Shown: positions 1-32,844 of the stretch, piece by piece
Layout of the letters: every line of letters begins with the position of its first letter
How positions within the stretch are numbered: the stretch's first letter is position 1
Source of the DNA: Barthelona sp. PAP020
Taxonomy: Eukaryota
Reading direction: 5' to 3'
Assembly: GCA_040182905.1 (NCBI GenBank)
Contig: JARQWU010000102.1
Location: 1-32,844, forward strand
DNA: 32,844 nucleotides
The notes under the pieces: model-generated
What the model was told of the DNA's origin: nothing
The model's database searches: none
The model's input: the letters and a program-made list of their open reading frames with translations, nothing else
Made by a program: the position numbers and the translations under genes

Positions 1-294
1 TGTGAGTTCCGTATATTGATCACAACCGATCTTTTGGCTAGAGGTATCGATGTTCAACAAGTTTCTTTAGTTTTCAACTATGATGTTCCCACCGGTGACA
101 ACGCCCGTGAAACATATCTTCACCGTATCGGACGTTCTGGTCGTTATGGTAGAAAAGGTTTTGCCATTAATTTCGTTACTCCTAACGACTACGACTTCAT
201 TATTTCTTTAGAAAAGCATTATGAATGCAGTATTGCCGAACTTCCCGGTAACATTGGAGAAATTATCGCCAAGGGTGCTGCTGATGATGAATAA
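1..294 (+). CDS. eIF4A: DEAD-box RNA helicase, eIF4A/eIF4AIII family, 3' end (5' truncated by window)
   Basis: Frame is open from base 1. Motif [18 protein letters not shown] and motif [15 protein letters not shown] are present. Confidence 0.9.
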
Positions 295-389
295 TGTTTG
301 TTGTAGTTGCCTAATTTAAAATCAGTCATTCTTTTTTTTTTTTTTCACCAGGGAGGGAAAACCCACAAATAAACAAAAATGCAAGAAAT

Positions 390-2084
390 TTATTGATTCC
401 AATCCCAATCAAACTCGGGGATAACTTCTTTTTTCAGATTCGTGTTGATAACATACAGGTTATTGAACAAACACATCAAATTAAAGTCAAAATCAAAATT
501 CTTTGAAATTAAAAGTTTCAAAAGATTTTCAATTTTTCTGAAATTTTTTGGAATGTTTGCTAACTCTATGTTCAGAAATTTTGCAAGATTTTCATCGAAT
601 AGGATCATTTGACCACAATTTTCAAATCTGTCTTTTACAATTAATCTGCAAATGATTTTTTGTTCAGAGCTCTTAGCAAGTGTTTTTTTGTGTTTTTGTC
701 CATTTCCAAGACTGTCATTACTGCTGTGAAAAGAATCAGAAGATTCAACATGGGGTAAGATTTTCTCTTCTGTCAAGCCCATTTTGCTTCGGGTTCTACA
801 TGTAAAACAACTCAAGTTCTTCACTAATGGATGATAGACATGATATCTCCCACATTTACATAATTTATGTGTCCATACTATCACTGGTGATATGGAGACA
901 ATTCTTCCATTCAACCTATACTGATTTTGGTGAACAGGACGTCGAACCAACATCAGTTCAGCGGAGCGAATCCGAGATTGAATAAACCCCTGATTTATTG
1001 TTAACATTGTTTCTTCCAAATGAAGATGCTCAATCTGAGTAGCCACAATGTTTGAAAAGTCTATTGCGTCGTTTTGCAGTGAGTCTTTGGTGTGACATTC
1101 CACATTTGTGGTGGTTACAATTTGAGAGCTTTCTTTTGGTGTACTGACAGAAATATTACTTTGCAATAATTTAGCAGAATTTTGGGCAATGGAAAAGTTT
1201 GGACTAAGTGAGATATCTTTTGTCTGCGAAATGGCGTTAATGAAATTCCTCTGCACGTCTCTAGCATCTGGCGAGTTATCTGCAATGATAATGATTCTAG
1301 ACTTGTCATTTAATAACAGCCTCACAGATTTTCCATGGTCCTCCTTTACGATCTGCATCTTCTTAACGATAAGATAATCCCCATTCTCCAGTTGAGTCCT
1401 TTGTAATGGGAATATTCTCTCCCGATCGATGTTGATATTTACATATTGCCCAATAGGTAAAGGCCTTAGAGATTTCGCAGAAGATGGCAGATTTTCATCA
1501 GTGAACCAACGACTGTTTATCAAATCAGAATTTGTTGTTCCATCTGAACATACAAGACTTTCTGCATTTTTGAAAATCAACCGGACAGTCATACATTCAA
1601 TTATACTTGATGAAATAGGGATGGTAGAAAAAGTAGTTGAAAACGTTCTGGCTAGTGTAATCGAACCATGTTCAGCAACAACTCGCTTTCTGTAGAGAAA
1701 TGCTTGATTTAAACCATCAAAATCCTCAAAATTTTTATCACCACCAATGAGCTTGAATTGAATTTCGTTTTCATCCTCAAACAATCGAAACAAAGATACA
1801 ATGGACTCTTTTTCATTCTTTTTATTGTTGTTTTCCATCAATAACATTTGTAATTTGGAATTATACTGACGATAACTAGGTTTATTTATGTAGATAATGT
1901 CATAAGGTCGTATTTTTGTTGCCCAATCAAACTTTTCAGAATTAATATCTAATATAAATAGATTCGCATGTATATCTTGATCAAATTTTGAAGATTTTAA
2001 TCTGCAAAGTATCATAGGATTCTTTTGGGTGTATGTTGGAATGGAAACTTCAACCACTGTTGCAAATAGTATTTCTGAATTCAT
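390..2084 (-). CDS. POT1: POT1/TEBP-alpha-like telomere ssDNA-binding OB-fold protein
   Basis: OB1-like ATVVEVSIPTYTQ...IRPYDIIYINKPSYRQYNSKLQ. OB2-like LVCSDGT...LENGDYLIV. S/T-rich linker. C-terminal OB with CKC...CFTC and RLIVKD...MILFDENLAKFLNI. Confidence 0.7.
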   Translation of the reverse strand: MNSEILFATVVEVSIPTYTQKNPMILCRLKSSKFDQDIHANLFILDINSEKFDWATKIRPYDIIYINKPSYRQYNSKLQMLLMENNNKKNEKESIVSLFRLFEDENEIQFKLIGGDKNFEDFDGLNQAFLYRKRVVAEHGSITLARTFSTTFSTIPISSSIIECMTVRLIFKNAESLVCSDGTTNSDLINSRWFTDENLPSSAKSLRPLPIGQYVNINIDRERIFPLQRTQLENGDYLIVKKMQIVKEDHGKSVRLLLNDKSRIIIIADNSPDARDVQRNFINAISQTKDISLSPNFSIAQNSAKLLQSNISVSTPKESSQIVTTTNVECHTKDSLQNDAIDFSNIVATQIEHLHLEETMLTINQGFIQSRIRSAELMLVRRPVHQNQYRLNGRIVSISPVIVWTHKLCKCGRYHVYHPLVKNLSCFTCRTRSKMGLTEEKILPHVESSDSFHSSNDSLGNGQKHKKTLAKSSEQKIICRLIVKDRFENCGQMILFDENLAKFLNIELANIPKNFRKIENLLKLLISKNFDFDFNLMCLFNNLYVINTNLKKEVIPEFDWDWNQ

Positions 2085-2192
2085 CTCATTGTTTCATTTC
2101 ATCATTAATGATTCAATTTGAATGGTTGAATAAAATTATATCTTTCTGTTTTTCTTCTCTTTCTTCTTTCAAATTATATTTTTTGTTTTTGA

Positions 2193-3470
2193 ATGATTAC
2201 TCCTTATTTTATTGTTAATCAAACAGATGGTTTTATTCAAATTGATATACGAGCACCACATATTAAAACAGAAAGTATAGAATATTCCATTGTAAGGAAC
2301 GTTTTTCGATTTTATTGTGACCCTTTTTTTTTAAGATTAACTTTTGAAAAAGAATTTAATCCTAAAATTCCAGAAACAGTGTCATATGAATGGAAAACTG
2401 GTTTTGTTCATTTTGAATTTGCTAAAGGTAATAGTGGTGTTACTTGGAACGATTTACAATTAGTTAGTAAGTTATTAAAGTCTCAAACAAATTCCGAATC
2501 GTCTACCAATATTGAAATAATTGATGATGAGCCGATTGAGATGTCTTGGGAATTAGATCAAGAAGAGGTTTGTATCAAAGAGTTCAACAAGTTCAAATAT
2601 GGGTTTGATAATAGACATCAAAATTTCTTTGCAAATTTTTTCGATGATCCTTTGAGAGTTGTTGATCTCGTCGATCCAGATAACACAGAGCCAAAGGAAA
2701 GGACCAGACTTCGATTAGATCATGAAGCCAATTTTTTTGATGCTGAATGGCTTTTTAATGATGTGATTGAGTTTGATACTTTAAATACAGCGTTAAATGT
2801 TGTTATGCCATGGGATGTTGGGTTTGAATGGTCTGAAGATGAGGAGGAAGATAATTATGACTTGAGATTATTGGGAGTTGAACATTTCTCTCAAGATGAA
2901 CAGCAGATACTGAAATTAATCCCAAAAACATTTGGAGCAGTTGAAAAACCAAAGATGTGTAGTTTTATGCTTATTGATATTTGTTTTTCAACTATTTTCA
3001 ATCTTAGAATGTCGTTCTGTTTGGAAAACCCAGAATCTCCATGGAACATCACGAAGATATCACCAACATTTTCTTTCTTTGAAACGTTTAAGACTTTGAA
3101 ATCGTTGTTGCAGGCATTAGCGAGAAGAACTTTGACCTATCCTTTGTTACGTTCATGGGAGTTCTTCGTTAAATGCTTAAAGGATTTGGTCACACTTTTT
3201 AAGAAGGGACAATCTTTCGTGGTCAAAGTTTTGTTATTGACAAAGTATACTTTGGAAAAAGATAGCGGTAAACACGTTTTGAACAAACTCTACGTGGATG
3301 AACTCATCATTTTTTGTCAATTCTTACCTCCCAGTTTATTCAAGGATTTGACCGAGGAATTAGCCGATCAAACTCTTCATATTTCTCCCAGTATTTTGGG
3401 ACCCGTTGAGGAAGTCGTAAAAGCATGCACCAACATATTTAATCAACAAATGAATAGTCATCAACAATAG
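2193..3470 (+). CDS. SHQ1: H/ACA RNP assembly factor SHQ1
   Basis: N-terminal CS domain MITPYFIVNQ...DPFFLRLTF. SHQ1 domain motifs YGFD, ESPWNITKISPTFS and RRTLTYPLLRSW. Confidence 0.93.
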   Translation: MITPYFIVNQTDGFIQIDIRAPHIKTESIEYSIVRNVFRFYCDPFFLRLTFEKEFNPKIPETVSYEWKTGFVHFEFAKGNSGVTWNDLQLVSKLLKSQTNSESSTNIEIIDDEPIEMSWELDQEEVCIKEFNKFKYGFDNRHQNFFANFFDDPLRVVDLVDPDNTEPKERTRLRLDHEANFFDAEWLFNDVIEFDTLNTALNVVMPWDVGFEWSEDEEEDNYDLRLLGVEHFSQDEQQILKLIPKTFGAVEKPKMCSFMLIDICFSTIFNLRMSFCLENPESPWNITKISPTFSFFETFKTLKSLLQALARRTLTYPLLRSWEFFVKCLKDLVTLFKKGQSFVVKVLLLTKYTLEKDSGKHVLNKLYVDELIIFCQFLPPSLFKDLTEELADQTLHISPSILGPVEEVVKACTNIFNQQMNSHQQ

Positions 3471-3543
3471 TCAAAAAGCACATAAAAAATTCAATCTCTT
3501 TTTTTCAATTGAAACAAAAAAAATCTTTTCCAATGGAACTTTA

Positions 3544-3975
3544 TTATTCAGAGTAAATAGCGTGACATTTACCACAGTATAAACGGGTAACTTTACCCTT
3601 TTCATCCTTATGGGCAGCCAAATGGAAACTTGGACCACACTGTTCACAATGAAGACGAAGACGTTCAACAGTACCATCACTCTTAACATTGTAATAATGA
3701 AGAGCAGCTAATTCAATTTTCTTATGCTTATGAGCTTGTTTCTTGGGTGTTTTATAAGCTTTTTTTTTACGCTTTTTTTGCTTACCACCATCAAGAGGGG
3801 CACAAAGTTCGATAATCATATTATCTTCCAATTCAGAAAGAACAGATCCATTGGAGAAAAGACGTTGAGACGTGGGAGCAATACCATGTTGCTTAGCGAT
3901 CTCCTGTTTCAGCAAATCAAGCGTCTCAGCTTGTGCGAATGTGTTTTTGACCAAACCTTTAACCAAAAAGTGCAT
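3544..3975 (-). CDS. RPS27A: Divergent ubiquitin-like domain fused to 40S ribosomal protein eS31 (S27a)
   Basis: A 64-aa Ubl ending in LDGG, then KKRKKKAYKTPKKQAHKHKK and a CEQC...YCGKC zinc ribbon. Confidence 0.95.
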   Translation of the reverse strand: MHFLVKGLVKNTFAQAETLDLLKQEIAKQHGIAPTSQRLFSNGSVLSELEDNMIIELCAPLDGGKQKKRKKKAYKTPKKQAHKHKKIELAALHYYNVKSDGTVERLRLHCEQCGPSFHLAAHKDEKGKVTRLYCGKCHAIYSE

Positions 3976-3976
3976 C

Positions 3977-4030
3977 CTAAATGTTAGTGAAAAATTATCA
4001 ATTAAAAAATGGAAATGAATGTATAAATAC
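3977..4030 (-). other. Probable 54-bp 5'-UTR spliceosomal intron of the Ubl-eS31 gene
   Basis: Minus strand GTATTT...CACTAACATTTAG ends 1 nt before the ATG. Same signals as the frame-validated introns in this window. Confidence 0.65.
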
Positions 4031-4304
4031 CTTTAAAAGATATTATTTCAATGAATTAAATCATAATAAAACTACTTTGAATTGCCTCCTTAACAAAAAA
4101 ACCTAAAGATTTTTCCCCAAAGTTTTATGTTTTTTATTCTTTTTGAAAGTTTTTTATTTTCTTTAATCCTTCATATTTTTCATATTTTTTAAGACCATTG
4201 GTATATTTATTAATCATAGGTTTGAAATTCTTCAATAATACTGATACCTGTAAAAAAAAAAATAATTTATTTATATCACTCATTTCTTACATACAGATGG
4301 TAAT

Positions 4305-5660
4305 TTAACCACTTCTTTGTGGTAAATCGTTTAAACCGAACCCAAAACTAACAGAACCAATTTTTTCTTTAATATTTTCGTTCGGGTTTGAATGATTTTC
4401 TTCTTTTGATTGAAAAGAGGAGATAATATTTGTTCTCATGTGTCCTAATTTTGTTGAATTTGTTGAAGGAGTTTTTTGCAAAGTTCTTGCTAAAGTTGGT
4501 GATCTATTATTAGTCTTATTTACTGCAAAAGATTGGGAGGTGAATGAAGAAATGGGTGTTAATACTTCAAACTTGGAATTTGATGTCCTTGGTGTTTTTA
4601 ACGAGAAATTAACGGAATCTGACAAAACTGGATTTGTAACTGCAAAACTTGTTGAGCTATCAACTGCTGTTTTAATGGCAGTGGCATTTTCTATTTTTTT
4701 TTCGTCATTTTTATTGAAATTTGTAAGTGTATTCATTGACGGAATGTGTGTCTGGAATCTAAGAGGTGGCTTTTGTTTTTGGAAAGATATCGAGCTTGGC
4801 AATGTTGAAAATTGGTCTTCGTCAATGAAAGCTCTTTGATTTGGATCCTTTTCCTTGTATTCATTCTTTTGAGATGTTCGTGATACATGGGATGTTTGTG
4901 AAAGAGTGTCTGATAGTATGGTTTCAGATGCTTCATAACTATCTAACGAGAGTTCTTCTTCGTCCATTTTCTTTGAGGTGCCAAAGAAAGCATCAATATC
5001 CTTTTGCAATTCAAGTAAAGCTGGGTCAAGTGAAGTCACTTCTCCACGTTCATCAGTCTTAATGCTTTTCACTGAATCTTTTTTGATCAAATATTGATTT
5101 CGCAAAGTTTGGGTCTTTAGAGAACGAATCTCTTCATTTAATCGCATGTTTTCATCTAAGCAAGCCTTTAACTCCCCAGTAGACTCAATCAAATGTTTTT
5201 TTTGATTATTGACTATTTTTTTCAGTTCAATATTTTCTTCATGAATGTTTTGAAACTTTTTTTCGAATTCTCGCAATTTTCTCGATAAATCTACATTTTT
5301 ATGTTGTTCTTCCAGTATTTTCATGCTAAAATTTTGCTTTGCCTTTCTTGCTGCAAGTTGAAAACCCTCCAAATGTTCAGAAAATTCCTTTTCAATATTT
5401 TCTAACTTTTGTTCTAATTGAAGATTTGTATCATTTAATATTAATATTTGATGTTTTAATTGAGTATCATTGTTATTGGCAGTGGAAACGAAATGAAAAT
5501 GTTGTTGACACTCTTTTAATTCTTCTCTTAATTGTTGCACTTTTTTTAAAGCATCATCTCGTTCTTCTTGTGTTTCATTCAATTGATTTTGTAAATCTAG
5601 AATTTGTTTTTTTTGCAAATTAATAATTTCATTTGAATGTATCATATCAACATTCTCCAT
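4305..5660 (-). CDS. Coiled-coil protein with S/T-rich disordered C-terminus, unknown function
   Basis: Long ORF with E/K/Q/L heptads in the N-terminal half. First ATG is at 5660 (the track start at 5717 is TTG). Confidence 0.75.
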   Translation of the reverse strand: MENVDMIHSNEIINLQKKQILDLQNQLNETQEERDDALKKVQQLREELKECQQHFHFVSTANNNDTQLKHQILILNDTNLQLEQKLENIEKEFSEHLEGFQLAARKAKQNFSMKILEEQHKNVDLSRKLREFEKKFQNIHEENIELKKIVNNQKKHLIESTGELKACLDENMRLNEEIRSLKTQTLRNQYLIKKDSVKSIKTDERGEVTSLDPALLELQKDIDAFFGTSKKMDEEELSLDSYEASETILSDTLSQTSHVSRTSQKNEYKEKDPNQRAFIDEDQFSTLPSSISFQKQKPPLRFQTHIPSMNTLTNFNKNDEKKIENATAIKTAVDSSTSFAVTNPVLSDSVNFSLKTPRTSNSKFEVLTPISSFTSQSFAVNKTNNRSPTLARTLQKTPSTNSTKLGHMRTNIISSFQSKEENHSNPNENIKEKIGSVSFGFGLNDLPQRSG

Positions 5661-6038
5661 TGTAATATTTTCTTTTTGTTCAATCGTTTCTAAATATACA
5701 ATTTTTGAATGACACAAAAATGTTTTTGATTTTCGCCACTAATTTTTTTTTGTTTTTCTCATTTATGAACTTGAATTATCAAAAATTATACAAGCTTTTA
5801 ATAATTAGATTGATTTAAGATATTCAATTTAAAAATTTTAGTGTCTTTTCAAAAATATTTCGTTTGAACATGTAAACATCACCCTTTTATTGGAATTTTG
5901 ATATTTTTATTTATATAAGTTTATGAATATCATCTTTCTTTCAAGCAATATTGATCAAAAAACGATTACTAAGGTTTGTAATTTCTTTTTGTTTGCAAGA
6001 TTAATTTTTTTTTAAATATCAGAATTAAATGAATAAAT

Positions 6039-7523
6039 ATGGATAACAATGATACTGACCATGAAAATGATGAACCGATGATACTTGAAAAGAATTTTGA
6101 TGATCCAAATTATGTAGGTATTAATTTTAGAATGCCTAAACCTGATCATTCATTGTCTTTGATTATATCATCTTTTCTTGAAGATTACCAAAAGTTTTCT
6201 CCACCTTTGGCCAAATGTTTAGCCTATTTTTCAATGTTAAGTTATACTGGTATTCGTGGTTATATTCCATCTGTTGAAAAACTGAATTGGGTTGAGAGAT
6301 TATCAGTTATTTCTGTAAAGTCTACTGACTTATTCTGTTCGCTGTGTGAAGTCAATTCTGAACGTGGTAGAGCATTAATTATTGTGTTCAGAGGCACTGA
6401 CACCCGTTCTAAGAAGAATATAAAATTGAATTTAAAATTTCGGAAAAAGAAGCTGCTTCATTCTAGACTCTTTGGTAATGCACGTGGTCATGATGGGTTT
6501 GTTACTGCTTATCGATCATTGGGGTTTGAGATTGTCAAAGACATAAATGCTAGGATTTGCCAGCTCCTTTTTGAAAAGAAAGCCAATACGGTTGAAGATG
6601 AAGATGACATGCCTCGCATATGCGAATGCGTGTTACCTTCATATTTTTGTAATGGACGTAGTTCTGGAGATTCAACTGACCATACAAACGATGATAAAAA
6701 AGAGAAATCAGATGTAGATGAACAAGAAGAGGACGTTGAAGATGACACATGCGATTTTGAAACAGTCAATTATTTAAAGACATTTACGAACAAGGGAAAA
6801 ATTCCCTTTGAATCAATAATCCTTACTGGTCATTCACTTGGAGGAGCTTTGGCGGCCCTTTGTTCACTTCATCTTTCTATCTTGTTTCAAGAAGTTTTTC
6901 ACATTGAACCCAAGAAAGTAAGTGATGTTGATTTCCCTGAAAGAAACCCTTTGATTCCTTCCATTGTCTTGTATACATTTGGATGCCCAAGGGTTGGCAA
7001 TTCATCTTTTTGTCGTAATTTGCAGAAGAACCTTCAAATATCCTACAGAATCTGCAATAAGAATGACTTGATCACAAAATTACCCCCATGGAACTGGGGC
7101 TATGCACATTTTGGCGTCAAAGTTAAAACCGACGTATTTTTCAATTCTCGGTTTCAGGTGTTTTTAAAAAATCAAAAAGTATTAGTGGGATTTGATGATG
7201 ACTATTATTTGGATGAAGATTCAGACCTGGAAGAAGCTTTGAATTTCTTTGATAGTTTACCAAAAAGAAGCTTTATCGATGCACATAGAACATATTTGGG
7301 AATCACCACTCCTTATGGGTTCTTAAAGGAATGCAAATATATTGAGTTCAAGTTATCTGGTCGTTCACCAAATGTTTTGTCCAAGAGCACCTTTCTCAAT
7401 TCAGTTGAAAAAGTTAAAAATAAATCTGTTGGGAGCGTTTACGATTATAAAAGAAAAAAACATCAACACAAACATAAGCATAAGCACAAGCACAAGCATG
7501 AGAACGTTAACAGATCAGTTTGA
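6039..7523 (+). CDS. Class 3 lipase (alpha/beta hydrolase)
   Basis: IIVFRGT, HDGF, nucleophile elbow LTGHSLGGALA, YTFGCPRVGN, DLITKLPP and YAHFG. Has an acidic insert and a C-terminal His-Lys repeat. Confidence 0.92.
   Translation: MDNNDTDHENDEPMILEKNFDDPNYVGINFRMPKPDHSLSLIISSFLEDYQKFSPPLAKCLAYFSMLSYTGIRGYIPSVEKLNWVERLSVISVKSTDLFCSLCEVNSERGRALIIVFRGTDTRSKKNIKLNLKFRKKKLLHSRLFGNARGHDGFVTAYRSLGFEIVKDINARICQLLFEKKANTVEDEDDMPRICECVLPSYFCNGRSSGDSTDHTNDDKKEKSDVDEQEEDVEDDTCDFETVNYLKTFTNKGKIPFESIILTGHSLGGALAALCSLHLSILFQEVFHIEPKKVSDVDFPERNPLIPSIVLYTFGCPRVGNSSFCRNLQKNLQISYRICNKNDLITKLPPWNWGYAHFGVKVKTDVFFNSRFQVFLKNQKVLVGFDDDYYLDEDSDLEEALNFFDSLPKRSFIDAHRTYLGITTPYGFLKECKYIEFKLSGRSPNVLSKSTFLNSVEKVKNKSVGSVYDYKRKKHQHKHKHKHKHKHENVNRSV
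7461..7499 (+). repeat. Hexamer-like CAYAAG repeat encoding an (HK)n tract at the lipase C-terminus
   Basis: catcaacacaaacataagcataagcacaagcacaagcat translates to HQHKHKHKHKHKH. Confidence 0.8.
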
Positions 7524-7769
7524 TTAGAATGAGAGTTTACAAGAAGAATAAAAGGTTAAAATTTTATTTTTATGTTGATACATTTAGTTGAGGTGTGTGA
7601 TATTGTGGGATTTTTTTTTTTGAAAAAGAACGTTGAGGGGATGTTATGTGGGTGAAAAGAAAGCAATCAAAAGGGATCAATTCAAGACTTTTCAAGTGAG
7701 AATTGTTGTCATCGTTGCCTCTTAGTTTGTGGTCCCCATGCTAGATTCATTCTCCCAAACATTCAATCA

Positions 7770-8114
7770 GTCAATAGCAACATAGAGCAGCCATGCTCAC
7801 AGACAGTTCAACGAAAATTGTGAAGCTCTATGACATCAGTATTGCCAACTCAATCGAGTATGCTGAAAGACGCAAAAAGTGCAAGTTCGGTGAAACGTTA
7901 TTCCTCTGGTGTTTTCAGAGACTGGTCTTTTCTCAAGTACAGTCTCTACTTTCTTCAACAAGTGTCTGTCCCCACGTCAAGAACACGCTCTGGCCTCACA
8001 TCAGGTACAGGCTCGCTGGACTTCTCGCAGAGTTCTGGGCCCTGCAACAGGCAACAAAGTAACAATATGTAGAATTTGTGTTATAAATAGGTAAAACAGT
8101 AGTAGTAGCAGTAT
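7770..8114 (+). mobile_element. Decayed 3' fragment of a non-LTR retrotransposon (restriction-like endonuclease domain)
   Basis: Joining two frames gives RAAMLTDSSTKIVKLYDISIANSIEYAERRKKCKFGETLF/PLVFSETGLFSSTVSTFFNKC/PHVKNTLWPHIRYRLAGLLAEFW*. This resembles the PD..D..K..KY..PhVhE.xG layout of RLE domains. GC is elevated and a (GTA)n-like tract follows at about 8098-8114. Confidence 0.5.
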
Positions 8115-8283
8115 TCATCCAATTTGGGAAGGGAAGAATTGACAGCATCATCCAAAACAAAAAAAGACTGCTGTATCTACAAACAACATAACAAGACGCC
8201 AATTGACATGGTTGAACACTCTTGAGAGGTTATTTTAGCAAAGACAATGTGAGTGAAACAAAGAAAAAAAGCAAAAGACACAA

Positions 8284-11200
8284 TTAATTGTAATATGGCT
8301 CTAAAAGTTCAACAATTGCAGAATGACGTTTAAGTCCGGCAATATCTTTGGCTGAATATCCTCCACATTTTTGAAACACATCAGCCCCGTAATCCAAGAG
8401 CATTTGAACAATTTCAACATGGCCATTTTGACAACTGATTAATAAAGGAGAAATTCCCTTATTCATACACAAATCAATATCAACCTCATGATTCAAGAGC
8501 ATTCTGACAATATCAAGGAAGCCATTTTGACAAGCTACATACAATGGAGTAGCGCCATTAGTATCACGTTTATTCTTATCAACCCCATTATATAATAGCA
8601 TTTTAGCAATATTGAAATAACCATTTTGACAACTAAAATGCAACAAAGACGTGTCATATTTGCGATGAATTGATAATACTGAACGAATATCACTATTCTT
8701 CCATCCACCAATATTTGCCTTGTGATGCAATAGAAGTTCAACAATTTCAAAATGACCTTGTTGACAACCAATGTGCAATGGAGAGCAACCATATTCATCA
8801 AATTGATTAACATCAACTCTATGATTCTCTAAGAGTATTTTGACAATATTAAGATGACCATTTTGACAACTAACGAACAGTGGAGAAACACCATTATTCA
8901 TACACAAATTAACATCAGCTCCACAATTCAACAGCATTTTGACCACATCAAGATGACCTTCTTGACAACAAATGAACAATGGAGAAACACCATCATTTAC
9001 ACACAAATCAATATCAGCTCCATAATCCAAGAGCATTTTGGCAACATCAAGATGACCATTGAAACAACTGATGTACAATGAAGTAGCTCCATTATTCATA
9101 CACAAATCAATATCAGCTCCATGATCCAAGAGCATTTTGGCAATATCAAGATGACCTTCTTGACAACTGACGTACAATGAAGCAGCTCCATTATTCATAC
9201 ACAAATTGACATCAGCCCCATGATCCAAGAGCATTTTAGCAATATCAAGTTGATCTTGATGACAACTGACAAACAATGGAGAAAATCCATCATTCGTACA
9301 CAAATTTATATCAGCCTCATGATCCAAGAGCATTTTAGCGACATCTAAATGACCTCTTTGACAACTAGCATATAATGGAGAAGCAATATCACTTCTACAT
9401 AAATTTACATCAGCTCCATGATCCAAGAGCATTTTGGCAACATCAAGATGACCATTGTAACAGCTAATGAACAATGGAGAAGTACCATCATTTGCACACA
9501 AATTAAAATCAACCCCATAATCCAAGAGCATTTTTGCAATATCTAAATGACCTCTTTGACAACTAGCATATAATGGAGAAACACCATCATTCACACACAA
9601 ATCAATATCAGCTCCATGATCCAAGAGCATTTTGGCAACATCAAGATGACCATTGTAACAGCCAATGAACAATGGAGAAGTACCATCATTTGCACACAAA
9701 TTAACATCAACCCCATAATCCAAGAGCATTTTGGCAATATCAGAATGACCATTCAAACAACTACCATGTAGTGGAGAAACACCATCATTCACACACAAAT
9801 CAATATCAGCTCCATGATCCAAGAGCATTTTGGCAACATCAAGATGACCATTGAAACAACTGATGTACAATGGAGACGCACCTTCACTGCTGCACAAATT
9901 AATATCTGCCCCATAATCCAAGAGCATTTTGGCAACATCAAGATGACCATTGTAACAGCTAATGAACAATGGAGAAGTACCATCATTTGCACACAAATTA
10001 ACATCAACCCCATAATCCAAGAGCATTTTTGCAATATCAAGATGACCCTTTTGACAACTAATACTCAATGGAGAAGTACCACTACTCTTACACAATTTAA
10101 TATCAGCGTCACTCTCCAAGAGCATTCTGGCAATATCAAGATGACCTTCTTGACAGCTGATAAACAATGGAGAAGTACCATTTTCAGAAGATGCATTAAC
10201 ATCAGCTCCATGATCCAAGAGCATTTTGGCAATATCAAGATATCCTTGTTCACAACTAACGTACAATGGAGTGATATTAAAATTATTACTCAAATCAATA
10301 TTCGCACCATGATACAGGAGTATTTTGGCAACATCAAGATGTCCACGGAAACAACTGATCCACAACGGAGAGACACCATCATTTTTACACAAATCAACAT
10401 TGGCACATCTGAACAATAAAAATTCAATCAACTCAAGATTTCCCCCAATACAAGCCAAAAGGAGAGGTGTTTTCCCCAAATCATCTTGCTCATTCACATC
10501 TTGTTTGTTTACATCAATTAAACGCCTCACTTCTTCAAAGTTTCCATTCAAAGCAAAATGATGTAATTTTTTTAAGATGTTTATTTCTTTCAAACTATTC
10601 TTTAAAATATTTTTTTTGGAGTCAATATGAGGAGTGTGTCCATTTCCTTTGCATAAAACTGACTTTGGTGAATTAGATTTATAAAAATCATCTAAACTAG
10701 ATTTAAGATCTCTAAGATAATCAATAATTTCACAAAACAAGGGTCTTTTCTCTGGTTTTTTATCAAAACACCTCCACATAAATTCATAACCGGGAATCCA
10801 ACTAATTTCCTCTTCTGAAAAAACGTCATTCCCTTCTGATAAAGGATTTCTCAATTTCAAAGAATTATATTTTACTTCGTGTATTGGAACATTATTATTT
10901 GGTCCTTTATTTTTACGTTCCTCAAAGGGGGAAATTCCTGTCATTATTTGAAAGAATGATACCCCAAATGCATATGAATCAATGCCAGGATGAACAAAAT
11001 GGTACCTTCTACGACGGACATCAGGTGGCATATACCTACTTTGTGAAAACTTGGGTCTATTATCCTTGTCATAAGAACCAACAAAACCAAAATCACAAAG
11101 CACAGATGTTCCATCTTTTCTCATCAACATATTGTCAGGTTTCACATCTCTATGAATGATACCATTATTGTGACAATGATAAAGAGCCTCTGCTATCTGC

Positions 11201-12210
11201 AAAACACTATTAACTTTTTCAATCACTGTCATTCTGGGAATGTTATCTTTCAGTGAGATTGGACAGTATTCCATCACAATACCAAAATTCTTACTATCTT
11301 TTTTAGTGATACCATGAATCTTACAAATATGTTTGTGATTCAGTCTTCCAACAAAACATTCGTTCTTTACTTTGTTTATATCTGTTTCAAAGTTGAATTC
11401 TTTGAATGCAACATCATTTTCCTTATATCGTGCTCTAAATACAGTTCCAAAAGAACCTCGCCCTAAATTTAGCCATTTTGTTGAATCAGCGAAACATAAC
11501 AACTTCAAATCGGTTTTGTCAATTTCTGGAGGATCTTCAACATCAAAATTTTGAAGCTGAGTTTCCGTTTCCTTGACCTTCTTTAAAATGACTGATAATT
11601 TGTTTTCTCTATTAGTGTTTTTTGAAAGATGAGACACACTTGGGAAAATTAAGGTTGAGGATTTTATAACTTTACACACCCTTGTATTCAATCCCTTTAC
11701 GTGGTCAGAAATTATTTTGAAAAAATTGCCTGCATTTTTTTTGAAAGGAATGATTTTTGAACAAAAATCTGCTTTCAACTGATTATAAAGACACGCAAAC
11801 TCAAAGTGAAATTGAATAAAAATTTCTAAATCACACACGACAAAAAGTAATTTGGAGCCAGAATGTTCCAAATATTTAAAAATATAACTGTACATTTCTT
11901 CATATATTGATGAAAAGATACCATTAAAAAATCCATATTTAGTTTTATCTTTTTCTTTTTCTTGATTTTCTGCAAAATGTTGGAAAATTATCATAAAATT
12001 CAACACTTCAAGCACCAAATAATAAATTTCCTCTTTATCATCACTTTTAAAATTGTATTTCAACAGGTTTTGTACCATAATTAAATGTGAAGTTTTGAAA
12101 GAAGACAGTAACTGAAAAAAAAGATCAAATAATGGTTGATCAAAGACATTCTCTTTGAATGGTTTTAAAAGTAAATCATGAAACTCTTTAAGAGTTTTAG
12201 GTTTTGGCAT
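8284..12210 (-). CDS. Protein kinase with N-terminal helical domain and ~22 C-terminal ankyrin repeats
   Basis: LGRGSFGTV, VAFK, alphaC Glu (KNEC), HRDVKPDN, DFG and RP.F are all intact, followed by 33-aa ankyrin units. First ATG is at 12210 (the track start at 12219 is TTG). No introns. Confidence 0.95.
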   Translation of the reverse strand: MPKPKTLKEFHDLLLKPFKENVFDQPLFDLFFQLLSSFKTSHLIMVQNLLKYNFKSDDKEEIYYLVLEVLNFMIIFQHFAENQEKEKDKTKYGFFNGIFSSIYEEMYSYIFKYLEHSGSKLLFVVCDLEIFIQFHFEFACLYNQLKADFCSKIIPFKKNAGNFFKIISDHVKGLNTRVCKVIKSSTLIFPSVSHLSKNTNRENKLSVILKKVKETETQLQNFDVEDPPEIDKTDLKLLCFADSTKWLNLGRGSFGTVFRARYKENDVAFKEFNFETDINKVKNECFVGRLNHKHICKIHGITKKDSKNFGIVMEYCPISLKDNIPRMTVIEKVNSVLQIAEALYHCHNNGIIHRDVKPDNMLMRKDGTSVLCDFGFVGSYDKDNRPKFSQSRYMPPDVRRRRYHFVHPGIDSYAFGVSFFQIMTGISPFEERKNKGPNNNVPIHEVKYNSLKLRNPLSEGNDVFSEEEISWIPGYEFMWRCFDKKPEKRPLFCEIIDYLRDLKSSLDDFYKSNSPKSVLCKGNGHTPHIDSKKNILKNSLKEINILKKLHHFALNGNFEEVRRLIDVNKQDVNEQDDLGKTPLLLACIGGNLELIEFLLFRCANVDLCKNDGVSPLWISCFRGHLDVAKILLYHGANIDLSNNFNITPLYVSCEQGYLDIAKMLLDHGADVNASSENGTSPLFISCQEGHLDIARMLLESDADIKLCKSSGTSPLSISCQKGHLDIAKMLLDYGVDVNLCANDGTSPLFISCYNGHLDVAKMLLDYGADINLCSSEGASPLYISCFNGHLDVAKMLLDHGADIDLCVNDGVSPLHGSCLNGHSDIAKMLLDYGVDVNLCANDGTSPLFIGCYNGHLDVAKMLLDHGADIDLCVNDGVSPLYASCQRGHLDIAKMLLDYGVDFNLCANDGTSPLFISCYNGHLDVAKMLLDHGADVNLCRSDIASPLYASCQRGHLDVAKMLLDHEADINLCTNDGFSPLFVSCHQDQLDIAKMLLDHGADVNLCMNNGAASLYVSCQEGHLDIAKMLLDHGADIDLCMNNGATSLYISCFNGHLDVAKMLLDYGADIDLCVNDGVSPLFICCQEGHLDVVKMLLNCGADVNLCMNNGVSPLFVSCQNGHLNIVKILLENHRVDVNQFDEYGCSPLHIGCQQGHFEIVELLLHHKANIGGWKNSDIRSVLSIHRKYDTSLLHFSCQNGYFNIAKMLLYNGVDKNKRDTNGATPLYVACQNGFLDIVRMLLNHEVDIDLCMNKGISPLLISCQNGHVEIVQMLLDYGADVFQKCGGYSAKDIAGLKRHSAIVELLEPYYN
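8830..10410 (-). repeat. Tandem array of ~16 highly similar 99-bp ankyrin-coding units
   Basis: The + strand motif tccaagagcattttggcaa.atcaagatgacc recurs with 99-bp period. Protein consensus is LCxxDGxSPLxxSCxxGHLDxAKMLLDxGADxx. Confidence 0.95.
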
Positions 12211-14304
12211 ACAAAACAAAGGATGAATGATCTATTCGGAAGATTTTTCTTCGAAAGAATAACAACAGAATTTTTGTGTTTTTCTTTGGTGCATCCAAAT
12301 GATTTTCCTTTAACCAAAAATACAGCGAAATGCACAGAATTCTGCATTCAAAGCAAAGTTTATAAATCAATAAATAACTTCAGCCTGATTCTAAAAATGT
12401 GTTCTTCAGAACAATTCAATTTTAATAAGAAATCAAAAAATTATATCCAGTGTAAAGTCGGTTAAACTGAATATTAGAATATTTATCATTGTTTTTATGT
12501 TGTGGTTATTAATTTTGAATTATTAGATGTTTCAGAACAGTCGATTTGACAGTTGAACAGCAAGCAAAAACTGCACGTGTTGCTGGGATGTTGTTTCATC
12601 GATTTGTGTGTAAATTAATCACCATAGTCTCATCATAATTCGTTGAGATTTCAAGCGAAAAAATGTTTTCAATAAAGAAGATCAAGACACAATCTTTGTA
12701 ATTTTAATGGTATTCATTTTTTAAAGAAGTCTAAGGTATAATAATGTGCTACATGGATTATAAACTTGATAAAATCACGAACTTATTGCTCATTCTTACA
12801 TTGCTTGTGACAGCTTTACAACAAATCAACTTAACGTTATAGCAACCTTCAAGCTATTTGAAAGACTTATTGATCATTCAATTCTCCTGAAATGTACGAA
12901 GGTTAATTGTTTTGAAATCTATAGAATTAATTTTAACTTGAATGTAATTTCAATTCACAAGGCTTTAATTGTGGTTTCATGTTCTAACGAATGTTCGGAA
13001 AAACAATCACATTCCTATTGAGCTTTTTGATTTGGTGAATATTTCCAATTTTTGTCTATGTTCTACAAATTCTTGTTTTTACTTTTTTCAATTTCTACTT
13101 TAAAGAGACATTTCCAAGAACTAAATTTACGTTTGCACACAACTCAAAATTATTTGATGAAGGATGTTATTGGTAAAATACATTCAATGGACAGTATTCA
13201 ATCACAATAATTATGATCAAATTCTGTTACCCAACATGGATATTGTGATTTTATCACCATAACAAACATATTATTTTTCTTGAAACTACATCTGTATTTG
13301 TTCCTGATATTCTTTCACAAACCTTGGTTCAAAAAAGAAAAAAAAACCTCATTGGTTTACAAATTTCCTTTTTCCATTTAAAATACTGGCAAACACTTAA
13401 GCAATGACAAACGTTTTCTTTATGAAAAGAATAAAGGTTAAAGAACTCTCAACGAAGATGCGGTAATGATTCTCAGTTCTTTATCTTCACATAATGGACA
13501 ATAATCATGTCATTCTTGAATAAAAGGAAGGTAAAGAAGGAAAAACATACATGTTTCTATTCTGTTACAAAGCATGTTTGATGTTTACGACATCTCCATT
13601 CTGAGTTTCAGTTGCATGGTGGTGAAAATAAATACAAACAAGGAACTGGAAATTTTGTGAATATACACTTGAAAATTGGTTCAGATTGATTAACACATAA
13701 AAAGACAATTTTCTGTTTTAATTTGATCTTCTTGTTTGAATATACCAAACTCTTACTGATCTACACAACTATTGCAAAAATGCAACATGTTCTATGAATA
13801 TTCAATTAAAGAGTCAAATTCAAGGACATCTGACAACTGTCAAAATCAATGTTCCATAAATTGAAAATACAATTCTGATGAATCTTCAATAGAACAACAA
13901 ACGGTACTTTACACAATCAAAATTCACAAAATCTTCGAAATTCTGACGGTCAGAATCTTTGATGCTGTTTGATTCAGCAGGTTTATTCATTGCCCGTTTT
14001 AAATATCAATAATTTGTAAGTATTTAGTGGTTTTGCAGATATTAAAAAATACAATAATTTCAAAGAATTCGTTGATCAATCACAAAACAAAAACAACAAA
14101 GTAAGAAATTTTAAGAAAAAGGTTTCAAAACCCAACAAAATCACATAGTATTTCGACATTGAAACAAATTTTTCAAATAAATAAAGTTTTTAAAGAAGTT
14201 ATCATATCATTCAAACGCAGAGTTGATCAATCTGAGATTCATACACAATCAAATTTCGAAAAAAAGAGAAATTGATTGCTTGTCTTTTTTTTTAATTAGA
14301 TTCA

Positions 14305-15957
14305 ATGGAAACAATAGATATTAATGAATATTTGGAGCATATTGGTAATTTTTTGAGCAATAATTCTTATGTTGATGCAATTAAAGAAGTTGGTTTGGAA
14401 TTTCTTTCATCTGGAAATATACCCATCATTCCCACTGATCCTGTTTTCTTTGGAGTATCATGCGCCTTAAAAGCTATTAGTGGCTTAATCAAATTGTATA
14501 CGACTCATAAAGAAGTCAAAAAACAACTTGACGAATTTAAATTTAGAAGTTGTCATTTGTTAAACAATTTTTTGGAATTAGCAGCTGCATATTCTGTGAA
14601 CCAGTGTGACACAGACCCATTGGATCAATATTTAAAAAAATTTGAGAATTTTGTTGTCGAAGCGACAACAGAGGTTCAGAAAATAACTGAACGTTGTTCT
14701 TTTATGAGTGTTTTGCGCTCACCAACTGATATTCAAAGTTTAAAAAATATTCATGAAGGTTTTGATCGGTTACTTCATGATTTGACTTCGTTGACAGTTT
14801 CAAAAAGTTTCATTATTATTAAACAACTCCCTGATAGAATTTCTTTAATGTTGGAAGAAAATAGATCCGAATTAGACAAAACTTTAACTGCCATGTTGAC
14901 CCAACTTCAAGAACTAAATTTAAAAACTGACAAACAGACTGAATTGATAGAACAACTGACCATAAAACTGGAATTATTCCCTCAAAATATTGTAGATGCA
15001 TTGAGTGGATGTGATGCTTCTTGCATAGATTATAGCGAATTAATAGAGGACAAAAGCTCATCACATTATGAAGATATACATAATACTGAAGCTAAGATGG
15101 GACAATGGGAAGATAATAATTGCGATGTAGAAGAATTTATGCTTGATGAAGAAAAATTAATTACTGATGAAATAGATGGAATAACAACGTATACATATGA
15201 TGGTTTTGATGTGATGGTTGTTGATACAAATGAAGATGAAGACAATAAAATAGCTGTTGCGGCATGTGTTGCAATGAAATTCAATCACAAATCAATTTGT
15301 CGTGTGTTTGGTTATACATACATGGATTGTAGTTGGGCATATGTAACTGAACGTTTTACTGGAACTTTGGAAGAAAAATTGAAAAGTGAGACAAGTGTGA
15401 AAAATAAACTTTCCATTTTAAGACAGCTTGCAAAAGCTATTGATTTTTGCCATAGTGAAGGTTATATACATCGAAATATTTGTCCTCAAAATGTATCAAT
15501 TAGGAAAGATGGGACAATTGCCCTTTGTAATTTTGAAAAGACTCGTGATTTAGAAAGGGGTGGTTTTAACTCTATGCAAGGAAATGTTCGTTATATGCCT
15601 CCTTCAATTTTTGCAACCAAATCACTTGTACATCCTGGAATTGATTATTGGTCATTTGGTGCAGTTTTCTTTGAAGTGCTGACAGGAGCTAAGCCATACG
15701 AAGATTATGATGATTATGAATGTTATCAGATGTTTCTGGATTGTATTTCAAGATCAGGTAAACATAAAAAACCTTTCAGAAGACCTAATTCATATAAAAA
15801 TATGTTCCATTACCTTATCTTTAATTGTCCAATCTGGCAATGTTTTAATTCTGACCCCCAAAAAAGACCAACATTTTCTAATATCATCCCTATCCTGAAA
15901 ACTTTAGAAACATCAATTGATTCAATGTCATACTGTATTCCAAATATAACAGCATGA
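14305..15957 (+). CDS. MLKL-like protein: N-terminal helical bundle, coiled-coil brace, pseudokinase
   Basis: N-terminal amphipathic helices AISGLIKLYTTHKEVKKQLDEFKFRSCHLL...LKKFENFVVEATTEVQKI...SFMSVLRSPTDIQSLKNIHEGFDRLLHDL. The kinase fold lacks the Gly-loop and beta3 Lys, and has HRN (15469-15477) for HRD and NFE (15529-15537) for DFG. Confidence 0.8.
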   Translation: METIDINEYLEHIGNFLSNNSYVDAIKEVGLEFLSSGNIPIIPTDPVFFGVSCALKAISGLIKLYTTHKEVKKQLDEFKFRSCHLLNNFLELAAAYSVNQCDTDPLDQYLKKFENFVVEATTEVQKITERCSFMSVLRSPTDIQSLKNIHEGFDRLLHDLTSLTVSKSFIIIKQLPDRISLMLEENRSELDKTLTAMLTQLQELNLKTDKQTELIEQLTIKLELFPQNIVDALSGCDASCIDYSELIEDKSSSHYEDIHNTEAKMGQWEDNNCDVEEFMLDEEKLITDEIDGITTYTYDGFDVMVVDTNEDEDNKIAVAACVAMKFNHKSICRVFGYTYMDCSWAYVTERFTGTLEEKLKSETSVKNKLSILRQLAKAIDFCHSEGYIHRNICPQNVSIRKDGTIALCNFEKTRDLERGGFNSMQGNVRYMPPSIFATKSLVHPGIDYWSFGAVFFEVLTGAKPYEDYDDYECYQMFLDCISRSGKHKKPFRRPNSYKNMFHYLIFNCPIWQCFNSDPQKRPTFSNIIPILKTLETSIDSMSYCIPNITA

Positions 15958-16827
15958 AATTGGCATTAATTACTTTGAGTTAGTTATGTTTTGTATTTCG
16001 CAGCTCATCAGGCTGAATATGTAAATTTTGTTGCTTTGTTTTGTTTTTTAAAAACTTCCAACAGTTTTGCAGAAAGATATTGGGCTATATACAGGATAAA
16101 TGATCCATGTTACACTTTCAAATGCAAAATGCTCTGGACAACTTTGTCCCATATTTACGATACTGTTATTGTATTTAAAATTTCAAAATGTCAACTTCAA
16201 TTATTAAACTGAAGCATGTGTATTCAGTTTACTTGAAAATCAATTTAAATCATAAAATTTATTTATGAAAAGAATGCAAAGAGTTTCTTTAAGGTGTTGT
16301 GGGGTTCACACCATTTTTCAAAAATTAACCACTAGGTGCTCTTATAGCCCTTTGTTAGTTTAATTTGTCAAGTTCTTTGAAAAAGAACATTCTTTTCAGT
16401 TTTTTTCAGCATATTTCATTAATAAACACAGATTTAGCCTTAACAAACACACACTAAAAGTATTATGCAAGGGAAACACCCTGTAGCAAAAATCATTTCT
16501 TTTGCCTGACGTGAACCTTGAAAAACAATACAGTTTTGGTAAAAAAAAAAAAAGCAAGAAGGCGCCATAAAAGCTTTTATTAGCATTGGTTCAATGACAC
16601 TGTTGTTGTTTTGGTGTTTGCAAAAGCAACCTTTTCATCAATACTATGCCATTTTGTTCCAGAATTACCTCCAAAGGGTCAAACAATCATCAGTGATTGT
16701 ATGAGATGTGTAATTTTTTGACTGATGGTAGTGTGTTAAATCCTGCTACAGTTACCAAGGAGCGATGTTAAGCATTCTTTTGTGTAAAAACTAACATTAT
16801 TATCAATCAAATATAATAATTTTATCT

Positions 16828-18906
16828 TTAAAAAAGTTCAAAAACTTCATTCAAATATTTATGAATTTCAGGTAATCCATTTTCACAAGTATATTGGATA
16901 TAATACCCAATCTTTTTTGCCCTTTCAACATATTCATGAAGTGATTCATTTTCTCTTAATAACAAATCCTTCAAATTGATATCACACGTCGTCTTTATTT
17001 GTGTATTTAACAAGAAATTAATAATTGGAAGAACATCTCCAAAAAATTCATTGATAAGCCATTGCTTATATTCTTTAACAGTTTCTTCAACTTTATGTGG
17101 TAATTCATTATAGATTACGTTGTATAAATCGTTGTCTTTCAAGTTTTCACAATATTCACTAAAGTTCCCGATTGTGCTTCTCTTTTCACATTTGTAGACA
17201 TTTTCACCAAAGTCTAACTCTTCTTCAGGTTTATTTGGCATTTTAACTATTAAAATATTTGGTCTCGATGGATCACCTCTAAAACGAATAAGTTGATATG
17301 CTTCTGCTTCATGACACCACTCATTAAAATCTGTCATAAATTGATTTACACCATTTTTATATGATGTGTACCAATAATTCCCCCAATAACCAACAACTCT
17401 ATTTGTATAATATAAACAAGTAATATAATTGATAAGATTACCAGAAGGATGTCTTGAGCAAATGCTAGATTTTCTGTACCAAGTAATTCTGCCCTTGTTC
17501 ACTGTGTTTTTTAATTTTTTTGCTCTGAAAACATCTGGTTGCTTAAAAACTGGTGCAGGCAGATAATAATCAACAGAATGTCTTTTTTCATAATTGTGAT
17601 GTTGATGAGTCGTTCCACAGTGTCCAAAATTATTTTCTTCCCATTTACTCTTTAAAACCCGATCAAATGTTTCATACGTTACTTTTAAGCGATTATCGAG
17701 GTTGATCAAAAAATACTTGATTTTCTCAAAACAATAATCAATAACTCTTGAGCAGTCGATATTTTCAGATAAATTCATTAAAAATATAATTTTTTGTCTC
17801 AACATATGTTGCAGTCTATCAGAAATGTTCCCTGGACAAGATAAAGCATTTTTCACAGAAGTTAGAAATAATGGAATATGTGGGAATCTTAAAGTGTTGT
17901 CAAAAACATCAATAATGGTTCCTTCATTTAAAGTTGGAACTTTGAATAACATTCGTTTTCTGAAATCAAGCAAATTTTGCAAAGGTGCAAACCAAGTTAC
18001 ATCAGATTTAAAAGATTCAATCAATGCATACCGGCAATAGTATTCAACAGGAAATCCTCCATCAATAAGTAAGGGTTCCGAAATAAAAGATTCAATTAGA
18101 TTTGAACCAAAGTTTGTTCCCAAGTAGTTGTCAACCCCTCTAACATTTGCATCAATAATACTCAATTGCTTGCGAATTGCAGAAAATTCTTTTTCACACA
18201 ATTCTTTCAGTTGTCTAATATCTTGACGAATGGCCTTAAATGCCTGCATAATTTGTTTTATCATTTGTTGTTGAGAATTATTCCTTTTACCAAATAGTTT
18301 TATACCAGAAACTATCAAAGATAAAATATTACCTGTCATTAAAGAAGTTACAACTTCAATTGTATTTGTATCTTTGACACAATTAAATAATTTGTCTGCA
18401 AAATCAAAAGTGTTTCCAAGTTGTGGATAAACAAGGTCAGCAATAAAATGCAAGTCTTTATTGCTCAATAAACTTTCAGTATTCTTTGCATTGAAAAAAA
18501 GATAATTAAGGTTGTTCACTTGTTGATTGTTTTCAGTTATATTTGTTATGTGATTATTAACAATATTTGTTACCACTTCAGTTGCAACATTTTCTTTTAG
18601 TTGATTGTCTAAACTTTCGTACATTTTTTTGAACAAATTTTTTTTATTGTCATAATTCACAGTTGGATCAGCCAAATGTTTTAAAACTTGTTCGTTGGTC
18701 ATGTTCGGTAAATCTTTGTTGATTTGTTCATTATGAAGATAATCTCTTTCAATTTCAATAGCTCGAATGCCTTGGTCAAAATATGGTATTAAGGAAGCTA
18801 AATTTTTTGCATGTTCTACATTTGCATTAATTCTGTTGTCACTGATTCCTTTTTCTTTAAAATGTTCTTGCATTTGTTGCATATCATCAATAAGCATGAA
18901 ATCCAT
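16828..18906 (-). CDS. Unknown 692-aa protein with a hydrophobic hairpin plus coiled coil; candidate alpha-pore-forming toxin-like
   Basis: Long intronless ORF. IEVVTSLMTGNILSLIVSGIKLFG is followed directly by heptads QQMIKQIMQAFKAIRQDIRQLKELCEKEFSAIRKQL. The C-terminal part is rich in aromatics, His and Cys. No signal peptide seen. The CDS is solid, the function is tentative. Confidence 0.6.
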   Translation of the reverse strand: MDFMLIDDMQQMQEHFKEKGISDNRINANVEHAKNLASLIPYFDQGIRAIEIERDYLHNEQINKDLPNMTNEQVLKHLADPTVNYDNKKNLFKKMYESLDNQLKENVATEVVTNIVNNHITNITENNQQVNNLNYLFFNAKNTESLLSNKDLHFIADLVYPQLGNTFDFADKLFNCVKDTNTIEVVTSLMTGNILSLIVSGIKLFGKRNNSQQQMIKQIMQAFKAIRQDIRQLKELCEKEFSAIRKQLSIIDANVRGVDNYLGTNFGSNLIESFISEPLLIDGGFPVEYYCRYALIESFKSDVTWFAPLQNLLDFRKRMLFKVPTLNEGTIIDVFDNTLRFPHIPLFLTSVKNALSCPGNISDRLQHMLRQKIIFLMNLSENIDCSRVIDYCFEKIKYFLINLDNRLKVTYETFDRVLKSKWEENNFGHCGTTHQHHNYEKRHSVDYYLPAPVFKQPDVFRAKKLKNTVNKGRITWYRKSSICSRHPSGNLINYITCLYYTNRVVGYWGNYWYTSYKNGVNQFMTDFNEWCHEAEAYQLIRFRGDPSRPNILIVKMPNKPEEELDFGENVYKCEKRSTIGNFSEYCENLKDNDLYNVIYNELPHKVEETVKEYKQWLINEFFGDVLPIINFLLNTQIKTTCDINLKDLLLRENESLHEYVERAKKIGYYIQYTCENGLPEIHKYLNEVFELF

Positions 18907-19253
18907 GTTAAAAAAATAAAAAAATTAAAAGAAGCATTCAAAATAAATTTTTCTAGAATATCAATTGAGCTAGAAAAAGATTTTATTTTCGCAAAGTGAA
19001 AAAATATTATTTTTATGTTAATTTGATGCGTTATGATTATTAAGTAGTTTGAAGTTTTTGGAGAAAGAAGATTTGGAAGAGTTTGAGTCCAGGAAAAAAA
19101 GATAGCAAACCAAAGGGCTAAATTCAAGATTCTTGAAACGAGAATTTTTTTTTGCTTACATTATCTTTACGTTTGAATCATATATATATATATCTTATTT
19201 GAAAATGGTTGTAAAATCTATTCACTTTATTATTAATTTTCTTTTTTAATTTT

Positions 19254-19850
19254 ATGGGAATTCGATGGATAATATTTGATTGGGGTGGTGTTTTATGTGA
19301 AAATCCATCAATGCAATTGATTGAATACTGTTGTAAATACTACAATATTGAAAAGAATCTTCTTGTTGATGATTTTTGGACAAAGCAAATGAATAATTTT
19401 CAAAAAGGTTTACCAGAGAGGATTTTTTGGGAAAATATTTTAAAACATCATTGTATTGATGAAAATGAAATTAAATGTATTTGGGAAGATATTTTTGAAA
19501 AAGTATATGTAGAACGTTCCAAAGTTATAGAATCCATAACAAATTTAAAACAAAAAGGCTATTTGATTGGTTTATTATCAAATACTGAAATCCCTGCAAA
19601 GAATTTTCAATTAGAAAAGTTGAATTATAATTTTTTCGATTTTAGATTGTTTTCTTGTGATATAGGTTTGGTCAAACCAGATGCAGAAATATACAGAAAG
19701 TTTTGTGATCAGACTGGTTGTTCTTTTGAAGAGATATTGTTTATTGATGATAAATTGGAAAATATTGACATTGCCAAGCGATTAGGAATGCATGTTATTC
19801 ATTTTAGTGATGAAGATAGTTATTTCAGTGAGATGTCGAACTTTTTATGA
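19254..19850 (+). CDS. HAD-superfamily hydrolase (subfamily IA, YihX-like phosphatase)
   Basis: Motif I IIFDWGGVL, motif II LLSNT, motif III GLVKPDAEIY, motif IV LFIDDKLENI. Confidence 0.92.
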   Translation: MGIRWIIFDWGGVLCENPSMQLIEYCCKYYNIEKNLLVDDFWTKQMNNFQKGLPERIFWENILKHHCIDENEIKCIWEDIFEKVYVERSKVIESITNLKQKGYLIGLLSNTEIPAKNFQLEKLNYNFFDFRLFSCDIGLVKPDAEIYRKFCDQTGCSFEEILFIDDKLENIDIAKRLGMHVIHFSDEDSYFSEMSNFL

Positions 19851-20149
19851 AGAAAAAAATTGTCATGAAAGATGGATACATTTGCTGTTTAAACCCTTTC
19901 TTTTCCGACAAAGCCTTGTTTTTTTGGGATGAAATAACCGATGCAAATCGTTGAGGCGATATGTGGTAGCTTTTTTGAATTGATTCGCTAAACTTTATTA
20001 TTAGTGGTTGAATTGATGCGGAATGTGATTTTTCTTATCAACAATACACTTAAAAACTAAAATACATGTGTCAATCAAGCCAAAATTGCCACATCAATAT
20101 TAACACCAGCACTATATTCTTTGAATATTTTGGCAACTTAAGACCCTCT

Positions 20150-21100
20150 TCACAACAAGTGATATAAATGTGCTCTGTCATTGACACCACCCAAACTAAC
20201 TTTACCATCATGGTGCTTGTATTTCAACAATAAATTGCCAATTGTGGAATTAGCCCATCGGTTGTTAGGGTTGTCTAGTGTGGAGTTGATAAACTAAAGA
20301 TGCTTATCATTGTTTACACACAATTTGATAGGATAATCATAAAATAAAATCATGTTGGCAACATCATGATGACAAAATTCTCAACCTATGACAATATTCA
20401 CAACATGTCAAAAACGGTTATGCATCGATATTCTGACATAAACTATCTGCAGATCATTGTTTTAACGTAATAGCTTTTTTGCAATACAGATGTTATATTT
20501 GATGCCACACAAGTTCAATGAAATGACAATTCAACTTTTATCATTATGACATTGACAGCGTGATCTCCAATAGTTCTGTCTGCTCAATATTTCCATGTGT
20601 ACATGTGGCCAGGTCTCTGTTCAAATAACATCTGTTGACCAACATCTGATGATGAATTCTTCTAAAACAGTTCATAAATTTAAAGAACTCTTTTTTTTAA
20701 CCTCAAGCCATCATTTGGATGATAGCAAGAGATTTTCAAACCTTAAAGTTTCTCAGACAAAAGGTGCACACCTTAAAATAGTGTTATCCAAGGATTACTA
20801 CGGTTTCCAAATCATGTCTGTTTCTCCCTCTCGTACCTTGCGTGTGACTTACCAACACGCCTTGCTCATTGGAAACTTTGCAGAAACTCCAGATCTCCCT
20901 CACATAGAACAATATTTGCTTGTTAATTTTGATCGCCAAAAGAAAGAGAAAGCATCAAAACCAATTTTCGTTAAAGCATGGCTTCAATAGCAAACAAAGA
21001 AGCTTCAGAGAGACTAATATTTGTGCCAGATCAATACCATCAATTACATTTGAAAGTGATCCATAATTGTCTTTCCCTGAGATTTCGCTTAAAGAGAGGA
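20150..21100 (+). pseudogene. Degenerate coding remnant, possibly a Mutator/MULE-like transposase
   Basis: Stop- and frameshift-riddled fragments VIDTTQTNFTIMVLVF and SVCSIFPCVHVARSLF (SWIM-like PCxH), plus a 131-codon residual ORF. Confidence 0.25.
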
Positions 21101-21302
21101 AAATGTCACTGGTCAGTTATAACACACTTTTGGGAACGTTTGAGGTGAGTATCAAATTTTCACAATCTTTATGAACTCAAAAACTTTGGTTTTAACAAAG
21201 AAATTGTGTATATTGTATGTAAAAAAAAGTACAGGAATTTACAAAGTGATTAATAAGACAATAATTATTTTTGAGTTGAAAATTGCAAATTTTCATTCCT
21301 TT

Positions 21303-23280
21303 TTAAGCAATTTGAAAGTCTTTTACTTCATTAAGGATATCTAAAGCTTGATCCAGTAAAACTTTTTGACTAGTCAATTCTTTTCTTTTCTTTGCAACAA
21401 TAGGGTCTTGTTCCATTAATTTGTCAAACAATTCTTCCTTGTATAATTTTGAAATAAGTTCATTCTGTAATTTCTTCCTTGATGCATTGACTAAGAAATG
21501 CATTACCACTTTTGGCACTGTGTCATTGATCTTTTTACGAATTATATCGAAATAGCTTAATAATAACTTTTCAAAAAGTAACACAGCGTTTTCTTCACGA
21601 TCGGTTGAAGGTTTATTGGCTCTGAGACTCTTAGGCACACTATCAATGCTTTGATTATTCGAACTGGTGGAGAATAATGAGCTTTTTTCTTCAGTTTGCT
21701 CAATTTTGTTCAGTATCTCAGATGCTTGTACAAAATCTGGATGCGAAGTGTTAATATAAGCTAATTCAATATCAATCAGATCTTCGATCATTTGTTGAGT
21801 CGGAATCAATTGCTCCTTCAACAGATCATTTGTGGCCTTCAACAAAGCATCTTTCAGCTTATTGTAGTTTTCAACAGACTTTGGCACAGATGCTTGCATT
21901 ACCTTGGTCAGTTCTTTGTAAACCAATTCTGAACACTTCAATGAGGGTGTTTTCAAAATACTGATTTGATCTCTCGCTAATAATTCGAAAGCTGCTTCAG
22001 ACACAAAAATACCACTTGCTCTGACACCACCCGCGTTTCGAATAGCTGTTCTTATGTCATCTTTGGAAATTCGTTTTTCAGGATTCAAATCTTGTAGCTG
22101 CTTTTCCAAAATCACATGGAAAACGTAACTGATACGCGCACCTCCATACAATTCCTTGGTCGAAGCATTCGCAATCGTACCATCAATATAACTGTTATAC
22201 TCTGACGTGTACTCTGTTAACATGTGTAATATCATGGCACCGATGTTGGATTCGTCAATTGGTGACGGATACTGAGAAATCTGTTCACAGATCTCAGAAT
22301 GCAATTTCTTCACAGTTTCAAAGGTGGAAGGTAATGTACGATGAATGTGATGCATCAAAAAGAAGCTCAAGGTCTTAGCAAGAAATTTGCTTCCCATCTT
22401 ATGTGCAACAAGACCATAAATAGGATGGTTTTGGAAAAAGTCTTCTTCATTTTTCAAGGATGTGCTAATCATTACATTCTCATCAATTTGACTTTGAGAG
22501 CGATTAACAACACCAATAAAGCCTAATCGTAAGGGAACTACCTTACCTTTCAAGATATTCATTGCGTTAGTTCCTTTATCCATTAAATCGATCTTTGTAA
22601 TAACACCCAAGGTTCTTTTTCCTTCAACATCAACCTCTCTTGCAAGTTGCAATCCATCAGAGTTCGCAAGATCAGCATTTGCAGCAGATACAGCTAGTAT
22701 AATAGCGTTAGGATTTGAGATATACTCCAAACACATTTGTCGAAGTTGTCTTTCAATGTCTTTGGGCTGATCACCAACAGCAACTCTAGTTATACCTGGT
22801 AAATCAACTAAAGTTAAATTTAACACGTTTGGTGACCAAATTTTTAGATTGATAGGGTTCCTACTCACACTCTTTCCAGAACCAACTAATCGTATAGTTT
22901 CTCGGGTTATTTCTTCTCTGACATGATCAAAATTAAAAAAAAATTCGTTGGGTCGATGATGAAACACTGCCCATTCATTATAGCGATTATTATTGTCATC
23001 TACTTTATATTCGTCTTCATCAATATGATTTAATTGTAAAACTAAGGGTCTTCTAGTTACAATTCCAGAACCTCGGGGTAAGAAATCACGTCCTACAATA
23101 TTCTCTAAAACAGAAGATTTTCCAGAACTTTGTGACCCAATTACAACAATTTGAGGTAAATTAACTTGATTCTAATTAATGTTAGAAATAATAATAAATA
23201 ATATGAAGAAATACCATTTGAGCTCCAATAACAGAAAACACATCTTGTAATTTGTTAATAACTGGTATCAATTTTTCCAT
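21303..23280 (-). CDS. Dynamin-related GTPase (Drp1/Vps1 class), 644 aa; exons 23280-23215 and 23171-21303
   Basis: MEKLIPVINKLQDVF, a 43-bp intron at 23214-23172 (GTATTT...CTAAC...TAG), then LPQIVVIGSQSSGKSS, GIVTRRPL, DLPG, TKID, middle domain and GED. No PH or proline-rich domain. Confidence 0.96.
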
Positions 23281-23518
23281 TATGTATATTGATATAAAAT
23301 AATAAAGTTCAAATAATGAAATGTAGAAAATCCAAAAAAAATCTTTTTCCTCCATTGGTTTCCACCATTAATTTTTCTCTCTGTTTTAATTTTATTCAAT
23401 AAAGATTTCTAATGTTTTTAAATTTATAATACTTACAAATGATGAAATAATAATTAAAAAATAAAGAAGTTAAAAATAAAAAATACATAATTTATCACAA
23501 TAACCATTAATACCATTA

Positions 23519-24826
23519 TTATAATTGAAATTCATTTGATAATCTAAAGAGTTCAGATTCTATAATATCTAAAGGTTTGCCATTTTGTCCAATAAAGCAA
23601 ACAATTTTTTTATCATTCAAATTCAACAAAGGATACATGAAAGGAGCATTAAAAATAAAAGCTTTTTTATCTATTGTTTTTTTTAATGGAACCCAATCTT
23701 CGTTTCTATTCAAAAGGATAATTTTTTCAGAATCTTTTGTAAAAATTGCTTGTTCATTAATAATTGATTGAATTTCTTCTTTTTTATCCATATCCAAACC
23801 TTCAATAGTTGTTTCAATGATTTCATCATTGATTTCAAATGGGTTTAACAAAATCACATTATTCAAACCAGCAAAAAATGATAAAAACACTAAAATATTG
23901 TGCTCATCAACTTCAACATTCATTTTATACTTTTTATTGGCTATTTCCATAGAAAACAATTCAATATCACTCCTCTTATAATAAACTGAATGGGTCATCA
24001 CACCTTCATTATTTGTTGTTGAAATCCCTTTTTTTTTCTTTTTATCTTTATCCTTTTCTTTTGTTTCAACCTCAACAATTTTATTTTCCAATGCATAATC
24101 CCCATAACAATCCAGATAGATATGAGGAGTGTCCACATTGAAAGTTGATGTTATTGTTCCATAATAATCCTCAAAGTCCTCTTTGCTATCAATTAAACTC
24201 ACTATTTTATGAGAATCTCTCCATGCTTTCAATCTTTCAAAATTATCAATAGTTGGCTCTAATTCAAGATATACAGTGATTTGAATAGGAAAATTCGACG
24301 TTATAAGGTTGTTTAAAGGAAAGCAAATTCGAATCCTGTTTTCATCTGTGATTTGTCCACGAAGCCTTTTTGATATATACAAAGGATAATCAAGTAAACC
24401 ATATATATATTGGGTAATATATTTATCTTTGTCAAATAATTCAAAAATAAAATTATATAACCCTTCAATTTGGTCTTTTTGTTCATGTAAAAATTCATTG
24501 ATGGAATTAATTTTTTGTTCAAAATTTTCATCAATATAAATCGATTTGTATATGTTAATGGGTCCAATATTAAATTCATAATTGTCACGAAAAAGTTGAA
24601 TAAAGTACAGTTGATAATAGACTTCAAAATTCGATAAATAGAACTTCTTTAATTCAATAGCTTTTAATTTTGTATCAATTGGATTCAAAAAACTTTGAGC
24701 TAATGATACATATGGATTTTTGTCATTTGAGTTAAATATACAATCATCAATAGCATTCGACACAATGTTATTGATATCATGTTTTTCTAAATATTCTTTC
24801 ACTCTTTCAGTTCGTTCTTCAGTCAT
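23519..24826 (-). CDS. Dpy-30/RIIa-like N-terminal motif plus a highly degenerate enolase-like region (ENO4-like)
   Basis: First ATG is at 24826. N-terminus EYLEKHDINNIVSNAIDDCIF...NPYVSLAQSF. Lys-rich insert. VILLNPFEINDE resembles enolase SIEDPF, and terminal SELFRLSNEF resembles NQLLRIEEEL. Confidence 0.45.
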   Translation of the reverse strand: MTEERTERVKEYLEKHDINNIVSNAIDDCIFNSNDKNPYVSLAQSFLNPIDTKLKAIELKKFYLSNFEVYYQLYFIQLFRDNYEFNIGPINIYKSIYIDENFEQKINSINEFLHEQKDQIEGLYNFIFELFDKDKYITQYIYGLLDYPLYISKRLRGQITDENRIRICFPLNNLITSNFPIQITVYLELEPTIDNFERLKAWRDSHKIVSLIDSKEDFEDYYGTITSTFNVDTPHIYLDCYGDYALENKIVEVETKEKDKDKKKKKGISTTNNEGVMTHSVYYKRSDIELFSMEIANKKYKMNVEVDEHNILVFLSFFAGLNNVILLNPFEINDEIIETTIEGLDMDKKEEIQSIINEQAIFTKDSEKIILLNRNEDWVPLKKTIDKKAFIFNAPFMYPLLNLNDKKIVCFIGQNGKPLDIIESELFRLSNEFQL

Positions 24827-24983
24827 TGTGCGATGAGAGAAAAAAAAAATCCACTTGTTTGATATAATTTTGTTTATAACAACTAAGTATAGGTATTTGA
24901 AAAGGTTTTTATGAACTTCTTCAGACTTTACAAGAAATAAAAGGGTTGAAGCATATGAAAAAGAAAAAAGACTTAATTTACAT

Positions 24984-25736
24984 TTATTTATCATCGAAAT
25001 CGGAATTCCTTTCTGAAGCAATTGGAGAATTTATCATTGATCCCACATCCTGTTCATAACTGTATTGTTCCAATTTTTCAAACATATCAATTATATATTC
25101 ATCATCTGGATACATATGATCACCATGCAATTCTTTCAATTTGTTTAATTTTCTTCTGAATTTTTCAGATACATTTTTCGATTCTTCTTCAATGTCCAAA
25201 TATTCATCCAAAAAATCAACAAAGCGATCAAAACTTAAAGGATCACCATCCCTTTCACCAAATATCCAATGAAAATCTTGAAAATCTTCATCAGATACTT
25301 TAAATCCGGTTGATTCCAGTAAATCTCTCATCATTTGCATTTTATTAGGTCCTAATTGTTCATATAAATAACTCAAAGTATCCAAATCTTTACCTAATTG
25401 ATTTGTCATTAAATAGTCTTTAAATTCATCTAAATATCCAATATCTGAATTCAATCTGTGTCTAGAATATCCTCTCATTAATAGAGAAATTGAATTTATG
25501 TCAATATGATTATGTTTCACATTTCTTCCCAATAAAAATGGTAATAATGTATGATTTTTAAAATGTTGTGTTAATGTATCAATGGTTAAATGAGGTTTAC
25601 CATCAATGGTTTCCGCCATTTGACTCATGAAATTAAACGCAAGTTCGATTTCACGTTCATCAATATACTTTTCTTTTTTTTCTTTGTAACCTGGTGGTAA
25701 TATTGAAAAGTTATGAATTCTTTCGGGTGGTGCCAT
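24984..25736 (-). CDS. Degenerate EF-hand/calmodulin-like protein
   Basis: EIELAFNFM...LTIDTL and RDLLESTGFKVSDEDFQDFHWIFGERDGDPLSFDRFVDFL give helix-loop-helix patterns. Confidence 0.55.
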   Translation of the reverse strand: MAPPERIHNFSILPPGYKEKKEKYIDEREIELAFNFMSQMAETIDGKPHLTIDTLTQHFKNHTLLPFLLGRNVKHNHIDINSISLLMRGYSRHRLNSDIGYLDEFKDYLMTNQLGKDLDTLSYLYEQLGPNKMQMMRDLLESTGFKVSDEDFQDFHWIFGERDGDPLSFDRFVDFLDEYLDIEEESKNVSEKFRRKLNKLKELHGDHMYPDDEYIIDMFEKLEQYSYEQDVGSMINSPIASERNSDFDDK

Positions 25737-25760
25737 CAGTTTTAAAAGAAAAAAAAAATT

Positions 25761-26795
25761 TCAAATGCATTTATGTTTGGACAATTTGGGTGATGAGAAT
25801 TTCTGCTTTTTTTCCAATAAATTTAATGATTCTTTTGAAATAGAGATAAATGTGGATTTTAATTTGGAAAACTCAGCTTCAATCAAAAGTTTTTCAACAT
25901 TGAATATATTGTTGATATTTAATGAAGAAAAAATTACATTTTCATTAAACAACCATTTTAATGTTGAATTCAATTGTAAAGTTTCCAAAGTTTCAACAAA
26001 AAAAGAATGATCAATTAAACCATCTTCAAACTGATGTTTTTCCGATACAATTCCTCTGCTTGGTATTTTGCTTACTTTAAAACAAATAAGAAAAGCCATG
26101 CACAATGTATCCTTCAAGGGATAATTCAAAGTTTTCACAGCTTTGGTGTTGAACTCTTCTAAATGTTCAAAAGCTCTTTTAAAATCTTGAATTCGATACC
26201 AGTTTATACATAGACATAAATGAATACAATTTTCCAGTAAATTATCACTGCTTTCACTTTTATCAAGACCTAATGACTGTAGACATAATAATTCTAGGCT
26301 CTTTATCTCATGTTCACTTGTCAATTCCTCAAATGAAAGCGAAATAACTTTGATCATATCAATAATGTGGTTGGTTGGTCCTAATGATCCATCTACACTT
26401 TCTAGCATATATATAGAACGACTAAGCATTTGAAAAGCCAATAAATATTGACCAAAATCGAAAAATCGTCTTGAAAACGATTGAACTAATTGTCCTAAAG
26501 TATCAAAAGAAAATAACATTTGATCCTGCTCTCTACGGTATTCAATTTGTAATTGTTTGATCAAAATAATTATTGAATCAATTCTATTTTCAATCGCTTC
26601 TTTGGTTTCAACATTGCTGCAGTATTTACAATATATTTTTAACACCAACACATTCTCTGTATCTATATTAAAATAAGGTTCAATTTCTTTCAATTCTTCT
26701 TTGGATAATGTTGATAAAAATCTTTCAATTGTAATATCTAATCGAAATTGTTCATATTTGTTCAACAAATATTGAAATAATTGAATTTTGTTCAT
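25761..26795 (-). CDS. Divergent COP9 signalosome subunit 3-like (PCI family) helical protein
   Basis: DQMLFSFDTLGQLVQSF...AFQMLSRSI, QDFKRAFEHLE and FSKLKSTFISIS are collinear with recalled CSN3 segments (DTFAGLCHQL, KNFERAL, QRLTKTFLTLS). Confidence 0.5.
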   Translation of the reverse strand: MNKIQLFQYLLNKYEQFRLDITIERFLSTLSKEELKEIEPYFNIDTENVLVLKIYCKYCSNVETKEAIENRIDSIIILIKQLQIEYRREQDQMLFSFDTLGQLVQSFSRRFFDFGQYLLAFQMLSRSIYMLESVDGSLGPTNHIIDMIKVISLSFEELTSEHEIKSLELLCLQSLGLDKSESSDNLLENCIHLCLCINWYRIQDFKRAFEHLEEFNTKAVKTLNYPLKDTLCMAFLICFKVSKIPSRGIVSEKHQFEDGLIDHSFFVETLETLQLNSTLKWLFNENVIFSSLNINNIFNVEKLLIEAEFSKLKSTFISISKESLNLLEKKQKFSSPKLSKHKCI

Positions 26796-26994
26796 AACTT
26801 AAACATAATGAAATCTTTTTTGATTAAATGAAATAAACAGTGAATAAATCAATTTTTAATCTTGAAGTTTTATTTATGAACAATTGATCTTTGCATTATT
26901 AACAGATTGAAAGAATGATATTTGCCAACAATCAATAAAAGATAAACAAATTCTTTCCAAAAAACGATTGTTCATTTTTTCACTTTATTTTTTC

Positions 26995-27332
26995 ATGGGA
27001 CTTCCAAAATCGGAAAAATTTTTATTGAAACTAGCTTTTTTTATTTCAGCGTGGTCTTTTTGTGTGTTCGGTCATGCTTCCAAGTATATTTTAGAAAAAG
27101 CCCCAAAATGGGTATTCTTTGTCAAAGCTGTATTTTTTTAAAAATTTAATATGTTTTTCTAATGTTTTAGTGTCCTCTTTGGTTGGTTGTATCTTTTGGT
27201 TTTTATTCTTGTGCAAAAATCGGTTTTCATCTTATTAAATATCGTAGATGTCCTGAAGAGAGAGATTTATTACAAGAAGATATTGAAGAGGCAAAGAAAT
27301 TCTATGCTGATAAGGGTGTTGTTCTCAATTAA
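26995..27332 (+). CDS. DPM3: Dolichol-phosphate mannosyltransferase subunit 3, 98 aa; exons 26995-27129 and 27171-27332 (absent from the ORF track)
   Basis: Spliced product MGLPKSEKFLLKLAFFISAWSF...CPLWLVVSFGFYSCAKIGFHLIKYRRCPEERDLLQEDIEEAKKFYADKGV has two TM helices and the DPM3 C-terminus. The 41-bp GT-AG intron has CTAAT. Confidence 0.88.
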
Positions 27333-27464
27333 ATTGTATTAACTTATAAAACAATATTTTATTATTTCATTTTTTAATTACTTGCAATAAAGTGATGAGC
27401 CATCAGAAAGAGCTGTGCAAACAGGAAAAAAAAATTTTTCACTTCATTTTATTTAAATTTTCTC

Positions 27465-28350
27465 ATGGATAGAAACTATTTATCGAATAATGTTGACGAT
27501 GCTTTGGCATTAGGAATTGCAGAAACTGTTATGAGTCAACCTTTAGATCCTATTAAATATTTGGGAGAATGGTTGTTGGCTTATGATGAAAAACTTCAGA
27601 TGAGTCAAAAGGTAAATCATTTTTACATCAATTTGTTACTAACTTTTATAGCAACGTCAAGAAGAAAAAAATTATCAACAATCCCTTATTGATATTCAAA
27701 AGGACAAAGAAATTGATTTACAAAACCTTCAAAATGTCTTGATAACTGAAAAACAACAATTAGAACAAATGAAAATTGATGAAGAAAAAAGAAGAAAAGA
27801 AAAACAAGTTGAATTGCAAAAATATCATGAAAAGTTGGAAGAAGAAAGAATTATGAAAGATCCTTTGTTAAGAAATCGTCGTTTTTTGGTCAATATTCGC
27901 GAAGAACTTGGTAATTTACCTGCTTCATCATTATTAGATTTAAAGCGTAGCTCTGATGTTGAAACATCCGTTCATAAGGTGATTAAGGGAATATTCTATG
28001 TATTGGGGAAAAGACCATCTGAAATGGAAACTTGGAGTGAAATTAGAGGTCACATTGCTGGTTCTTTATTCAAAACTTTAAAAGCTTTTGACCCTGAAGA
28101 GAGATCTAAAAAACCATTGTATCGTCGTTCAAAAACCGTTCTTGATTCTTTCACTGAAGAAGAAATTGAGGAAATAAATGGAAATGCAATCATCAGTGTT
28201 TGTTACAGATTTTTCAAAGTGGCTGTTGAGTTGCATGAAGCCGTAATTGGTGAAAAAATAAAAGAAGCATTATCTGATGGTTTTGAAGCACAAGACGTTG
28301 ATGATGAAGAAGATTTTGATGATGATGAAGAAGAAACAGTGTTTGTATAA
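27465..28350 (+). CDS. Dpy-30-motif protein (DYDC/radial-spoke-like) with coiled coil, 281 aa; exons 27465-27611 and 27652-28350
   Basis: YLSNNVDDALALGIAETVMSQPLDPIKYLGEWL is a Dpy-30 motif. A 40-bp intron GTAAAT...ACTAAC...TAG joins two track ORFs in frame. Confidence 0.85.
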
Positions 28351-28384
28351 TAAAATATATTTCATTTTTATTTTTATTTTAAAT

Positions 28385-28838
28385 ATGTCTGAAATTCCAT
28401 CATATTCGTTTGTAACCAATCCAGACAGAAAGTATTAATCATTTAACAATTCCATTTCTAACCAATTTTTAGATTACCTCATGAAAATGTTAAACAAATA
28501 TTGAGGTCTACTTTCGAAGAATATTTGGGAAATAAAGAGTAAATAATCGATATATTAATAATTTTATGGCTAACTATTTTAGTTATCATCCTGAAGAAAG
28601 TTTAAATTGGAGCAAGATAATGGCTGACCATATTAGAGATCAATTGAAATTGATGAGTGTAGAAAGATATAAATATTGTGTTCAAGTTACAATTGGAGAA
28701 AATAGAGGTGAAGGTGTTGTTATGGGAACAAAATGTTTTTGGGATGAAAATTCTGATTCATATGTGTCTGAAAGTTTTACAAATCGAACTTTATTTTGTG
28801 TAGCTACTGTTTATGGTGTGTATATGTATCATAGGTAA
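28385..28838 (+). CDS. Tctex-1 family dynein light chain, 122 aa; exons 28385-28431, 28473-28538, 28583-28838
   Basis: RYKYCVQVTIGENRGEGV...CFWDENSD...LFCVATVYGVY. Introns of 41 and 44 bp with CTAAC give a 369-nt spliced CDS. Confidence 0.93.
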
Positions 28839-28922
28839 AGTGAATTTTCAATAATTTATTGTTATTTTTTTTTTTAATCAGTATTATATCGAAGTTTTTA
28901 GGAAATAATTTGAAAATTAAAG

Positions 28923-30506
28923 ATGAATGAATTACTTGAGGAGTTTAATGATACTCCTGAAAAAAATCATTTGATGTTTCGAGAATTTAGTAATTTTGAA
29001 TCATGTTTATCGATATCTAAGAATGGTAGATTAGGATATTTAATGGATAAAGAGATACGTTTATTTGATTGTTATCAAATGGATCGTAGTTACAATGAAT
29101 TTTTATTGGAAGAAACAGATGAAAATAATAATTCTGTAAAAATAAAATATGAAGGAACTAAATATCATCCATCGTATTGTATTGAATTATTACAAAGAAA
29201 AAAAAAAGAAAGGGTTCCAATTAAATTTGTTTGGTCCCCCCCTGTTAATGATTTTTATGAATATTTAATTGTACTATTTAATAATTACACAATAGAAGTG
29301 TATGAATTATCAAAAGAAGTAAGTAGGTTTGAATCTTATCAATATTCATTTGGTTTAAATGAGTTTTTATCTGATGAAATTTTTGATGTTACTATTATTG
29401 ATGATGATGCAAATGAGTGGAAAGATCGTAAGGAGAAGACATTGTTTACGACACTTTTTTGGAATAATGATAATGGCAACCATCATTTGTTTATCGGAAC
29501 TTTTTTTGGATATCTATATGAAGTTTCTATTGATTTTGACACCAAACAGGCACAATTTATTAATCTAATTAATTTTGATAGTCCTATAATGTGTATACAT
29601 GAGACAAATGATTTTGAGTTGTTTGTTAGCACTTATGAGGGCATATATATGTGTAATAAAGAACGAAAGATCATCAATTCTTGTGAATTTGATGGAAATA
29701 GATTTGTAAACCCCTTAAGAGTCAATAATTTGTGGTACTTTACAAGTTCCAATGAATTATATTATTTTGATGATGGTATTCATATCAAACATACATTCAC
29801 CCATGGAATTCGAGGAATCGAGTGTTATGATGATCGTGAACTGGTTATTGCACTTGAAAACGGGGAAATTCTCGCTGAAAACCTGAAATCAAGTGAGGTA
29901 GACCTTAAAGTCATCGTCGATAAAAAAGTTGAGTCTTTCATTCAAAACATTCAATTTTATAACGGTTGGTACTTCTATTCTTTGAGAACTGACAAGCGTT
30001 TGGAAAGAATTTCTGTATTTAGTTCATTACACTGGTTTCCAATCATTTTCGATTCTCTAACAACGGTTCAAAATATCACATTGTTTGAAATCAATAAAAA
30101 TAAACTTTTAGAAAAGAATGTCAATCTTACTTTGGAAAAAAAAGATTTTTTGATTTATAATCAATTGTTAGCCAAAGCAAAAGACCCAGTAATAAAGGAT
30201 TACAAAATAATAAGTGAATTATTTGAAACAATTGAGTTCCCTTTTGTAGTCAAAGATAAGTGCATTTTTTGTGATGAGGATATTATTTTGGTTAATGACA
30301 TTTGGACCTGTGAAAATAATCATCCAATAGATGTTTGCCATATTACAGGACAATTGATTACACTGGAAGATATTGAAAACGTTGTATATTGTCCTTGTTG
30401 TCATAGTACTTATTTATTACATAATATTAATAAAACAACAGGTAGATGTTGTATATGTGGGTGCCATTTAAGAAAATCTTTAAAAAATAAAAGTCTTTTG
30501 AGTTGA
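28923..30506 (+). CDS. Beta-propeller protein with C-terminal Cys-rich zinc fingers, TFIIIC subunit delta (GTF3C4/Tfc8)-like
   Basis: FVWSP motif and WD40-like strands. C-terminus CIFC...CENNH...CHITG...CPCC...CCICG matches the zf-TFIIIC layout. Confidence 0.65.
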   Translation: MNELLEEFNDTPEKNHLMFREFSNFESCLSISKNGRLGYLMDKEIRLFDCYQMDRSYNEFLLEETDENNNSVKIKYEGTKYHPSYCIELLQRKKKERVPIKFVWSPPVNDFYEYLIVLFNNYTIEVYELSKEVSRFESYQYSFGLNEFLSDEIFDVTIIDDDANEWKDRKEKTLFTTLFWNNDNGNHHLFIGTFFGYLYEVSIDFDTKQAQFINLINFDSPIMCIHETNDFELFVSTYEGIYMCNKERKIINSCEFDGNRFVNPLRVNNLWYFTSSNELYYFDDGIHIKHTFTHGIRGIECYDDRELVIALENGEILAENLKSSEVDLKVIVDKKVESFIQNIQFYNGWYFYSLRTDKRLERISVFSSLHWFPIIFDSLTTVQNITLFEINKNKLLEKNVNLTLEKKDFLIYNQLLAKAKDPVIKDYKIISELFETIEFPFVVKDKCIFCDEDIILVNDIWTCENNHPIDVCHITGQLITLEDIENVVYCPCCHSTYLLHNINKTTGRCCICGCHLRKSLKNKSLLS

Positions 30507-30682
30507 AAATTTTGCAGATAAAATAATTTCTTTTTTTTTTTTCAAATTATTAAATTTTTGGCAATTAAATAATAATATTTGTAAAATAATGGTTTATGAA
30601 GTGATTGTTTGGATATGAAATTCAAAAAATAATGAAAAAATAATATTTGGGCTCCAATTCATTAACTTTTTTTAATTGTATA

Positions 30683-31063
30683 ATGACCTCTTTAGCCGGT
30701 TTGGAAACAATTGTTGATCATAAGTTACAACAACTTGGTGAACTTCAACAGAATATTCAACAAATGGAACAACAAAATCGTGAATTGTTTGCAAGATTAT
30801 CCGAATCGGATGCTATATTAAATGAATTGAAACATTGTGATGAAGATACCAAATTTTACAAGTTGGAAGGTCCCGTATTAATTCCTCAAGAATTTCAAGA
30901 AGTTCAATCGACTGTTAATACAATGCATTCTATTTACCGTCGTGAAAGTGAGAAACTTTTGTCCAAACTAAAAGAAATCAATGTTGAAGTTGATCAAAAG
31001 AAAGTTGAATATAATGAAGCTGTTGGTCGTTTGAACAAAAAGCGTGATACAGTGAAACATTAG
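30683..31063 (+). CDS. PFDN6: Prefoldin beta subunit 6
   Basis: Coiled coils around FYKLEGPVLIPQEFQEVQSTV. ATG is at 30683 (the track start is TTG). Confidence 0.85.
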   Translation: MTSLAGLETIVDHKLQQLGELQQNIQQMEQQNRELFARLSESDAILNELKHCDEDTKFYKLEGPVLIPQEFQEVQSTVNTMHSIYRRESEKLLSKLKEINVEVDQKKVEYNEAVGRLNKKRDTVKH

Positions 31064-31275
31064 TTTAATGAAGGTTGTTATTTACCAAATTTTGTCCGGT
31101 ATGATATTGCAAAGAATATAAAATCAATCATGTTTTTTTTCTTTTCTTTTTCATTCTCAGACAATGTTTCATCCAAAAGATAATAACAAACATGTTTCCT
31201 GAATGTTTACACAAAAAATAAAAGAAAAATAAAGTTTAAATGACTTTATTCAACCGATTGCGTTCTAAAAAAAAA

Positions 31276-31812
31276 TTAGAAACCAAATTCAGCATTACGA
31301 CCAGTAAGGTCCTTGTAAATCAAAGAGAAAAGATGGGTGCGATCTTCAGCTGTTTCACGATGGGTTGCATCAAGTCTAATATATTCAGTTTGAACAGACT
31401 TACGATCACCAGAACGAAGGGTGTGACGAACATGTCTACCAACAATTTCTGAAGGGAAAACAACATCTTCAAGAATTAATTGATGAACAGCAGTAAGAGT
31501 ACGGCTATGAGGTCTTTTTTGACGCTTAATGTGACTTTTGTTGCTCTCTTGAGGAATAATAGTAGCCTTAGAAACAAAAACACAGGGGCAATTCATCTTC
31601 TTTTCCATATCAGCAGTGAGTCTGTCTTGGAAAACACGAAGACGTTTCATCAAAGGAACGGGAACGAAAATAACACAAACTTCAGAATCATCAACGAGAA
31701 TCTTCTTGGCACCAACAATCTTGAAATTGTTGAGGTGATGCTTAAGATCACTGTTGGTATTTTGAATATCAATAATATCTTGCTTGATTTGTTCTAACAC
31801 TGGTTCAGCCAT
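31276..31812 (-). CDS. RPS7: 40S ribosomal protein eS7
   Basis: VIFVPVP and RQKRPHSRTLTAVHQLILEDVVFPSEIVGR. Confidence 0.97.
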   Translation of the reverse strand: MAEPVLEQIKQDIIDIQNTNSDLKHHLNNFKIVGAKKILVDDSEVCVIFVPVPLMKRLRVFQDRLTADMEKKMNCPCVFVSKATIIPQESNKSHIKRQKRPHSRTLTAVHQLILEDVVFPSEIVGRHVRHTLRSGDRKSVQTEYIRLDATHRETAEDRTHLFSLIYKDLTGRNAEFGF

Positions 31813-31921
31813 TTAAACAAGGTAGGAAAAAGCCTCTAATAAAAAAGTGAAGGAAAAATTGGTGGGTGAAAATTGAAAAATTCCAAATTTTTTTCACTTT
31901 TTGTCCTCTACATTTTTATCA
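31813..31921. promoter_or_regulatory. Bidirectional promoter between RPS7 and RPS25
   Basis: 109-bp spacer with outward-facing TCACTT motifs (31845-31850 on minus, 31894-31899 on plus). Confidence 0.6.
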
Positions 31922-32277
31922 ATGGTATGATTTATTGATACAATTATTTATTTATATTTATTCTAGACTTCAATAACTAATATTAGGCTGTCAAAAAATC
32001 TTGGAACGTCAGATCTGAAACTGAAAAGAAAAATTACAAAGTTGCTTTCGATACTGAAGGTAAATTAACCTATGACATTTTCTTAAAGGATATGCAAAAG
32101 AAAAGAATGGTCACTCCTGCTTCTGTTGCTGAAACATACAAAGTTAACATGTCCGTTGCCCGTGCATGTCTTCGTCAATTGGCTAGAGATGGTATTTTAA
32201 AACCTATTGTTCGTGACCAAACTGGTCATGTTTACGCTCGTGTTGGTCAAGACGTCGAAGAGACTGATGAAAACTAA
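31922..32277 (+). CDS. RPS25: 40S ribosomal protein eS25, 97 aa; exon 1 is the ATG only (31922-31924), exon 2 is 31987-32277
   Basis: ATG|GTATGA...ACTAATATTAG| (62-bp intron), then AVKKSW...KVAFD...MVTPASVAETYKVNMSVARACLRQLARDGILKPI...VYAR. Confidence 0.92.
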
Positions 32278-32844
32278 AATTTTGGATTATTCCAGTTTTT
32301 ATAAACAAATGACATCCATTGGCTTTTATTTTTATTATCTTTTTGTATTTTTTTTTCTAAATGCTCTTTCTTTTCAGGTGAAACAAAGATTATATTGGCA
32401 TATTACAAATTCTAACTTTCCCTTTATTATTATCATCAATCAAGGTAAAATAAACAATGTTTTTTCTTAGTCCAAGAATACTGTTTGTTTAAGTGACTTA
32501 ACAAGAATAAGTTTATGTTATTACAAGATCATGTGCCGACTCCAATTGATTCTTTGTAAAATAAATACGAAGAGTTAAATTTTTAACACTTCATTTTCAC
32601 AAAATGCAAAAATACCCCTGCATGGAAAATTTTTCATGATTTTATTTCTGATTTTCAATGTTGAATTTCGTTCATTAATTTATTAGATATTTATGAGTTA
32701 TGAGTTGTTCAGTGAACAACGAAACGAGTTAGCTTAGGTTTGGGAAAAACTCACGTGGATTCAGATGCCCAAGTAACTTAAAAAATTGGACCTAAAGATG
32801 GTCAAGAAACAACAAAATAAAGGAAGTGATATTTGATGACCTCT

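Follow-up and report, generated by a model that had tools for sequence, protein, structure and literature searches.

A divergent gene pair in the flagellate Barthelona sp. PAP020: a predicted live kinase with ankyrin repeats and a paralogous pseudokinase with a probable MLKL-type head

Our analysis of a 32,844-nucleotide stretch of DNA from Barthelona sp. PAP020 (the window) revealed two intact, divergently transcribed genes whose kinase domains appear to be sisters in a private family. Gene A (P0002) combines a predicted live kinase with an ankyrin array, and gene B (P0001) encodes a pseudokinase preceded by a helical linker and an N-terminal head that is probably an MLKL-type bundle. We tentatively propose that the two form a sensor–executioner pair, in which the live kinase would phosphorylate its dead sister and so free a membrane-damaging head.

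The locus

Barthelona sp. PAP020 is a free-living metamonad flagellate whose lineage is anaerobic and has strongly reduced mitochondria. Both genes are intron-free, uninterrupted reading frames with exactly the ends given in the preliminary description, arranged head-to-head with their start codons 2,094 bp apart (Table 1); the exact protein of gene B is also present in EukProt. Head-to-head order occurs in 5 of the 16 neighbouring gene pairs in the window and is therefore common here, and the gap between genes A and B is the widest of the 16, so that a compact shared promoter is not supported. A search of the intergenic region for stop-to-stop frames longer than 96 aa returned none, and a search for inverted repeats marking the locus as a mobile element gave none that was convincing. 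No sequencing runs covering positions 10600-16400 are listed, and the gene pair is known from one locus in one genome.

Table 1. Features of the gene pair, in positions of the window
Feature	Position	Strand
Gene A (P0002), 1,308 aa: helical N-terminal region, catalytically complete kinase, about 22 ankyrin repeats	8284..12210	-
Gene A ankyrin array, about aa 546-1305	8296..10575	-
Gene A kinase domain, aa 244-505: GxGxxG, K270, E284, HRD, DFG; unusual P+1 loop (SQSRYMPP)	10696..11481	-
Gene A N-terminal region, aa 1-232; possibly a worn copy of an MLKL-like head (lead only)	11515..12210	-
Divergent intergenic region, 2,094 bp, without long reading frame	12211..14304	.
Gene B (P0001), 550 aa: MLKL-like head, brace/coiled-coil linker, pseudokinase	14305..15957	+
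Gene B aa 1-45: N-terminal extension of two predicted helices before the bundle, strongly conserved with P0003	14305..14439	+
Gene B aa 46-165: bundle, probably of MLKL/HeLo type, whose first helix (aa 47-65) is hydrophobic	14440..14799	+
Gene B aa 166-235: predicted helical linker, brace-like	14800..15009	+
Gene B pseudokinase, aa 284-538: without Gly loop, beta3 Lys and alphaC Glu; HRN, NFE	15154..15918	+
S423, activation-loop serine (Asn-Ser motif), candidate phosphosite	15571..15573	+

Two kinases of one family

The kinase domain of gene A (Pfam match aa 248-496, E 2e-37) carries G250-x-G-x-x-G255, K270 (in VAFK), HRD at 353-355 and DFG at 373-375; alphaC E284 and catalytic-loop K357 and N360 were assigned by reading the sequence together with an Aurora A alignment. 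With this complete set of catalytic residues, the kinase is predicted to be live. Gene B retains the kinase fold (Pfam match aa 314-527) and has no GxGxxG; V306 and A320 replace the residues corresponding to K270 and E284, HRN (389-391) and NFE (409-411) occupy the catalytic motifs, and the activation segment contains T413 and S423. The preliminary description had called one kinase intact and the other dead, and both readings hold at the level of individual residues.

Gene B has two relatives, P0003 and P0135, both full-length Barthelona sp. PAP020 proteins from transcriptome records, and they too have lost catalytic residues. Mouse MLKL carries HRN and GFE, and the same two motifs are present in P0003; P0135 keeps HRD, has NLG in place of DFG and lacks a Gly loop. 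The equivalent of S423 is kept in all three family pseudokinases (P0001, P0003 and P0135). S423 stands as far from the next Tyr as does the Thr in the Aurora A sequence TLCGTLDY.

In a quick tree whose taxa did not include MLKL and RIPK sequences, the kinases of genes A and B, P0003 and P0135 formed one clade against 60 outsiders (SH-aLRT 98), and the motif RYxP...HPGxD is found in all four and in none of 126 others. By these sequence criteria the kinase domains of genes A and B are sisters in a private family, that is, paralogues. They are 30% identical, and the duplication appears to be old. P0003 and P0135 are nearer kin of gene B than gene A is, and two later duplications lie between genes A and B; the neighbourhood is therefore not that of a fresh tandem duplication. 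The family kinase profile had 425 PDB matches, and MLKL was not among the best 60; the gene A kinase had 132, and its best 60 did not include RIPK3. As the two kinases are sisters in a private family and no particular affinity to MLKL or RIPK3 was seen, the MLKL-like layout probably arose independently of RIPK3–MLKL, by duplication, in line with the convergent origin suggested in the preliminary description; orthology of the gene B pseudokinase to vertebrate MLKL is unlikely. The kinship of the two kinase domains is new here; the first reading had not recognised the paralogy.

No kinase–ankyrin relative of gene A was found, whereas two Barthelona pseudokinases were; the search was a weak one that also missed P0001 and P0135. 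The top match for gene A, P0012, was rejected: it is of bacterial type and contains two kinase domains, which explains its score. When contig collections were scanned with the P0001/P0003 alignment, metagenomes yielded a single generic kinase match (22%; 1 of 251 pattern matches), as did viral contigs (27%; 1 of 476), and prokaryote genomes yielded nothing (0 of 116). As the locus of a true relative was found in none of these three collections, nothing points to a viral or bacterial source.

A model for the gene pair

The sensor–executioner pair that we tentatively propose might work as follows. The ankyrin array would bind a ligand that signals damage or non-self, for instance a protein of bacterial or viral origin, and binding would cluster or de-repress the gene A kinase. 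The kinase would then dock on its paralogue and phosphorylate S423 or T413, whereupon the brace would free the bundle to oligomerise at the membrane and kill the cell, or damage the food vacuole or an invader. The module may have originated from one kinase gene duplicated within the flagellate lineage, separately from RIPK3–MLKL. The full picture, a death switch of the RIPK3–MLKL type built by a metamonad from a duplicated kinase, with the live copy attached to a variable ankyrin sensor, the dead copy to a membrane-attacking bundle and both still head-to-head, is doubtful. If true, it would add a distant eukaryotic branch, represented by a free-living anaerobic flagellate, to those with necroptosis-like defence, and would show how duplication of an activator can itself yield a pseudokinase switch. 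With no introns in either gene and S423 as candidate phosphosite, it is directly testable in yeast or cell culture.

What else could account for the two genes standing side by side? Since they are paralogous, there is a second possible reason for their adjacency, and it is conceivable, if somewhat unlikely, that the MLKL-type head is real and no death switch exists: old duplicates would have stayed adjacent, with the pseudokinase serving as a non-lytic scaffold, an allosteric regulator or a decoy of its sister, or acting independently of it. Paralogy alone can explain the adjacency. Furthermore, MLKL binds phosphoinositides via basic patches, whereas residues 1-170 of the three family pseudokinases are acidic, with net charges of -7, -7 and -12, and the bundle of gene B is extended at its N-terminus by two helices that MLKL does not have. 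Cbl is a non-lytic adaptor. According to a report on wheat MLKLs, this class of bundle is annotated as the Cbl N-terminal superfamily (10.64898/2026.08.07.743466), and another study describes plant MLKL immunity as separable from cell death (10.1101/681015). Against the non-lytic alternative stand the age of the duplication and the two later duplications between gene B and gene A, the hydrophobic first helix kept in three family members (mean hydropathy 1.53, 1.47 and 1.18), and the presence of S423 or its equivalent in the activation loop of each.

The head of gene B

Both the proposed switch and the non-lytic alternative assume that the head of gene B is of the MLKL type. The N-terminal 235 residues are predicted to be all-helical, with low confidence for aa 174-234, and the head is better conserved between P0001 and P0003 (58%) than the kinase (43%). 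A two-sequence head profile searched against 177,635 PDB sequences returned human MLKL constructs as 5 of 7 matches, at E about 1. The MLKL score rose upon adding the third, divergent family member, and in this search human MLKL ranked first (E 0.054, 6 of 14 matches), with a designed helical protein level with it (E 0.056). The alignment places aa 67-167 on MLKL 25-124 and stays in register over roughly 100 residues apart from one short gap; the match lies where it does in MLKL, ahead of a helical linker and pseudokinase. In the ESM Atlas, the top clusters for the head contain MLKL_N in 30% and 36% of their members, at a score of 0.91 (196 and 189 of 256 features) against a background in which shuffled proteins reach 0.9 in 4 to 10 of 100. 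The MLKL-like layout of the preliminary description is thus backed by two independent results, both of them sub-threshold, and the Pfam models MLKL_N, HeLo and RPW8 found no match in P0001, P0003 or the isolated head. A search of 1.84 billion representatives (E up to 0.001) detected no MLKL-like protein of fungi, plants or animals; the five matches comprised three family members and two repeat-driven matches, P0132 and P0134, which were dropped.

A single-sequence model of P0001 reached a pLDDT of 35, too low to use, and a three-sequence model of the head a pLDDT of 46 with three helices above 60. In a Foldseek comparison, as suggested in the preliminary description, with this low-confidence head model, plant resistosome coiled-coil domains made up 7 of the top 17 rows (Z 8.8-10.7), and no match was obtained at E up to 0.001. 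The best Z of 10-11 was reached by resistosome coiled coils and generic bundles alike, generic bundles attaining every Z seen. MLKL was not among the 50 best rows of either structural-aligner run, a result that does not exclude MLKL.

The head could instead be an unrelated helical bundle or coiled coil, within an ordinary lineage-specific kinase family that has dead members. The lack of Pfam matches, a best PDB E-value that a designed protein equals, the Atlas scores of shuffled proteins and the outcome of the large representative search all fit this reading. We nevertheless consider it quite unlikely, given that two methods of different kind point to one family that had been named in advance, that the MLKL score increased with a divergent third member, and that the long in-register match falls at MLKL's own position.

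The ankyrin array and N-terminal region of gene A

The ankyrin array comprises 21 Pfam Ank stretches, and a separate repeat pattern likewise delimits 21 repeats from aa 578 to 1283; two degenerate end repeats recognised by eye bring the total to 22-23, in agreement with the approximately 22 first described. A repeat-pattern match at aa 117 was false and was dropped from the count. Fifteen central units of 99 bp share 65-92% identity and differ mostly at binding-face positions. In a comparison among these 15 repeats inside one gene, as opposed to among alleles, pN was 0.37 at the binding face and 0.16 in the frame (permutation p 0.006), with an overall pS of 0.33; as the binding-face pN is just 1.15 times the overall pS, selection appears relaxed rather than clearly positive.

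The 232 residues ahead of the gene A kinase are similar in length and place to the head before the sister kinase. Their nearest ESM Atlas cluster is the MLKL_N cluster that tops the list for gene B, and in a forced alignment the pattern D-x7-H-x2-F-x2-L-x3-L lines up across all members, gene A included. Homology of the two heads, plausible in that alignment, nevertheless failed four tests and stays a lead. A third of shuffled proteins exceed the Atlas score of 0.76; in the tests, 345 of 1,959 scored shuffles did as well against the family profile, pairwise z against the family heads was at most 1.3, and HHalign gave a probability of 0.2%, level with two control proteins. That gene A is an all-in-one receptor with a worn MLKL-type head, gene B being an inhibitor or mixed-oligomer partner and control being reversed or both heads acting, is hence very unlikely, even though wheat R3AK, in the wheat report, is an MLKL that keeps catalytic motifs (10.64898/2026.08.07.743466).

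Relation to known systems

Vertebrate necroptosis by RIPK3 and MLKL (PMC11476962, PMC12881547) offers a close parallel to the proposed pair in the probable build of the executioner (helical bundle, brace and pseudokinase), in a Ser/Thr of the activation segment and in a live kinase as candidate activator. Unlike in that system, the kinase domains described here form a family of their own and the two genes adjoin, and gene A carries ankyrins at its C-terminus, with no RHIM seen in it by eye.

RIPK4 and ANKK1 also place an ankyrin array after a kinase. Orthology to gene A is not indicated; gene A differs in having about twice as many repeats, which resemble one another at the DNA level, and a long N-terminal region.

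The literature places MLKL-type executioners in animals, plants and fungi, and our survey of it found none for a metamonad and no kinase–ankyrin/MLKL gene pair. The preliminary description knew of no account of its arrangement; a head-to-head pair of a repeat-bearing sensor and an MLKL-type executor has, however, been described in wheat. That report presents R3NLR/R3AK (Rwt3.6.8) as an NLR/MLKL pair whose association was not seen in co-IP, and gives several independent origins for monocot MLKLs (10.64898/2026.08.07.743466); Pm13 and the Arabidopsis MLKL1-3 group belong to the same comparison. The wheat sensor is an NLR and not a kinase, whereas in unicellular Barthelona the putative sensor and executor are kinase paralogues.

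In fungi, HELL-kinase and HELL-pseudokinase proteins occur in the HeLo/HELL systems, encoded in clusters of two or three genes (PMC12881547). These resemble gene B, with its probable MLKL-type bundle, in joining such a bundle to a kinase or pseudokinase, but those fungal systems that have been characterised work through NLRs and amyloid templating. N-terminally extended bundles are known from the BaMLKL and Goodbye types, whose function has been called open (10.1101/2022.03.16.484565), and it is these types that the two extra N-terminal helices of gene B resemble.

Anatomy and setting of the gene pair

The anatomy of the gene pair is real. As the preliminary description had it, two uninterrupted open frames diverge across 2,094 bp: gene A, in which a 232-aa N-terminal region precedes an intact kinase (GxGxxG, K270, E284, HRD and DFG all present) and about 22 ankyrin repeats (21 clear, plus degenerate ends), and gene B (P0001), in which a helical head precedes a dead kinase that has HRN and NFE and lacks the Gly loop, the beta3 Lys and the alphaC Glu. 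Head-to-head orientation by itself says little. Divergent order occurs at 5 of 16 junctions in the window, and the gap between genes A and B is the longest of them, in a count over 17 ORFs picked from the ORF listing, where some gaps may conceal exons. The window is AT-rich (GC 24-37% per kb) and densely packed, and Pfam matches to SHQ1 and dynamin indicate eukaryotic gene content; it also holds what we take to be ubiquitin-S27a-like and eS7-like genes. Most gaps in the window are narrower than those flanking the three lineage-specific genes (760, 2,094 and 870 bp), a pattern that an inserted or fast-evolving island would show.

Positions of the features discussed
Feature	Position	Strand	Protein (aa)
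Protein with CxC...CxxC cluster	390-2084	-	564
Class 3 lipase	6039-7523	+	
Lineage-specific genes with flanking gaps	7523-19254		
Higher-GC stretch	7740-8080		
Gene A	8284-12210	-	1,308
Ankyrin units with paired cysteines	8284-10575		
Gene B	14305-15957	+	550
Orphan	16828-18906	-	692
Dynamin-family gene	21303-23171	-	

Two sister kinases

Only two full-length relatives of gene B were found, both in EukProt records of the same organism, Barthelona sp. PAP020, an anaerobic metamonad flagellate: P0003 (579 aa, 45% identity across 98% of the length; 58% in the head, 43% in the kinase) and P0135 (563 aa, 34-35% identity). No second genomic locus of such relatives was found in the three contig collections scanned (metagenome, viral and prokaryote). 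The Gly loop, beta3 Lys and DFG Asp are absent from all three proteins, with HRD retained in P0135, so that the dead state is old and maintained rather than a recent decay. All three share an Asn-Ser seven residues ahead of the RYxP Tyr (S423, S452 and S451). In Aurora A, the Thr of TLCGTLDY, the activating phosphosite of that kinase, is spaced in the same way. P0135 carries a charged insertion of ~23 residues between two bundle helices (aa about 100-130); its shorter form, P0133, begins within the bundle and stops early in the kinase.

Judged by sequence, the kinases of genes A and B are sisters, with 30% identity over 250 residues. Among the proteins compared, the gene A kinase scores best with P0135 (128 bits) and P0001 (112), against 95.5 for the top outsider; for that of gene B, the best partners are P0003, P0135 and gene A (115 versus 75). 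In a tree of these four kinases and the 60 best-scoring of 126 outsiders, built from a quick search and with odd composition in three of the four family rows, the four form one clade (SH-aLRT 98) with gene A sister to the three pseudokinases (97); the outsiders were mostly bacterial and DLK-type, with no MLKL or RIPK included. An RYxP...HPGxD motif, picked by eye from the alignment, occurs in 4/4 family kinases and 0/126 others. Since the gene B kinase is sister to that of gene A, and the top 60 PDB matches to the family kinase profile do not include MLKL, the MLKL layout probably arose here independently, in line with the convergent origin first proposed. Adjacency of the two genes is not that of a fresh tandem copy, because two later splits separate them; it is either long-kept or regained.

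The head of gene B

Is the head an MLKL-type bundle? When 177,635 PDB sequences were searched, with E up to 10, by a profile built from P0001 and P0003 (aa 1-192), seven matches resulted, five of them human MLKL N-terminal constructs at E about 1, which count once as a single protein. With P0135 added, MLKL ranked first (E 0.054; 6 of 14 matches; aa 67-167 on MLKL 25-124), level with a designed helical protein (E 0.056). The top ESM Atlas clusters, oomycete and mucoromycete, share 196 and 189 of 256 features with the head and carry MLKL_N, the Pfam family of this bundle, in 30% and 36% of members, at a score of 0.91; of 100 trials with shuffled proteins, 4 to 10 attain 0.9. MCAfunc and RPW8 clusters follow. 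Pfam's own MLKL_N, HeLo and RPW8 models matched neither gene B nor the isolated head, and the five matches of a representative sequence search included no MLKL-like protein beyond the Barthelona family.

For aa 1-200 the structure model is of low confidence (pLDDT 46) and gave no significant Foldseek match; a wider structural search returned generic bundles (best Z 10.5). On a second look at the Foldseek matches, plant resistosome coiled coils filled 7 of the 17 top rows at Z 8.8-10.7, among them Sr35 (Z 10.7, rmsd 2.5, 99 aligned), a range that unrelated bundles also reach. The putative first bundle helix (aa 47-65) is hydrophobic, with two further helices ahead of it; over aa 1-170 the net charge is acidic. 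We consider homology to the MLKL-type bundle probable, and an unrelated bundle rather improbable.

Gene A as a putative sensor

The P+1 loop of gene A's kinase is unusual, so its activity is a prediction. DNA identity of 65-92% among the 15 central ankyrin units fits repeated internal duplication, and compared within the gene they give an overall pN/pS of 0.62. At six binding-face positions, fixed beforehand and known from designed ankyrin libraries, pN is 0.37 versus 0.16 elsewhere (permutation p 0.006) and about equals pS. Such a variable face fits a ligand-binding array, but this is true of many ankyrin proteins, and the pattern leaves immune sensing unproven. Each unit also has two cysteines, at repeat positions 10 and 31, that are nearly invariant. 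Their presence is unusual, and in an anaerobe they could be relevant to the sensing of redox state or metals. No kinase-ankyrin relative appeared among the best 120 of 253 matches, nor in a search of shorter proteins, one that likewise failed to recover the known relatives.

A candidate partnership

We tentatively propose, by analogy, that the ankyrin array would bind a ligand and so activate the gene A kinase, which would phosphorylate gene B at S423 or T413, freeing the bundle to damage membranes. The anatomy alone is demonstrated, and MLKL biology is the source of each inferred step. The whole chain falls somewhat short of an even chance. Less likely, though still the strongest competitor, gene B is a non-lytic regulator or a mere old neighbour of gene A: immunity can be uncoupled from death in plant MLKL pseudokinases (excerpts of 10.1101/681015). 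BaMLKL and Goodbye bundles are described as N-terminally extended with unsettled function (excerpts of 10.1101/2022.03.16.484565). That gene A is an all-in-one receptor under the control of gene B is the least probable: its N-terminal region recovered gene B's MLKL_N Atlas cluster at a score of only 0.76, and four sequence tests for a worn MLKL-like bundle were negative.

The partnership of sensor kinase and dead-sister executioner would be a form of an already known MLKL-type design. The available portions of the literature describe the MLKL mechanism and homologues in fungi and plants (PMC11476962), capture of MLKL by viruses (PMC10583209), fungal HELL domains joined to kinases or pseudokinases, along with clusters of two or three genes (PMC12881547), and monocot MLKLs of several origins, with an NLR/MLKL pair arranged head-to-head (10.64898/2026.08.07.743466); in light of the last, the arrangement has closer precedent than the preliminary description supposed. 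Among the papers listed, with most subscription papers outside coverage, there was none on a metamonad MLKL-like protein or on a kinase-ankyrin/MLKL pair. The Pm13 study (PMC11297308) reportedly belongs to the MLKL-related plant literature. The main text of 10.1101/2023.05.03.539051 mentions no kinase, ankyrin or cell death; its supplements may carry annotations.

Neighbouring genes

The orphan, tail-to-tail with gene B, could be the third gene of a defence cluster. Its aa 184-202 form a hydrophobic stretch that contains Gly (mean hydropathy 1.46), and a probable coiled coil comes next, an order found in alpha-pore-forming proteins; it has no Pfam, NCBIfam or PDB match above cut-off and no viral relative, and is unlike the MLKL-like head. 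Lipases are frequent in phagotrophs, and a class 3 lipase (Pfam E 4e-20), with a GHSLGG motif, an acidic insertion and C-terminal HK repeats, lies tail-to-tail with gene A. According to excerpts of one source, fungal NLR systems include alpha/beta hydrolases among their effector domains (10.1101/2022.03.16.484565). The stretch between lipase and gene A, higher in GC by eye, holds open frames that overlap one another (82-94 aa) and is possibly a small gene or relic. Of the GTPase domain, just the final portion falls within the ATG-started ORF of the dynamin-family gene; as the open frame continues upstream to about 23171, the true start or first exon lies further up. The 564-aa protein, beta-rich in segments and without a Pfam match, has a pattern that reminds us of POT1 or RPA70-type OB-fold proteins.
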